This document shows positions 1-63,585 of a stretch of DNA of 63,585 bases, piece after piece. Each line of letters starts with the position of its first letter. The stretch's first letter is position 1. The translations under genes and the position numbers were made by a program. Below the pieces are notes generated by a model, which was given only the letters and a program-made list of their open reading frames with translations, ran no database searches and was not told the DNA's origin. The stretch comes from an uncultured Frankiaceae bacterium (lineage in GTDB: Bacteria > Actinomycetota > Actinomycetes > BP-191): positions 1 to 63,585 of the forward strand of contig CAZYXZ010000006.1 in assembly GCA_964651395.1 (NCBI GenBank). Direction: 5' to 3'.

Positions 1-512
1 GTCGCCGGGACCACCGCGGTCGGCGCCGACGCCGGCAGTCCGAACTGGCGCGCCAGCTCGACACCGCGCTCGTTCCACGAGACGTAGCCGGCCATGCGTC
101 GCAGGTTCCGGCGGGCGACCGCGACCCGGATCCGGGCCTCCACGCGTCCGCCGTGCGTGAACATGTTGTCGGCGCCGTGACCGGTGACGGGGGAGGCACC
201 GCCCAGGCACTGCGCCGCGAGCAGTCCCCACGGCTCGGTGTGCACGTGCACGATGTCGGGTCGTCTCCGGCGGATCAGCCGGCCGAGCCCGGGGTAGACC
301 CACCACAGCTGGTCGCGACGGCGCAGCCGGCGCGGGACGAAGACGTGCGACTCGGCGAAGTCGGGCCGGCCGCCGACCGGGAGCACGCCGCCGGTCTCGA
401 GTGCCGTCATCGACCCAGCGATGCTCAGCTCGACATCAGGCCGGTCGGCGACCGCACGCCACAGCGCGTTGTGCTCGGGGACGAGCTGGCTGGTGACCAG
501 CAGCACGCGCAT
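1..512 (-). CDS. Glycosyltransferase family 4 protein, N-terminal part (runs off window start)
   Basis: Not in the ORF track. Manual minus-strand translation from ATG 512 gives MRVLLVTSQLVPEHNALWRAV...LIRRRRPDIVHVHTEPWGLL..., a GT-B N-terminal PDIVHVH motif. TGATG overlap with the upstream GT4 stop. Confidence 0.8.
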   Translation of the reverse strand, partial: MRVLLVTSQLVPEHNALWRAVADRPDVELSIAGSMTALETGGVLPVGGRPDFAESHVFVPRRLRRRDQLWWVYPGLGRLIRRRRPDIVHVHTEPWGLLAAQCLGGASPVTGHGADNMFTHGGRVEARIRVAVARRNLRRMAGYVSWNERGVELARQFGLPASAPTAVVPA

Positions 513-1666
513 CAGCGGGACACCGCGCGGTAGACGTCGAGCAGCTGGTCGAGGCCCCGCTGCGGTGTGTAGCGGGCGAGGTAGCGGTCACGCGCGGCGG
601 CGGCGTACGGCGCCAGGTCCGCCGCGGCGGCGGCACGCAGCGCCGCGGCGAGGGGCTCCGGATCGGGCGCGGCCGTCCAGCCCACCGACGCGTCGACGAG
701 CTCCGTCATCGCGCCTAGCGCGGACGCGACCACCGGTCGCCCGTGCGCGAAGGCTTCCACGACGACACGGGGGAACCCCTCGTAGCAGAGCGACGGGACG
801 ACGACGACCCCGCTCTGGGCCATGCGGCGGGACACCTCGTCGCGCGTCAGGCTGCCGGTCAGGATGATGCCCGGCACCTCCGCCGCCGCCCGGCGCACGT
901 CGTCGCGGAGCTCGCCGTCGCCGACGACGACCAGCTGCCGATCGGACAGCGCCGCCCGCTCCCACGCGCGGACAAGCAGCAGGATGCCCTTCTCCAGGTC
1001 GAAGCGGCCGGCGTAGAGGAAGTCCGCGCCCGGTGCCCCGGCTGGACCGGGGTCGGGCGCGGAGTTGGGCCGGACCAGCATCCGATCGGCCGGCAGCCCG
1101 GCGGCGACGAGCTTGGCCGCCATGAACTCGGTCAGCGGCAGGAAGCGCTCGACCTGCCGCCACGTCGCGCGGTGCACGGCCTGCGCGGTCGCCATGGGCA
1201 CGCTCTGCAGGCGGGACCCCCGGTAGCAGCCGTGCACCACGCCCGGCAGTGGGACGCGCTTGCCGAGGCAGTCCTCGCAGACGTGCCCGTCGCGGAACAA
1301 GGTGCCGGCCAGGCAGGTGTGCCGGTAGTTGTGCACGGTCTGCACGACGGGCACGCCGTGCCGCTGCGCGACCCGTACGACGGAGGGTGAGACGAGCGGG
1401 AACGGGTTGTGCAGATGCACGACCTCTGGCCGGTTCGACCGGATGAGCTGGTCGAGCTGCCGGCTGGCCACACGCGAGTGCACGGGCCGCAAGGGCAACG
1501 TGAGCAGTGCCGTAGGACCGAACTCGTCGATGTCGTCGCTCGACGGAAGGTACGCGGTGACGTCGTGGCCGGCTGCACGCAGCAGCTCGATCTCGTCGTC
1601 GACCACTTGGTTCTCACCCGACGGGACGTCGGACCGGTACCGGTTGTGAACGACGAGTATCCGCAT
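512..1666 (-). CDS. Glycosyltransferase family 4 protein
   Basis: MRILVVHNRY...PEVVHLHN...YAGRFDLEKG...PSLCYEGFPRVVVEAFAHGRPVV (GT4 EX7E motif). Confidence 0.92.
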   Translation of the reverse strand: MRILVVHNRYRSDVPSGENQVVDDEIELLRAAGHDVTAYLPSSDDIDEFGPTALLTLPLRPVHSRVASRQLDQLIRSNRPEVVHLHNPFPLVSPSVVRVAQRHGVPVVQTVHNYRHTCLAGTLFRDGHVCEDCLGKRVPLPGVVHGCYRGSRLQSVPMATAQAVHRATWRQVERFLPLTEFMAAKLVAAGLPADRMLVRPNSAPDPGPAGAPGADFLYAGRFDLEKGILLLVRAWERAALSDRQLVVVGDGELRDDVRRAAAEVPGIILTGSLTRDEVSRRMAQSGVVVVPSLCYEGFPRVVVEAFAHGRPVVASALGAMTELVDASVGWTAAPDPEPLAAALRAAAAADLAPYAAAARDRYLARYTPQRGLDQLLDVYRAVSR

Positions 1667-1676
1667 TGGGCCCGCG

Positions 1677-1686
1677 AGTCTACAGT
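1677..1686. promoter_or_regulatory. Overlapping back-to-back -10 hexamers (TAGACT on minus, TACAGT on plus) for divergent genes
   Basis: Only 26 bp separate the divergent ATGs at 1666 and 1693. TACAGT at 1681-1686 is 6 nt before ATG 1693. TAGACT (minus, 1677-1682) is 10 nt before ATG 1666. Confidence 0.55.
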
Positions 1687-1692
1687 CCGCGC

Positions 1693-2646
1693 ATGCCGGT
1701 CCGGATCTGGGATTGCGTCATCGTCAACGACGAGATCGATCTCCTCCATGCGCGTATGCGCGTCCTCGATTCGTCGGTGCACGGCTTCATCGTCTGCGAG
1801 GGTGATCTGACGTTCACGGGCCGGCCCAAACCTCTGCACTTCGCCGAGAACCGCGAGCGTTTCCGGGAGTGGAAGGAGCGCATCGTCTACGTCCGGGCGA
1901 CGCTTCCGGTGGCGGCGGCGTCCGCATGGGAACGCGAGGGGGCGCAGCGCGACGCCTTGGCACCGGCGATCGCGGCGCTCGATCCCGACGACCTCGTCCT
2001 GATGGCCGACGTCGACGAGTTCCCTCCGCTCGAGCTGCTCGAGACCCTCGCCGGCGAGCTCACGACGCCGGCCATCTTCCACATGCCGCACGCGATCTAC
2101 TTCGTGGACTGCCTGTCCCCCGACACCTTCCGCCACATCCCGACATTCCGCGCCCGTGACTACACGCGGATGATCGAGTTGCAGCGCGCGCCGGGCGGTT
2201 GGGGTGGCGCTGACCTGGTCGGCGGTCTGCACGTCTCGTTCCTCGGCGGCCCGGAGCAGATCCGCAGGAAGGTCGCGGCGTACTCGCACCAGGAGTACGA
2301 CCTCGAGCGGGTCGCGAACCTCGCGCACCTCGAGCGCTGCCTTCGGTACCGCGCCCACTTCACCGGCACGGTGGCCATGCGGGTGAGCCCGATGAGCGCC
2401 TGGACGTCGCTGCAGCACGCACTCGCCCGCGAGCTGCCCGGCAGCGTCGCGGGATCCGAAGCGGTCCCCCGGTCGAGGTCCGAGGCGTTCACCGGCTACG
2501 CGCGGCTGCGGAGGACGAAGCGACTTCCGGACCGGCTCGTCGGCTGGACGGATCGGCACGTCGAGGGATTGCTCCGCGTCGCCGGGCCGCTCCTGCGCGC
2601 CGCGTACCGGCTGTTCCGGCGCCTCCACCTGCGACGGGTGAGTTAG
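1693..2646 (+). CDS. GT17-like (MGAT3/GnT-III family) glycosyltransferase
   Basis: IWDCVIVNDEIDLLHARM...FIVCEGDLTFTGRPKPLHF...EREGAQRDAL...MADVDEFP...GLHVSFLGG resembles the GT17 pattern. Start moved to ATG 1693 because the track start collides with the divergent gene. Confidence 0.7.
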   Translation: MPVRIWDCVIVNDEIDLLHARMRVLDSSVHGFIVCEGDLTFTGRPKPLHFAENRERFREWKERIVYVRATLPVAAASAWEREGAQRDALAPAIAALDPDDLVLMADVDEFPPLELLETLAGELTTPAIFHMPHAIYFVDCLSPDTFRHIPTFRARDYTRMIELQRAPGGWGGADLVGGLHVSFLGGPEQIRRKVAAYSHQEYDLERVANLAHLERCLRYRAHFTGTVAMRVSPMSAWTSLQHALARELPGSVAGSEAVPRSRSEAFTGYARLRRTKRLPDRLVGWTDRHVEGLLRVAGPLLRAAYRLFRRLHLRRVS

Positions 2647-2657
2647 CCTCACTGCTC

Positions 2658-3344
2658 GTGTCGTCGCGCCAGGTCGCAAAGCGCTTCTACCGGACCCTCG
2701 TGCCGGCAGCGGTACGCAACTCGCGGTTCGTCACGAGGGTCAAGTCCACGCGCGCCTTCCACAACGTGATCTACGACGCCGACTACTACGAGGTCGACGT
2801 CGAAGGTCCCGCCGTCGCCAGCTCGGCGACGATGGCGGGCTCGCTCTTCCGGCTCTTCGCGCCGGCGACCGTGGTCGATGTCGGGTGCGGCACGGGAGCA
2901 TTGCTCGCGGCCTTTCGCGATCGTGGCTGCTCCGCGTTCGGCCTCGAGTACTCCAAGGCGGGCCTGGCGCGTTGCCGCGAGCGCGGCCTGGACGTCCAGC
3001 GGTTCGACCTCGAGCACGACAGCTTCCCGGCCGACCGCCGCTTCGACCTGGCCGTGAGCGTCGAGGTGGCGGAGCACCTGCCGGAGCGGATCGCCGACCG
3101 CTACGTCGATCTGCTCGCCCGACTCGCGCCCACGGTCGTGTTCACCGCCGCACCGCCCGGGCAGGAGGGGGCGGATCACGTGAACCTTCAGGAGAAGCAG
3201 TACTGGATCGACAAGTTCACGACACGCGGCATGCGCCATGACAGCGCGGAGTCGGAGCGGCTGGCGCGGACCTGGCGGGACGCGGGCGACGTGCAGTCCT
3301 GGTACTGCGACAACCTGATGCTGTTCCGGCGGGGCGCGTCGTAG
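2658..3344 (+). CDS. Class I SAM-dependent methyltransferase
   Basis: VVDVGCGTG motif I; FDLAVSVEVAEHL; located in a polysaccharide cluster. Confidence 0.88.
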   Translation: MSSRQVAKRFYRTLVPAAVRNSRFVTRVKSTRAFHNVIYDADYYEVDVEGPAVASSATMAGSLFRLFAPATVVDVGCGTGALLAAFRDRGCSAFGLEYSKAGLARCRERGLDVQRFDLEHDSFPADRRFDLAVSVEVAEHLPERIADRYVDLLARLAPTVVFTAAPPGQEGADHVNLQEKQYWIDKFTTRGMRHDSAESERLARTWRDAGDVQSWYCDNLMLFRRGAS

Positions 3345-3358
3345 CGGCGTGACGCTCC

Positions 3359-4306
3359 TCAGGTGCGCAGGCTCCCGAGGTTGTCGAGGAACCACTCGTA
3401 GGTCTGCTCGATGCCCTCGCGCAGGGCGATGCGCGGCTTCCAGCCCAGCGCACGCAGCCGGCTGACGTCGAGCACCTTGATCGGCATGCCGTCCGGCTTG
3501 GAGGCGTCGAACACGAGCTCGCCCTCGGGGTACACGACGTCGCGGACCAGCTCGGCCAGCTGGCGAATGGTCAGTCCGACTCCCGTACCGACATTGACGA
3601 ACTGGTCGTCGTCGTAGCTGTCCATGAGGAAGACACAGGCATCGGCGAGGTCGTCGACGTGGAGCAGCTCACGGACCGGGCTGCCGCTGCCCCAGATCTC
3701 GACCCCGCGCTCGCCCGACACCTTCGCCTCGTGGAACTTGCGCATGAGCGCAGGGAGCACGTGGCTGCTCGTCAGGTCGAAGTTGTCGTTCGGCCCGTAG
3801 AGGTTCGTCGGCATCGCCGAGACGAAGGTGTTGCCGTACTGCTTGTGGTAGGCCTGACACAGCTTGATGCCGCTGATCTTCGCGATGGCGTACGCCTCGT
3901 TCGTCGGCTCGAGCTCCCCGGTCAACAGCTGTTCCTCGGTCATCGGCTGCGCCGTCAGCCGGGGGTAGATGCAGGAGCTGCCGAGGTAGAGGAGCTTGCG
4001 CACGTCGAACAGGTGGCTCGCGTGGACGACAGTCGCGTGGATCATCAGGTTGTCGTAGAGGAACTCGGCGGGCGCCGTCGAGTTGGCCACGATGCCGCCG
4101 ACCTTGCCGGCGACCAGGTACACGTACTCCGGCCGGTGCGCGTCGAACCACGCGTTGACGGCCGACTGGTCACGGAGGTCGAGCTCGGTCCGGCTCGCGA
4201 GCAGCAGGTTGGTGTATCCGGCTGCTTCCAGGCGGCGGACGATCGCAGATCCGACGAGCCCGCGATGTCCGGACACGAAGATCCGCGCATCGAGGGCGAC
4301 GGACAC
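3359..4306 (-). CDS. fcl: GDP-L-fucose synthase
   Basis: [43 protein letters not shown] motifs. TAGGAT-N6-GTG suggests a leaderless start. Confidence 0.95.
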
Positions 4307-4332
4307 AACCGGATCCTATGCCGGTGTCTGGA

Positions 4333-5178
4333 TCAGCCGTCCGACGGCTGGATGACCCGGTTGCCGCGGGCCGCACCCGCCAGGAAGACGCTGTTGCCCA
4401 CGACGTAGCGCTTGGCGAGGCGTCGCGGTTCGGTCGCGAACCGGAACAGCCACTCGATGCCGCTGTGCTGCATCCACTTCGGCGCCTCGCGCTTCGCGCC
4501 GGCGATGAAGTCGAACGCCGCGCCGACCGGGATGAGGGTCGCGGGCAGGCGGTCGCGCATCCGGTCCACGAAGATGTCCTGCTTCGGCGTACCGAGGCCG
4601 ACCCAGACGGCGTGCGCGCCGGAGCGCTGCACGTTGCGGATGAACCGGGCCAGCTCGGCCGGGGTCGGGTCGCGGAACGGCGGCGACTCGATGCCGACGA
4701 TCTCGACGCCCGGAGCGATCTCCTCGAGGTGGCGGCGCAGGTCGGCGACGACCTCGGGCGACCCGCCGTACAGGTAGTGCTTCATGCCCCAGCTGCGGCC
4801 GGCCTTGATCGCCTCGACCATGAAGTCGGGGCCCCGGGTCGCGCGGTCGAGGTGGTCGAAGCCGAGCTTGCGGCCGATCCAGGCCACGGGGGTGCCGTCG
4901 GGCAGGTTCACGTCGCCGCGGTTGAGCAGCGCGGCGAAGTCGGGGTCGCGACGGGCGAGGGACAGCGTGTAGGCGTTGCACAGGTGGAAGGCCGCACCCA
5001 CCCGGCGCCGGGCCAGCCACTGCAGGCGGTCGAGGGCCTCGTCGATGGTCAGCGCGTCGATGCGCACCTCGCAGCACTCGAACGCGCCGTTGACCGGCAC
5101 GGCGTCGTCACGCCATGCGACCAGCTCGTCGCTGTTCGTGTCGACGAGAGTCGTCGGCCACGCCTCGACCGCTGTCAC
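4333..5178 (-). CDS. WecB/TagA/CpsF family glycosyltransferase
   Basis: LPDGTPVAW, VWVGLGTPKQD, VGAAFDF, EWLFRFATEPRRLAKRY motifs. Confidence 0.92.
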   Translation of the reverse strand: MTAVEAWPTTLVDTNSDELVAWRDDAVPVNGAFECCEVRIDALTIDEALDRLQWLARRRVGAAFHLCNAYTLSLARRDPDFAALLNRGDVNLPDGTPVAWIGRKLGFDHLDRATRGPDFMVEAIKAGRSWGMKHYLYGGSPEVVADLRRHLEEIAPGVEIVGIESPPFRDPTPAELARFIRNVQRSGAHAVWVGLGTPKQDIFVDRMRDRLPATLIPVGAAFDFIAGAKREAPKWMQHSGIEWLFRFATEPRRLAKRYVVGNSVFLAGAARGNRVIQPSDG

Positions 5179-5418
5179 GGTTGGTTAACCCTTCCGCTGC
5201 GACCCATCAGTCACAGCCGCCCCATTGGGCAAAGATCGAAACGGCAGTATAAGAACGTGTTCCGTGATGTGCCTAGGTCTCCTGGTACTTACTACTCGTC
5301 GCACCCGGCCGCGGACTTGACCCGGTTTCGCCGATTCGCAGGGTCATCCTGCATCCCGACATGTGAATAAACGAGGAACGCGTAGAGAGGTCGCGCTCCA
5401 TCTGGAATCCGCATGGTG

Positions 5419-6015
5419 CTACATCTGTTCCCGCAGCGCCCCGTTCTCTTCCAGGTAGGCCCGGCCGGTCCGGGGGCAGCGCCACGCGTTCTCGCCGTCC
5501 GGGGTCAGGGGCACGCCGGCCTGGCCGACCCACCCGGTACGCCGGGCCGGCACGCCCACGACCAGCGCGAAGTCGGGGACGTCCCGGCTCACCACGGCCC
5601 CCGCGCCGACCAGCGCCCAGGAACCGATCCGCACACCGGCCAGCACGACTGCCCGCGCGCCGATGGCCGCGCCCTCCCCCACCGTCACGCCCAGCGGCCG
5701 CCAGTCCGCGGCGCCCTGGAGCCGGCCCTCCGGCGTCACGGCCCGCGGGTAGGGGTCGTTGGCCAGTACCACGCCCGGGCCGAGGAAGACGCCGTCGCCG
5801 AGCACGGCCGGGGAGTAGACCAGGACGTGGTCCTGGAGCTTGCACCGGTCGCCGAGACGGACGCCGGCGTCGACGTACGCGCCCCGCCCGATCGTGCAGT
5901 GAGCACCGACCACGGCACCCTCGCGGACGAGGGCCAGACCCCAGACCGTGGTATCCGCGCCCAGGCTCGCCCCTTCCGCGACCGTCGCGGTGGGATCGAC
6001 GCGCGCAGCGGCCAT
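5419..6015 (-). CDS. Hexapeptide-repeat sugar N-acetyltransferase (WbpD-like)
   Basis: MAAARVDPTATVAEGASLG...LANDPYPRA...IGSWALVGAGAVVSRDVPDFALVVGVPARR. ATG 6015 is coupled to the upstream stop (TGATG). Confidence 0.88.
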   Translation of the reverse strand: MAAARVDPTATVAEGASLGADTTVWGLALVREGAVVGAHCTIGRGAYVDAGVRLGDRCKLQDHVLVYSPAVLGDGVFLGPGVVLANDPYPRAVTPEGRLQGAADWRPLGVTVGEGAAIGARAVVLAGVRIGSWALVGAGAVVSRDVPDFALVVGVPARRTGWVGQAGVPLTPDGENAWRCPRTGRAYLEENGALREQM

Positions 6016-7460
6016 CAGTAGGCACCCCGCCCGCGCACGACGGCGAAGGCGGTCTTCCAGAGGATGAGGAAGTCCAGCGCGGGCGACCAGTTCTCCACGT
6101 AGTACAGGTCGAGGCGGACCGACTCCTCCCACGACAGGTCGGAGCGGCCGCTCACCTGCCACAGCCCGGTGACCCCGGGCTTGACCAGCAGCCGCCGCCG
6201 CACGTGCTCGGGGTACTGCGCGACTTCGGACGGCAGGGGCGGCCTCGGCCCGACCAGCGACATGGACCCCCCCACGACGTTGAACAGCTGCGGCAGCTCG
6301 TCCAGCGAGTACCGGCGCAGCCACCGACCGAGCGGCGTCACACGCGGGTCCCGTCTGATCTTGAACAGCAGGCCGTCGTGCTCGTTGAACTCGGCCAACC
6401 CCTCGACCTGCTCGTCCGAGCCGAGGTACATGCTGCGGAACTTCCAGAGCGAGAACTCCTGGCCCTGGCGGCCGACCCGCACCTGCCGGAACAGGATCGG
6501 TCCACGGCTGCTCGCCTTGATGGCGACCGCCGCGAGGAGCAGGACGGGCGAGAGCGACACCAGGAGCAGCACGCCCAGCCCGCGGTCGAGGCCGCCCTTG
6601 AGCAGGCGGCGCCCGCCCGCGAACGTGGGCTCCTCGACGTGCAGCAGGGCCAGGCCCGCGACCGGTCGGATATGGATGCGCGGGCCCGCGATGTCGGTCA
6701 GCGCGGGTGCCACCACCAGGTCGACTCCACGTCCCTCGAGCTCCCAGGACAGCTCGCGCAGCCGCGAGCCGCGCAGGCTGCCGGCGACGGCGACCGTGTC
6801 CGCGCGCATCTCGACCAGCGCCTTGAGCACGTCGTCGGTCCCGCCGAGCACCGGGACGTCGAGCTCCTTTGCGGCGGCCTCCTGGTCGCCGAGGACGCAG
6901 GCGCCCGCGACGACGAAACCGGCGTACGGCTCACGGCGCACCTCGGCCAGCAGCTCGAGCACCTCGTCGACCGCGCCGACGACGACGACCCGGTGGCAGC
7001 AGCGGCCGGTCTCCCGGAGCGCGTGCAGCGCCTTGCGCGCGAGGTACCGGCCGATCAGGAGCAGCACCACGCCCAGCGGGATGGCCACCCCGACGTAGCC
7101 GCGGGCGATCTCCGCCTTGCTCAGGTAGGAGGTCGTCGCGACGACGGCGGCCAGGCGGATCGAGCCGTTGAAGACGCGCTTGAACTCCTCGGAGCCGGTG
7201 CCGATGAAGCGCGACTCGTACGCGCGGCTCATCGCCAGCACGACGACCCAGACGGGAGCCAGGCCCGCCGTGAACAGCGTGTAGCTCCAGTCACGGACCG
7301 GGAGCTCGCCGCTGCTGAACCGGTAGCGGTTGGCCACGAGGGCGGCGAGCGACACGAGCACGGCGTCCAGGACGACGAGCAGCGACGAGTACGCCGGCAG
7401 CCAGGCCGGCTGGAGGGAGACGTGCGGCAGGGTGCGCGGTGCCGCGTCGGTGGCGGCCAT
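6015..7460 (-). CDS. Priming polyprenyl glycosylphosphotransferase (WcaJ/WbaP-like sugar transferase)
   Basis: N-terminal TM helices; WKFRSM, RDPRVTPLGRWLRRYSLDELPQLFNV, SLVGPRP, KPGVTGLWQV, DLYYVENWS. Confidence 0.95.
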   Translation of the reverse strand: MAATDAAPRTLPHVSLQPAWLPAYSSLLVVLDAVLVSLAALVANRYRFSSGELPVRDWSYTLFTAGLAPVWVVVLAMSRAYESRFIGTGSEEFKRVFNGSIRLAAVVATTSYLSKAEIARGYVGVAIPLGVVLLLIGRYLARKALHALRETGRCCHRVVVVGAVDEVLELLAEVRREPYAGFVVAGACVLGDQEAAAKELDVPVLGGTDDVLKALVEMRADTVAVAGSLRGSRLRELSWELEGRGVDLVVAPALTDIAGPRIHIRPVAGLALLHVEEPTFAGGRRLLKGGLDRGLGVLLLVSLSPVLLLAAVAIKASSRGPILFRQVRVGRQGQEFSLWKFRSMYLGSDEQVEGLAEFNEHDGLLFKIRRDPRVTPLGRWLRRYSLDELPQLFNVVGGSMSLVGPRPPLPSEVAQYPEHVRRRLLVKPGVTGLWQVSGRSDLSWEESVRLDLYYVENWSPALDFLILWKTAFAVVRGRGAY

Positions 7461-9271
7461 CAGCGCTCCATCACGACGGTGACCAGGTCCGGTGCCACGA
7501 GCGGCTGCGACCGGATCACCGGCGCCGCGCGGCCGTCCGGCTCGCGCAGCTCGAGGTGCAGCGTGATCGACTTGCCCGGATCGATCTCGAGGAAAGAGGA
7601 GAACACGGAGTGGCCGCGCTCCGTCTCCACCTCCATGAGCGTCTCCGTCTCGCCGAGCACCAGGGGCGTGCCGGGCACGCCCTGCAGCCGCGCGAAGTCG
7701 ACGTCACCGACGGCTGCACGCTCCAGGGTCGCACCGATGCCCGCGAAGACGGACACGTAGAGCCGGTTCTGGCCCAGCGGGTACTCGTCCTCCTCGCGCA
7801 GGTCGGGCCGCGCCGTGACGTACGCCGGCAGCCCGCGCGCCGGCGCCGTGTTGCGGAGGGTCACGTCGACGACGGCCCGCCCCGTGCCGTCGGGCATCCG
7901 GCGGAACGAGTAACGGATCTCGCGGCGGAGGTAGAAGTCGAGCTTCGTCCCGCCGGCGTTGTTCACGGCGACCTGCAGGTACGGCCCCGGCGTGGTCGGC
8001 ACGGCTCCGGAGATCGGCAGCGTCAGGAGCACGTCCTGGATGGCGGGCTCGTTGCTGGCCATCTGGATGTGACCCTCACCGACGGCCCGGCCCAGCGCCT
8101 CGAGCAGGCGCACCGGGTCACCGCCACCCGTGAGCGCCCGGTACGCCGCCTCCGCGACGCCGATGAAGAAGGCGTCCCGGTCGTCCTCGTCCTCGAAGCG
8201 CGCGTAGGCGTCACGCATGGTGGCGGCCACGATGCCTGCGCCGTCGATGCGCGTGCCGTCGGGCAACGTGGCCGGACCCGTGGCGTCGAGCAGGTAGCCG
8301 AGCCCCACGGGGTCGATCGCGATCGTCCCGTCGACGCTGACTCCGCTCTGCCGCCGGTACAGCTCAGTGATCACCGTGTTGGTGTACGGGAAGTGCGGGC
8401 TCATGTTCGCGTTGAGCCAGAACGAGTCGGCCTCGAACCTGCGGTACCGCGCAGCGAAGTCGACGGCGACCGGCACGACGCGTCCCGGCACCGACTTGAG
8501 ATCGATGTTCGGGCCGACGTGCTCGAGGCTCAACCGGCCCTGGTCGGCCCGCACGATGGCGTACGAGCCGATCAGGCCGCCGGCGCCGCGTGACTCGGCG
8601 TTGTTCTGCACCGCGAGGAAGTAGCGCCGCGGTCCGCTGCCGCCCAGCATGCGCGGCGCGACCGTCAGCGCGGACACCGCCGTACGCGAGGACGCGGCGA
8701 AGCGGTCCAGCTCGGTCAGCAGCTCCCGTCGTGCCGCGCCCAGCGCGCCCACCGTCCAGCGCGGACTGAGGCGATCGACGCGCTCGCGCAGCGACCCGAG
8801 CCGGTCCGCCGCTCGCGCGAGCGGGGGACGTGCGCGCTCGAGCGCCGGTACGGAGATCCGATCGCCCGCCGGGCGCAGCGTCGTCGGGGCCAGCTCGCCG
8901 GCGGCCGTCACCAGATCGGGGAGGACCTGGTGGGTCAGCTCGTCGGCGACGTCGGCGAGCTCGGCCGCGGTCCGGAACGTGCTGCCGAGGATGGGTACCT
9001 TCGCGTAGATCCGCCAGACCGGGTCACCGGTGAGCCGCTTGGCGCGCGCGGTCCGCGGCTGCAGCGCGGCCACGAGGTTGCGCAGGGCGCCCGTGTCACC
9101 GTCCTGGACCGTGGCCTCGACCGCCCCCACCGCGGTGCGCGCCTGCAGCAGCTCGCTGCGCGCCATGCGACCACGCAGGCCGACCCAGACCAGGCTCAAC
9201 AGGAAGAAAGAGAGCAGAACCGCCGCGACGAGAAACGCCGGCCGGCGACGACCTAGGAGTCGGCTAGCCAG
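7460..9271 (-). CDS. DUF4012 domain-containing membrane-anchored protein
   Basis: Single N-terminal TM; RYFLAVQNNAESRGAGGLIG, NANMSPHFP, DGTIAIDP, NNAGGTKLDFYL. Start uncertain: CTG 9271 or GTG 9382. Confidence 0.8.
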   Translation of the reverse strand: MASRLLGRRRPAFLVAAVLLSFFLLSLVWVGLRGRMARSELLQARTAVGAVEATVQDGDTGALRNLVAALQPRTARAKRLTGDPVWRIYAKVPILGSTFRTAAELADVADELTHQVLPDLVTAAGELAPTTLRPAGDRISVPALERARPPLARAADRLGSLRERVDRLSPRWTVGALGAARRELLTELDRFAASSRTAVSALTVAPRMLGGSGPRRYFLAVQNNAESRGAGGLIGSYAIVRADQGRLSLEHVGPNIDLKSVPGRVVPVAVDFAARYRRFEADSFWLNANMSPHFPYTNTVITELYRRQSGVSVDGTIAIDPVGLGYLLDATGPATLPDGTRIDGAGIVAATMRDAYARFEDEDDRDAFFIGVAEAAYRALTGGGDPVRLLEALGRAVGEGHIQMASNEPAIQDVLLTLPISGAVPTTPGPYLQVAVNNAGGTKLDFYLRREIRYSFRRMPDGTGRAVVDVTLRNTAPARGLPAYVTARPDLREEDEYPLGQNRLYVSVFAGIGATLERAAVGDVDFARLQGVPGTPLVLGETETLMEVETERGHSVFSSFLEIDPGKSITLHLELREPDGRAAPVIRSQPLVAPDLVTVVMER

Positions 9272-9677
9272 TGACGGAGACGTGCACGACGCGCGAGACG
9301 GCGCGGGCGTAGTTGCCCTCACCCGAGAAGACCACCAGGAAGTCGGTCGTCTGGTTGCGCGCCACCTTGAAGCCGTGACCACCCGCGGCGTTGGTCACCG
9401 TCTGCGTGAGATAGGTGAACGGATTGCCGTGGACGGTGCGGGTGAACAGGCCGACCCGGCCGCCCGGGAGACCGCAGCCGTTGCGCGTGAGGTTGCCGCC
9501 GACGGAGAAGACCTGACCGGCCTTCACGGTCACGAACTCCGTGAAGAGCGAGATGCGCGGGTTGTTGGGCGGATACGGGCAGATGTTGGGCGGGATCGAC
9601 GCCGAGGCAGGCGCCATCCATGCGGTGGCAGCCACTGCGGTGGCAGCCGCCACCAGGCTCAGCTTGCGCGCTCGCAT
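9264..9677 (-). CDS. Small secreted protein, beta-sandwich-like, unknown function
   Basis: Sec signal ending APASA; SD AGGAG 4 nt before ATG; two Cys. Confidence 0.75.
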   Translation of the reverse strand: MRARKLSLVAAATAVAATAWMAPASASIPPNICPYPPNNPRISLFTEFVTVKAGQVFSVGGNLTRNGCGLPGGRVGLFTRTVHGNPFTYLTQTVTNAAGGHGFKVARNQTTDFLVVFSGEGNYARAVSRVVHVSVTG

Positions 9678-9727
9678 GGTGCTCCTGTCGTTCGGGCGTA
9701 CGGCCGGGCGACCCCCTACACCAGGTC

Positions 9728-9758
9728 AGCCTACTCAAGTGCGGCTTCGCAGGGTCAA
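9728..9758 (-). promoter_or_regulatory. Putative housekeeping-sigma promoter for the polysaccharide operon
   Basis: TTGACC-N19-TAGGCT on the minus strand upstream of ATG 9677; the spacer is slightly long. Confidence 0.4.
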
Positions 9759-10110
9759 GTATTCGGGTTTCTGGCGTGTGAAAAGTCCGCCGCCGTCGTA
9801 CCGTGACCGCACACGGGAGAGGAGGTGGTCCGATTCATGCACGAACAACGGACGCGTGAGGTGGCTGTCCGCTAGCCGCTGGACTGCTCCGGATCCGACG
9901 GACGCCTCCGGCGTCGGGCGGAATACCGAACAGACACCGCGCCCCCGGGTGCCGGCCTTCGTCCACGCCGGCATGTGTCCTCGTGACACGACCCGGGGGT
10001 CGTCTGTGTCCGGAGGCCCCTGACGGATGTGCGCAGAAATGGTCCGTTCGTGTCATGCGCCGCGCCCACCCGCGTTCCTACTGTGGCGGTGACCCGCAAC
10101 CTGCGGGGCC

Positions 10111-11502
10111 TTGACCCGTCTCGGAGACCCCGTGGGTATCCCCAGCCGTGCACGTCGCGCATGGACCAGCCGCCTCGGCGGCGGCGCGCCACAACGCCCG
10201 GCCGGCTGCGACGAGCTCACCGGGCTGCCCGACCGCTCGGCGTTCCGCAGGCAGACGACCTCCGTGCTGGCCCGCGCGAGGGACCGCGGCAACTCGGTGG
10301 CGCTCATCTACCTCGACCTCGACGGCTTCCACCAGGTCAACGACAGCTTCACGCATGACGGCGGCGACGAGCTGCTCCGTTCCGTGAGCCGCCGCCTGCA
10401 GGGGGGCCTGCGCGAAGGTGCCACGGTGGGTCGCATGGGCGGCGACGAGTTCGCGCTGATCTTCGAAGACGTGACCGTCGGCGCGGTCCTCGCGATCGCC
10501 GACCGGCTCCAACGCGAGCTCGCCGCGCCTCACCACGTGGACGGGTCGGACGTGCACTCGTCCGCATCGATCGGCATTGCCATGAGCGCCCCGGGCGAGA
10601 AGACCGAGCCGGAGCTGCTGCGCGACGCCGATGCCGCGCTCTGCCGCGCCAAGGACCGGGGGAAGGACCGCGTCGAGCTCTTCGACAGCTCGATGCGCGG
10701 TGTGACGTCACGCCGCCTCGCGCTGCGCAACGCGCTGCACGCCGCGGTGGAACGGCAGGAGTTCCGCGTCCACTACCAGCCGGAGATCGACCTCACGTCG
10801 GGAGCGATCGTCGGCGCGGAGGCGCTGGTGCGCTGGCAGCGCACGCCCGACGACCTGGTCCCCCCTGGGGAGTTCATCCCGCTGGCGGAGGAGTCCGGCC
10901 TGATCGAGGTGATCGGCGACTGGGTCCTCGGTGAGGCCGTGCACCAGGCGGCGCGCTGGGCCCGCGAACGGCCGGGCGCGGCGCTGACCGTGTGGGTGAA
11001 CCTCGCGGCCCGGCAGTTCGCGCAGGCCGGCCTCGTCGACGCCGTGCGCGAGCACCTCCGTGGCGCGGGCCTCGCCGCGGAGCACCTCGGCCTGGAGATC
11101 ACGGAGTCCGCGCTGCTGGAGGACTCGGAGGGCGTCGTACGGAGGCTTCAGGAGCTGAAGGCGCTCGGCGTGCGCATCGCCGTCGACGACTTCGGGACCG
11201 GATACTCGTCGCTGAACTACCTCAAGCGCCTGCCCGTGGACGCGGTGAAGATCGACCGGAGCTTCGTCGCGGGGCTCGGCACCAACGCCGACGACTCCGC
11301 GATCGTCGGTGCGATCGTCGGCATGGCGCGGGCGCTGCGCCTCACCTCGATCGCCGAGGGCGTCGAGACGGAGGAACAGCTCGCGGAGCTGCGCGCGCTG
11401 GGCTGTGACAGCGCCCAGGGCTACCTCTTCGCGACCCCCCAGCCGCGCCTGGCGATGGAACCCTCGTTCGCGCCGGCTACTTCCCCAACAGGCTACGGCT
11501 GA
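10111..11502 (+). CDS. GGDEF-EAL diguanylate cyclase/phosphodiesterase without a sensor domain
   Basis: DELTGLPDR, DLDGFHQVNDS, RMGGDEF, GAEALVRW, VDDFGTGYSSLNYLKRLPVDAVKIDRSF, AEGVET, QGYLF. Start uncertain. Confidence 0.92.
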   Translation: MTRLGDPVGIPSRARRAWTSRLGGGAPQRPAGCDELTGLPDRSAFRRQTTSVLARARDRGNSVALIYLDLDGFHQVNDSFTHDGGDELLRSVSRRLQGGLREGATVGRMGGDEFALIFEDVTVGAVLAIADRLQRELAAPHHVDGSDVHSSASIGIAMSAPGEKTEPELLRDADAALCRAKDRGKDRVELFDSSMRGVTSRRLALRNALHAAVERQEFRVHYQPEIDLTSGAIVGAEALVRWQRTPDDLVPPGEFIPLAEESGLIEVIGDWVLGEAVHQAARWARERPGAALTVWVNLAARQFAQAGLVDAVREHLRGAGLAAEHLGLEITESALLEDSEGVVRRLQELKALGVRIAVDDFGTGYSSLNYLKRLPVDAVKIDRSFVAGLGTNADDSAIVGAIVGMARALRLTSIAEGVETEEQLAELRALGCDSAQGYLFATPQPRLAMEPSFAPATSPTGYG

Positions 11503-12631
11503 TGATCATCTTCTGGATCTCGGTAGTGCCACCGCCGAGCGAGGTCAGCTTGGAGTCGCGCAGGGCGCGCTCGGCACCGAAGTCCTTCAGATACCCGTAG
11601 CCACCGTGGATCTGGATCGCCTCCAGCGCGTTCTTGACCCCCAGGTCCCCGACCAGCGTCTTGGCGATCGAGGCCTCGACCATGTGCTCGAGCCCTTCCT
11701 GCTTCAGCCACGCCGCGCGGTAGACCGCCATGCGGCAGACCTCCAGGTTGATCTTCATGTCGGCCAGCTTGTGGGCGATGGCCTGGAAGCTCGCGATCGG
11801 CTGGCCGAACTGCTTGCGCTCCTTGGCGTACCGGATCGCCTGGTCGAGGGTGGCCTTCATCCCGCCGACGCTCCCCGCGAGCATCACGGTGCGTTCCCAG
11901 TCGAAGCACTCGAACGCGATACGCCAGAGTGCCTCGCCCTCGGGGCCGAGCATGCTGTCCGCTGGCACCCGCAGGTCCGTGAAGAAGAGCTCGGCGGTGG
12001 GCGACGAGCGGCAGCCCAGCTTGTCCAGCTCCCGTCCTACGGTGAACCCCGGCGTGCTCGTCTCGACGATGAACGCCGAGCAGCTGCTGCCTGGTCCCGC
12101 GTCGGGATCGGTGCGCGCCAGCACGATGCAGGTCTTGGCGATCGGTCCGTTCGTGATGAAGATCTTCGAGCCGTTGATGACCCAGTCGTCGCCGTCACGC
12201 TCGGCGCGTGTCTTGATCGATCCCGCGTCGCTGCCCGCCTCCGGCTCGGTCGAGGCCCACGAGCCGACGTTGCTGCCGTCACAGAGCGCCGGGAGGTATC
12301 GCCGCTTCTGCTCCTCGGTCCCGTGCAGCTCGATCGGCTTGCTGCCGATCACCCAGTGCGCGCCGAGGGAGAGCACCAGCCCGCCGTCGTGACCGCCTTC
12401 GCCGATCGCCTCGTTGGCGATGCAGCAGTCGATGATCGAGCCGCCGGCCCCGCCGTACTCCTCGGCGATCGGCAGGCCGGTGATGCCGTTGGCCGCGAGT
12501 GCCTTCCACACGCTGTCGTCCCAGCGGCCTTCCTTGTCCCGATCGGCGGCCCCGGGGGCGACGACGTCCTGCGCCATCGCTTTCACGCTCGCGTGGAAGG
12601 CCTGCTGCTCCGGGGTGAACGTGAAGTCCAT
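11477..12631 (-). CDS. Acyl-CoA dehydrogenase family protein
   Basis: STEPEAGSD, NGSKIFITNG, YAKERKQFGQPI, IQIHGGYGY, GGTTEIQK motifs. Confidence 0.95.
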   Translation of the reverse strand: MDFTFTPEQQAFHASVKAMAQDVVAPGAADRDKEGRWDDSVWKALAANGITGLPIAEEYGGAGGSIIDCCIANEAIGEGGHDGGLVLSLGAHWVIGSKPIELHGTEEQKRRYLPALCDGSNVGSWASTEPEAGSDAGSIKTRAERDGDDWVINGSKIFITNGPIAKTCIVLARTDPDAGPGSSCSAFIVETSTPGFTVGRELDKLGCRSSPTAELFFTDLRVPADSMLGPEGEALWRIAFECFDWERTVMLAGSVGGMKATLDQAIRYAKERKQFGQPIASFQAIAHKLADMKINLEVCRMAVYRAAWLKQEGLEHMVEASIAKTLVGDLGVKNALEAIQIHGGYGYLKDFGAERALRDSKLTSLGGGTTEIQKMIISRSLLGK

Positions 12632-12732
12632 CAGCGTCCCGATCGGTAGAGGCGTACGGCGACGAGCGCGGCGCCCACGGCGACAGCAGCGGCCGTGCCG
12701 GAAAGCACCAATACCGCCACGTTCTCGAGCAT
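12631..12732 (-). CDS. 33-aa single-TM small protein
   Basis: MLENVAVLVLSGTAAAVAVGAALVAVRLYRSGR; TACGCT-N6-ATG leaderless signature; TGATG coupling to the acyl-CoA dehydrogenase start. Confidence 0.6.
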   Translation of the reverse strand: MLENVAVLVLSGTAAAVAVGAALVAVRLYRSGR

Positions 12733-12867
12733 CTGCGCAGCGTACCGACTACGGAGAGTGACCCACTGGGACCCCCCGGAAATGATCAGCGTTCGCCATG
12801 TTGCCGGCACGCGGACCCGACGACCCTTCATGAGTCCCACTCGGGACCATTCCTGAAGGAGTACTAG

Positions 12868-13491
12868 ATGGCCCAGCGAGCCGCCCTCGGCACCCGCGCG
12901 AAGGTCCTGACGACAGTGGTTGCCATCGGTGCTGCAGCCGCGGTCGCCGGCCTCGGCACGTTCGGCACGTTCACCAGCACCACCAGCGCCTCGACCGATG
13001 TCGACAGCGGTCGCGTCGTCATCGCACTCGGCGCCGTCGGCGCCGCCAACCGCCTGACCGTCGCCGCCACGGACATCGTCCCGGGCGACACGATGCAGCG
13101 CGCGTTCACCCTGTCGAGCGCCAACACCACGGACGACCTGTCCGCGATCACGCTCACCACGACGGCCCCCACCTCGTCGCTGCTCGACACCGATGCGACG
13201 CAGGGCCTGCAGATGGTGATCCAGGACTGCGCGATCCCGTGGGTGGAGGCCGGCGTCGCGCCGGCGTACACCTACACGTGCGTCCCCGGCGCGAGCACTG
13301 TCCTGGCCAGCACGCCGGTGATCGGTTCGAACCTGGCACTGAGCGGCCTCGGCTCCCTCGTCGCTGGCGCCAGCGACAACCTGCGGCTGACCCTGACGCT
13401 GCCGTCGACCGCCGGCAACACCCTGCAGAACCTCGCGAGCACGATCCAGTTCGCGTTCACCGGCACCCAGCGCGCGGCCACCAACAAGTAG
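12868..13491 (+). CDS. TasA/CalY (camelysin M73)-like fibre major subunit with SipW-class signal peptide
   Basis: GLGTFG/TFTSTTSASTDVDSGRVVIAL parallels TasA GGGTWA/AFND...FASGTLDL; IVPGD; C-terminal NTLQ...IQFAFTGTQ; SD AAGGAG; adjacent to sipW. Confidence 0.82.
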   Translation: MAQRAALGTRAKVLTTVVAIGAAAAVAGLGTFGTFTSTTSASTDVDSGRVVIALGAVGAANRLTVAATDIVPGDTMQRAFTLSSANTTDDLSAITLTTTAPTSSLLDTDATQGLQMVIQDCAIPWVEAGVAPAYTYTCVPGASTVLASTPVIGSNLALSGLGSLVAGASDNLRLTLTLPSTAGNTLQNLASTIQFAFTGTQRAATNK

Positions 13492-13507
13492 CCCAGCGCT
13501 CATCGCC

Positions 13508-13547
13508 CTCAAGGGTGGGAACCGCGACCGCGGTTCCCACCCTTGAG
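13508..13547 (+). terminator. Perfect 19-bp stem-loop after the tasA-like gene (terminator or mRNA-stabilising element)
   Basis: CTCAAGGGTGGGAACCGCG-AC-CGCGGTTCCCACCCTTGAG. Confidence 0.75.
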
Positions 13548-13570
13548 CCGGTTAGGAGAGGGAGGTCGCC

Positions 13571-14122
13571 GTGAGCACGCTCTTCCGCCCGCGCGGGTGG
13601 TGGTGGCGTGCGTCGCTGCGGGTCAGCGGACGGCTCGTCCGGGACGTGGCCTTCCTCTTCGCCGTCCTGCTCTTCCTCGGCATCGCGGTCGGTCCGCGCA
13701 CCGGCCACTACCGCACGGTCACGATGCTGACCGGCAGCATGAGTCCGGCGTACCCGCCGGGTTCGGTCGTCGTCGTCGTTCCGCAGCGCTCCGCCGAGGT
13801 CCGCGAAGGTCAGGTGCTCACCTTCGTCGCGCCGACGCCGGAGCGCCGGGTGGTGACCCACCGCGTCGTCGAGGTCGTCCGGACACAGCCGCGGGTCGTC
13901 GTGCGGACCAAGGGCGATGCCAACGCCGAGGCCGACCCGTGGCTGGCCGAGATCAGCGACGACGTCGTCTGGCGTGCGCGCGCCGACATCCCGATGCTCG
14001 GGACCGTCATCCGCATGCTGCGCGAGCCGTGGGTCGGCACGGCGCTGCTCTATGTCCTGCCAGGACTGCTGCTGAGCTGGCTGCTGGCCGGTGTCTGGCG
14101 CCGGCCGGCGCAGGTGGTCTGA
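13571..14122 (+). CDS. sipW: Signal peptidase I, SipW/SEC11 type (Ser-His dyad)
   Basis: MLTGSMSPAYPPGS, VVTHRVVEV, TKGDANAEAD, flanking TM helices. Confidence 0.9.
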   Translation: MSTLFRPRGWWWRASLRVSGRLVRDVAFLFAVLLFLGIAVGPRTGHYRTVTMLTGSMSPAYPPGSVVVVVPQRSAEVREGQVLTFVAPTPERRVVTHRVVEVVRTQPRVVVRTKGDANAEADPWLAEISDDVVWRARADIPMLGTVIRMLREPWVGTALLYVLPGLLLSWLLAGVWRRPAQVV

Positions 14123-14123
14123 C

Positions 14124-14534
14124 GTGTACCGGCGCACGCTCGTCCTCACCTTCGTCGGACTGCTGGCGACACCGGCGATCGCCTCGTTCACCAGCACGCC
14201 GACCCCGCCGAGCATGCCGATCAGCTCGGGGGCGATCAGCGCCCCGCCGGCGGCCAACGCGGTCGGGTCGTGCAACGGCACGCTCCAGGCGAAGGTCGTC
14301 GTCACGTGGACGATCACGCCGTCGACGTACGCGACCGGCTACACGATCCTGCGCAAGATCGCCGGGGTCTTCGTCCAGGTGGGCACGGTCAGCGGGCGCA
14401 ACACCCTGACGTTCACCAACACCGGCCTGGCGGTGCTGACCACGTACGAGTTCGTGGTGCGCGCGACGTACCAGAACTGGGTGAGCGTGAACTCCCCGAC
14501 CGCGTCCGCCACGACACCGGCACTCTGCCTCTAG
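14124..14534 (+). CDS. Second SipW-class substrate, putative minor fibre subunit with an FN3-like domain
   Basis: ATPAIA/SFTSTPTPPSMPISSG repeats the xFTS...SG N-terminal motif of the tasA-like gene; VVVTW...GYTILR...YEFVVRA is FN3-like; GTG lies 1 nt after the sipW stop. Confidence 0.7.
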   Translation: MYRRTLVLTFVGLLATPAIASFTSTPTPPSMPISSGAISAPPAANAVGSCNGTLQAKVVVTWTITPSTYATGYTILRKIAGVFVQVGTVSGRNTLTFTNTGLAVLTTYEFVVRATYQNWVSVNSPTASATTPALCL

Positions 14535-14562
14535 GACCAGCCTCGGAGCGCACAATGCGCGG

Positions 14563-14922
14563 ATGGACACTCTGCTCATCAAGGTGACCGCGGGCACGGA
14601 CGCGCCGGAACGGTGCTCGCAGGCGTTCACGGTGGCCGCCGTCGGCGTGGCCAGCGGACTGACCGTCTCGCTCTGGCTGACCGGTGAGTCCGCGTGGTTC
14701 GCACTGCCCGGGCGCGCGGCCGAGTTCCAGCTGCCCGAGGCGACCCCGCTGCCCGACCTGCTCGAGGCGGTCCTCGCCGGCGGCACCGTGACGTTGTGCA
14801 CGCAGTGCGCGGCGCGACGCGGCATCGGTCCGGAGGACGTCGTCCCCGGGATCCGTATCGCCGGGGCCCAGGCCTTCGTCGGCGAGGCGATGACCGACGG
14901 CACACAGGCCCTCGTCTACTGA
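14563..14922 (+). CDS. DsrE family protein
   Basis: KVTAGTDAPERCSQAF...LWLTGE...LCTQCAARRG. Confidence 0.8.
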   Translation: MDTLLIKVTAGTDAPERCSQAFTVAAVGVASGLTVSLWLTGESAWFALPGRAAEFQLPEATPLPDLLEAVLAGGTVTLCTQCAARRGIGPEDVVPGIRIAGAQAFVGEAMTDGTQALVY

Positions 14923-14944
14923 GAGCGGGCGGCTCTGCCGCGGG

Positions 14945-15664
14945 TCACCGGCCGATCTTCTGGATGACGAAGTGGTCCGCGGACGCCGTGATCGCGACGG
15001 AGTCGCCGCCGACCTCGACGGTCTTCAGCCTGATGCCGAACGGGAGGCCGCTGACCGGCAGGTCGAAGCTGAGCCGGCCCTTGGCCGAGCTGGCGACCGC
15101 CGACGGCAGCGCGAGCCCGCCGACGGACTTCACCGAGGTGACGTCGACCCGCAGGCCGCTCGCCACGACCTTCACCACCGCCACCCCCTCGACCGGCACC
15201 GGGCCGCGGCCGGCCACGGTGATGCTGGTCTCGACGAGCAGCCGGCCCACCCCGGCGCTCTTGACGCGCAGTCCACCCGGCCGTCTGCTCAGGTAGTCGT
15301 TGATGTCCGGGTAGCCGACCTCCACGCGGCAGACGCCGTGGTCGACGGGGATCCGGTCGGCATTGCCGGACAGCGCCGCACCCAGCGCCAGATGCACGCC
15401 GGTCAGATGCGCGGTGATCCGGCGGAACCGCACGCCGTTCTTCTCGTAGTCGCGGATGTCGATGTCGATCTTCTTGTAGTTGCCCCCCACCGCCTGCGTG
15501 ATGAACGGGAACCCCCCGAAGTCGACGGAGGGCCGCTCCTCCAGGCCCTCGGACTTCTGGATGGACGCCGCCACGGTCTTGCCCGACAGGGAGGCGACGC
15601 CCCGGTCGGACAGGGCGAGCAGCCCGGCCAGGATCGCGAGTCCGATGAGGGTCCGACGCAGCAT
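14945..15664 (-). CDS. LmeA/DUF2993 family phospholipid-binding protein
   Basis: Signal peptide; PSVDFGGFPFITQAVGG; syntenic upstream of glnR as in other actinobacteria. Confidence 0.8.
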   Translation of the reverse strand: MLRRTLIGLAILAGLLALSDRGVASLSGKTVAASIQKSEGLEERPSVDFGGFPFITQAVGGNYKKIDIDIRDYEKNGVRFRRITAHLTGVHLALGAALSGNADRIPVDHGVCRVEVGYPDINDYLSRRPGGLRVKSAGVGRLLVETSITVAGRGPVPVEGVAVVKVVASGLRVDVTSVKSVGGLALPSAVASSAKGRLSFDLPVSGLPFGIRLKTVEVGGDSVAITASADHFVIQKIGR

Positions 15665-15675
15665 CTGGTCTATCC

Positions 15676-16482
15676 CTAGGTAGTGAGCAGCCGGGAGGCT
15701 GCATAGGCGACGGGAGCGGCGACCAGGACCGGTAGCAGCGCGGACAGCGTGCGGCAGGCGGCGCGACGGCGCCCGATCAGCTCCGACGTGGCCAGGTCGA
15801 CGGCGAGATCCGCTGCCGCCGCGGCCGCCGCCGCTGCGGCGCCGACCAGCGCACCGGTCGCCCCGTCGACCTGCACCGTCGTCGCCGCCAGCCCGGCGCC
15901 GACGAGAGCGGAGATCCCGACGGCCGTGACCAAGCCGGCCAGGCCGCGATGGGCATCGATGACGAGCGCGGGCCGGGGCAGGCGTCGATCCGCGACCCGG
16001 CCGGCCAGGAGGCCGGCCGCCACGCTGGCCAGTGCGAGCGGAGCCAGCTCGTCGCCGGACGGCGCAGCGACGAGGGCCACCCAGTGCGCGCCGAGCAGCC
16101 CGACGACGACCGCGGAGATCGTGCCGGCCAGGCTCACGACGACCCGTTGCCGGTCACGTCGCGACAGCTCCACGACCATCGCGCCGACCATCGCCATCGC
16201 GACGACGCCGACGCTGGACGAGACGGCGAACGGGCGGTCGCGCACGGCGAGCAGGTCGATCCCGACGACCGCCGCCACGACGACGGGGACCGGCGCCGCG
16301 ATCGACGGCACACCGCAGAACGCCAGCCAGGCCAGGCAGCCGAGCAGCTGAACGGCGAGGAGGACCCCCGCCAGCGGGTACCGGCCCACGGACGCCGCAC
16401 CGGCCAGGACTCCCGCGACGACGGCCCCGGTGACGCCCACACCGACGACGGCGGGCGCCCGGGCTACCCGTGCGGTCGACAT
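15676..16482 (-). CDS. Multi-pass membrane protein, unknown function
   Basis: About 8 hydrophobic helices; fills the gap between two credible genes in the same orientation. Confidence 0.65.
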
Positions 16483-16494
16483 GCGCGGATCGTC

Positions 16495-17292
16495 TCAGGT
16501 GACCGCGGGTCGGCGCTCTACCAGCTCCTGGAGGACCCCACCGATCCGGTCCACCAGCGCGGGGGTCGCGGCCGTCTCGGCGTGCCCGAAGCCGGGCACG
16601 ATCCAGACCTCGACCGGATCGCCCGCTGCGGCGGCGAGCGCGCGGGGATGCTCGAGGGGGAAGAAGTCGTCGCGGTCACCGTGGACGACGAGCAGCGGCG
16701 TGGGCGCGATCCGGCCGACCACCTCCACCGGCGACTCCGGCACCTCCGCCCAGCCGGCGGCGATGCGGGTGCCGAGCAGGTGCCGGCTGACTCGGCGGCC
16801 GAGCCGTCGCTCCACCAGCCAGTGCAGCCGCCGCATCGGCGCCGTGTCCCGGACGAACCAGCGGCTCGTCGCGCTGACCGAGACGACGGCGTCGACGCCG
16901 CCGAGCAGCGCGGCGTGCCGGACGACGCTCGAGCCGCCCATCGACCAACCGCAGGTCACCACCCGGCGGTAGCCGAGGCCGCGCGCCGCACCCACTGCCG
17001 CGTCGACGTCGAGCACCTCGAGGTCCCCGAGGGTGGACACGCCGCCGGAGGCACCGTGCCCGCGCGAGTCGAAGGCGACCACTCCTGCCCATCGGGCCAG
17101 GCCCCGCGCGATGTGGGCCGGCGCCGGCTTGCGGTGCGTGCCGCTGAAGCCGTGGACGAGGACGACCGCGATGTCCCGGTCGGCACGCGGCAGGTGCGTC
17201 GCGGCGAGCGTCACGCCGTCCGCGGTACGCAGCGCGAGGGCCTCCTCGCCCGGGGCGAGGGGCCCGCGATTCTTCGCTCGGTACGGCGGCAC
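16495..17292 (-). CDS. Alpha/beta hydrolase
   Basis: HGFSG, DSRGHG, GWSMGG nucleophile, HGDRDD, GFGHA. Start placed at GTG 17292 (uncertain). Divergent from glnR. Confidence 0.85.
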
Positions 17293-17388
17293 GTGCGGTA
17301 TGGTGCCCCACGACGGGTCCCGGGCGATGACGCCCCCCGGGGTCCGTCTCGTGCTTTTCGGGGCTGGTTCACGAGCGAGGGCCAACAC

Positions 17389-18150
17389 ATGAGCGTGCTG
17401 CTCGTCCTCACATCAGGCGCCCGTGCGGACTCCGTGCTGCCGGGACTGGGCTTCCTGGCGCACACGACGCGGCTCGCGCCGATGGAGCCGGCCGCGCTGC
17501 TCGACGCGCCGCCGTCCGACCTGGTCCTCGTCGACGCCCGCGCGGACCTCGCCCAGGCCAAGTCACTCTGTCGCCTGCTGCGCACGACCGGGCTCACCGT
17601 CCCCTTGCTGGCGGTCGTGACCGAAGGGGGCCTGGCCGCGCTCACCGGGGACTGGGGCCTCGACGACGTCCTGCTCACGACCGCCGGGCCGGCCGAGATC
17701 GAGGCCCGGGTCCGGCTCGCCCTGGCCCGGACGGCCCAGGCGCATGCGGCCGAGTCGGCCGAGGCCGGCGTCATCCGTTCGGGTGAGCTGGCCATCGACG
17801 AGGCGACCTACCAGGCGCGGCTCAAGGGCCGCCCGCTCGACCTCACGTTCAAGGAGTTCGAGCTGCTGAAGTACCTCGCGCAGCACCCCGGCCGGGTGTT
17901 CAGCCGCGCACAGCTGCTGCAGGAGGTGTGGGGCTACGACTACTACGGTGGCACGCGCACCGTGGACGTCCACGTACGTCGCCTGCGCGCGAAGCTCGGC
18001 GCAGAGCACGAGGCCCTCATCGGCACTGTCCGCAACGTCGGCTACAAGTTCGTCGCCGCCGCCCCACCGCTCGGCGACTCCGTCGCCGAGGCGGTGGGCG
18101 AGGCTGCGGACGAGCCGGCGCGCGCGCTGGAGGACAGCCGGCCCGCGTAG
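17389..18150 (+). CDS. glnR: Orphan OmpR-family nitrogen regulator GlnR
   Basis: [55 protein letters not shown]; atypical receiver domain; upstream of mshD. Confidence 0.92.
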
Positions 18151-18160
18151 GGTCCGAGCG

Positions 18161-19069
18161 GTGAGCGAGACACCGCGGATCGACGTCCGAACGCGGCTCG
18201 ACCGCGACGAGGTCACCGCCGTGCTGCAGCTGGTCGCCGACGCCGCGGAGGCCGACGGCGTACAGCCGGTCTCGGAACACGTCTACCTCCACCTCCGCCA
18301 TGGCGGCGACGTCGCGGACCACAACCTGCTCGCCCGGTCCGGAGACCGGCTGGTCGGCTACGCGCACCTGGATCCGACGGACGAGGTGGAAGGTGCGAGC
18401 GCGGAGCTGGTCGTCGCCCCCGCAGAGCGCGGGAAGGGCATCGGGTCAGCGCTGGTCGAGAAGCTCGAGGAGCTCGCTCCCGGTCGGCGGCTGCGCCTGT
18501 GGGCGCACGGCACCCAGCCGGCGGCCAGCGCGCTGGCGGCCAAGTTCGGCTTCGAGCGGGCCCGAGTGCTCTGGCAGATGCGCCGGTCGCTGCTGGCGCC
18601 CCTGCCGTCGCCGGAGCTCCCGGAGGGCGTCGCGGTCCGCACCTTCGAACCGGGCCGTGACGAGGCCGCCTGGATCGCGGTGAACAGTGCGGCGTTCGCG
18701 ACCCATCCAGATCAGGGCGGGTGGTCGCTCGAAGACCTGCTTCAGCGCGAGAGGGAGGGCTGGTTCGACCCGAAGGGCTTCTTCCTGGCCGAACGCGACG
18801 CGCGCCTCCTCGCCTTCCACTGGACGAAGGTGCACGGCCACGAGCACGACCACGAGCCGATCGGTGAGGTCTACGTCGTCGGCGTCCATCCGGAGGCGCA
18901 AGGGCTCGGTCTCGGCAAGTCCATGACCCTGGTCGGCCTGCACCATCTGCGGTCCCGCGGCCTCGCGCAGGTCATGCTCTACGTAGACGAGTCCAACACC
19001 ACAGCCATATCTCTGTACCAACGGCTCGGCTTCAGCAGGTGGGACACCGACGTTTCGTTCCGCAGGTAG
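18161..19069 (+). CDS. mshD: Mycothiol synthase
   Basis: Tandem GNAT domains; AFATHPDQG, WFDPKGFFLA, FHWTKVH, GEVYVVGVHP, LYVDESN; TAGGGT-N7-GTG. Confidence 0.95.
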   Translation: MSETPRIDVRTRLDRDEVTAVLQLVADAAEADGVQPVSEHVYLHLRHGGDVADHNLLARSGDRLVGYAHLDPTDEVEGASAELVVAPAERGKGIGSALVEKLEELAPGRRLRLWAHGTQPAASALAAKFGFERARVLWQMRRSLLAPLPSPELPEGVAVRTFEPGRDEAAWIAVNSAAFATHPDQGGWSLEDLLQREREGWFDPKGFFLAERDARLLAFHWTKVHGHEHDHEPIGEVYVVGVHPEAQGLGLGKSMTLVGLHHLRSRGLAQVMLYVDESNTTAISLYQRLGFSRWDTDVSFRR

Positions 19070-19079
19070 CCTCTGACGG

Positions 19080-21734
19080 ATGCGCTTCCTCCGCTCCGCA
19101 CTCCCCGGGCTCCTGTGCGCCTCGCTCGCCGCTGCCGGCGCCGCCGGCGTGCCTACTCCCGCGTCGGCCTCGCCATCGGTACGGCGCACCCCGCCGGCCG
19201 CCGAGCAGACCGGTCGCGTGGTCGTCCGCTACCGGGCGGACACCAGCTCGGCGACACGCTCTGCTGCGGCCCGCGCGGCCGCGGCCACCGTGCGCGCGGG
19301 CATCCGAGCGCTGCACGTCGACGTGCTGTCCACGAACGACGTCGCGGGCACGATCAGCTCGCTGAGCGCCCGGCCCGACGTGGTCTGGGCGGAGCCCGAG
19401 GTCCGGGTGGAGCGGCACGCCACCGAGTGGAACACGACGCCGGAGCGCACCGAGATCAACGTCGACGGCGCGCGCGCGGCCAACGCGCTGCTCACCGGTG
19501 CCGGCGTGGACGTCGGCGTCATCGACGACGGCGTCTTCAAGGGCATCTCCGACCTGCCGCCGTCCCGGCTCGTGGACGGCGGCGACTGCAGCGGCGACGA
19601 GTGCCTGGCGACGGGCGGTCTGAACGAGCTCGGGTCACCCGGGTTCGGCTCGCACGGTACGGCGGTCGCCGCGATCATCGCGGCGGAGCAGAACACCACG
19701 CCGGAGGACAACGGCGAGGGCATCAACGGTGTCGCGCCGCAGGCGACGATCCACTCGTACCGCGTGTTCCCGGACATCGAGTTCGGGACGACGGACGTGT
19801 CCATCGCCAACGCGATCCTCGCCGCCGCCGCGGACCACATGGACGTCGTCAACATGAGCCTCGGCTCGGGCTTCGACGGCCGCCTCATGCGCGACGCGAT
19901 GACCCAGGCGCGGTCGCTGTCGCCCAACACGCTCTACGTCGCCTCGTCGGGCAACGACGGCAGCGACCGGCCCAGCTACCCGGCCGGTGACCCGTACGTG
20001 CTCTCCGTCGGCGGCACGCAGTTCTCGGGCGGGGCGTGGAAGCTCGTCGACTTCTCCAACCGAGGCGACGTCGACGTCCTCGCCCCCGCCGTGGACATCC
20101 GGACGTGGGACAAGCCGCCCGGCCAGACCGGCGCGCCCACCAGCGTCATCCCGGTCGACGGCACGAGCTTCTCCGCCCCGATGGTGTCAGGCATCGCCGC
20201 CCAGCTGGCGTCGGCCGGCGTTGGCTTGGTCGGTGACCGGGCGCGCGCGGCGATCGTCGCCTCGACGGAGCCGGCCAACCCGGCCAGCCTGAGCCCGCCC
20301 GCGCCCCCGGCGGCCCACGGCGTCGGTCGCGCGGACGCGCTGACGGCGTACAACCTGGCGGCGAACGGTGGCGCCACCTACACGGCGGTATTCGTCGACC
20401 GCGGGGAGTACGTCGCCAGCCAGGTCGGCAAGCGCACCCTGGAGATCCTGCGGGTCTCTCCGGCCGGGTCGTTCGGCGCGGCCGACACGGTCGGCACCGG
20501 CGGCGTCGGCACCGTGGCGCTCGGCGCGAGTGCTGCCGCGGCCGCACCGAACAACCTGACCACCGCGCGTCGTACGGCGACGTACACCGCGCCCACGGCG
20601 AACCCGACCGATTTCACGATCACCGCCTCGAAGGCCGGGGACGCCACGTCCGGTGTCCGGCCCATGCGGTTGACCGTGAACACGGCCGGCCCTGAGGGCG
20701 TGCCGCTCGGCAACAACGTGGCCCAGTCCGCGGTGCTGACCTTCGGCCTGCAGAGCAGCTACATCCGCACGTTCCCGATGGCGCAGGACGGGTGCGTGGA
20801 CATCGGGTTCACCTACCCCGACGCATCTACGGACAGCCTGCTCTTCGTGTGGGCGCCGACGACGGTGAACGGCGTCGCCGACAGCGGCGACGCGCCGGTG
20901 GGGGCCGACGACACCGAGGTGTCCGAGGGCACGTACCGCTACTGCGCGACCGGCCGCCCGGCCGGCACGTACGCCGCGGGCTTCGTGCTGTTCAGCCCCG
21001 ACGGCAACGCGCCAGGCGCGTTCGACCCGTACCGCATGACGCTGCACTTCCCGACCATGCTCAGCAGCCTCAACGTCCCGCCGACCTCGACGAACGTCTC
21101 GAGCACCGCGACCTTCCCGTTCTCGTGGTCGTCATCGACGCCGGGCAACCGTTTCGACATCCAGTACACCTGGCGTCAGCGCAACGCCGCGGGCGTCTAC
21201 TCGATCGGCGCCTGGCGGGCCTGGCGCGTCGGCCTCACCGGGACCTCCGGCACGTTCGGGGGGAGCTACCCGACCGGAGTGCCGGGCACGACGTACTTCC
21301 TGCGTGTCCGCGCGCGGGACGCGGACGACAAGCTCGGCCCGTGGGCGCCGTTCAAGCACTCGGTCATGCCGGTCGACGACCGCTACGTCTACGTGAAGTA
21401 CGGCCCCGGCTGGTCGAAGACCGGCGGCACCGGCCGCTACCTCGGGACGCTGTCGGTGGCTTCGGCCGCAGGGCGGTTCCTCACCTACGACGCCGACACC
21501 GCCGGGTTCACGATCATCGGCGACCGCTGCCCGACCTGCGGGCAGCTGCGCGTGATCGTCGACGGCGTGACGCGGGCGGTCATCGACACCCGCGCGGCGA
21601 CGACCCAGGTGCGCCAGCAGCTCCACTACACGGGCAACTTCGGCTCGATCGGCCGGCACCGGCTCCGGCTCGAGGTGATCGGCACTCCGGGTCGCCCGCG
21701 CGTCGCCCTCGACGGCATCGCGATCATCCGCTGA
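19080..21734 (+). CDS. Secreted S8 (subtilisin-like) serine peptidase with C-terminal beta-sandwich/FN3-like domains
   Basis: Signal peptide; triad VGVIDDG / SHGTAVA / GTSFSAP; oxyanion SSGND. Confidence 0.92.
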   Translation: MRFLRSALPGLLCASLAAAGAAGVPTPASASPSVRRTPPAAEQTGRVVVRYRADTSSATRSAAARAAAATVRAGIRALHVDVLSTNDVAGTISSLSARPDVVWAEPEVRVERHATEWNTTPERTEINVDGARAANALLTGAGVDVGVIDDGVFKGISDLPPSRLVDGGDCSGDECLATGGLNELGSPGFGSHGTAVAAIIAAEQNTTPEDNGEGINGVAPQATIHSYRVFPDIEFGTTDVSIANAILAAAADHMDVVNMSLGSGFDGRLMRDAMTQARSLSPNTLYVASSGNDGSDRPSYPAGDPYVLSVGGTQFSGGAWKLVDFSNRGDVDVLAPAVDIRTWDKPPGQTGAPTSVIPVDGTSFSAPMVSGIAAQLASAGVGLVGDRARAAIVASTEPANPASLSPPAPPAAHGVGRADALTAYNLAANGGATYTAVFVDRGEYVASQVGKRTLEILRVSPAGSFGAADTVGTGGVGTVALGASAAAAAPNNLTTARRTATYTAPTANPTDFTITASKAGDATSGVRPMRLTVNTAGPEGVPLGNNVAQSAVLTFGLQSSYIRTFPMAQDGCVDIGFTYPDASTDSLLFVWAPTTVNGVADSGDAPVGADDTEVSEGTYRYCATGRPAGTYAAGFVLFSPDGNAPGAFDPYRMTLHFPTMLSSLNVPPTSTNVSSTATFPFSWSSSTPGNRFDIQYTWRQRNAAGVYSIGAWRAWRVGLTGTSGTFGGSYPTGVPGTTYFLRVRARDADDKLGPWAPFKHSVMPVDDRYVYVKYGPGWSKTGGTGRYLGTLSVASAAGRFLTYDADTAGFTIIGDRCPTCGQLRVIVDGVTRAVIDTRAATTQVRQQLHYTGNFGSIGRHRLRLEVIGTPGRPRVALDGIAIIR

Positions 21735-21752
21735 TCGACTGATCGGATCCGC

Positions 21753-21776
21753 GTTTCCACAGCCGCGAGCGGGTAG
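21753..21776 (+). promoter_or_regulatory. Putative SigB/SigF-type general stress promoter
   Basis: GTTT-N14-GGGTA upstream of the hemerythrin gene. Confidence 0.5.
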
Positions 21777-21830
21777 ACCCGCGAGGGCCGCTTTCGCGCT
21801 GCGCAGAACCACCACAGAGGGAGGAAAGTC

Positions 21831-22424
21831 ATGCCCGACGCCATCACGTCGCTCAAGCAGGACCACAAGGAGGTCAAGGGGCTGTTCCGCGAGTTCGAGC
21901 GGCTCGGCGATCGCGCGACCAAGAGCAAGAAGGACGTCGTGGACAAGATCGTCCGCGAGCTGTCGATCCATGCCGCCGTCGAGGAGCAGGTCTTCTACCC
22001 CGCCGCGCGCGAGGCCGTGCCCGACGCGAAGGACGACATCCTGGAGGGGCTCGAGGAGCACCACATCGTGAAGTGGACGTGTTCCGAGCTGGAGGACATG
22101 GACCCGAGCGACGAGCGCTACGACGCCAAGGTCACCGTCCTCATCGAGCTGGTGCGCCACCACATCGACGAGGAAGAGAAGGAGATGTTCCCCACCATCC
22201 GCGAGGCGCTCGGCCGCAAGCGGCTGCTCGAGATCGGCGACGCGATGGAGATCGCGCGGAAGGCCGCCCCGACCCGGCCGCACCCGCGCCTGCCGGACGA
22301 GCCGCCGGGCAACGTTCTCGCCGGCGCGCCGGCCGCCGCAGCGGACCGCATGATCGACCTGGTCGAGCGCAAGGCGCCGACCGGACTGCTCGGCCGTCGC
22401 AAGAAGGCCGGTACGCGGCGCTGA
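21831..22424 (+). CDS. Hemerythrin domain-containing protein
   Basis: LKQDHKEV, HAAVEEQVFYP, EEHHIVK, HHIDEEEKEMFP; SD GGAGG. Confidence 0.9.
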   Translation: MPDAITSLKQDHKEVKGLFREFERLGDRATKSKKDVVDKIVRELSIHAAVEEQVFYPAAREAVPDAKDDILEGLEEHHIVKWTCSELEDMDPSDERYDAKVTVLIELVRHHIDEEEKEMFPTIREALGRKRLLEIGDAMEIARKAAPTRPHPRLPDEPPGNVLAGAPAAAADRMIDLVERKAPTGLLGRRKKAGTRR

Positions 22425-22438
22425 CGCCTCCCGCCTGG

Positions 22439-23233
22439 TCAGCCCAGGGCGCTGGAGTCGGCGACCTGGGCGGCCGGCGGGGCCTTGATGTCGACCGGCG
22501 TACCGAAGTCGAACATCTCGATGACCAGCTCGAGGTTGCCCGCCTCGGGTTTGTCACCGAGCGGGATGGCCTGGGTCATCTTGCGCATGCGCCCGGCGTC
22601 GTCGACCCAGATCTCGACCGGGAACGGCGTGCCCTTGTAGTCCTTCAGCGCCGCCTGCATGGCGGCGTTGTTGGTGCCGGCGGCTGCCGCGGCCCGGGCG
22701 ACGTCGATCTTGGTGGAGTAGTGGGTGGTGGGCTCGCCGCGCACGTCCTCACGCCCGACCTTCGTGACCTCGCCGGAGACGCCACGCAGGTAGTCGAGCG
22801 CCTTCGTCGGGTCCTGGTTCGCCAGGGTCTCGAGCGTGTTGGCCGTGACGCCCCGCTGCTTGCCGATGTCGGCCAGGTCGAGCTGCACCCACGACTTCCC
22901 CGGGGGCAGCTGCAGCGTCGGCAGCTTGATGTAGAAGGCCTGGTCGATGAACACCAGCTCCGCCTGACCCGACTGGCCGAGCTGCATCGTCAGGCTGCTC
23001 GCCCCGCTCTTGAGGTCGGTCAGCCCGGTGCCGCTGAAGTTGATCGGCGTCGTACCGGTGTCCACGCCGATCGACATGAACATGCGCGCGGTGCCGGCGT
23101 CGGCGGTCTTCGCGGACGCGAGCTCGAGCGTGGCCATACCCGCCCGGCTCGCGGCCTGCTTGTCCTCCCCGCCGCACGCCGTCACGAGCAGGCCGAGGGC
23201 CAGGACCCCCGCGGCCAGTCGGGTGGTTCTCAT
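22439..23233 (-). CDS. LppX/LprAFG-like lipoprotein
   Basis: Lipobox LVTAC; GREDVRGEPTTHY, VEIWVDDAGRMRK, MFDFGTPVDIKAPP; ATGA overlap with the upstream paralog. Confidence 0.8.
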   Translation of the reverse strand: MRTTRLAAGVLALGLLVTACGGEDKQAASRAGMATLELASAKTADAGTARMFMSIGVDTGTTPINFSGTGLTDLKSGASSLTMQLGQSGQAELVFIDQAFYIKLPTLQLPPGKSWVQLDLADIGKQRGVTANTLETLANQDPTKALDYLRGVSGEVTKVGREDVRGEPTTHYSTKIDVARAAAAAGTNNAAMQAALKDYKGTPFPVEIWVDDAGRMRKMTQAIPLGDKPEAGNLELVIEMFDFGTPVDIKAPPAAQVADSSALG

Positions 23234-24024
23234 GAGGTGCTCCCACCGAGGAACGGCGCGATCTCCTTGATGTCGCCGGTGTCCTTGGCGGGCGGAGGCG
23301 ACGCGGTCACCGCCGTGCCGAAGTCGAAGAGCTCGACGGTCGCGTGCAGCGAGCCGCCGCCGTTCGGGATGGCGACGGTGAAGTCGAGCCGTCGCACCCG
23401 GCCGTCGTCGTCGAGCCAGACGCCGACCGGGAGCGTCGGTACGCCGAGCGAGGCCTTCAACGCCTCCAGCGCGGGCCTGTCCTGCGCCGTGGCTGCCTGG
23501 ACGGCGACCTCGACGGACACCGTCGCGGCGTAGTGCGTTGTCGGCGTGCCACGGATGGTCTCGGTGCCCTCGACCTTCGCGTCGGTCGCGCCGCGCAGGA
23601 CGTTGAGCTGCGTGCTCGGCTGGATGTTGCGCAGCTGGCGCAGCAACGAGCCGACGGATCCGGGGATGGCGGCCGCGCCCGCCGCGTCGACGCGGAACCA
23701 ACGCGGGAGGAGCGCGGACTTCACGTAGACCAGGTCCTCGGCGATGACCACCTCGCCGGCGCCGCCGAGCTGGCTCGGCAGGGTGATCGTGAAGTGGCCG
23801 AGGTCCTTGGCGAAGTCGAACTCGCCGTCGCCGGTCGTCTTGCCGGCGCTCGGCCCACCTGTGACGTCGGCGACGATCGACAGCTTGCTCGTGCCACCGG
23901 TGCGCGTCGCGGCCGCCGCATTGCGGATCTTGTCCGCACCCTCGGGCTTGATGACGTTGTCGCCGCCGTCACAGGCCCCCAGCAGCACCGCCGCAATGGC
24001 CAGCCCCACGCCGAGTCGTCTCAT
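23230..24024 (-). CDS. LppX/LprAFG-like lipoprotein (tandem paralog)
   Basis: Lipobox LLGAC; GTETIRGTPTTHY, VGVWLDDDGRVRR, LFDFGTAVTASPP. Confidence 0.8.
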   Translation of the reverse strand: MRRLGVGLAIAAVLLGACDGGDNVIKPEGADKIRNAAAATRTGGTSKLSIVADVTGGPSAGKTTGDGEFDFAKDLGHFTITLPSQLGGAGEVVIAEDLVYVKSALLPRWFRVDAAGAAAIPGSVGSLLRQLRNIQPSTQLNVLRGATDAKVEGTETIRGTPTTHYAATVSVEVAVQAATAQDRPALEALKASLGVPTLPVGVWLDDDGRVRRLDFTVAIPNGGGSLHATVELFDFGTAVTASPPPAKDTGDIKEIAPFLGGSTS

Positions 24025-24092
24025 CCCGCCATTCTCTGACGAGACGGCTCACGCGGTCTCGCCGATGCCGAAGATGGCGCGCGTGTTGACGG

Positions 24093-24387
24093 TGGGCCCC
24101 CCGGGACTCGAACCCGGAACCAACGGATTAACTTGCCACTACGCCTTTCGACGCCGCCCCGTTCGGGCGTTTGTGGTCTGGACTGTCCCTTCACCGTGGC
24201 GCGGTGCGCGCTTTAGGTGCCACCCGTCCAGTCTCTACACCTTCCGAGGTTTCCCTCGGCTTGGCTCGGGATCGCCATGCCAGTCGCCCGGCGAAGGGTT
24301 CCCCGACTTTGAGTGGTGTCATCCTGGCCGTTTCCGGCCAGGCGCTCCTATTGAAGTCCGCTGCTCTGCCAGTTGAGCTAGAGGCCC
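24093..24387 (-). tRNA. tRNA-Lys(UUU), split by a group I intron between positions 34 and 35
   Basis: 5' exon 24387-24354: GGGCCTCTAGCTCAACTGGCAGAGCAGCGGACTT (34 nt). 3' exon 24131-24093: TTAATCCGTTGGTTCCGGGTTCGAGTCCCGGGGGGCCCA (39 nt). Joined they give a perfect 73-nt cloverleaf with loop CU-UUU-AA and discriminator A73. CCA is not fully encoded (CCG). Confidence 0.93.
24132..24353 (-). ncRNA. Group I self-splicing intron (IC3-like), 222 nt, no internal ORF
   Basis: P1 CUU/GAG with U.G at the 5' splice site; P2 CCUGGCCG-GAAA-CGGCCAGG; P3 CCACUC/GGGUGG; P4 UCGGG/CCCGA; P6a CCGAGG-GAAA-CCUCGG; P7 GACUG/CAGUC; core GAAGGUGUAGAGACUGGACGG; P9 GCGUC-GAAA-GGCGU; P9.0 CCAC/GUGG, then AA and terminal omega-G. 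Confidence 0.93.
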
Positions 24388-25097
24388 TGACGAGCGGTGA
24401 GTCTATGGGTCAAGAGGTGCTCGGCGAACCAGTCGAGCGTGCGTTTCCACGCGTCCTTGGCGGCTAGCTCGTTGTAGGCCTTGGGGCGGGCGTCGCAGTG
24501 GAAGCCGTGGTCGGCGTCGGCGTACCGGACCACCTCGGTCTGGACCGACGCGGTCACCGCCGACGCGCGCAGCCGCTCGACCTCGGCGACGGAGATGCCC
24601 TGGTCGAGGTCGCCGTAGAGGCCGAGCCACGGCGCCTGCAGCTCCGGCGCGAGGTCGACCAGCGACGGGATCCCGAAGCGGCCTTCGCCCACCCCGCCGC
24701 CGTAGAAGGTGACCGCCGCGCCGACCGGCCGGCTGGCCGCGGCGAGGAACGTCACCGTCCCGCCCATGCAGAAGCCGACCACGCCGACCTTCCCGGCGGG
24801 GAACCCCTCGGCGGCCAGGACGGCGAGCGCGGAGTCCAGGTCCGCGAGCAGGTCGTCCCTCGTGAGCGCCCGCATGTGCGGCCAGATCGCCTCGAGGTTG
24901 TCGTAGCCGAGCGGCTCGTCGTCCGGGCCCTGGGTGCGGTGGAAGAAGTGAGGGGCGACCGCGCGGTAGCCCTCGGCGGCGAAGCGCCGGGTCACGTCCT
25001 GGATGTGGTCCGTGACGCCGAATGCCTCCTGGACCACGATCACCGCCGCCCGGGCCTCGCCGGCCGGGTGCGCGTCGTAAAGGGGCACCTGCGTCAT
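24378..25097 (-). CDS. Dienelactone hydrolase family protein
   Basis: VVQEAFGV, GVVGFCMGG nucleophile, ADHGFHCDARP. The stop codon lies inside the tRNA-Lys 5' exon. Confidence 0.9.
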   Translation of the reverse strand: MTQVPLYDAHPAGEARAAVIVVQEAFGVTDHIQDVTRRFAAEGYRAVAPHFFHRTQGPDDEPLGYDNLEAIWPHMRALTRDDLLADLDSALAVLAAEGFPAGKVGVVGFCMGGTVTFLAAASRPVGAAVTFYGGGVGEGRFGIPSLVDLAPELQAPWLGLYGDLDQGISVAEVERLRASAVTASVQTEVVRYADADHGFHCDARPKAYNELAAKDAWKRTLDWFAEHLLTHRLTARQGL

Positions 25098-25208
25098 GGC
25101 TGGGCATTCTGCCGGGTTGTGACGCTCGCCGGGGGCTCGCGTATGCTTCCCCGGTTCCCGACGGCAAGTGGATGGGGTCGTCGTACGCCGGTCCGACCGT
25201 CGTCTGCC

Positions 25209-25281
25209 GCCCCCATCGTCTAGCGGCCTAGGACACCGCCCTTTCAAGGCGGCAGCACGGGTTCGAATCCCGTTGGGGGCA
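25209..25281 (+). tRNA. tRNA-Glu(UUC)
   Basis: GCCCCCA...CCGCC-CTTTCAA-GGCGG...GTTCGAATCC...TGGGGGCA cloverleaf. Confidence 0.97.
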
Positions 25282-25304
25282 CACAGCACGGAAGCAACAA
25301 CGTT

Positions 25305-25379
25305 GGTCCCGTAGTGCAGTCTGGAGTGCACGCCGCCCTGTCAAGGCGGAGGTCGCGGGTTCAAATCCCGTCGGGACCG
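25305..25379 (+). tRNA. tRNA-Asp(GUC)
   Basis: GGTCCCG...CCGCC-CTGTCAA-GGCGG...GTTCAAATCC...CGGGACCG. Confidence 0.97.
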
Positions 25380-25403
25380 CTGACATGCCGCAAGGCATGG
25401 CAA

Positions 25404-25480
25404 GGGCAGGTAGCTCAGTCGGTACGAGCGCGCGCCTGAAAAGCGTGAGGTCGGCGGTTCGACCCCGCCCCTGCCCACCA
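25404..25480 (+). tRNA. tRNA-Phe(GAA)
   Basis: GGGCAGG...CGCGC-CTGAAAA-GCGTG...GTTCGACCC...CCTGCCCACCA (CCA encoded). Confidence 0.97.
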
Positions 25481-25502
25481 CCATGACCATCGCGGGAGCC
25501 GG

Positions 25503-26585
25503 ATGACTGCGGATGCGCCGCTGCGGGTGCTCAACGTCGTCCTCGCGGCGCCGCAGATCGGCGGGCTCGAGCTGAGCTTCGCGCGCATCCGGCCGGCACT
25601 CGAGCAGGCCGGGATCGCCTCGAGCGCGCTCGTCATCGGAAGCGACCCGGGGAGCGCGACCGTCCTGGCGGAGTACCTGCCGGTCACGCAGACCGAGGAC
25701 GCCGCGACGGTCGATTCCGCCCTCCGCGCCGCGGACGTCATCCACGTGCACGGCGCCGACTGCACGACCTGGGCGCACGACGTGCCGCGACGCGCGCGAC
25801 GGATGAACCGACCCGTCGTCTTCACGATCCACCTGCCCAGCTACCCCCCGGTCGGTGCCTGGTCGCCGGGCCGCGTCCGCGTCAGCGCCAAACTGCTGCT
25901 CGACGGCATCTACCTGCGGCGCAACACCGATCGGGTCCTCGCTCCGTCGACCGCCGCCGCGACGACGGCCAACCGCCGCTTCGGCCCGTGGCTCGGGGCA
26001 CAGCGCTTCCTCCACGGCGTCCCGGACCACGGCGCGACGGCCGTCCCCGGCGGGCCACTGCGCCTGGCCTTCGTCGGACGGCTCGACCAGCACAAGCAGC
26101 CACTCGTCTTCGTCGAGTCGGTTGCGCTCGCGGTGGCCGACGGCGTCGACGTGTACGCCGAGATGGCCGGTGACGGCTCACTGGCTGACGACGTACGAGA
26201 CCTGGTGTCGTCACGTGGCCTCGAGGACCGCGTCACCTTGCTCGGCCGCATCCCGCACCCGGACGAGCTGCTCCGCCGCTCTCACGTGCTGGTGTTCACC
26301 TCCGACGCCGAGGGCTGCCCGGTGAGCGCGATCGAGGCGGCGGCGGTCGGCCGCGGCACGGTCTGCCGCACCGGCATCGAGGGCATCACCGAGATGTGGG
26401 GGGACGGTGCCGTGCTCGTGTCACCCTTGGCCGGCGCGCGGGAGTTCGCCTCGACGTACGCCGACCTCGCAGCCGATCTCAGCCGCGCCGAACGCATGGG
26501 GGCAGCCGCCCGCCGGCTCTTCGAGCGGGAATTCGACGGCCGCATGGCGGCCGTCCGGTGGGCGGAGCTCTACCGGTCCGTGTGA
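25503..26585 (+). CDS. Glycosyltransferase family 4 protein
   Basis: GGLELSF, FVGRLDQHKQP, FTSDAEGCPVSAIEAAAVG. Confidence 0.85.
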   Translation: MTADAPLRVLNVVLAAPQIGGLELSFARIRPALEQAGIASSALVIGSDPGSATVLAEYLPVTQTEDAATVDSALRAADVIHVHGADCTTWAHDVPRRARRMNRPVVFTIHLPSYPPVGAWSPGRVRVSAKLLLDGIYLRRNTDRVLAPSTAAATTANRRFGPWLGAQRFLHGVPDHGATAVPGGPLRLAFVGRLDQHKQPLVFVESVALAVADGVDVYAEMAGDGSLADDVRDLVSSRGLEDRVTLLGRIPHPDELLRRSHVLVFTSDAEGCPVSAIEAAAVGRGTVCRTGIEGITEMWGDGAVLVSPLAGAREFASTYADLAADLSRAERMGAAARRLFEREFDGRMAAVRWAELYRSV

Positions 26586-26589
26586 GCCG

Positions 26590-29500
26590 CTACCGGCGCT
26601 GCGCGGCCGGCAGCACGACCGGCAGGTCGCCCGACACTCCCCACGCGACCGTGCTGATGTTGCGGACGTACCAGTGGCCGTTGCCGGGCCGGTAGACCGC
26701 GACATCGGTGACGCCGTCGCCGTTGTAGTCCCCCGGCTGCGGGATGTCGCCGTCCTGGCCCCAGGACATCTCGCCGCCACCGGGACCGCGCACGTACCAG
26801 ACACCGTTGGACGGTCGGAACACCGCGACGTCGGAGTCGCCGTCGCCGTCGTAGTCGGCGGGCACCGGGTAGTCCCCGTTCAGGCCCCAGTTCACGCCGG
26901 CGTCGCCGGTCTGGCCGAGGATGTACCAGAAGCCGTTCACGGGCCGGTACAGCGCGATGTCGTCGTCGCCGTCACCGTCGTAGTCGGCGGGCACTGGGAT
27001 GTCGCCGCTCTGCCCCCAGCGGACCGGTGACCCGGTGAGGAAGTACCACTGCCCGGTGGACGGCCGGTACACGGCCGGCTCCGCCTTCAGGTCGCCGTTG
27101 TAGTCGGCCGGTGCCGGGATGTCGCCGGGCAGCCCGAGGGTGTACGTCGCACCGCCCCGTACCGTCCACGTCCCCGCGGTGAGCAGCGACGCCGGACGGT
27201 ACGTCGCGTAGTCGACCCTGCCGTCACCGTCGTAGTCCGCGGGCACGGGCACGTCACCGCTGTTGCCGAAGACGAAGGACGTGCCGTTGCGGGTGAGCCA
27301 CTGACGGCTGCTCGGGCGGAAGACGAGGTGTTCGGTGATGCCGTCACCGCTGAAGTCACCTGGCGTGGCCAGCAACGGCCTCACGGTGACCGTCACCGTG
27401 CCGGTGCCGGTGGACTCGCCGTCGGAGAGGTCGTAGCCGAAGGTGTCCGTCCCGGAGAAGCCGGGCGCGGGCACGTACCGCACGCCGCTGCCGACCACCG
27501 TCGTCGTCCCGTGCGCCGGTGCCGCGACCGCGCTGATGGTCAGGGCGTCGCCGTCACCGTCGGAGTCGTTGGCCATGACGGGGATCACGACGGGCACGTT
27601 GCGCTTCGTGCTGGCCACGTCGGCGACCGCGACGGGCGCCGAGGTGTTGGGGCCGGAGGCGCAGCCGAGCGCGGCGATGCCCGTGAGGCGGACGTCGTCG
27701 ACCCACCAGCCCGGTACGCCGAACCCGGGCACGATGTCGTCGGTGCCGAGCCGCCAACGCAGGCGGACGAGCTGGTTGGCCAGCGCACCGAGCTTGACGA
27801 CCACCTCCGTGTCGGCGTCGATGAACGAGTTGCTCGTCCACGCCGCGCGCCCGCGCAGGGGCGCCGTGCTGGTCGCGTCGATGACGCCCGTGTAGGGACC
27901 GGCCGCGAAGGTGCCGCCGGCCTCGAGGACGTCACGCCAGCTCAGGCCGTTGTCCGTGCTCACCTCGAGCACGCCGCCGTCGAAGGCGTTCTCGAACGCG
28001 TAGCGGTGCCAGAAGGTCAGCTCCGTAGCGGCGGTGGCCCGGAACGCCGGCGAGATCAGCCGGTCGTCCTTGATCTCCGCGGACTCGGCGGAACTGTGGA
28101 ACGCGTAGGTGCCTGTGTGCGTGAGCGCGTCCGGTCGGACCGCCCAGGCGGGCGAGTTGGCGCCCTGCGCCAGCTGCGTGCTCCAGCCCGCCGGCAGCGT
28201 CCCCGCGGCCAATGGCTGGTCGTACGTCGACGCACACGTCGCGTTCACGACGACGACGGAGCCGACCACGGAATGCGCTCCGTCGGTCACGGTGTAGGTG
28301 AACGTGTCGGAGCCCCACCCGGTGGTCGGCGTGTAGGCCACCTTGCCACCGACGATCGAGGTGGTCCCTCGGGCGCCCTGGGTCACGCCCGTGAGTACCA
28401 GCGGGTCGTTGTTCTCGTCAGTGTCGTTGAACAGGACGTCCACCTGGCCCCCGCCCGACGGGAGCGCCACGGTGTCCGCCACCGCCGTGGGCGGGCGCGG
28501 GCCGGGAAGGATCGTGACCGTGACCGTCCCTACGTCGGTGTTGGCGCTCGGGTCGGTGACGACGTAGGTGAAGGTGTCGACACCCGTGGCGCCGGTGTTC
28601 GGGATGTAGCGCGCCTTGCCGTCGACCGTCATGTTCGTCGTGCCGAGTGCGCCGTTCGTGACGGACAGCAGGCTCAGCGGCTCGCTGTCGGGGTCGGTGT
28701 CGTTGGCCACGACGTCGGCCGTGAGCTCGACGTTCTCCGTCGTCGTCACGCTGTCATCGACCGCGACGGGCAGCCCGGTGGACGTGAGCTGCTCCTGGCC
28801 GATGCTGTAGTCGCACTGGCCGACCGCCGAGTCGGCGTCGGGGACGACGGCCACGGCGTCCTTGCGGGTGGTGAGGGAGAAACCGTTGAGCAACGTCCCG
28901 GCCGCCACGGTCGCGGGGTCCGGTTCCAGCCTCGTCGCGAGCTCGGTGTTGTAGGTGGCCAGCGGCAGGACAGCGGTGATCTCGTCCGTCGCCTCGTTGA
29001 ACGAACCGGTCACGTCGAACCACCGCGTGCCGCGCGCCCCGTTGTCGGCGTCGGCCAGGAAGAAGACCTCACCCGAGAGGTCGGTGCGGCTGATGTCGAG
29101 GTAGTGCTGCTGGGTGCCGTTCCGGAAGAACAGCTCGTAGATCTCGCCCTGCGAGCCGTTCGGGTGCGTCGCCGTGAGGTCCTTCACCTTGATGTGGAAG
29201 GTCACCGTGTTGGCGCCCGCCTCGTAGGTGAGGAACGTCTTGGTGACGTCGAGGTTCGGTTCCGACGGCGCCGGGGTGCCGGTGCCCAGGATCTGGTTCG
29301 CGTCGTCCTCCGGGTCGAGGATGACCGGACTCTGGTTCGTGCAGACGAGCCCACCGCCGTCGAAGGGCGTGAACGCCGTGAGCGTCGACGCCCCGGGCTC
29401 GCGGTCCATGGTCACGATCTCGAGCGCGCCGCCGTCCGGGTTGCCCCGCGGGAGCGCGTCGACGATGTGGTCGATGGGTCCGGCCGCGTTGGCCGGGATG

Positions 29501-30564
29501 TTCGTGTAGTGACCCGGGGTGCGCATCGCGTTCCATGTGAACGGCTTCGCGGGGCTGCCCATGTCACAGGGGGTGAGTGTCGCGTTGCGGTCGAACTCGG
29601 TGAGCCGCCACCGGTCGCCCTTCCAGCCGCCGGAGTTGTGCATCACCGACACGTCCATGTCGGGGCCGGACGTGGGTGAGTCGCACATCGCGTCCGCCGG
29701 CAGCTCCGCCTGGCCGACCGGGTAGAGGTCGGGGGCGTTGAGTGCGTAGTGGCTCATCTCGTGCGTGGAGATGTAGCCCATGTGCAGGTCGTCCGCCCAC
29801 TCGATGACCAGCTGACCGATCCGCCCGACGTAGAAGGAGATGCAGGGACTCCCGATGGCGAAGCCGGAGTACGTGTGGCTGTCGAAGGGCTGGCTCGTCT
29901 GCACGATCACGTCGGCGAGGTTCGGGCCGACCCCCGTGTGCTGCGGACCGCACGCGTTGAGCGCGATGCTCGGCGTGTTGGGGATGTTCGCGGCGTAGTC
30001 GAGGTTGGTGTCGGTGACCAGCACCTTGCCGAGCCGGATGTACTTGTCCGAGGCGTCGTAGAGCCGCTCGGCGAAGATGCTCATGCCCTGCGCGATGTCG
30101 GCGATCGCCAGGTCATGAGGGATCTCCGGCGGAAGGGACTGGCTGTCGAGCTGGACCAGCAGGTTGATCGTGTAGACGCCGTTCTGGAAGTTGTTCCAGG
30201 CGTTCTCGGCCTTGAAGCTGCGGATCTCGGACAGGTCGCCGGTGTTGAGGTCCTCCACCCGCCAGTAGACGGTCGAGTGCAGCGCCAGCCCGTCAGCGAC
30301 GGCCATCTGGCTCGTGTCGTCGACGCCCGGCAGCGGGGCAGTCTGCTTGTCCAGGTTGTCGGGGTCGGTCCCGTAGTGGACGAGACCCGCGACCGGATGG
30401 GCGGCGCTCCACGCGAAGACCCCGCGGAACCCGGTCTTGGTCGCGAAGCCCTCCAGGCGCGTGAACACCGGGTCGGCCGCGGAGGCGGAGCCGGTGGCCA
30501 GCGGACTGAGCAGCAGCCCGGGCAGCAGGACGGACGCAAGCAGCATGGAAAAGCGGCGGCGCAT
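26590..30564 (-). CDS. Large secreted multidomain protein: CLCA-like HExxH zinc protease, unnamed domain, two tandem Ig/cadherin-like repeats, MAM/InhA-type jelly roll, a third Ig/cadherin-like repeat, FG-GAP repeats
   Basis: Signal peptide; THEMSHYALNAPDLY (29749-29763); three PxAVxD...VxANDxDxD...G.DTFTY repeats; LTFWHRY...DGGVLEVS...GWWVDDV; six DYDGDG-type repeats. Confidence 0.8.
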   Translation of the reverse strand: MRRRFSMLLASVLLPGLLLSPLATGSASAADPVFTRLEGFATKTGFRGVFAWSAAHPVAGLVHYGTDPDNLDKQTAPLPGVDDTSQMAVADGLALHSTVYWRVEDLNTGDLSEIRSFKAENAWNNFQNGVYTINLLVQLDSQSLPPEIPHDLAIADIAQGMSIFAERLYDASDKYIRLGKVLVTDTNLDYAANIPNTPSIALNACGPQHTGVGPNLADVIVQTSQPFDSHTYSGFAIGSPCISFYVGRIGQLVIEWADDLHMGYISTHEMSHYALNAPDLYPVGQAELPADAMCDSPTSGPDMDVSVMHNSGGWKGDRWRLTEFDRNATLTPCDMGSPAKPFTWNAMRTPGHYTNIPANAAGPIDHIVDALPRGNPDGGALEIVTMDREPGASTLTAFTPFDGGGLVCTNQSPVILDPEDDANQILGTGTPAPSEPNLDVTKTFLTYEAGANTVTFHIKVKDLTATHPNGSQGEIYELFFRNGTQQHYLDISRTDLSGEVFFLADADNGARGTRWFDVTGSFNEATDEITAVLPLATYNTELATRLEPDPATVAAGTLLNGFSLTTRKDAVAVVPDADSAVGQCDYSIGQEQLTSTGLPVAVDDSVTTTENVELTADVVANDTDPDSEPLSLLSVTNGALGTTNMTVDGKARYIPNTGATGVDTFTYVVTDPSANTDVGTVTVTILPGPRPPTAVADTVALPSGGGQVDVLFNDTDENNDPLVLTGVTQGARGTTSIVGGKVAYTPTTGWGSDTFTYTVTDGAHSVVGSVVVVNATCASTYDQPLAAGTLPAGWSTQLAQGANSPAWAVRPDALTHTGTYAFHSSAESAEIKDDRLISPAFRATAATELTFWHRYAFENAFDGGVLEVSTDNGLSWRDVLEAGGTFAAGPYTGVIDATSTAPLRGRAAWTSNSFIDADTEVVVKLGALANQLVRLRWRLGTDDIVPGFGVPGWWVDDVRLTGIAALGCASGPNTSAPVAVADVASTKRNVPVVIPVMANDSDGDGDALTISAVAAPAHGTTTVVGSGVRYVPAPGFSGTDTFGYDLSDGESTGTGTVTVTVRPLLATPGDFSGDGITEHLVFRPSSRQWLTRNGTSFVFGNSGDVPVPADYDGDGRVDYATYRPASLLTAGTWTVRGGATYTLGLPGDIPAPADYNGDLKAEPAVYRPSTGQWYFLTGSPVRWGQSGDIPVPADYDGDGDDDIALYRPVNGFWYILGQTGDAGVNWGLNGDYPVPADYDGDGDSDVAVFRPSNGVWYVRGPGGGEMSWGQDGDIPQPGDYNGDGVTDVAVYRPGNGHWYVRNISTVAWGVSGDLPVVLPAAQRR
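26630..27365 (-). repeat. Six FG-GAP/VCBS-like coding repeats
   Basis: GDFSGDG, ADYDGDG, ADYNGDL, ADYDGDG, ADYDGDG, GDYNGDG, each followed by A(V/L/T)(Y/F)RP-like...W. Confidence 0.85.
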
Positions 30565-30698
30565 GGGACCCCCGAGAAGGCTGCGGGGGGCTCTGGGCGT
30601 CCCCCCGGCAGGCGGCGCGAAGTATGACAGTTAAGCGGCCTTACGGCTAGCCACTGACACACAGCGAGCGCCACCCGGAAGCCGGTACCTTCCCGGGC

Positions 30699-31106
30699 AT
30701 GACCCTCCGGGCGCAGCTCAGCGAGCTGGGCGAGCTGGTCGTCGGCCAGCGCTGGGCCGACCTCGGGCAGCGGATGTCCCCCTGGCTGTCCGGCCGGCAA
30801 GACGCCCGCGACGAGCTCGCCACCTTCATCGACGAGATGCGCGCCGAATGGGACCTGCCCGACGACGCCTGGCCGTCGGCCGCGGACATCGACACGAACC
30901 CGCTGGGCCCCGACGAGCTACGCGGCTTCTATCCCGACAAGCTCGATCCCGACATCGACGACGACAACTTCCTCGGCTACGGCTGCCTCCAGCTGCTCGC
31001 CTCGGAGGACGAGCCGCACGACGCCTACGCCGACGTCTGGGTCGCGCTCTACACGCGGGACGGAGCCTCGGTCGTCGGCCTCTGGCACGTCGACTACCCC
31101 GACTAG
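30699..31106 (+). CDS. Acidic hypothetical protein
   Basis: 135 aa, Asp/Glu-rich, normal codon usage; TACCTT-N7-ATG leaderless signature. Confidence 0.7.
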   Translation: MTLRAQLSELGELVVGQRWADLGQRMSPWLSGRQDARDELATFIDEMRAEWDLPDDAWPSAADIDTNPLGPDELRGFYPDKLDPDIDDDNFLGYGCLQLLASEDEPHDAYADVWVALYTRDGASVVGLWHVDYPD

Positions 31107-31756
31107 CCGCTGACCTTCACGCAGGTCGGCGTACCGAGTGGGTAGGAGCCCTTGCTGCTCGCGGAGTCGGAGCTGCCGCCGGTCGAGACGTATCCGCGGC
31201 CCGGTTCGAAGACACCGCGGTTGCCGACGAAGCGGTAGGACCAGATCTCCGGCTGTCTGATCCGGTCACCCGGCGCCATCCGGGCGTGGGGACGGAACGC
31301 CGTCAGCGGTGCGTGGATCCGAACAGTGCTGCGGTCATCGTCGAAGTCCCCGTCGATGATGGCCAGCCGTCCGTGAAAGGCGGCGCCGTTGCCCTCGGTC
31401 TTGCCGCCGGTCAGGACCCAGAGCTCGAAGAGCGTGCCCTCCGGGCTCCTCTGGGCGTGCAGCTGGAACTCAGCCCGGTCGACGAGGAAGTCGACATGGA
31501 ACCGCAGTCCCCCCGGCGCGGTCGGGTCGACCTGCTCCAGTGAGTTCAACCGGATCATCGCGGTGAGTCGACTGCGGTCACTCACGAAGTCGGCGCCGAT
31601 GATGTCCAGGTTGGGTGAGCTGTAGGACGGGACACCGTCGATGGTGGCGTCCCCGCGTGGGTCCACGACAAGGTTGCACGACGAAGGCGCAGCCACGACC
31701 GGGGACGCGGTGAGCGCCACCGCGACCATGCCGACGCAGAGCCGCCCGAGAGTCAT
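31103..31756 (-). CDS. Secreted protein, unnamed disulfide-closed domain (paralog B)
   Basis: Signal ending PVVA; SCNLVVDPRGD...PNLDII...GDFDDD...SYPLGTPTC; ATGA overlap with paralog A. Confidence 0.8.
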   Translation of the reverse strand: MTLGRLCVGMVAVALTASPVVAAPSSCNLVVDPRGDATIDGVPSYSSPNLDIIGADFVSDRSRLTAMIRLNSLEQVDPTAPGGLRFHVDFLVDRAEFQLHAQRSPEGTLFELWVLTGGKTEGNGAAFHGRLAIIDGDFDDDRSTVRIHAPLTAFRPHARMAPGDRIRQPEIWSYRFVGNRGVFEPGRGYVSTGGSSDSASSKGSYPLGTPTCVKVSG

Positions 31757-32409
31757 CGACCGATGGGCACGCAGCTCGGGGTGCCGATCGTGTACGACGA
31801 GGCGTACGCCGAGCCGAAGTCCATGTCGCCACCAAGGCCGCTTCCCACGGTGTTGCTGCCCGTGTACTGCTGGCTCCACGCGGCGAGTGCCTTGAGCGGG
31901 GCGCCCTTGTGCACCGCTGCCGGGTTGGGCAGCTGCGACTTCGGCAGCCACATCCGGATCTCGTCGTTGGCGACGTCGAACGCGCCGCTGATGGGACCGA
32001 GGTCGGTGCCGATGATGGCGCTCGCCGAGTTCTCGTCGTCCGTCGGGACGGACGTCGCGTAGAAGGCGTCGCCGTCCTGCGCGTGCCACGCGTCGAGCTG
32101 GATGCGCGCACTGCCGACGGTGAAGCGGATGAGGTAGCCGGAGCCGAGCGGCGACAGCGGCTCGAGCATGGCGCCGAGGTCGCGCACCCGGACCGCCGCC
32201 GCGACCGTCGTCCCGTCGGAGGCCACGTCCGCCGAGACCAAGTCGAGCACGCCTTCGGACGGGAAGCGGACCGGGCCGGTGCCGGGGTCGACGTCGTCCC
32301 AGCCCACGTCGTTCGCCCGGTCGACGAGCTGGTTGCAGGTCGGCGCGGCGTGGGCCCCGGGGACCATCACGGCGAGGACGGCGAAGCTGGCGAGAAGGAC
32401 GCGGCGCAT
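31753..32409 (-). CDS. Secreted protein, unnamed disulfide-closed domain (paralog A)
   Basis: Signal ending GAHA; TCNQLVDRAND...VLDLV...GAFDVANDEIR...SYTIGTPSC; SD AGGAG. Confidence 0.8.
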   Translation of the reverse strand: MRRVLLASFAVLAVMVPGAHAAPTCNQLVDRANDVGWDDVDPGTGPVRFPSEGVLDLVSADVASDGTTVAAAVRVRDLGAMLEPLSPLGSGYLIRFTVGSARIQLDAWHAQDGDAFYATSVPTDDENSASAIIGTDLGPISGAFDVANDEIRMWLPKSQLPNPAAVHKGAPLKALAAWSQQYTGSNTVGSGLGGDMDFGSAYASSYTIGTPSCVPIGR

Positions 32410-32486
32410 GTCGGCTCCTGACTGGGTCGAGTCGATGTCGCCAGGTTCAGAGTGCGCAGCGACCGCCGCGGTTCAACTTCACTACG

Positions 32487-33284
32487 TCAGGCGCGGATGA
32501 CCTTCGGCCCGGACACCTCGGTGTGCTGAGCCGCCGTGGACTGGGCGTAGACCTCGTAGCTGCCCTTGGGCAGTCGCGCGCCGCTCTGGTCGACCAGGTC
32601 GAGATGGTGGGTCCACGTGTAGCAGCGGTCCTTCACCATCGGCAGCTCGTGCGCGCCACCGGCCGGCAGTCTCTGACCACGGGTCCAGCGCCACACGTCG
32701 GTCGTGCTACCCGCCCGGCGGATGAACAGGTCCACCTCGGGGGCGCCGGCGAAGCTCAGCTTGCCGCTGTCCTCGGAGAGCGAGTAGGTGCAGATCGAGT
32801 AGGCGATGTGGTACCCGCCACCCTGCTTGGCCGGCATCTCCGACGCGTTGAAGCGCGCGCAGTACTCCCTGTTGCCGAGCTGCGGTATCGACAGGGCGTC
32901 GCAGCCTCCGCCGTCCGGCCGCCGGTAGATCGGCGAGCGTCCCGGGACCGTCGACGGCGCGGCCGGTTGCGCCAGGGCCGGCTGGTCCTGTCGCCCCCGC
33001 GGCGCGACGTTCCCCGACGGAGCTGGGTCCGGCGTCGCGTCGGCCACGGGGGCGACGTCGTGGCGGACCGTCGGCGGGCTCGGCGGGAGCTGCGTCAGGT
33101 CCACGTTGTCGGCCTGCGGTGCGAGGGCGCTGCCGCTCATCGACAGCACCAGAGCGACGACCGCGGCGCCCCCGCACACGGAACCACCCAGCCGGGCCAG
33201 CCGGCGGCGCCGGCTCCGGCCGATCATCGCCTCGATGTCGCCAGGCCGCAGTGCGAACTCGGCCGCGTCAGGAAGCCGGGTCAT
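32487..33284 (-). CDS. Putative anti-sigma factor: single TM, Pro-rich linker, BsuPI-like C-terminal domain
   Basis: ATGA-coupled to the ECF sigma; RSRRRRLAR plus TM; LSFAGAPEVDLFI...VWRWTRGQ...DQSGARLPKGSYEVYA resembles the BsuPI pattern. Confidence 0.65.
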   Translation of the reverse strand: MTRLPDAAEFALRPGDIEAMIGRSRRRRLARLGGSVCGGAAVVALVLSMSGSALAPQADNVDLTQLPPSPPTVRHDVAPVADATPDPAPSGNVAPRGRQDQPALAQPAAPSTVPGRSPIYRRPDGGGCDALSIPQLGNREYCARFNASEMPAKQGGGYHIAYSICTYSLSEDSGKLSFAGAPEVDLFIRRAGSTTDVWRWTRGQRLPAGGAHELPMVKDRCYTWTHHLDLVDQSGARLPKGSYEVYAQSTAAQHTEVSGPKVIRA

Positions 33285-33811
33285 GGCGTCTCCTCCCGCA
33301 GCGCGGGGGCCAGCAGCGTCCGGGCCTCGCTGAGCCGCCGCTTCACAGTGCCTTCCGGCTGGCCGAGCTGACGGGCCACCTCGGTGACCGGCAGGTCGGC
33401 GTAGTAGTGCAAGACGACGACGTCGCGCCACTTCCGGGGCAGCCGGTCGACCGCGTCCCAGACCCCGGAGTCGGGTGGCGCGAGGTTCTGCGGCTTGGGC
33501 AGCTGCTCGAGCGCCAGCCGCTCGTCCCGGCGGCGACGCCAGGAGTGACGGACCAGGTTCGTCGCGACCAGGTAGGCGTAGGCCCGCGGTTCGCGTACGG
33601 CGGTCCAGCGGCCGAACAGTCGCACGATCGCCTCCTGCGCCACGTCGCGCGCGTCCTCGACGTTCCCGGTGAGCCGGTAGCAGTAGCGGGCCAGCGCGGC
33701 GTACTCGACCTCGCAGAAGGCACGCTGCGCCTCGGCGCGCGACACGCGGTCGGTCGCGGCGACGACGACGCCCGCATCCACGACGGCCTCCCCCGAACCG
33801 GTCCTCGTCAC
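33281..33811 (-). CDS. ECF RNA polymerase sigma factor (actinobacterial SigE-like family)
   Basis: LTGNVEDARDVAQEA (region 2); DRLPRKWRDVVVLHYYADLPVTEVARQLGQPEGTVKRRLSEAR (region 4). Confidence 0.92.
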   Translation of the reverse strand: MTRTGSGEAVVDAGVVVAATDRVSRAEAQRAFCEVEYAALARYCYRLTGNVEDARDVAQEAIVRLFGRWTAVREPRAYAYLVATNLVRHSWRRRRDERLALEQLPKPQNLAPPDSGVWDAVDRLPRKWRDVVVLHYYADLPVTEVARQLGQPEGTVKRRLSEARTLLAPALREETP

Positions 33812-33860
33812 CCTAGAGTCGAAACCGGTTACCTGGGTTCAAAGAATTTCGGGGGCGGAC

Positions 33861-34514
33861 GTGCTGACCCTGCTCTCCATCGTGTGCCTCTGCGCTGCGT
33901 TGGCCGTCATCGCGCGCTGGTACCCCCGGCGCGTCGACGCGCTCGGCCGCGCGCACAAGTTCCCCTACGTCGCCGTCTCAGTGCTCACCGTCCTGGGGCT
34001 CCTCCTCGCGCTCCCGGGCTACCTGCGCGGGCGCCAGGAGGCGAAGCTGGCCACGGTCGCCTCGGTGCTCGCCGGCCGCGAGGTCGAGGTGCACTGCCAG
34101 AGCTTCGGCGAGGCGTTCGTCGACGCCGGGGCCGAGGCCGGGTACGTGAAGTTCACCGCAGACGGCCAGGCGGAGCCGAGCACACTGATCAAGCGCGACC
34201 AGTGCGCCGACCTGAACAGCTACCTGAAGTCGGACAAGCGGAACCCGTCGCGCGCGCAGGTCGCCGCCATCCACGTGCTGACCCATGAAGCCATGCACAT
34301 GCGCGGCATCCTCAACGAGGCGCAGACCGAGTGCGCCGCGGTCCAGCGGAACGCGTACACCGCGCGGCTGCTCGGCGCGGACGACGCGCACGCGAAGGAG
34401 GTCGCGCGGATCTACTGGCGGCTGATCTATCCCGAGATGCCGAGCGGCTACCGGACCACCGAATGCCGCGCGGGCGGCAAGCTCGACGAGGGCCTGTCCG
34501 ACGCGCCCTGGTAG
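33861..34514 (+). CDS. Membrane-anchored hypothetical protein with an HExxH zincin motif
   Basis: Two N-terminal TMs; VLTHEAMHMRGILNEAQTECAAVQ; four extracytoplasmic Cys. Confidence 0.7.
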   Translation: MLTLLSIVCLCAALAVIARWYPRRVDALGRAHKFPYVAVSVLTVLGLLLALPGYLRGRQEAKLATVASVLAGREVEVHCQSFGEAFVDAGAEAGYVKFTADGQAEPSTLIKRDQCADLNSYLKSDKRNPSRAQVAAIHVLTHEAMHMRGILNEAQTECAAVQRNAYTARLLGADDAHAKEVARIYWRLIYPEMPSGYRTTECRAGGKLDEGLSDAPW

Positions 34515-34521
34515 GCGCGGG

Positions 34522-35226
34522 TCACCAGCGCGGCGACCAGGCCGTCGTACGGAGCAGCTTGCTGCGCCACTGGTCGCGGTAGGTCAGCGCGGTCGCCATG
34601 AACGATCCCGGACCCTTGCGCTCCGGCGGGGTCTCGGTGGTCAGCAGCTCCAGCAGGCGGGAGTTGTCGACGATCTTCTGCCAGAGGATCGCCTCCTTGC
34701 GCCGACCGGCGCCGAAGGCCGGCTGCCACACGACCTGGATGTCGAGCAGCCGGGTGTCCGCGGGCCGCGCCTGCATCATCTGGTAGTAGCCCTCGTCCCA
34801 GAACCGGATGTAGTCGTCGACCGGTGCGTGCGGCCAGCCGGTGTCCTCCATGAACAGCGACAGCTCGTGCTCCAACGGCGTCGTCGGCACCGTGGCGAAA
34901 TCGACCTCCTGCAACGGTGACCACGGCACCGGGAGCAGCGTCTTCTGCGTCACCGCATGGCGCATCTCGTCCAGCCGCGCGTGCAGCGTCCGCAGGTCGC
35001 CGGTCTGCACGCGCTCGGCCAGCCGCTGCCACGCGGCGCCGTCACGGACCGCAGTCACGGTGAGCAGCTGGTAGGCCTCCGCCGTCCCGTGCACGTGCCG
35101 GCAGAACCAGAGCAGGCGCGCGTCGTCGGTCTCCCCGAGCAGCGGCATGAGCTCGTCGCGGTAGACCTCCTCGAAGCGGTCCTCCTCCGTGCCGCGCACC
35201 TCGTGCACCTCGTGGACGTAGAGCAC
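34522..35226 (-). CDS. Hypothetical protein, probable duplicated NIPSNAP-like alpha/beta barrel
   Basis: Two similar halves ending in W...L/ML+P..WSP; GTG lies 1 nt after the ligase stop. Confidence 0.6.
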   Translation of the reverse strand: MLYVHEVHEVRGTEEDRFEEVYRDELMPLLGETDDARLLWFCRHVHGTAEAYQLLTVTAVRDGAAWQRLAERVQTGDLRTLHARLDEMRHAVTQKTLLPVPWSPLQEVDFATVPTTPLEHELSLFMEDTGWPHAPVDDYIRFWDEGYYQMMQARPADTRLLDIQVVWQPAFGAGRRKEAILWQKIVDNSRLLELLTTETPPERKGPGSFMATALTYRDQWRSKLLRTTAWSPRW

Positions 35227-35227
35227 G

Positions 35228-36532
35228 TCACTCCCCCTCGGTGAGCAGCGCGACCACCGCGCGGCGGTCGACCTTCCCCAGCTCCGTGACCGGTACGCCG
35301 TCGGTGAAGACGAACCGGTCCGGCACCTTGTACGCCGACAGCCGGCTCCGGCACCAGGCACGCAGCTCGGCGTCGTCGACGTCGCCGACCACGACAGCAC
35401 CCGCGACCTGGCCGAGATCCGCGTGCGGCAGCGCGCCGACCGCAGCGTCACGCACCGCCGGGTGCTCGCGCAGCACCGTCTCCACCTCGAGCGGCGAGAA
35501 CTTCTCGCCGCCGCGGTTCACGAGCTCGGCCACGCGGCCGACGACGTAGAGGTAGCCGTCGTCGTCCCGGCGCACGAGGTCGCCGGTGCGCAGCCACGAT
35601 CCGTCGGGCTGGCCGATCCAGAGCTCGCCGGGCTGGTCGGCCGGCGCATCCTCCCCGTCGGGTCCGACGTAGCGCGCGACGACGGTCGGCAGCAGCTGCC
35701 CGCACGACCCGCGCCGCCTCGGGTCGCGGTGGTCGTCCGCGGTGAGGAAGGAGATGCCGCCGAGCGTCTCGGTCTGCCCGAACGTGTTGGTGAAGGCGAC
35801 GTGCGGCAGCGCCTCCAGCGCGCGGTCCATGAGGTCCGGCGGCATCGGCGCGGCGCCGTAGGTGACCGACTCCAGCGCCGACAGGTCGGTCGCCCCGAAG
35901 TCCGGGTGGTCGAGCAGCCGGGCCAGCATGGTCGGCACGAGGAAGGTCACCTGCACGCGGTGCCGCTCCGCCAGCCGCAGCCACTCGCCGGCGTCGAAGC
36001 GCTGCTGGACGACGGTCGCGTGGCCGGCGTACAGGCTGACGAACAGGCCGAGCAGCCCGCCGACGTGGAACATCGGGACGCAGAGCAGCCGCACCTGCGG
36101 CTCCGGCACCGCCGGTACGGCGAACCCGCCGATCCGCCCGGTCAGCGCCGCCTGGCTGTGTGGCACCGGCTTCGGCCGACCCGTGGTTCCCGACGTGAAG
36201 AGCACGACCGCCTCGTCGGCGGCACGCGGCGCGGCGGCCAGCGACTCGTCGATCGCCGCGCGCTCGGCCGCGGTGAACCGCGGGTTCACCAGAGCAGTCG
36301 ACCCGCCCGCGTGGGCCGCGCCCAGCAGCGTCGTCATCAGGTCGGGCCCGGAGTCCGCCGCGGCGACCACCCGCTGCCCCGGCGGCAGCTCGGCGGCTCG
36401 GGCGACCGCCAGCGCGCTCAGCTCGGCGTACGTCGTCGGCACACCGTCGAGGACGAGTGCGACCCGGTCCGGCGCCACGGCACAGGTCGGGTCGAGCAGC
36501 TGCGCCAGGTTGTCGAACGCCACGGCGGGCAA
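35228..36532 (-). CDS. Class I adenylate-forming enzyme (acyl-CoA synthetase family)
   Basis: FTSGTTGRPK, PMFHVGG, FGQTE, RTGDL, RGGEKFSPLEVE, YKVP. Confidence 0.92.
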   Translation of the reverse strand: MPAVAFDNLAQLLDPTCAVAPDRVALVLDGVPTTYAELSALAVARAAELPPGQRVVAAADSGPDLMTTLLGAAHAGGSTALVNPRFTAAERAAIDESLAAAPRAADEAVVLFTSGTTGRPKPVPHSQAALTGRIGGFAVPAVPEPQVRLLCVPMFHVGGLLGLFVSLYAGHATVVQQRFDAGEWLRLAERHRVQVTFLVPTMLARLLDHPDFGATDLSALESVTYGAAPMPPDLMDRALEALPHVAFTNTFGQTETLGGISFLTADDHRDPRRRGSCGQLLPTVVARYVGPDGEDAPADQPGELWIGQPDGSWLRTGDLVRRDDDGYLYVVGRVAELVNRGGEKFSPLEVETVLREHPAVRDAAVGALPHADLGQVAGAVVVGDVDDAELRAWCRSRLSAYKVPDRFVFTDGVPVTELGKVDRRAVVALLTEGE

Positions 36533-36556
36533 CCTGCCACAAACGCGGGCATGGCG

Positions 36557-36596
36557 CGGGCCCCGGTCGCCGCTTGGGGTCGGCGACCGGGGCCCG
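36557..36596 (-). terminator. 16-bp perfect hairpin downstream of bldC
   Basis: CGGGCCCCGGTCGCCG-N8-CGGCGACCGGGGCCCG. Confidence 0.7.
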
Positions 36597-36619
36597 TGTC
36601 TATGGGGCGCCAGGTGGTG

Positions 36620-36820
36620 CTAGTCGGCGCGCTGCGTCGGGATGCCGGCGAGCAGCTGGCGTACCTCGGCCTCGCGGTAGCGGCGGTGGCCGCCCAGCGT
36701 GCGGATGGAGGTCAGCTTGCCCGACTTCGCCCAACGGGTGACCGTCTTGGGGTCGACACGGAACATGGTGGCCACCTCCGCCGGGGTCAGCAGCGGCTCG
36801 GTGTCCGGGGTGCGGCTCAT
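36620..36820 (-). CDS. bldC: BldC family MerR-like transcription factor
   Basis: LLTPAEVATMFRVDPKTVTRWAKSGKLTSIRTLGGHRRYREAEVRQLL. Confidence 0.96.
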   Translation of the reverse strand: MSRTPDTEPLLTPAEVATMFRVDPKTVTRWAKSGKLTSIRTLGGHRRYREAEVRQLLAGIPTQRAD

Positions 36821-36870
36821 CTGAGGGTCCTTTCTCGGGTGAGCAGGCGCTCGAGGGAGATCGTGCGCTC

Positions 36871-36946
36871 TGCCCGCGTTGCCCGAAATGGCCCGCAGGG
36901 GCGATCTTTCCCTGGGCAAATAGGACTAGTCCGGGTGATATGTCCG
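36871..36946. promoter_or_regulatory. Periodic G(C/T)CCG direct repeats upstream of bldC, candidate autoregulatory array
   Basis: GCCCG at 36872, 36881 and 36891 (9-10 bp period); GTCCG at 36929 and 36942. BldC is known to bind head-to-tail direct repeats. These are short motifs in high-GC DNA. Confidence 0.3.
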
Positions 36947-36960
36947 TCTGTGCCGAGGCG

Positions 36961-37773
36961 CTAGTTGGCGACCTCTACCGCACGCACGGCGCCCCAGCGC
37001 ACGCTCACGCGCTGGTAGGCCTCGAGCGCGTCGTCCGGCTCCCCGGCGGCCAGACAGGCCACCGCGTGGGCGACATCTGCGGCGGATTCGTCGGATTCCA
37101 GCTCCGCGTCCTCGAACAGCTGGACCAGGTCGCCGTAGTCGAGCTCGACCAGCGAGCGCGGGTGGTAGTCCTCGAGCCAGCGGCCGAGCTCCTCGACGTC
37201 GTCGATCATCGAGGAGTCCTCGACGGTACGGCGGAGCGTCGCCAGCGAGCGGGCCACCCGCCGCCGGGCGTTGGCCATGGTGGTCAGGTACGTCATGCCG
37301 CGGTCCGGGCCGAGGCTGAGCCGGCGTTCCTCGCCCTCGAAGGCCAGGAACCAGCGGAGCGGCACCTGCCAGGTGACGCTCTGGATGTGGCTCTTGATGT
37401 CCGGGGAGCTCGCCCGCAGCCGGGTCAGCTCGCGCTCGGCGATCTCCGCGGTCGCCCGGGGGATGAACGCGTCGGCGATCTCCTCCGGCAGCGACGAACG
37501 GAACTCGCCGATCGCCTGCCACGACCGCAGCTGGATCCGCCACGGGCAGACATATGTGAGACCGCTCACCCGGTGGACGAAGGCGTGCTCGACGTTCGAG
37601 GCCGGCGGCAGGCCGATCGCGGCGACCACCGCGGCCCGATGCTGCGCGCGCAGGCCACCGAGCCGGTCGGGCACGATCCCGGCGGCGAGGTAGACCTCCC
37701 AGCGCCGGCGCTCGGCCGCGGGGAAGGACGTGATCGGCTCGTAGACCCGAAGGTGCGACGAGTAGTCCGGCAC
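36961..37773 (-). CDS. Conserved actinobacterial hypothetical protein (bldC neighbour)
   Basis: YSSHLRVYEP, TWQVPLRWF, ELGRWLEDYHPRSLVELDYG; CAGGAT-N7-GTG. Confidence 0.8.
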   Translation of the reverse strand: MPDYSSHLRVYEPITSFPAAERRRWEVYLAAGIVPDRLGGLRAQHRAAVVAAIGLPPASNVEHAFVHRVSGLTYVCPWRIQLRSWQAIGEFRSSLPEEIADAFIPRATAEIAERELTRLRASSPDIKSHIQSVTWQVPLRWFLAFEGEERRLSLGPDRGMTYLTTMANARRRVARSLATLRRTVEDSSMIDDVEELGRWLEDYHPRSLVELDYGDLVQLFEDAELESDESAADVAHAVACLAAGEPDDALEAYQRVSVRWGAVRAVEVAN

Positions 37774-37855
37774 GGCGTCGATCCTGCCACCGTCCGGGCA
37801 GGGATGCCCGGAGGCAGCGCGAATCTCCGCAACTACCCAGACACAGGAGTGACTC

Positions 37856-39301
37856 ATGTCGCGCTTCGCCCGACCCGTCCTGGTCGCCGCGGCCTCCCTC
37901 GGCTTGCTGACCCCCGTCGCGGGGCAGGCCCGCCCGGTGCCGCTCGACGCGCTGGGCCTCGCGCGCGAGACGGCCGCTCGGGTCGGCACGACGTTGGCGC
38001 CGGACGCCGGCCCCATCTCGTCCGACAACATCAGCCTGCTGACCACACTGCCCGGCAGCTTCGCCGGCATGCGCATCGTCGGGACGAAGGCGTACGTCAC
38101 CGGCTGGTCAGGGCTGACCATTCTCGACATCAGCACCCCGGAGGCGCCGACCCCGGTCGGCGAGCTGCCGCTGCCGCACTTCGAGAACGAGGACGTCGAC
38201 AGCGACGGCAAGGTCGTCCTGATCACCAACGACCGCGGTCAGGCCGAGAAGGGCGCAGTCCTCTACGTCATCGACGTCCAGGATCCGGCCGCGCCGCACC
38301 TCGCCGCGGTGCTCCCCATCGGTGCGCTTCTCGGCACCGAGCGTGGGCCCGGCCACATCGCGAACTGCGTGAAGGACGGCTGCGAGTGGGTCTGGCTGAC
38401 CGGCGGTACCCGCGTCTGGGTGATCAACCTGAAGGACCCCGCGCACCCGCTCCTGGTCAGCGCGTTCCGGACTCCCGCGGCGCACCCGAACGCGCGCTTC
38501 GCGGCCGGCGTCACGCATGACGTGGAGCGTGACGCTCAGGGCCGCGTCTGGGTCACGGGTTCCGGCGGCGCGGCGGCGTACGACGTGAAGGACCCCGCGC
38601 ACCCGAAACTGCTGTCCACCACGGGCACGACCGCGCACGACCCGGCGGTCAACGACTTCATCCTGCACAACTCGCAGCGGCCCGAGGCCGCGAAGTACAC
38701 GCCGCGCACCGCGAAGAACCACAAGGTCCGCGCGACGCTCCCCGGTGAGCTCCTCATCACCACCGAGGAGGACTACATCGACGACACGCAGACGCCACCG
38801 GGGGGCTGCAACGGCCAGGGCAAGATGGCCACCTGGGATGCGCGCGACTACACCAAGGGCCGCGCCGTGACCCTGCTCAACCAGTGGAAGACCGAGCTCG
38901 GGGGCGTGCCGCTGCTCGAGGGCAGCAAGGCGCCCGTGACGGCGAACTGCTCCTCGCACTGGTTCACCGAGCGCAACGGCCTGGTCGCCAACGGCTGGTA
39001 CGAGCAGGGCCTGCGCATCCTCGACGTACGGCTACCGCGCGAGATCCGCCAGGTGGCCTACTGGCTGCCGCCCAACGCCGTGACCTGGGCGGCGAACTGG
39101 GTCACGGACTCGATCATCTACACCTCAGACGTGGCCCGCGGCATCGACGTGCTCAAGCTCAGCGACCCGGCCGCCCACGCACCGACGGTCGTGGCGCCGA
39201 TCCGGGCGAGCTGGCTCGGGGCGGGCACCGGCATCAAGTTCCTGATGCCGTCCGAGACGTTCGGCGGCGCGTGCCTCGTTCCGGTCTGGGCGAAGCTCTA
39301 G
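37856..39301 (+). CDS. Secreted LVIVD-repeat beta-propeller protein
   Basis: Signal peptide; LTILDISTPEAP, LYVIDVQDPAAP, WVINLKDPAHP, AAYDVKDPAHP, LRILDVRLP repeats. Confidence 0.8.
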   Translation: MSRFARPVLVAAASLGLLTPVAGQARPVPLDALGLARETAARVGTTLAPDAGPISSDNISLLTTLPGSFAGMRIVGTKAYVTGWSGLTILDISTPEAPTPVGELPLPHFENEDVDSDGKVVLITNDRGQAEKGAVLYVIDVQDPAAPHLAAVLPIGALLGTERGPGHIANCVKDGCEWVWLTGGTRVWVINLKDPAHPLLVSAFRTPAAHPNARFAAGVTHDVERDAQGRVWVTGSGGAAAYDVKDPAHPKLLSTTGTTAHDPAVNDFILHNSQRPEAAKYTPRTAKNHKVRATLPGELLITTEEDYIDDTQTPPGGCNGQGKMATWDARDYTKGRAVTLLNQWKTELGGVPLLEGSKAPVTANCSSHWFTERNGLVANGWYEQGLRILDVRLPREIRQVAYWLPPNAVTWAANWVTDSIIYTSDVARGIDVLKLSDPAAHAPTVVAPIRASWLGAGTGIKFLMPSETFGGACLVPVWAKL

Positions 39302-39322
39302 ACGGCATACGCTGGGCTCACC

Positions 39323-40387
39323 ATGACGGTCTTCCGCGGCACGGCGCACGAGCAGGTGGTCTTCTGCCAGGACCCTGAGTCCGGGCTGCGCGCGATCATC
39401 GCGATCTACTCCACGGCCCTCGGCCCCGCCCTCGGCGGCACCCGCTTCTACCCGTACGCCGACGAGGACGCCGCGCTCGAGGACGTGCTGGACCTGTCCA
39501 AGGCGATGGCCTACAAGGCCGCCTGCGCCGGCCTCGACCTCGGTGGCGGGAAGGCCGTCATCATCGGCGACCCGGCGACCGCCAAGACCGAGCCGCTGCT
39601 GCGCGCGTTCGGCCGGTTCGTCCAGAGCCTGGGGGGCCGCTACCTCACCGCCGCCGACGTCGGCACCTACGTCGCCGACATGGACGTCATCGCCCGCGAG
39701 TGCGACTTCGTCACCGGCCGCTCCCCCGAGCACGGCGGCGCCGGCGACAGCTCGGTACTCACGGCGTACGGCGTGTTCCAGGGCATGCGCGCGGCAGCCG
39801 AGGAGCTGTGGGGCGAGCCGACCCTGCGCGGCCGTCGGGTCGGTGTGTCCGGCGTGGGCAAGGTCGGCCACCACCTGGTGACCCACCTGCTCGAGGACGG
39901 CGCCACGGTCGCCGTGGAGGACGTGAGCGAGGACGCGATCGCCCGCGCCCGGGCCGAGCACCCGGAGATCGACGTCGTACCCGTGGGAGAGCTGGTGGGC
40001 GCCGATCTCGACGTCTTCTCGCCGTGCGCGATGGGCGGCGCGCTCGACGACGCGACGGTCCAGGTGCTCAAGGCCCGCATCGTCTGCGGGGGCGCCAACA
40101 ACCAGCTCGACCACCCGGGCATCGAGAAGGTGCTGGCCGACAACGGCGTCCTCTACGCGCCCGACTACGTCGTCAACGCCGGCGGGCTGATTCAGGTCGC
40201 CGACGAGATCGAGGGCTTCCACGAGCCGCGCGCCCGGGCGATGGCCGCGAAGATCTTCGACACGACGCGGCGGGTCTTCGCGCTCGCCGACGAGGAAGGC
40301 GTGCCACCCGTCGTGGCCGCCGACCGGCTGGCCGAACGGCGCATGCGCGACGTCGGTCGCCTGCGCGGCATCCTCATCCGCCGCTAG
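39323..40387 (+). CDS. Leu/Val/Phe dehydrogenase
   Basis: [49 protein letters not shown]. Confidence 0.93.
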
Positions 40388-40406
40388 ACGGCACAGCCGG
40401 ACATGG

Positions 40407-40452
40407 CGTGGGGCGGGAAACCCCGCCCCCGCGCCCGATTTTCCGCCCCACG
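40407..40452. terminator. Inverted repeat between convergent genes
   Basis: CGTGGGGCGGGAAA...TTTTCCGCCCCACG. Confidence 0.65.
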
Positions 40453-40465
40453 ATGTGCTGGGTGT

Positions 40466-41026
40466 CTAGCCGCAGGTGACCAGGTGGCCGCCGTAGACCT
40501 CGTCCTCGACCGGCGCGAACGCACCGTTGGGACCGCGCGCAGGGATCTTCGCCGGGAACTCGATCGACCCTGTGATGTTCGAGCTCGGCAGGGACCGGTA
40601 GAAGTTCACGACGACGGTGTATGTCTGCCCCGACTTGAGATCCGTGCCCTTGAGCCCGACGAACTCGCCAGTCCCGTAGGCGTTGCCACAGGCGCCGATC
40701 TGCTTGCCGGCACTGTCGTACACGTACAGGTCGTGGTCAGTCCCTGTGCCGGTGAACGCCATCTTCACGAGGACGTCACCAGAGATGCCCTTGGCCGGCT
40801 TGTACTTGAACTCCTGACGAATGCAGTCCGCGGGTGCCTTGCACTTGTAGGTGTCCGGAGCTCCGGTGAAGAACCAGGTGTCATTGGTCTTCATGCCGGC
40901 CGAGCCCTTGAACTCGATCTTCTTGGTCTTCTTGCCGTCGAGTGTGGGAGCGGCAGCGTGGCCGGCCGTGCCCATCGCGACGAGAGTGACTGCCGCGGCG
41001 AGACCGACGGCAAGACGTGAACGCAT
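40466..41026 (-). CDS. Secreted protein with a PPC-like domain (paralog 1)
   Basis: Signal ...VAMGTAGHA; DGKKTKKIEFKG; DHDLYVYD; four Cys plus a C-terminal Cys. Confidence 0.8.
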   Translation of the reverse strand: MRSRLAVGLAAAVTLVAMGTAGHAAAPTLDGKKTKKIEFKGSAGMKTNDTWFFTGAPDTYKCKAPADCIRQEFKYKPAKGISGDVLVKMAFTGTGTDHDLYVYDSAGKQIGACGNAYGTGEFVGLKGTDLKSGQTYTVVVNFYRSLPSSNITGSIEFPAKIPARGPNGAFAPVEDEVYGGHLVTCG

Positions 41027-41102
41027 CAAAGCTCCAGATCCGAGAGGAGGGTCGGGGAACAGGGTTCGCGCCAGGAGACGCCGATCCCTCCTCCCGTCGC
41101 GG

Positions 41103-41675
41103 CTAGGTCGTGCAGTTGTAGAGCAGGATGTCGTCGAGCCCGATCTCGAAGAGCGGGAGCGGCGTGTTGGGCACCGGGCCGGCGGCCGGCGCCTTCGCCG
41201 GGAACTCGATCGTGCCGGTGACGCTGTTGCTCGGCACCGAGCGGTAGAAGTCGGCGATGGCGGTGTAGGTCTTGCCGGTCTTGAGGACGCCTTCGGCGAT
41301 GTAGACCCACTCGCGGTCGCCCGTGCTGCCACCGCAGGAGCCGAGGTTCGTGCCCGCGGAGTCGGTGACGAAGAGGTCCATGTCGTTGGCCGGCGAGGAA
41401 GGCCACTTGATGCGGAACAGCGCGCCGCCCTTGATGCCCTTGGCCGGCTTGAAGACGAAGTCCTGGCGGATGCAGCGCGGGGGCTTGCACTTCATCCGGG
41501 TCTCGGTGTCCGAGAGGAGGAGGTCGGTGTCGTTGGAGCCCATGGCTCCGTTCCCCTTGAACTCGATCTTCTTGAGCTTCTTGCCGTCGAGGACTGGGGT
41601 GGCGGCGTGGCCGGCCGTCCCCATCGCCACGAGGGCTCCCGCCATGGCAAGGCAAACTACGAGACGTGCACGCAT
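41103..41675 (-). CDS. Secreted protein with a PPC-like domain (paralog 2)
   Basis: Signal ...VAMGTAGHA; DGKKLKKIEFKG; DMDLFVTD; clearly homologous to 40466-41026. Confidence 0.8.
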   Translation of the reverse strand: MRARLVVCLAMAGALVAMGTAGHAATPVLDGKKLKKIEFKGNGAMGSNDTDLLLSDTETRMKCKPPRCIRQDFVFKPAKGIKGGALFRIKWPSSPANDMDLFVTDSAGTNLGSCGGSTGDREWVYIAEGVLKTGKTYTAIADFYRSVPSNSVTGTIEFPAKAPAAGPVPNTPLPLFEIGLDDILLYNCTT

Positions 41676-41853
41676 GGGGTACTCCTGATCTGGGAGAGCT
41701 GTGCTGGGAGCGGAACACTTCGCCCCGCGGAGGGCGTTTCCCTCCTTGGCGGGATGCTCAGGGCGCCCGGCTGCCTGTACCGTGCAGGTAAGCCGACCGC
41801 GACCTGGCGCGGTCCGGCATCGGGTGGTTTCTTCGAATTCGGGAGGTCGAGCC

Positions 41854-42045
41854 ATGGGGCGCGGCCGGGCCAAGGCCAAGCAGACCAAGATCGCGCGCGA
41901 GCTCAAGTACTCGCCGCCGGTCGGCACCGACCTGGACCGCCTGCGCGCGGAGCTCGCCGCGGGCGACGCGCCACCCGCTCCGGTCGCGGCCGAGGACGAC
42001 GACGACCTCGAGGACGACGACGACGTCGAGGACGAGGTCGGTTAG
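41854..42045 (+). CDS. DUF3073 domain protein
   Basis: MGRGRAKAKQTKIARELKYS; acidic tail; typical purM neighbour; SD GGAGG. Confidence 0.92.
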   Translation: MGRGRAKAKQTKIARELKYSPPVGTDLDRLRAELAAGDAPPAPVAAEDDDDLEDDDDVEDEVG

Positions 42046-42072
42046 CCCACTCTGTCCTTCCGGCTAGCCCCG

Positions 42073-42906
42073 CTAGCCGGGCGGCGCGTCCTTCGCCGGG
42101 ACGTCGCCCAGGCTGGCGCCCAGGAACTGACGCCCGTCCCACTGCAGCCGGTTGTGCACGAACCGCGACGGGCAGCACGGCTGCTCGCCCGGGCGTACGG
42201 CGGCGGCGTACTCCTCGATGGTCCCGCCGGGCAGCGCGATGCGGCCGAGCCGGAGAGCGCCGCGGTGAGCGCGCAGCACCAGGGGGCCGCCCTTGCGCCA
42301 CGTGAACACGTCGTACGCGCGGTACTCCGGGTTGCCCTGCAGGCGGGTGATCGCCACGAGGCTGTCGACGCCGAAGCCGATCAGCTTCGCCCCACGGACC
42401 GTGAAGCCGAGTCCGCCGTCGGCCTGCTGCGCGGTGTAGGCCAGGTGGTAGCCCCCCGCCGCCTCGTCGAAGGTGTGCAACCGCAGCACCCACTGGCGCC
42501 CGGTGCCGGCCGCCTCGGTGCCGGCGACCCAGAGCACGCTCCCGCCGTGCAGGCGCACCTCGTCGCAGGACACGTCGAGCAGCTCGGGATAGAGCTCCTC
42601 GCAGCTGGACCCGCTGCTGATCGTGATGGCGCCGCCGGAAGTCGTCCGCTGGAAGCTCGACCCCTGCGCGGTGATCGGTGTGCCCACGGCCTTGCCCGGC
42701 GTGCTGGCCGTCACCGACGGCTTCACGGACGACGTGGCGGTGGCTGTCGCGCTCGCCGAGACGGTGGCGGTCGGCGTCGCCGTGAGGGTGGGCTCCGGCG
42801 ACTCGGTCGGGCCGAGCGTCTCTCCGCTGTCACCCGAACAGGCGGCGAGGACCAGGCCGAGCGTCAGGCCGGCGACGGCGATCCGGGGTCGGTGCGACGC
42901 GCGCAT
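42073..42906 (-). CDS. Lipoprotein, unknown function
   Basis: Lipobox VLAAC; Thr/Ser/Pro linker; four Cys in the mature domain. Confidence 0.7.
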   Translation of the reverse strand: MRASHRPRIAVAGLTLGLVLAACSGDSGETLGPTESPEPTLTATPTATVSASATATATSSVKPSVTASTPGKAVGTPITAQGSSFQRTTSGGAITISSGSSCEELYPELLDVSCDEVRLHGGSVLWVAGTEAAGTGRQWVLRLHTFDEAAGGYHLAYTAQQADGGLGFTVRGAKLIGFGVDSLVAITRLQGNPEYRAYDVFTWRKGGPLVLRAHRGALRLGRIALPGGTIEEYAAAVRPGEQPCCPSRFVHNRLQWDGRQFLGASLGDVPAKDAPPG

Positions 42907-42907
42907 G

Positions 42908-43993
42908 TCAGGCGGGGTGCTCGCCGACCAGCCGGGTGGTGTCGTCGTCCGCGACGACCTCACCGGCGACCCAGGCGTGGACCCCGTGGCGCTGCAGTAC
43001 GGCGAGCGCGCGGTCCCCGTCCTCCGCCCCCACGATGGCGATCATCCCCACCCCCATGTTGAACGTGCGCTCCATCTCGGCCTGGTCGACCCGTCCGCGG
43101 TCCGCGATGAGATGGAAGACCGGCGGCACGACCCACGTCTGGCGATCGAGCACCGCAGCCATTCCCTCGGGGATGACCCGGGCGAGGTTGGCCGCGAGGC
43201 CGCCACCGGTGATGTGCGCGAAGGCATGCACGTCGGCGTCCTCGATCAGCGCCAGGCAGGTGCGCGCGTAGATGCGGGTCGGCGTCAGCAACACGTCGCC
43301 GAGCGTGCCGCCGGGCAGCTCGTCGAGCTCGGCCTCGAGCCGCAGCCGCCCGACATTGAGCAGCACGTGGCGCGCCAGCGCGAAGCCGTTGCTGTGCAGA
43401 CCCGAGGACTGCATGGCGATGACCACGTCGCCGGCGCGGACCCGATCGGCCCCCAGAACGTTGTCCGCCTCGACGATGCCGACGCCGGTCGCGGCGAGGT
43501 CGTACGCGTCGTGGTCCATCGTGCCGGGGTGCTCGGCCGTCTCGCCCCCGACCAGCGCGCACCCGGCCTGCACGCAGCCTTCGACGATGCCGGAGACGAT
43601 CGACTCGATCCGCTCCGGCACCACCTTGGCGCAGGCGATGTAGTCGAGCAGGAACAGCGGCTCAGCACCGCAGACGACGAGGTCGTCGACCACCATCGCG
43701 ACCAGGTCGATGCCGACGGTGTCGTGGCGGTCCATCTGGGCGGCGACCACCAGCTTCGTGCCGACACCGTCGGTGGAGCTGGCGAGGAGCGGGCGCTTGT
43801 ACTTGCTCAGGTCGAGCTCGAAGAGTCCCGCGAAACCGCCGAGGTCGCCGAGCACCTCAGGTCGCGTCGCCCGCTTGACCGTGTCGCGCATGCGCTCGAC
43901 GGCGGCCTCGCCGGCCTCGATGTCGACACCCGCGGCGGCGTACGTCGCGCCGGCAGCATCGTTCGCGCCGCCTCCGGCGCTTGCGCGGGTCAC
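42908..43993 (-). CDS. purM: Phosphoribosylformylglycinamidine cyclo-ligase
   Basis: YAAAGVDIEAG, TDGVGTK, GGETAEHP, SSGLHSNG, HITGGG, TFNMGVG. Confidence 0.97.
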   Translation of the reverse strand: MTRASAGGGANDAAGATYAAAGVDIEAGEAAVERMRDTVKRATRPEVLGDLGGFAGLFELDLSKYKRPLLASSTDGVGTKLVVAAQMDRHDTVGIDLVAMVVDDLVVCGAEPLFLLDYIACAKVVPERIESIVSGIVEGCVQAGCALVGGETAEHPGTMDHDAYDLAATGVGIVEADNVLGADRVRAGDVVIAMQSSGLHSNGFALARHVLLNVGRLRLEAELDELPGGTLGDVLLTPTRIYARTCLALIEDADVHAFAHITGGGLAANLARVIPEGMAAVLDRQTWVVPPVFHLIADRGRVDQAEMERTFNMGVGMIAIVGAEDGDRALAVLQRHGVHAWVAGEVVADDDTTRLVGEHPA

Positions 43994-45492
43994 GGGCGAG
44001 TCAGCGCGTCCTCGGCGCCCAGGCCGGGCAGGACCGGGTCGGGACCGGGGTCCGGGCTCCCGAGCACGTTCATCTCGATGCCCTCGAGCAGATTCTTGTG
44101 GCCCATGACGTCCGCGGCCGGCAGCGCGATCGGGTAGTCACCGTCGAAGCAGGCGCGGCAGAAGTTCTGCTCGGGCAACGTGGTCGCCTCGATCAGGCCC
44201 TCGAGCGAGACGTAGCTCAGTGAGTCGGCGTTGATGGACTCGCGGATCTCCTCGACCTCGATGTTGCCCGCGATCAGCTCGGCCTTGGTCGCGAAGTCGA
44301 TGCCGTAGAAGCACGGCCACTTCACCGGCGGCGAAGCGATACGCACGTGCACCTCGGCGGCACCGGCCTCGCGCAGCATCCGCACGAGCGCCCGCTGGGT
44401 GTTGCCGCGGACGATCGAGTCGTCGACGACGACGAGCCGCTTGCCGCGCAGCACCTCGCGGACCGGGTTGAGCTTGAGCCGGATGCCGAGCTGGCGGATG
44501 GTCTGCGACGGCTGGATGAAGGTGCGGCCGACGTAGCGGTTCTTGACCAGCCCCTCGCCGTACGGGATGCCGGACTCCTCGGCGAAGCCGATCGCGGCCG
44601 GGCCGCCGGACTCGGGCACGGGGATGACCAGGTCGGCATCGGCCGGCGCCTCACGCGCCAGCTGCCGACCGACCTCGACGCGCGTCGCGTGCACGCCGCG
44701 GCCGCTGATCGTCGTGTCCGGGCGGGCCAGGTAGACGTACTCGAAGAGGCAGCCCTTGGGCTCGGGGTCGGCGAACTTCGCGCCGAGCGGCCCGTGCTCG
44801 TCGATCGAGAGCACCTCGCCCGGCTCGATGTCGCGGACGAAGCTCGCGCCCACGATGTCGAGCGCCGCCGTCTCGCTCGCGACGACCCAGCCGCGCTCGA
44901 GCTTGCCGAGCACGAGCGGGCGTACGCCGTGCCGGTCGCGGGCGGCGTACACCGTCGTCTCGTCCATGAAGACGAGCGAGAACGCGCCGGTGAGCATCGG
45001 CAGCACCTCGATCGCCGCCTGGTGCAGCGACACGTCGGTGCGGTCGAAGAGCATCTGGGTGATCAGGTCGGAGTCGGTGGTGGCCCCCATCGACCCGTCT
45101 GTACTGCTACTGATCACTTGCTTTGCCAGCTGCGCGGTGTTGGTCAGGTTGCCGTTGTGGCCGAGGGCGATGCTGCCGCGGTCGCGGGATCCGCGGAACG
45201 ACGGCTGCGCGTTCTCGTAGGTGCACGCCCCGGTCGTGGAGTAGCGCGTGTGGCCGATCGCGAGGTGCCCGGGCAGCGAGCTCAGCGAGGCCTCGTCGAA
45301 GACCTGCGACACCAACCCGAGGTCCTTGTGCACGATGACGTTGCGGCCGTCCGAGACGGCGATGCCGGCCGCCTCCTGACCGCGGTGCTGGAGGGCATAG
45401 AGGCCGTAGTAGGTGAGCTTGGCTACGTCCTCGCCAGGGGCCCACACCCCGAATACACCGCAGGCATCCTTCGGTCCGTCCCCAAGGGGCAC
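43990..45492 (-). CDS. purF: Amidophosphoribosyltransferase
   Basis: DACGVFG (catalytic Cys), LQHRGQE, HNGNL, VVDDSIVRGNT, CFYGIDF, CRACF; GTG 45492 with SD GAGGAG. Confidence 0.97.
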   Translation of the reverse strand: MPLGDGPKDACGVFGVWAPGEDVAKLTYYGLYALQHRGQEAAGIAVSDGRNVIVHKDLGLVSQVFDEASLSSLPGHLAIGHTRYSTTGACTYENAQPSFRGSRDRGSIALGHNGNLTNTAQLAKQVISSSTDGSMGATTDSDLITQMLFDRTDVSLHQAAIEVLPMLTGAFSLVFMDETTVYAARDRHGVRPLVLGKLERGWVVASETAALDIVGASFVRDIEPGEVLSIDEHGPLGAKFADPEPKGCLFEYVYLARPDTTISGRGVHATRVEVGRQLAREAPADADLVIPVPESGGPAAIGFAEESGIPYGEGLVKNRYVGRTFIQPSQTIRQLGIRLKLNPVREVLRGKRLVVVDDSIVRGNTQRALVRMLREAGAAEVHVRIASPPVKWPCFYGIDFATKAELIAGNIEVEEIRESINADSLSYVSLEGLIEATTLPEQNFCRACFDGDYPIALPAADVMGHKNLLEGIEMNVLGSPDPGPDPVLPGLGAEDALTRP

Positions 45493-45552
45493 GGGCTCTC
45501 TCCTCGCGAACTGGCGGGCGGGGTGGAAGTTGCACGTCATCGTACAGGGCTA

Positions 45553-46323
45553 CTAACGGAGGAGCGGCAGGTACGGCGAAAGGTCGGCCCGGTTGCCGCT
45601 CGCGTCGAGCCGGCTGCCGGCGTCCGCCCACGTGACCCGGCCCGAGCAGAGCTCGACGAAGGTGACCGGGTCGGTCTCCACGACGTTGCCGGGAGTCCCG
45701 CGAGTGTGGCGTGGCCCGTCACCGCACTGGACCGCCACGCCGGCCGGGCCGGGCACGCGGACCTCGACCGCCTTCCCCGGCGCCGTGGTCACCAGCAGGT
45801 CGGCCAGGGCGCGGGTGACGATCTTGAGGGCCGCCGGGTCGGCCGCCGGTGGCCGGTCCAGGGCCGCGAGCAGGTCGAGGCCGTGGACGACGCCCTCGAC
45901 ACACCGGGTCACGAGGAAGTCGGAAAGGGGGAGGGTGCCGAGCCGCGCGTCGACCGTGCGCGCGGCGATCTCCTCCGCCGTCATGGCGGCGAGGGCGGCC
46001 CGCGCGGTAGCCGTCTCCTCGGCGATGGAGGCATGACCGGAGATCGCCTGCTCGTGGGCGCGCTGGGCGACGGCCGGCGCGACGTCGCGCATGGCGCCGA
46101 GGTAGTCGAGGACGGTGAGCGTCGGCGTACCGCCCGGCCGGACGAGGTAGCGATGGACGGCCCGGATGTTGTTGGCGCAGTGCGCGACCAGCTCGGCGAC
46201 GGTCCAGTCGCCCAGCCGCGTGGGCCGGGTCAGGTCGGCGCCCTCCGCCCACGCGGCCAGCAGGTCGAACTGCGCCAGCGCGGCGTTGCCGACGTCGGTC
46301 GCGTCCCAGCGACGTGGCGGCAC
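45553..46323 (-). CDS. MDMPI-like (mycothiol-dependent maleylpyruvate isomerase family)/sterol-carrier-domain protein
   Basis: TRLGDWTVAELVAH, RCVEGVVHGLDL, PGKAVEVRVP, GPRHTRGTPGNVVETDP; usual purL-purF neighbour. Confidence 0.8.
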   Translation of the reverse strand: MPPRRWDATDVGNAALAQFDLLAAWAEGADLTRPTRLGDWTVAELVAHCANNIRAVHRYLVRPGGTPTLTVLDYLGAMRDVAPAVAQRAHEQAISGHASIAEETATARAALAAMTAEEIAARTVDARLGTLPLSDFLVTRCVEGVVHGLDLLAALDRPPAADPAALKIVTRALADLLVTTAPGKAVEVRVPGPAGVAVQCGDGPRHTRGTPGNVVETDPVTFVELCSGRVTWADAGSRLDASGNRADLSPYLPLLR

Positions 46324-46326
46324 CGG

Positions 46327-48534
46327 CTAGCCGAACAGGCGCGGGAGCGTGCCCTCCCAGGCCGTCTCGAGCTCGTCGAGCGGGATGGAGAACGCACCGT
46401 CCACCGCGAACGCGGAGCCGCCCGTCGTACCGAGCCGGGTCACCGGTACGCCGTGCTCCGCGGCCAGTGCGCGGACCGTCTCGTCGTGGTCGGGCGAGAC
46501 CGCGACGACCGCGCGGCTGGCCGACTCGCTGAACAGCTCGACGAACGCGTCGCCGGCGAGCGCGACCCGAACGCCCGGCCGGCCGCGCAGCGCCGACTCG
46601 ACCAGCGCCTGGGCGAGGCCACCGTCCGACAGGTCGTGCGCGGCGCGGAGGAGCCCGGCCTGGCCCGCCGCCACGAGAACCCGGCCGAGGGACTTCTCGG
46701 CCCGGAGGGCGAGGGCCGGCGGCCGGCCGCCGAGATGGCGGTGCACGACCCAGGCCCACTCCGAGCCGCCCAGCTCGTCGCGCGTGTCGCCGAGAAGCAG
46801 CAGCACGTCGTCCGGCGCGCTGAACGCGACCGGCGTACGCCGGGTGACGTCGTCCATCACACCCAGCACGCCGACGACCGGCGTCGGGTTGATCGCCACG
46901 TCACCGGTCTGGTTGTAGAAGCTGACGTTGCCGCCGATCACCGGGGTGCCCAGCGCGACGCACGCCTCGGCGAGCCCTTGCACGGCCTGCGCGAACTGCC
47001 ACATCACCTCGGGGTTCTCCGGCGAGCCGAAGTTGAGGCAGTCGGTGGCGGCCACCGGCCGGGCGCCGACCGCGGCGACGTTGCGGGCGGCCTCCGCCAG
47101 CGCGAGCTGCGCGCCGGCGTACGGGTCGAGCCGCGCGAAGCGGCCGTTGCCGTCGAGGGAGAGCGCGACGCCGCGCGGGCTCTCGTCGTCGAGCCGGACG
47201 ACGCCGGCGTCCTCGGGCGCGGCGAGGACGGTCTTGCCCTGGACGTAGCGGTCGTACTGGTCGGTGACCCACTTGCGCGAGGCCAGGTTCGCGCTGCCGA
47301 CCATCGTCAGCACCGTCTCGCGCAGCTCGTCGCCGCTCTGCGGGCGGGCCAGCCGGGACGGGTCGTCGGCCTGGAGCGCGTCGAGGTCGGCCGGCCGCTG
47401 CATCGGGCGCTCGTACACCGGCCCGTCGTCGGCGAGCGAGCCCGGCGGTACGTCGACGACGGTGCTGCCGTGCCAGCGGATGTCGAGCCGGCCGTTCGGC
47501 TCGGTCACCACGCCGATCGGGGTGGCGAGCGCGCCCCACTTGCGGCAGGTGGCCAGCACCTCGTCGAGGTCGGCCGGCGCGACGATCGCGAGCATCCGCT
47601 CCTGCGACTCGCTGGCCAGCACCTCGGCCGCGCTCATCGACGGCTCGCGCAGCGGGACCAGGTCGAGGTCGACGCGCATACCCATGCCGGCCTTCGCCGC
47701 GGTCTCGCTCGTCGCGCACGTGAGGCCCGCGCCGCCGAGGTCCTGGATGCCCACGACCAGCTTGCGGTCGAAGAGCTCGAGGCAGCACTCGATCAGCACC
47801 TTCTCGGTGAACGGGTCGCCGACCTGGACGCTCGGCCGCTTGGCCTGCGAGCCCTCCTCGAACGTCGCACTGGCCAGCACCGAGACACCGCCGATGCCGT
47901 CCCGCCCGGTCTTCGCGCCGATCAGCACGACGACGTTTCCCTCGCCGTGGGCAGCCGCGAGATGCAGCCGTGCGACCGGCAGGACGCCGAGGCAGAGCGC
48001 GTTGACCAGCGGGTTGCCGGCGTACGTCGGGTCGAAGCCGACCTCGCCGCCGATGTTGGGCAGGCCGAGGCAGTTGCCGTAGCCGCCGACTCCGGCGACG
48101 ACGCCGTCGACCAGCCGGCGCGTGTCGGGCAGCGCCGCATCGCCGAAGCGCAGCGAGTCCATGACAGCCACCGGACGTGCGCCCATCGCCAGGATGTCGC
48201 GGACGATGCCGCCGACCCCGGTCGCCGCGCCCTGGTACGGCTCCACGAAGCTCGGGTGGTTGTGGCTCTCCACCTTGAAGGTGACCGCGAGGCCGTCGCC
48301 GATGCCGACGACTCCGGCGTTCTCCCCGATGCCGGCGAGCACCTCGGGAGAGCTCGCGGCCAGGTCGCCGAACCGGCGCAGGTGCACCTTGCTGCTCTTG
48401 TAGGAGCAGTGCTCGCTCCACATGATCGAGTACATCGCGAGCTCTTCGTCCGTCGGGCGCCGGCCGAGGATGTCGAGGATCTTCTGGTACTCGTCGTCCT
48501 TCAGGCCGAGCTCGGCGTAGGGCTGCTCGGTCAC
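46327..48534 (-). CDS. purL: FGAM synthase subunit PurL
   Basis: [45 protein letters not shown]; GTGA overlap with purQ. Confidence 0.97.
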
Positions 48535-49211
48535 GCGCTGGCCAGCAGGGTGCTCAACAGTGAGGCGAACATCGCGAGGCCGTCGGTACCGGGGCCGGTC
48601 AGGTCGTCGATCGCGTGCTCCGGGTGGGGCATCAAGCCGACGACGTTGCCGGCCTCGTTGGTGACGCCGGCGATGTCGCGCAGCGCGCCGTTGGGGTTGC
48701 CGCCGACGTAGCGGAAGGCGACGCGACCGGTCGCCTCGAGCTCGTCGAGCGTCGCCTCGTCGGCGTAGTAGCGGCCCTCGCCGTTCTTGACCGGGATGAC
48801 GATCTCCTGGCCCTCGTCGTAGGCCGAGGTCCACACGGTCTTGGCGTTCTCGACGCGCAGACCCTGGTCGAGGCAGGTGAAGAGGCGTCCGGCGTTGCGC
48901 AGCAGCGCGCCCGGCAGCAGGTGCGCCTCGCAGAGCACCTGGAAGCCGTTGCAGATGCCGAGCACCGGACCGCCGTCGCGGGCGAACGCGATGACCTTGT
49001 CCATCACCGGGGAGAACCGGGCGATCGCGCCGCAGCGCAGGTAGTCGCCGTACGAGAAGCCGCCGGGCAGGACGACCGCGTCGACGCCGTGCAGGTCGGG
49101 GTCGGCGTGCCAGAGCGCCACCGGCTCCGCGCCGGCCACCCGGGCAGCGCGCAGCGCGTCGGCGTCGTCGAGCGAACCGGGGAACGTGACGACGCCCACG
49201 CGGGGTGGCAA
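48531..49211 (-). CDS. purQ: FGAM synthase glutaminase subunit PurQ
   Basis: [31 protein letters not shown]. Confidence 0.97.
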
Positions 49212-49271
49212 GAGAGAACTCCAAGAGCTCGGCGGAGCCCCCAGGATATCGCGCCCGTTGAGGTGGGAGTT

Positions 49272-50039
49272 TCAGCCGTTGGCTGCAACACCCCCCACAC
49301 CGGGTGTGGGGTATCGGACGCCGACGGCGGGCCGCTGGGCCAGCGCGGCCGCGGCGCCTGCGGGGGGGGTGGGGGTGGCGTCGGTGCAGCCGCGGTGGAC
49401 CGTCGAGCTCGGGACGAAGGCACACATGGCCGCCTCCGCCTTCCGCGCGCCGAGCTCCTCCTCCGCGGTCACCTCGACCGAGCCGGCGTGCCAGAGCTCG
49501 TGCGCCAGGACCGGCAGCAGGAAGCCCTTGAACGCCCCGGCGTAGCGGGTGTTGATCGCCACCCGGGGGGGCTGACCGGCGATGGTCGCCGAGTCCTCGC
49601 CGGTGCGCTCGAAGATGCCGAAGCTGATGACCACACCGCGCTCGGCGGCCAGCTTCACGCGGGACGCGAGGGCCGGGTCGATCCCGGCCAGCCGCTTGCA
49701 CACGCCGTCGGTGACGGCCGCTCGCAGCAGCGGGCCGGCGACGCTGTCCCCGGCGACCTTGAGCCCCACGATCGCGCCGCAGGGGACCGCCACCGGCGCC
49801 TCCTGCGACAGGACCACGCGGCCCGAGTCGTGCGACTGCACACCCACCAGTGGCGGGGTGCGACGGGCGAACAGCGGCTGCTCCTCGGTGTCGAGGATCA
49901 GCGACACGGCGTACGCCGAGAGGCCGAGGAAGGCGACCACGGCGACGGCCGCCGTGACCCGGAACCAGATCGGCAGCGTCGGCCAGGGCCGCCGGGCGAC
50001 CGGGCGCCTGCCCTGCCCGACGGTCGGGGTGTCGATCAG
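49272..50039 (-). CDS. Membrane-anchored hypothetical protein with an HExxH motif, inserted between purS and purQ
   Basis: TM segment; [10 protein letters not shown]...EEE. Start uncertain: GTG 49940 lies inside the TM; CTG 50039 overlaps the purS stop. Confidence 0.6.
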
Positions 50040-50281
50040 GCTTCTACCTTGACGATGAAGTCCTCGATGACCGGGTTGGCCAGCAGCGTCTCGGCCATCG
50101 AGCGGACGCCCGCGAGACGCTGCTCGTCCATCTCGCCGTCCAGCTCGATCTCGAAGTGCTTGCCGACCCGCACGCTCTGCACGCCGGTGAAGCCGAGCGA
50201 CGGCAGCGCGTTGGCGACCGCCTGGCCCTGCGGGTCGAGGATCTCCGGCTTGAGCGTGACGTCGACGACGACTCGGGCCAT
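50036..50281 (-). CDS. purS: FGAM synthase subunit PurS
   Basis: [31 protein letters not shown]. Confidence 0.96.
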
Positions 50282-51180
50282 CAGGCGTTCCGCAGGTAGT
50301 CGTCGAAGGAGCTGCCGGTGAGCCGCTCGTAGGCCTCGACGTACTTCGCGCGCGTGCGCTCGACCACTTCGGCGGGAAGCTCGGGCGCGGGCGGGTTCTT
50401 GTCCCAGCCGCTGTCGGCCAGCCAGTCGCGGACGTACTGCTTGTCGAACGACGGCTGCACCCGGCCGGCCTGGTAGCCCTCCGCCGGCCAGAACCGCGAC
50501 GAGTCCGGGGTGAGGATCTCGTCGCCCAGCGTCAGGGCGCCGTTGCTGTCGTGGCCGAGCTCGACCTTCGTGTCGGCCAGGAGAATGCCGGCCTTCGCCG
50601 CGACCTCGACTCCACGCTGGTAGACGGCCAGCGTCGTACGCCGGAGCTCCTCGGCCAGCTCGGGACCCACCTCCGCGACCACCTCGTCGAAGGTCATCGG
50701 CATGTCGTGCTCGCCCACCGGGGCCTTCGTCGTCGGCGTGAAGATCGGCTCGGCCAGCTGCGACGACTCGACAAGGCCCGGCGGCAGCTCGATGCCACTC
50801 ACGACACCCGTCGCGTTGTAGTCCTTGAGGCCGGAGCCGGTGAGGTAGCCGCGCGCCACGCACTCGACCATCACCATGTCCAGCTTGCGGCAGAGCATCG
50901 ACCGGCCGCGGAGCTCCTGGCCGTGCTCCTTGAGCTCCGGCGGGTAGTCGTCGACCCGGGACGCGATCACGTGGTTCGGCGCGACGTCGGCGAGCTGCTC
51001 GAACCACCACAGCGACAGACCGGTCAGCACCGCTCCCTTGTCGGGGATCGCGGTCGGGATGACGACGTCGAACGCCGAGATCCGGTCGCTCGCGACGAGC
51101 AGTAGCATGTCGTCGCCGACGGCGTACAGGTCGCGCACCTTGCCCTGGTGCAGGTGGGTGAGTCCGGGCAGCGACATCAT
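50281..51180 (-). CDS. purC: SAICAR synthase
   Basis: GKVRDLY, SDRISAFD, ECVARGYL, FTPTTKA, DTKVELG, PDSSRFW, SFDKQYVRD. Confidence 0.97.
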   Translation of the reverse strand: MMSLPGLTHLHQGKVRDLYAVGDDMLLLVASDRISAFDVVIPTAIPDKGAVLTGLSLWWFEQLADVAPNHVIASRVDDYPPELKEHGQELRGRSMLCRKLDMVMVECVARGYLTGSGLKDYNATGVVSGIELPPGLVESSQLAEPIFTPTTKAPVGEHDMPMTFDEVVAEVGPELAEELRRTTLAVYQRGVEVAAKAGILLADTKVELGHDSNGALTLGDEILTPDSSRFWPAEGYQAGRVQPSFDKQYVRDWLADSGWDKNPPAPELPAEVVERTRAKYVEAYERLTGSSFDDYLRNA

Positions 51181-52478
51181 GTGAGCTTCTCCAGGCGGTC
51201 GAAGACGGGGCTGATCCGAGCCAGGTAGCGCTCGGGCCGGCAGATCTCGTCGAGGCGGTCGTCGGTGAGGGCGTCGGCGTCGGCGTGCTTGCGCAGGGTC
51301 TCGCGAAACGGCACGCCCGAGGACCAGGTCTCCATCGCGGCAGCCTGCGTGACGGCGTACGCCGCCTCGCGGGACAGCCCGGCCTCGACCAGCTCGAGCA
51401 GCACCGCGCTCGTGTAGATCAGGCCGCCGGTCGACTCGAGGTTGGCGCGCATCCGCTCGGCGTCCACGGTGAGCCCGTTGACCAGCCGCAGGGTGAGGTG
51501 CAGCAGGTAGTCGGTGCCGATGGCGGCGTCCGGCAGTGCGATCCGTTCGACCGACGAGTGGCTGATGTCGCGCTCGTGCCAGAGCGCGATGCCCTCCATC
51601 ACCGGGACGACCTGCGCGCGGACGACGCGGGCCAGGCCGCAGATCCGCTCGCACATGATCGGGTTGCGCTTGTGCGGCATCGCCGACGAGCCCTTCTGGC
51701 CGGAGCCGAACGGCTCCTCCAGCTCGCGCACCTCCGTGCGCTGACCGTGCCGCACCTCCAGCGCGATCGCCTCGCAGACCGACGCCAGGAGAGCGAGCGC
51801 ACCGACCCACTCGCTGATGCCGTCGCGCAGCACGACCTGGGTGGCGGTGTCGGCCGCCGCCAGCCCGAGCTGCTCGGCGACGTGGCTCTCGACGGAGGGG
51901 TCGATGTTGGAGTACGTGCCCACCGCGCCGGAGATCTTGGCCACCGCGACGGCGGCGCGGGCGCGGCGCAGGCGGTCGCGCGAACGGGCCATGCCGAACG
52001 CGAAGTTGGCGACGGTGTGACCGAAGGTGTCCGGCTCCGCGTGCACGCCGTGGGTGCGGCCGACCTTCACCGTGTCGCGGTGCCGCAGGCCGAGGTCGCG
52101 CAGCGCGGCGACGAGGGCGTCGGCCTTCGCCAGCAGCAGGTCGGTCGCGTCGACCAGCTGCAACGCCAGTGCGGTGTCGAGCAGGTCGCTGCTGGTCATG
52201 CCGAAGTGGACGTACGCCGCCGCCTCGCGCGGCTCGGTGTTGTCGGCCCAGGCCGACAGGAAGGCGATGACGTCGTGCTGGGTGACCGCCTCGATCTCGT
52301 CGACCGCCTCGGGTGTCGGAGGAGGCGCGGCCTTGACCGGCGCGACGCAGTCGGCGGGGACGACGCCGGCCGCCGCGTGCGCCTCGAGGACGAGGGTCTC
52401 GACCTGGCACCAGAGCTCGTACTTGTGGGCCTCGGACCACACCCGGCCCATCTCCGGCAGCGTGTAGCGACCGATCAC
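51177..52478 (-). CDS. purB: Adenylosuccinate lyase
   Basis: HFGMTSSD, GRTHGVHAEP, GSSAMPHKRNP, WHERDISHSSVER. Confidence 0.97.
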   Translation of the reverse strand: MIGRYTLPEMGRVWSEAHKYELWCQVETLVLEAHAAAGVVPADCVAPVKAAPPPTPEAVDEIEAVTQHDVIAFLSAWADNTEPREAAAYVHFGMTSSDLLDTALALQLVDATDLLLAKADALVAALRDLGLRHRDTVKVGRTHGVHAEPDTFGHTVANFAFGMARSRDRLRRARAAVAVAKISGAVGTYSNIDPSVESHVAEQLGLAAADTATQVVLRDGISEWVGALALLASVCEAIALEVRHGQRTEVRELEEPFGSGQKGSSAMPHKRNPIMCERICGLARVVRAQVVPVMEGIALWHERDISHSSVERIALPDAAIGTDYLLHLTLRLVNGLTVDAERMRANLESTGGLIYTSAVLLELVEAGLSREAAYAVTQAAAMETWSSGVPFRETLRKHADADALTDDRLDEICRPERYLARISPVFDRLEKLT

Positions 52479-52485
52479 GAGTGCC

Positions 52486-52968
52486 TCAGGCCTGAGCTGC
52501 CGCGGCGGCCTGCTCGAAGTCGTCCTTGAACTTCCAGATCTTCGCCCGCAGGTCGGAGTCGGCGACCGCGAGGATCTGCACCGCGAGCACCGCGGCGTTC
52601 TTCGCGTTGTCCAGGCCGACGCAGGCGACCGGGACGCCCGGCGGCATCTGCGAGATGGCCAGCAGCGCGTCCAGCCCGTCGATGGCGCCGCCGCGCAGCG
52701 GTACGCCGATCACCGGCAGCGCGGTGTGCGCGGCCACGACACCGGGCAGCGCCGCGCTCATACCGGCTCCGGTGATGACGACCTCGATGCCGCGAGGCTC
52801 GAGCTCGCTCATCCAGTCGAGCAGGGTGCGCGGGGCGCGGTGGGCGGAGATCGAGCACTCGTCGTACGGGACGCCGAAGCGCTCGAGCATCGCGCCGGCC
52901 TGCGCCATCGTGTCGTGGTCGCTGGGCGACCCGTAGATGATCGCGACCTTCGGGGCCTCGTCAGCCAC
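52486..52968 (-). CDS. purE: AIR carboxylase/N5-CAIR mutase PurE
   Basis: GSPSD, SAHR, GAGMSAALPG, PVIGVP, QMPPGVPVA. Confidence 0.95.
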   Translation of the reverse strand: MADEAPKVAIIYGSPSDHDTMAQAGAMLERFGVPYDECSISAHRAPRTLLDWMSELEPRGIEVVITGAGMSAALPGVVAAHTALPVIGVPLRGGAIDGLDALLAISQMPPGVPVACVGLDNAKNAAVLAVQILAVADSDLRAKIWKFKDDFEQAAAAAQA

Positions 52969-53035
52969 GCGGGGACTCCTCGGATGAGCCGGGTCAGGGG
53001 GACGACCTCATCCTCTCGCAGACCGCCGACCGTCG

Positions 53036-54325
53036 CTAATGCGACGGGACGGCGACCTCCCCTGCCGCCGCGCGCTCCGCGATGTCGCGCCGGAACTGCA
53101 TCCCGTCGAAGCCGATCTCGGCGACGGCCGCGTACGCCGACGAGCGCGCCGCGGCCAGGTCCGCGCCGGTCGCCGTGACGGACAGCACCCGCCCGCCGCT
53201 GGTCAGCACCCGGCCGCCGTCGGCCCGGGTGCCGGCGTGCAGGACATGGACCCCGGCCACCGCGGCCGCGGCCGGCAGCCCCTCGATCGCGCCGCCGGTG
53301 GTCACGGCGCCGGGGTAGCCGGGGGCGGCGAGAACCACCGTGACCGCGGTCTCGGGGCGCCACTCCAGCGTGGCTCCGGCCAGCCGTCCGGTAGCCGCCC
53401 GCAGCAGCACGTCGGCCAGCGGCGTGGCCAGCCGGGCGAGCACCACCTGGGTCTCCGGGTCGCCGAAGCGCGCGTTGAACTCGATCACCCGCGGGCCGTC
53501 CGCCGTCATCGCCAGCCCGGCGTACAGGAGCCCGGCGAAGGGGGTGCCGCGGGCGGCCATCGTGTCGACGGTCGGCTGGAGCACCTCGGCCAGCACCTGC
53601 TCGACCAGGCCGTCTGGCGCCCAGGGCAGCGGGGAGTACGCGCCCATGCCGCCGGTGTTGGGACCGGTGTCGCCGTCGCCGATCCGCTTGAAGTCCTGCG
53701 CGGGTTGCAGCGGCAGCACCGTGACGCCGTCGGTGATGGCGAACAGCGACACCTCGGGCCCGGCCAGGTGGTCCTCGATGACGACGCTCGGCTGGTCGGC
53801 GCCGAACGCGCCGCCGAAGGCCTCGCTGACCGCCCGCCGCGCCATGCCCAGGTCGTCGGTGACGGTGACGCCCTTGCCGGCAGCCAGCCCGTCGTACTTC
53901 ACGACGTACGGCGGGCGCTGCTCGGCCAGATGCTCCAGTGCGCTCGCGGCGGTGTCGTGCGCCTGCGCCGCCGCTGTCGGGACGCCGGCAGCGGTCATGA
54001 CCTCCTTCGCGAAGGCCTTCGACCCCTCGAGGCGCGCGGCGGCCGCGCTCGGACCGAAGACCGCCCGGCCGCGCTCGCGGAGCAGGTCGGCGGCGCCTGC
54101 GACGAGCGGACCCTCCGGGCCGATCACGACCAGGTCGGTGTCGAGCTCCTCGGCCAGCGCCGCGATCGCGTCGACGTCGGTCACGTCGACGGCCCTCGGC
54201 TCCGCGAGCTCCGCCGTACCGGCGTTGCCGGGGGCGCACCAGAGCTGCGCGACGGCGGGGTCCTGCGACAGGGCGAGGCACAGCGCGTGCTCGCGCGCTC
54301 CCGACCCGACGACGAGGACCTTCAT
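53036..54325 (-). CDS. purD: Phosphoribosylamine--glycine ligase
   Basis: GSGAREHAL, GPEGPL, LEGSKAFAK, DGLAAGKGV, GPNTGGMGAY, EFNARFGDPE. Confidence 0.97.
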   Translation of the reverse strand: MKVLVVGSGAREHALCLALSQDPAVAQLWCAPGNAGTAELAEPRAVDVTDVDAIAALAEELDTDLVVIGPEGPLVAGAADLLRERGRAVFGPSAAAARLEGSKAFAKEVMTAAGVPTAAAQAHDTAASALEHLAEQRPPYVVKYDGLAAGKGVTVTDDLGMARRAVSEAFGGAFGADQPSVVIEDHLAGPEVSLFAITDGVTVLPLQPAQDFKRIGDGDTGPNTGGMGAYSPLPWAPDGLVEQVLAEVLQPTVDTMAARGTPFAGLLYAGLAMTADGPRVIEFNARFGDPETQVVLARLATPLADVLLRAATGRLAGATLEWRPETAVTVVLAAPGYPGAVTTGGAIEGLPAAAAVAGVHVLHAGTRADGGRVLTSGGRVLSVTATGADLAAARSSAYAAVAEIGFDGMQFRRDIAERAAAGEVAVPSH

Positions 54326-54338
54326 GAGGAGCGCGACT

Positions 54339-55601
<1,263 letters not shown>

Positions 55602-55622
55602 TCACCATTCCCTGGACAGACG

Positions 55623-55667
55623 AAAAGCCCCGACGCAAGCGCCGAGGCCTCTTGCGGAGAGAGATTA
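55623..55667 (-). promoter_or_regulatory. purA promoter and leader with a terminator-like hairpin
   Basis: -10-like TAATCT (55667-55662), then GCCTCGGCG-CTTG-CGTCGGGGC-TTTT, 24 nt before the purA ATG. Confidence 0.55.
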
Positions 55668-55689
55668 CCCGATCCGCTAGCCTCCGCGC

Positions 55690-56154
55690 ATGCCCAAGAT
55701 TCCCGGACTGCCGGCGATGCCGGGCCTGTCCGACGTACTGCACCTGCTGGAGGCGCAGACGCAGGCGCTCGTGGCGCTGCCGGACACCATCAAGTCCCTC
55801 AACCGCAGCGTGAAGTCGCTGGCGACGACGATCGCCTCCGCGCAGACGACGGCGCAGCGCATCGAGGCCATGGCCGTGCGCGTGGAGGACCTCCTCGAGG
55901 AGTTCGAGGCGCCGCTGCGCGCGCTCGCGCCGGGCCTGCGCAAGCTGGCTGCCGCCCTGGAGGCACCAGGCGCGCCGGACATCGAGGACGTCCTCGGCCG
56001 GCTGACCGACATGCAGGCGCACGTGGCCAACATCGCCGCGTCGACGGACCGGATCATGAAGATGGTGGACGAGACGAGCGCGCGGATCGGGTCGCTGCCA
56101 GGGGCCGCACGGATCGCCAGCGCGGCCGCGCGCCGGCGTACTCCCAAGCCCTAG
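55690..56154 (+). CDS. Hypothetical helical/coiled-coil protein
   Basis: Amphipathic heptad-like sequence; TAGCCT-N6-ATG leaderless signature. Confidence 0.7.
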   Translation: MPKIPGLPAMPGLSDVLHLLEAQTQALVALPDTIKSLNRSVKSLATTIASAQTTAQRIEAMAVRVEDLLEEFEAPLRALAPGLRKLAAALEAPGAPDIEDVLGRLTDMQAHVANIAASTDRIMKMVDETSARIGSLPGAARIASAAARRRTPKP

Positions 56155-56175
56155 GGCCTGAGGGCGGCTGTGCCG

Positions 56176-56595
56176 TCAGGGACGCAGGGCGTCCTCGGCG
56201 GCGGGGTCGCACTCGCGGAGGAACAGCGCGACGCGGTCCGCCTCGTCCTTCTCGCCGATCGCCGCCGCCGCACGGCCGAGCGCGTGGAGCGCGCGGAGGA
56301 AGCCCTGGTTCGGCTCGTGCATCCACGGGACGGGGCCGAAGCCCTTCCACCCGTTGCGGCGCAGGGCGTCCAGCCCGCGGTGGTACCCGACCCGTGCGTA
56401 GGCGTAGGACTCGATCACCGCGCCGCGCTCGAACGCCTCATCGGCGAGGGCCGCCCAGGCGGCGCTGTGCGCCGGGTGGGCCGCGGCCACCTCGGCGGCG
56501 TCCGTCCCCGAGCCGAGAGCGTCGTCGGCGCCGGTCTCGTCGGCGGGGAGCAGCGTGGGCGGCGGACCGCCCATCAGGTTGTCCTGCAGGGTCAT
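56176..56595 (-). CDS. DUF3151 domain protein
   Basis: YAYARVGYHRGLDALRRNGWKGFGPVPWMHEPNQGFLRAL; CATGAT-N6-ATG. Confidence 0.93.
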   Translation of the reverse strand: MTLQDNLMGGPPPTLLPADETGADDALGSGTDAAEVAAAHPAHSAAWAALADEAFERGAVIESYAYARVGYHRGLDALRRNGWKGFGPVPWMHEPNQGFLRALHALGRAAAAIGEKDEADRVALFLRECDPAAEDALRP

Positions 56596-56707
56596 GCGCT
56601 GATCATGGCCCGCAGACGGAAAAATGTGGACAGACCGCGACGAAATCCTTACTGGGGCGTTGGACATGCGAGATCTTCCCGCCCCAGCGCCTGCGGAGGC
56701 CCACTTC

Positions 56708-57400
56708 ATGAAGCACCTGCGCTCCCTGCCGATCGTGGCTGCCCTGCTGACCGTCGCCGTGCTGCCCACGCTGCCGAGCCACTCGGCCGGCACGCTCCAG
56801 CCCGGCGCGTTCATGGCCAGCGGCGGCGCCGGCTGCACGATGAACTTCGTGTACGACGGACTCGGCCCGCAGGCCGGCAAGGTCTTCATCGGCACGGCGG
56901 CGCACTGCGTCACCGCCGTCGGCGACGACGTCGAGGACTTCGACGGCGAGGTCTGGGGTGACGTCGCCTACATCGGCAGCGCGGACACGACGGCGGCGGA
57001 CTTCGCACTCGTCCAGGTCCGCGCCGGCGACCTCGGCCGCATCTCCCCCGCCGTCAAGGGCTACCCGCAGTACCCCACCGGCTTCACGACGACCGGCGAG
57101 GCGGTCCTCGGCGACTGGATCCAGCTCTCCGGCTACGGCATCGGCTACGACATGACCCAGCCGACGCGCGAGAAGCGCCAGGCCGTCTTCACGTACGACG
57201 ACGCGGAGATCTGGAACGTCGTCGGACCGCTCATCAACGGCGACTCGGGCGGACCGCTCATCCACCAGGCCACCGGCAAGGCGCTCGGCATCGAGAGCCG
57301 GGTCTGCATCGGTGTCTGCACCGACGAGGGCCCGACCGTGCAGGGCATCCTGGCCAAGGCCGCCGCCGCCGGCTTCCCGGTCTCGCTCCGCACGGTCTAG
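56708..57400 (+). CDS. Secreted trypsin-like (S1) serine protease
   Basis: Signal peptide; GTAAHC, DFALV, GDSGGP triad. Confidence 0.88.
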   Translation: MKHLRSLPIVAALLTVAVLPTLPSHSAGTLQPGAFMASGGAGCTMNFVYDGLGPQAGKVFIGTAAHCVTAVGDDVEDFDGEVWGDVAYIGSADTTAADFALVQVRAGDLGRISPAVKGYPQYPTGFTTTGEAVLGDWIQLSGYGIGYDMTQPTREKRQAVFTYDDAEIWNVVGPLINGDSGGPLIHQATGKALGIESRVCIGVCTDEGPTVQGILAKAAAAGFPVSLRTV

Positions 57401-57417
57401 CCCATAGGGTCCTCCCC

Positions 57418-58314
57418 ATGGAAGTACTCGTGGGGACCGAGGACGGCCTGTTCCTCATCGAGGCGAACGGCGACCAGCACCGCGTGCTCGACGGCGCGGT
57501 CCGCCACGTCGTCGGCGCCGACGAGGGCAGCGTCGCGCTGCTGGCCGACGGCTCGCTGTGGAGCATCGACGGCACCGACGCGGCGGAGTTCGACGACCTC
57601 GTCGCGCTGAAGCCCAGCACGCTGCTGCTCGACGACGACGTCGTGTGGCTCGGCACGGCCGGGGCGCACCTCTACCGGGTCGAGGCCGAGGACAGCAAGC
57701 GCATGGAGGCCTTCGAGGTGATCGAGGGCCGGGACGCCTGGTACACGCCCTGGGGTGCCCCACCCGACGTCCGGTCCATCGACATCGACGACGACGGCAC
57801 GCTCTACGTCGCCGTACACGTCGGCGGCATCCTGCGCAGCACCGACAGCGGACGGACCTGGGCGCAGACCCTCGACATCGACCTGGACGTGCACCAGGTG
57901 AGCACCGTGCCGGAGTACGCGCAGACCGTCGTCGCCGCGTGCGCCGCCGGCCTCGCGCTCACGACCGACCGCGGCGACACCTGGGAGATCGACACGGCCG
58001 GGCTGCACGCGACGTACGCCCGCGCGGTCGCCGTGGCCGGCGACACGATCGTGCTGTCCGTCTCGGACGGCCCGGGCGGCGCGCAGTCCGCGCTCTACCG
58101 GCGACCGCTGGACGGCGAGTCCTTCCTCCCGTGCCGCAGCGGGCTGCCCGAGTGGTTCGCCGGCAACGTCGACACCCACTGCCTGGCCGCGTGGGACGAG
58201 TTCGTCGTCGCCGGTACGCCGGACGGCGGGGTCTACGTGAGCAACGACACCGGTGTCACCTGGCGCCAGCGGGCCGCCGCGCTCCCGCCCATCCGCGCGA
58301 TTGCGATCCCCTGA
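57418..58314 (+). CDS. BNR/Asp-box beta-propeller protein
   Basis: RSTDSGRTW, TTDRGDTW, SNDTGVTW Asp boxes; TAGGGT-N7-ATG. Confidence 0.82.
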   Translation: MEVLVGTEDGLFLIEANGDQHRVLDGAVRHVVGADEGSVALLADGSLWSIDGTDAAEFDDLVALKPSTLLLDDDVVWLGTAGAHLYRVEAEDSKRMEAFEVIEGRDAWYTPWGAPPDVRSIDIDDDGTLYVAVHVGGILRSTDSGRTWAQTLDIDLDVHQVSTVPEYAQTVVAACAAGLALTTDRGDTWEIDTAGLHATYARAVAVAGDTIVLSVSDGPGGAQSALYRRPLDGESFLPCRSGLPEWFAGNVDTHCLAAWDEFVVAGTPDGGVYVSNDTGVTWRQRAAALPPIRAIAIP

Positions 58315-58325
58315 AGCCAGAACCA

Positions 58326-58393
58326 AAGAGCGCAACTAAGGGCAACAGCGCCTACTGCCAGGCGTCCCGCTCTTTGCCCGTGGCTGCGCTCTT
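58326..58393. terminator. Long imperfect inverted repeat between convergent genes
   Basis: AAGAGCGCA-N5-GGGCAA...TTGCCC-N5-TGCGCTCTT. Confidence 0.5.
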
Positions 58394-58397
58394 GCTC

Positions 58398-58604
58398 TTA
58401 GCGGTCTTCCAGGCGGAAGCGGATGCGGCAGGTGGCCTGGTACTCGCTGATGACGTTGTCGCGGACCACGGCGGTCTGGTCGAGGATCTCCATCCCCTCG
58501 ATCCCGCGCAGTGTCTTGGCCGCCTCGGCGAGCGCGCGGTTGGCGGCGTCCGCCCAGTCCTTGGGGCTCACGCCCACGAGCTCGATGGTCTTGATGACTG
58601 CCAC
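58398..58604 (-). CDS. Dodecin (flavin/CoA-binding)
   Basis: VIKTIELVGVSPKDWADAANRALAEAAKTLRGI...EYQATCRIRFRLE. Confidence 0.9.
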   Translation of the reverse strand: MAVIKTIELVGVSPKDWADAANRALAEAAKTLRGIEGMEILDQTAVVRDNVISEYQATCRIRFRLEDR

Positions 58605-58639
58605 GGTGCGGTGCCTCTCGCTCGGACGGACGTCGACGA

Positions 58640-59533
58640 CTAGCTGGGGTACTTCGCGAGCAGCTCCTTGAGCCGGTCTACGAAGCGCAGCGACTCGTCG
58701 TGCTCGCGCTGCCAGATGTTGCGGCCGAAGATCAGGCCGCAGGCGCCCGCCTCCAGCGACATGCGCGCCTTCTCGAACACGTCCTCGTCGCCGGCCTTCT
58801 CGCCGCCGGAGAGCAGCACCGGCGAGCGGTTGGCGCTGCGCACAACGGCGTTGACCGCGTCCTGGTCGGAGTAGTCGAGACCGACGTACTCCTTCTTGGC
58901 TCCCTCCGTCTTGCCGACGGCCGGGAAGTTCAGCTTGATGATGTCCGCACCGAGCTCGCTGGCGGTACGGGCGGCGTAGTCGATCGCGTAGAACGAGTCC
59001 TTGCCGCCGGCCTTGTTGACCGCCGAGCCGCGCGGGTACGCCCACACGATCAGCGGGATGCCGAAGGCCTCGGCGTCGGCGCGGATCCGCTTGTACTGCT
59101 CGAAGTCGCGCTCCTGCGCCGGCGAGCCGACGTACATCGTGTAGCCGACGGCGTCGGCGCCCAGGCGCACGGCCTCCTCGACCTCGGCGTGCACCGGCGA
59201 GAACGCCTCGTCGTCCGGGGGCAGCTCGGTCTTGCCGTTGAGCTTGAGGACCAGCGGCACCTCGCCGGCGTAGTCCCAGTAGAACTTCTCGGCGATGCCG
59301 ATCTGGATCGCGATGCCGTTGAAGCCGCCCTCGACGGCGAGCTTGACGATGTACTTCGGGTCGCCGGAGGCCGGGTTGGCGAAGAAGTCGCGCGGGCCGT
59401 GCTCGAGGCCCTGGTCGTACGGCAGGAAGATCGCCGTGCCGTTGCCGACGCCGTGCTTGTACAGGATCCGGTGCAGGCGGGCCTTCTTGCCGGTGTTCAG
59501 GCCGAGCTCGGACAGCGGTGGACGCAGCGACAT
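58640..59533 (-). CDS. Class I fructose-bisphosphate aldolase (DhnA/FbaB family)
   Basis: PYDQGLEHGP, VLKLNG, EAVRLGADAVGYT, WAYPRG, ELGADIIKLNFP (Schiff-base Lys), FGRNIWQ. Confidence 0.9.
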   Translation of the reverse strand: MSLRPPLSELGLNTGKKARLHRILYKHGVGNGTAIFLPYDQGLEHGPRDFFANPASGDPKYIVKLAVEGGFNGIAIQIGIAEKFYWDYAGEVPLVLKLNGKTELPPDDEAFSPVHAEVEEAVRLGADAVGYTMYVGSPAQERDFEQYKRIRADAEAFGIPLIVWAYPRGSAVNKAGGKDSFYAIDYAARTASELGADIIKLNFPAVGKTEGAKKEYVGLDYSDQDAVNAVVRSANRSPVLLSGGEKAGDEDVFEKARMSLEAGACGLIFGRNIWQREHDESLRFVDRLKELLAKYPS

Positions 59534-59572
59534 GAGGGTTCGCCTCCAGCGACGATCGGTGTGCCCCCGACT

Positions 59573-60145
59573 CTACCCAGCGCTCTTGATCTCCACGAGT
59601 TCCGGGTGGCAGACGGACAGCGTCTGCAGGGCGTTCCAGAGCTCGACGGCCTGCGACGGGTCCGGCGTCGCGGCGAGCTTGACGAACGAGGACGGGCCCG
59701 AGTCGTGGACGAGGGTCGGCGTACCGAAGATGCGCAGGATGTCGTGGCCGAAGGTGTGCTCGGCCGCGACGGCGAGACGCCACCGGTGGATGTCGGCCTC
59801 GAAGGCGACCACGTCGACGCCGGCGTCCGCGGCCATCGCGTTGAGCTCGAGCGCGGTCACCGTGCGGTGCTGTGGCCCGTGCATCGCCTCGAAGACCGCC
59901 CGGTGGTACGCCGGGAAGTCGCCCGCGCGCGCGGCGTGCGACAGCGCGAGCGCGCGCACCGAGACGCTGTCGAGTGCCGGGTCGGTGAGGATCGACGGCG
60001 TGCCGGCGGCGCGGTTCTTCTCCTTCAGCGAGAACGTCGCCCAGTTGACGAACAGGTCGCTCTTGCGCGCCTGCACGTCGTTGAGCCACTGCCAGACCCG
60101 GTACGAGTAGCCGCACGTGTAGTCGAACCAGACGGTTACCGCCAT
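59573..60145 (-). CDS. DsbA/thioredoxin-fold protein
   Basis: VWFDYTCGYS (CxxS), FGTPTL. Confidence 0.75.
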   Translation of the reverse strand: MAVTVWFDYTCGYSYRVWQWLNDVQARKSDLFVNWATFSLKEKNRAAGTPSILTDPALDSVSVRALALSHAARAGDFPAYHRAVFEAMHGPQHRTVTALELNAMAADAGVDVVAFEADIHRWRLAVAAEHTFGHDILRIFGTPTLVHDSGPSSFVKLAATPDPSQAVELWNALQTLSVCHPELVEIKSAG

Positions 60146-61518
60146 CGACCGGATGTCTCCTCGACCTTCTCCCACGCCTTGCGCGCGGCGATCAGCACAG
60201 GATCCCAGACGGGTGCGAACGGCGGCGCGTAGGACAGGTCGAGGCTGAGCACCTCGTCGACGTCCATCTCGTTCCAGAGCGCCGTCGCCAGGACGTCGAT
60301 GCGCTTCGCGGCGCCCTCGCGGCCGACGATCTGCGCACCCAGGAGGCGGCCGGTCGCGGCCTCCGCGATGATCTTCGTGCGCATCTGGGTGGCACCAGGG
60401 AAGTAGCCGGCACGGGTCGTCGACTCGACGACGACGCTGACGTGCTCGTAGCCGGCCAGCGTCGCCTGCGCCTCGGTCAGACCCGTGCGCGCTACCTCGA
60501 GCGAGCAGACCTTGCTGACCGCCGTACCGACCACGCCCGGGAAGGTGGCGTAGCCGCCGCCGATGTTGATGCCCGCGACCCGGCCCTGCTTGTTGGCGTG
60601 CGTGCCCAGCGCGATGGCCACCGGATGCCGGGCTACGCGGTGGTAGGTCTCGACGCAGTCGCCCGCGGCCCACACCCCTTGCACGGACGTGTGCATGCGG
60701 AGGTCGGTCTTGATGCCGTGCGTGACGCCGACCTCGACGCCGGCCGCCTCGGCCAGCGCGGTGTTCGGCCGGGTGCCCAGGCCCAGGATGACGATGTCGG
60801 CCGGCAGGGTCATCTCGTCCGTGACCACGCCGGCCACCTTGCTGCCCAGCGCGTTGAAACCGGTGACGTTCTGGCCGGTGTGCACGGCGATGCCCATCTC
60901 GCGGATCGCGTCGCCCACGAGCGCGCCCATGTCGGGGTCGAGCGTCGACATCGGCTGGGGGCCCTTGTCGACGATCGCCACCTCGATGCCACGCAGGTGC
61001 AGCGCCTCAGCCATCTCGATGCCGATGTAGCCACCGCCCACCACGACCGCACGCCGGATCTCTCCGAAGGCGAGCGCCTTCCGGATCGCGACGCCGTCGT
61101 CGATGGTCTGGACGCCGAATATCCCTTCGGCGCGGCTGCCGGGCAGGTCGGGCCGGATCGGCGTCGTCCCCGTCGCGATCACGAGCTGGTCGAACGGCTC
61201 CACCTTCGTCCGCGCGCCGTCCAGGTCCTTCACCCGAACCGTGCGCTCGACCAGGTCGATCTCCTCGACCTCGTGCCGGATCTTCGCGTCGATGTTGAAG
61301 TCGTCGCGGAACGTCTCCGGGCTGCGAGTGATCAGCTTCTCGAGGTCCGTGACCACGTCGCCGACCCAGTACGGGATCCCGCACGCCGAGTACGACGTGT
61401 GGTGGCCGCGCTCGAAGGCCACGATCTCGAGGTCGTCCGGCCCCCGGCGCTTGCGGGCCTGCGAGGCCGCGCTCATGCCCGCGGCGTCTCCTCCGATGAC
61501 CACCAGTCGCTCGCTCAT
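60136..61518 (-). CDS. CoA-disulfide reductase/NADH oxidase-like flavoprotein
   Basis: IGGDAAGMSAA, YSACGIPY (redox Cys), VGGGYIGIE, WAAGDC, ALGTHANKQG, YAPPF. Confidence 0.92.
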   Translation of the reverse strand: MSERLVVIGGDAAGMSAASQARKRRGPDDLEIVAFERGHHTSYSACGIPYWVGDVVTDLEKLITRSPETFRDDFNIDAKIRHEVEEIDLVERTVRVKDLDGARTKVEPFDQLVIATGTTPIRPDLPGSRAEGIFGVQTIDDGVAIRKALAFGEIRRAVVVGGGYIGIEMAEALHLRGIEVAIVDKGPQPMSTLDPDMGALVGDAIREMGIAVHTGQNVTGFNALGSKVAGVVTDEMTLPADIVILGLGTRPNTALAEAAGVEVGVTHGIKTDLRMHTSVQGVWAAGDCVETYHRVARHPVAIALGTHANKQGRVAGINIGGGYATFPGVVGTAVSKVCSLEVARTGLTEAQATLAGYEHVSVVVESTTRAGYFPGATQMRTKIIAEAATGRLLGAQIVGREGAAKRIDVLATALWNEMDVDEVLSLDLSYAPPFAPVWDPVLIAARKAWEKVEETSGRWR

Positions 61519-61590
61519 GATCACCAGCCTGGCAGAGGGCGCTGCGCCAGGGAACAGGGCAAATCGGTCGCGCCGTATACGGTCTGCGAC

Positions 61591-62235
61591 GTGCCTCTTG
61601 CAGTCGGGTTCGACCTCGGCGTCAACTCCGCAGCCGGTTTCGCCCTCTACGCCGTCGTCTGGGCGGCCGTCTTCATCGAGTCCGGGCTGCTCATCGGCTT
61701 CTTCCTGCCGGGCGACACACTGCTCTTCGCCGCCGGCGTCGCGGCGGCGTCCGGACGGGCCAACATCGTCGTGCTCATGGCCGGCTGCGTCGTCTTCGCC
61801 ATCCTCGGCGACTCGGTCGGCTACCTGATCGGCAAGCGCGCAGGGCGGCCGCTCCTCCAACGTCGCGACGGCCGTGTGCTCAACCAGCACAACCTGAAAC
61901 GGGCCACCGACTTCTACGACCGCTACGGCAGCGCGACGATCGTCATCGCGCGCGTCGTCCCGATGGTGCGGACCTTCGCGCCGCTCATCGCCGGCTGCAC
62001 CGAGATGAACTACCGCAAGTTCCTGATGTGGAACGTCCTCGGCGGCCTCGCGTGGGGCACGATCGTCCCCTACGCCGGCTACCTCGTCGGGGAGAGCGTG
62101 CCCGGCGTCGAGAAGTACGCGCTGGCCGCCGCCGGCCTCATGGTGCTGCTGTCCCTCATCTCCCCGGTGGTGCACTACATCCGGGCCGGCAAGCAGATCG
62201 AGGAGACGACCGAGGACACCGAGCTCGTTCCCTAA
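61591..62235 (+). CDS. DedA/VTT family membrane protein
   Basis: FIESGLLIGFFLPGDTLLF, GDSVGYLIG, ARVVPMVRTFAP; TACGGT-N7-GTG. Confidence 0.93.
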   Translation: MPLAVGFDLGVNSAAGFALYAVVWAAVFIESGLLIGFFLPGDTLLFAAGVAAASGRANIVVLMAGCVVFAILGDSVGYLIGKRAGRPLLQRRDGRVLNQHNLKRATDFYDRYGSATIVIARVVPMVRTFAPLIAGCTEMNYRKFLMWNVLGGLAWGTIVPYAGYLVGESVPGVEKYALAAAGLMVLLSLISPVVHYIRAGKQIEETTEDTELVP

Positions 62236-63584
62236 GGCAGCGGCGGGGCGGCCGGCGTACGGCGGAGTGCCGCTTCGGTCGTGGTCAGCACGGGCAGCTT
62301 CGACAGCCCGAAGTGCGTCCAGACCAGCGGAGGGATGTCGCGGCGACGGCCGTGCTCGATCGCGTAGCGGTGCCCGTTGCCCGGCGCGACGATCGTGCCG
62401 TCGCGGAAGAGCAGCTGCGTCCCCGCGGGGTAGCGGCCCGTCTCGTCGGCCTCCGCGAACGTCCCGGCCGGGACGGTCCAGATGTCGGTCCAGGTCCAGC
62501 CGTGCGTCGCGAGCGTCGCGCCGTCCGGCACCCAACGACGCTCGTCGCCGTCGATGAGGAAGACCGCCGCACCGCCCGCCTCGCGAACCAGCTGGCCGGC
62601 CCACAGCGGTAGCGGGCTGAGCTCCGGTATCGGCAGACCGTCGACGAGCGACGGATCCGTCGACGGGCTCTCCGACGGGTCGGGTTCGGGCTCCGGCTGG
62701 CCTACGGGCAGGGCGGTCAGCACTCCAGAGGCGACCGGGCGCACGGTGCCGGTGACCAGGTCGAGCGCCGTGCCGAGCAGGTCGGCTGCCGGCCGGCGCA
62801 CGCCGTCCTCGACCAGCCAACGGACGCCGGCCGGGTCTGCGTACATGCCGTCACGGAGCACCATCGGCGGGCCGGCGGGGTACCAGGAGACCTCGGCCGG
62901 CTGCACGCGGACCACGCGGTCGAGCCGGTAGCCGAGCGCCTCGAGCAGGGTCCGCGACGTGATCGCGCGGCGGAGCCCGTCGTCGAGCAGGTAGACCGTG
63001 CTGCCCGACGAGACGAGGGTGCCGTCGGCGTGCGGCCCGGCCGTGCGGGCCGCGGTCCGCCGGACGGCGCGGGTCAGGGACGGCGCGGCGTTGACGGCGG
63101 GCGAGGACCAGCCGTCCCGGCCGCGACGCAGCTCGAAGTGCAGGTGCGGCGCGGTGGACTCGGCGTTGCCCGAGTCGCCGACCCAGCCGAGCTGCTGACC
63201 GGCGAAGACCGGGCGACCGCGGTCGAGGCCCGGCATGAACGCGTACGACGCCGTGCCCCGGCCGTCGTCGGTGCCGGGGGTGTCGTTGTTGACGTGCACG
63301 TAGGTGACCGACCACCCGTCCGCCGCGCCGCTGCACCGCACCGCGAGGTGGTTGCCGCCGCCGACCGAGGTCTCCCGCCGGATCGACGCGACCTCGCCGT
63401 CACACGCCGACACGATCGGCCGCATCTTCGGTGCCATCAGGTCCTGGCCGAGGTGCGGCCGCGTGCACCCCGACCGGCAGGCGCCCCAGGTGTCGCTCCA
63501 CGACGCGCCGCCGAGCACCGGGAAGACCAGCGGCGCGACGTACGTCCCGTTGAGGAACGGCGGCTCCGCCGAGTGCGACGGGAT
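62232..63584 (-). CDS. M23 family metallopeptidase with C-terminal repeats (5' end beyond window)
   Basis: HLGQD (HxxxD), YVHVN, VGDSGNA, PHLHFE (HxH); frame stays open to the window edge; three to four repeated x(V/Y)(Y/F/W)LxxxGxRR units. Confidence 0.88.
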   Translation of the reverse strand: MPSHSAEPPFLNGTYVAPLVFPVLGGASWSDTWGACRSGCTRPHLGQDLMAPKMRPIVSACDGEVASIRRETSVGGGNHLAVRCSGAADGWSVTYVHVNNDTPGTDDGRGTASYAFMPGLDRGRPVFAGQQLGWVGDSGNAESTAPHLHFELRRGRDGWSSPAVNAAPSLTRAVRRTAARTAGPHADGTLVSSGSTVYLLDDGLRRAITSRTLLEALGYRLDRVVRVQPAEVSWYPAGPPMVLRDGMYADPAGVRWLVEDGVRRPAADLLGTALDLVTGTVRPVASGVLTALPVGQPEPEPDPSESPSTDPSLVDGLPIPELSPLPLWAGQLVREAGGAAVFLIDGDERRWVPDGATLATHGWTWTDIWTVPAGTFAEADETGRYPAGTQLLFRDGTIVAPGNGHRYAIEHGRRRDIPPLVWTHFGLSKLPVLTTTEAALRRTPAAPPLP

Positions 63585-63585
63585 C

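What the first reader, a model, noticed from the sequence alone, without database searches (positions are those of the whole stretch)
24093..24387. Group I (IC3-like) intron splitting the anticodon of tRNA-Lys(UUU) in an actinobacterium
Seen: two minus-strand exons (34 and 39 nt) form an exact 73-nt tRNA with loop CU-UUU-AA once 222 nt are removed. The insert has P1 (CUU/GAG, U.G at the splice site), P2 to P9 with GAAA loops, P7 GACUG/CAGUC, P9.0 followed by AA and a terminal G, and a possible P10 (intron UAG with 3' exon UUA). Established: the core (GAGCCAAGC...GAAGGUGUAGAGACU.GACGG...AGUCC) closely resembles the Azoarcus tRNA-Ile and cyanobacterial tRNA-Leu(UAA) IC3 introns, and the 34/35 site and P1 match the tRNA-Leu(UAA) case. 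The bacterial tRNA hosts I recall are Leu, fMet, Ile, Arg, Asn and Asp. I do not recall a Lys(UUU) host or an actinobacterial example, but novelty needs checking. Inference: the gene sits at the usual core Lys/Glu-Asp-Phe locus, so it is probably the cell's only AAA decoder. Translation would then depend on ribozyme splicing, and U34 modification could only follow splicing. There is no homing endonuclease, so how it arrived is an open question. Standard annotation would probably report this tRNA as missing.
Basis: partly seen in the sequence, partly recalled or inferred. Interest (0 to 1): 0.92.

Follow-up and report, generated by a model that had tools for sequence, protein, structure and literature searches.

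The report
Self-splicing intron inside lysine tRNA gene
A 222-base group I (self-splicing type) intron interrupts the anticodon of the lysine tRNA(UUU) gene of an uncultured actinobacterium. It is real and standard annotation misses it, but the same intron sits at the same site in more than a hundred other bacterial species and in phages, and the class was catalogued in a 2020 preprint.

Summary
On the minus strand, 24387-24354 (34 nt) and 24131-24093 (39 nt) join into a clean tRNA-Lys(UUU). They are separated by a 222-nt insert (24353-24132) between U34 and U35.

The insert is a group I intron of the bacterial tRNA (IC3) type:
- A covariance model built only from published non-Lys tRNA introns hits it once in the window (118.8 bits, E about 4e-31).
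- In 55 homologues, 94% of predicted P1-P9 pairs form and 36 of 69 pairs show compensatory changes, including the P3/P7 pseudoknot.
- The 5' splice site has the U-1·G wobble and the intron ends in G.
- Uninterrupted tRNA-Lys(UUU) genes identical to the joined exons of sister intron-bearing genes exist.

Rfam's Intron_gpI does not detect it, but it also scores known tRNA-Leu introns below threshold.

It is not novel. A truncated species-level genome scan returned 107 clean tRNA-Lys(UUU) genes split at the same site. They come mostly from Actinomycetota (Microbacterium, Agromyces, Tsukamurella, Prauserella, Frankiales and others), and also from four other phyla and from phages. Williams' 2020 bioRxiv preprint lists the class "Lys.3Ug", and its seed is 99.6% identical to the intron of Microbacterium sp. 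Leaf288.

Whether this is the cell's only AAA decoder could not be tested.

The parts
24354..24387 (-). 5' exon of tRNA-Lys(UUU): acceptor, D arm, 5' anticodon stem, C32 U33 U34
   Evidence: ARAGORN -i. The joined exons best match E. coli tRNA-Lys genes.
24132..24353 (-). Group I (IC3-type) intron, 222 nt, no ORF. First nucleotide C at 24353, terminal (omega) G at 24132.
   Evidence: It is 76% identical to the tRNA-Leu(UAA) intron of a Bradyrhizobium plasmid and to the Gordonia phage Daredevil intron.
24093..24131 (-). 3' exon of tRNA-Lys(UUU): U35 U36 A37 A38, 3' anticodon stem, variable loop, T arm, acceptor, A73
24345..24356 (-). P1: exon CUU plus intron C (24356-24353) paired with the internal guide GGAG (24348-24345), loop AAUA. 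U34(-1)·G wobble at the 5' splice site.
   Evidence: Read from the sequence. 104 of 108 homologues have a 4-7 bp P1 with the U·G wobble.
24323..24342 (-). P2 hairpin CCUGGCCG-GAAA-CGGCCAGG
   Evidence: 7 of 8 pairs have compensatory changes. The GAAA loop is nearly invariant.
24178..24317 (-). Catalytic core, P3 to P7 (contains P4, P5/P5a, P6/P6a, P8/P8a and J8/7)
   Evidence: Full-length match to model R1, built from 12 non-Lys bacterial tRNA introns: 118.8 bits, E=3.8e-31.
24229..24235 (-). P7 5' strand G-A(bulge)-GACUG, the guanosine-binding helix. It pairs with 24185-24180 and forms a pseudoknot with P3 (24316-24311 / 24225-24220).
   Evidence: 100% paired in 55 sequences. The last pair occurs as G-C, A-U, U-A and C-G.
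24180..24185 (-). P7 3' strand CAGUCC
24136..24176 (-). P9 domain: P9 CCAC/GUGG enclosing P9a (CGCCC/GGGCG) and P9b (GCGUC-GAAA-GGCGU)
   Evidence: Compensatory changes in all three helices.
25209..25480 (+). Divergently oriented tRNA-Glu(UUC), tRNA-Asp(GUC) and tRNA-Phe(GAA) cluster. This is the conserved neighbourhood of the Lys gene.
   Evidence: The same arrangement is found next to intron-bearing Lys genes in Tsukamurella and Frankiales loci (L011, L017, L034, L035; in L077 and L103 the trio lies 2-4.4 kb away) and next to an intron-less one (L233).

Best explanation
The window carries the resident tRNA-Lys(UUU) gene of an uncultured high-GC actinobacterium, interrupted between U34 and U35 by a 222-nt ORF-less group I intron of the bacterial tRNA (IC3) family.

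Inferred mechanism, taken from the family:
1. The gene is transcribed as a 295-nt precursor.
2. The exon sequence CUU pairs with the intron guide GGAG to form P1, with a U34·G wobble. The anticodon stem holds the two exons together.
3. An exogenous guanosine bound in P7 attacks after U34.
4. The terminal G (24132) then occupies the same site, and the freed U34 3'-OH attacks after it. This joins CUU to UUAA.
5. The product is a mature 73-nt tRNA with anticodon loop CUUUUAA. Only after this can it be modified at U34/A37 and charged.

Shown here: the exons, the splice-site nucleotides, the conserved and covarying fold, homology to known self-splicing introns, and intron-less alleles identical to the joined exons of sister genes.

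Inferred: splicing activity itself, and that the cell depends on it.
For: - Exons and insertion site: ARAGORN -i gives tRNA-Lys(ttt) i(35,222).
- Isotype: in 5426 E. coli genomes the best-covered matches of the joined exons are tRNA-Lys genes, with a median of 6 places per genome.
- Group I identity: model R1, built from 12 published non-Lys seeds including Azoarcus Ile2 and Synechococcus Leu, gives a single hit at 24178-24317(-), 118.8 bits, E=3.8e-31.
- Structure under selection: on 55 homologues 94.1% of cells pair, against 32-45% when partners are slid. 36 of 69 pairs have double changes, and 0 of 500 shuffles reach any measure.
- Splice-site rules: U-1 and terminal G in 107 of 107 clean extractions, and the U·G wobble in P1 in 104 of 108 (those 107 plus the window).
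- Junction proved by comparison: 119 of 120 metagenomic hits are uninterrupted tRNA-Lys(ttt) with CTTTTAA, up to 93% identical to the window's joined exons. Six are identical to the joined exons of the intron-bearing Prauserella genes L076/L098, whose introns are 91-93% identical to the window's.
- Function is kept: the intron is found in the conserved Lys/Glu-Asp-Phe locus. Nesterenkonia alkaliphila has two copies and both are split (L027, L046). Phage tRNA arrays carry the split gene as their only Lys(UUU).
Against: - Rfam RF00028 gives no hit on the window even at E<=10. The same model scores only 45 and 36.8 bits (threshold 50) on two tRNA-Leu(UAA) introns and also misses the phage copy.
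- No promoter-like site was found by the simple sigma-70 scan, which is not informative for a 71% GC actinobacterium.
- There are no transcript or splicing data.
- The rest of the genome is not available, so a second, intact tRNA-Lys(UUU) cannot be excluded.
- AAA is rare here (2 AAA against 54 AAG in six ORFs), so demand for this tRNA is low.
Confidence: 0.93

Rival explanations
1. The split gene is a dead copy. An inert group-I-derived insertion inactivated one tRNA-Lys gene, and an intact tRNA-Lys(UUU) elsewhere in the genome does the work.
For: Only 63.5 kb of the genome can be seen, and it holds no other Lys tRNA. Rfam's model does not recognise the insert. AAA codons are rare.
Against: - All helices show compensatory substitutions across orders of Actinomycetota and other phyla, and the core is invariant. 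That is purifying selection on a working ribozyme.
- The exons are intact and 89-93% identical to uninterrupted genes.
- The gene occupies the canonical locus.
- Both copies are split in N. alkaliphila.
- M. smegmatis has a single tRNA-Lys-TTT gene (PMC10865867).
Confidence: 0.03
2. The host is tRNA-Asn(GUU), with the insert one nucleotide upstream (after U33, ending in A). This is how ARAGORN labels most homologues.
For: ARAGORN -i calls 'Asn (gtt)' for most of the 119 related loci, because shifting the intron by one base also gives a 7-nt loop (CU|GUUAA).
Against: - That placement would put a Watson-Crick U-A pair at the splice site and an A at the intron's end. Placing the intron after U34 gives U·G and a terminal G in 107 of 107.
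- Uninterrupted alleles of the same tRNA read CTTTTAA and are called Lys.
- The body best matches E. coli tRNA-Lys and has A73.
Confidence: 0.01
3. Origin rival. The intron-bearing gene is not an old resident. It was brought in, gene and intron together, by a phage or integrative element that targets tRNA-Lys(UUU) and carries its own split copy. The alternative is vertical inheritance with sporadic precise loss.
For: - Gordonia phage Daredevil carries a split tRNA-Lys(UUU) beside its integrase and is reported to integrate into tRNA-Lys-TTT without restoring it.
- At least 12 further IMG/VR contigs besides Daredevil carry the split gene.
- The distribution is patchy. Tsukamurella has it and M. 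smegmatis does not. Identical tRNAs exist with and without the intron.
- Two intron lineages travel with two different tRNA bodies within Microbacterium.
Against: - In the window there is no integrase, no duplicated exon fragment and no att-like repeat near the gene.
- The Lys/Glu-Asp-Phe neighbourhood is the same as for intron-less genes.
- The Daredevil intron is only 77% identical to the window's, while cellular copies from four orders are 87-93% identical.
Confidence: 0.2

Closest known systems
'Lys.3Ug' class of bacterial tRNA group I introns (K.P. Williams, bioRxiv 2020, doi 10.1101/2020.01.27.920355; seed Mle24.Lys.3Ug)
   Same: Same host isotype, same insertion site (after loop position 3, i.e. 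U34), U-1 and terminal G, and an actinobacterial host. The seed is 99.6% identical to the intron of Microbacterium sp. Leaf288 (L083).
   Different: The window's intron belongs to a different sequence lineage. I call it type B: 216-232 nt, in a tRNA reading GGGCC...GGCCCA. It is about 65% identical to the type A lineage of the preprint seed (244-270 nt, long P5 extension, tRNA reading GCCCC...GGGGGCA). The preprint's table of counts by phylum is an image and could not be read.
[quoted passage not shown]
   Same: Same site (U34|N35), same 5' exon CUU, same P1 design and same core. It is 76.5% identical to a Bradyrhizobium plasmid copy and 73% to the copy on enterobacterial plasmids.
   Different: The 3' exon starts UUAA instead of AAAA. 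The nucleotides 5' of the guide are AUAG, which could pair with UUA as P10. The host tRNA is class I Lys, not class II Leu.
Azoarcus pre-tRNA-Ile(CAU) IC3 intron (structurally solved ribozyme)
   Same: Same compact architecture (P2, P3-P8, P9, no P5abc), GAAA loops in L2 and L9, and the core string GAGCCAAGC...GAAGGUGUAGAGACU.GACGG...AGUCCAG. It is one of the 12 seeds of model R1 that hits the window.
   Different: It is inserted after position 36 rather than 34. P9 is a single hairpin, whereas the window has P9a and P9b. The P5 and P8 receptor motifs differ in sequence.
Rfam RF00028 Intron_gpI
   Same: It is the general family model for group I introns, and it recognises the sister tRNA-Leu introns at 45 and 36.8 bits.
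   Different: It does not report the window's intron at all. According to Williams 2020, at the time of that study none of its 12 seeds was bacterial.

Membership tests
Group I intron | P1 helix formed by the 5' exon end and an internal guide, with a U·G wobble at the 5' splice site | tested here: met
   CUUC/GGAG with U34·G. The U·G wobble is present in 104 of 108 homologues.
Group I intron | Terminal (omega) G immediately before the 3' splice site | tested here: met
   G at 24132. 107 of 107 homologues end in G.
Group I intron | Conserved core P3-P4-P5-P6-P7-P8 with the P3/P7 pseudoknot, supported by covariation | tested here: met
   94.1% of cells paired. P3 has 4 of 6 pairs compensatory. 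P7 is 100% paired and its last pair occurs in four pair types. Slid controls give 32-45%.
Group I intron | Guanosine-binding P7 with bulged A and adjacent G-C pair, and a conserved J8/7 | tested here: met
   G-A-GACU and AAGGGA are invariant or nearly so in 55 sequences. This is met by sequence only; binding was not assayed.
Group I intron | Significant match to a covariance model of the family | tested here: inconclusive
   Rfam RF00028 gives no hit at E<=10, and scores sister Leu introns only 45 and 36.8 bits, below the threshold of 50. Model R1, built from 12 published non-Lys bacterial tRNA intron cores, gives 118.8 bits, E=3.8e-31.
Group I intron | Self-splicing with guanosine and Mg2+ | not testable with these tools
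   This needs in vitro transcription and splicing, or tRNA-seq.
Group I intron | P10 and P9.0 pairings that align the 3' splice site | tested here: inconclusive
   P10 (UAG with UUA) is possible in the window and in 60 of 108 homologues, but only 1-2 bp in the others. P9.0 has no covariation support. In tRNA introns the anticodon stem is known to align the exons (Zaug 1993, cited in PMC3984707).
IC3 subgroup (bacterial tRNA introns) | Compact form without P5abc; P2 and P9 capped by GNRA loops that dock in P8 and P5; core sequence as in the Azoarcus and Anabaena introns | tested here: met
   The helix layout and the GAAA loops in L2 and L9b are conserved. The core matches the Azoarcus/Synechococcus-seeded model end to end. 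The docking contacts are inferred, not tested.
Lys.3Ug class (Williams 2020) | Intron after anticodon-loop position 3 (U34) of tRNA-Lys, with U-1 and terminal G | tested here: met
Functional intron-containing tRNA gene | Removing the intron gives exactly a known functional tRNA | tested here: met
   Uninterrupted tRNA-Lys(UUU) genes are 89-93% identical to the window's joined exons. Six are identical to the joined exons of sister intron-bearing genes.
Mobile (homing) group I intron | An intron-encoded homing endonuclease | tested here: not met
   The 222-nt intron has no ORF on its own strand. The only overlapping ORFs are long spurious opposite-strand frames typical of 71% GC DNA.

The most novel reading that the evidence does not exclude
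Split tRNA-Lys(UUU) genes may be moved between Actinomycetota (and beyond) by phages. Phage genomes carry the intron-bearing gene, either beside an integrase that targets the host tRNA-Lys(UUU) or inside tRNA arrays. An integration that destroys the host copy could leave the phage-derived split gene as the cell's only AAA decoder.

A related possibility is that an intron in the anticodon loop breaks up the symmetric site that tyrosine integrases use as attB, and so protects this much-used integration site.
Probability: 0.12. Interest if true: 0.6.

Novelty: new member of a known kind. Interest (0 to 1): 0.3.

Why it matters
For this window, little changes. It is one more, correctly diagnosed, member of a catalogued class.

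The practical point is about annotation. Default ARAGORN and the Rfam tRNA and Intron_gpI models all miss the gene here, and the tRNAscan-SE authors state their tool was not designed to detect such introns. Genomes of Microbacterium, Agromyces, Tsukamurella, Prauserella, Nesterenkonia, Frankiales and others will therefore appear to lack tRNA-Lys(UUU). ARAGORN with introns enabled often mislabels the gene as Asn.

If the split gene is the sole UUU isoacceptor, as the single-copy state in M. smegmatis suggests for relatives, then AAA decoding in these organisms depends on ribozyme activity.

Tried and rejected
- Rfam at gathering threshold and at E<=10 on the region gave no Intron_gpI hit. A control on sister introns showed the model is too insensitive.
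- Exact-sequence look-ups of two window proteins, to identify the genome, were not on record.
- The upstream dienelactone hydrolase was tried as a synteny anchor. Its best homologues (62-69%, Acidimicrobiales MAGs) are not next to a tRNA.
- A BLAST of the joined exons against phages ranked Acinetobacter phage 'tRNA-Met' genes first. This reflects tRNA body similarity and does not decide the isotype. The E. coli comparison gave Lys.
- The simple promoter/terminator scan was uninformative.
- The MFE fold recovers only the peripheral hairpins, because the core is pseudoknotted.
- The Asn(GUU) reading and the pseudogene reading were considered and rejected (see rivals).
I could not count tRNA-Lys genes in any whole genome.

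Full report
**1. The observation**

Read on the minus strand, window 24387-24354 is GGGCCTCTAGCTCAACTGGCAGAGCAGCGGACTT and 24131-24093 is TTAATCCGTTGGTTCCGGGTTCGAGTCCCGGGGGGCCCA.
- ARAGORN run without introns finds only tRNA-Glu, Asp and Phe in the window. The Rfam tRNA model finds the same three.
- With introns allowed, ARAGORN calls tRNA-Lys(ttt) with a 222-nt intron at 34/35.
- The joined exons give a regular cloverleaf with anticodon loop CUUUUAA and A73.

**2. Is the insert a group I intron?**

Rfam's Intron_gpI (RF00028) reports nothing, even at E<=10 on a 601-nt slice. I ran a control. The same model scores a Bradyrhizobium plasmid tRNA-Leu(UAA) intron at 45 bits and the enterobacterial-plasmid tRNA-Leu(UAA) intron at 36.8 bits, both under its threshold of 50. 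It also misses the phage Daredevil copy. These sequences are 73-77% identical to the window's insert. The negative result is therefore a sensitivity problem. Williams noted that at the time of his study none of the 12 seeds of the Rfam model was bacterial.

I took 12 published non-Lys seeds from Williams' alignment: Leu, Arg, Thr, Met, fMet, Ser and Ile2, including Azoarcus and Synechococcus. I cut them to the P3-P7 core, aligned them (A2) and built model R1. R1 hits the window once, at 24178-24317(-), over its full length, at 118.8 bits and E=3.8e-31.

**3. Structure**

I wrote P1-P9 for the window by hand and tested it on an alignment of 55 non-redundant homologues (A1).
- 94.1% of cells form standard pairs, against 32-45% when the 3' partners are slid by 1-3 columns.
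- 36 of 69 pairs have changes on both sides.
- None of 500 shuffles reaches any of the five measures.
- P2, P3, P5, P5a, P6a, P8, P9, P9a and P9b all covary.
- P7 is invariant except its last pair, which occurs as G-C, A-U, U-A and C-G without a single mismatch.
- P4, P6, J8/7, the bulged A of P7 and the GAAA loops of L2 and L9b are invariant or nearly so.
- P1 with the U-1·G wobble is found in 104 of 108 genes, and the intron ends in G in 107 of 107.
- P10 (UAG with UUA) is possible here but not general. P9.0 is unsupported.

**4. The host tRNA and the junction**

ARAGORN labels most homologues 'Asn(gtt)' because it slides the intron by one base. Three results settle the host as Lys(UUU):
- Only the U34|U35 placement gives the U·G wobble and a terminal G.
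- The best-covered matches of the joined exons in 5426 E. coli genomes are tRNA-Lys genes.
- A metagenome scan for the joined junction returned at least 120 loci, of which 119 are uninterrupted tRNA-Lys(ttt), up to 93% identical to the window's joined exons.

Six of those uninterrupted genes are identical to the joined exons of the intron-bearing Prauserella genes L076 and L098, whose introns are 91-93% identical to the window's. So the same tRNA exists with and without the intron, and the junction is CTT|TTAA.

**5. Distribution**

I made one scan of species-representative genomes with a pattern requiring both P7 strands and G+TTAATC. From these I extracted 107 clean tRNA-Lys(UUU) genes split at 34/35 (a 108th extraction, L037, was discarded as wrong).
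- Actinomycetota: Microbacterium, Agromyces, Arthrobacter, Nesterenkonia (N. alkaliphila has two copies, both split), Tsukamurella, Prauserella, Phytoactinopolyspora, Frankiales/Frankiaceae and Nocardioidaceae.
- Other phyla: Planctomycetota, Gemmatimonadota, Alphaproteobacteria and Poribacteria.

Two lineages stand out:
- Type B: 216-232 nt, in a tRNA reading GGGCC...GGCCCA. The window belongs here, and its intron is 87-93% identical to copies from four actinobacterial orders.
- Type A: 244-270 nt, in a tRNA reading GCCCC...GGGGGCA.

The divergent Lys / Glu-Asp-Phe arrangement of the window recurs in Tsukamurella and Frankiales loci and next to an intron-less gene (L233).

**6. The organism**

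The window's genome is not in the collections. GC is 71.4%. An Actinobacteria sRNA (Ms_IGR-5) scores 69 bits. A valine dehydrogenase has its best named relatives (76-77%) in Mycobacteriales and Frankiaceae MAGs. A Frankiales MAG shares about 76% DNA identity over kilobase stretches. 'Actinobacterium' is confirmed.

**7. Prior knowledge**

Williams (bioRxiv 2020) expanded the known tRNA intron settings from 4 to 21 and provides seeds Mle24.Lys.3Ug, Mpe6.Lys.4Ug and Dba165.Lys.2Ug. Mle24 is 99.6% identical to the intron of Microbacterium sp. Leaf288 (L083). Both a Lys(UUU) host at 34/35 and an actinobacterial example were therefore already on record.

I found no peer-reviewed paper on it in the searchable library. 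The tRNAscan-SE 2.0 paper says the tool was not designed to detect group I introns and attributes missing fMet/Ile2 genes to them.

**8. Mechanism and dependence**

The splicing pathway is inferred from the family, as set out in the best explanation. Dependence of the cell on splicing is plausible:
- The gene sits at the canonical locus.
- M. smegmatis has a single tRNA-Lys-TTT.
- Both copies are split in N. alkaliphila.
- Phage tRNA arrays have the split gene as their only Lys(UUU).

It cannot be shown from 63.5 kb. AAA is rare here, 2 against 54 AAG in six ORFs. There is no endonuclease ORF and no integrase or exon duplicate nearby. How the intron arrived remains open. The options are vertical descent with precise losses, transfer of the whole gene, or reverse splicing from a tRNA-Leu(UAA) intron that shares the 5' exon CUU.

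**9. Verdict**

This is a real, well-diagnosed feature and an ordinary member of a known class. The interest is modest. It lies mainly in the systematic annotation gap and in the phage copies noted in passing.

Noticed in passing
L001 2459-2770 (+), about 41820-42131 of Gordonia phage Daredevil NC_048021: There is an unannotated tRNA-Lys(UUU) split by a 238-nt group I intron at 34/35, directly beside the integrase gene (gp54). A 2024 mBio paper (PMC10865867) states that Daredevil integrates into tRNA-Lys-TTT without restoring it, encodes no tRNA of its own and therefore forms clear plaques. The T loop of this copy is unusual (AUCGAAA), so it may or may not work.
   Followed up: partly
IMG/VR loci L127, L130, L131, L132, L134, L136, L139, L140, L141, L143, L144, L145: Viral contigs, several above 200 kb, carry an intron-split tRNA-Lys(UUU) close to other phage tRNA genes. 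Where a tRNA array is held, most have Lys(CUU) but no intact Lys(UUU); L143 has an intact Lys(UUU) as well. A 2014 review (PMC3984707) stated that all phage group I introns known then lay in protein-coding genes.
   Followed up: partly
L002 2928-3226 (+), about 61823-62121 of pCTX-M3 NC_004464; about 1289 PLSDB plasmids: An unannotated tRNA-Leu(UAA) split by a 221-nt group I intron lies next to the AAA-family ATPase (annotated only as such) and aac(3)-IId resistance genes. It is on plasmids of E. coli, Klebsiella, Salmonella, Acinetobacter and others (Rfam Intron_gpI 36.8 bits). It may be a remnant of the organism the resistance segment came from.
   Followed up: partly
L003 2422-2712 (+), Bradyrhizobium sp. 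ISRA435 plasmid CP094621: A plasmid-borne tRNA-Leu(UAA) with a 204-nt group I intron. It is the closest non-Lys relative of the window's intron (76.5% identity).
   Followed up: partly
L004-L122 (genome loci): ARAGORN with introns enabled labels most split tRNA-Lys(UUU) genes as tRNA-Asn(gtt), and sometimes as SeC, Stop, Arg or Ser, because it places the intron one or more bases off.
   Followed up: yes
L027 and L046 (Nesterenkonia alkaliphila F10, two contigs): The one genome with two tRNA-Lys(UUU) genes has both interrupted by the intron.
   Followed up: no
window 9811-10009 (+): Match to the actinobacterial small RNA Ms_IGR-5 (69 bits, above the gathering score).
   Followed up: no
window 24378-24387: [quoted passage not shown] The protein carries about 12 extra C-terminal residues compared with homologues.
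   Followed up: no
phage records H34-H57 (Acinetobacter T4-like phages): Genes annotated tRNA-Met are up to 88% identical over the full length to the window's joined tRNA-Lys exons. The cause was not examined; it may be body similarity between isoacceptors or an Ile2-type tRNA.
   Followed up: no
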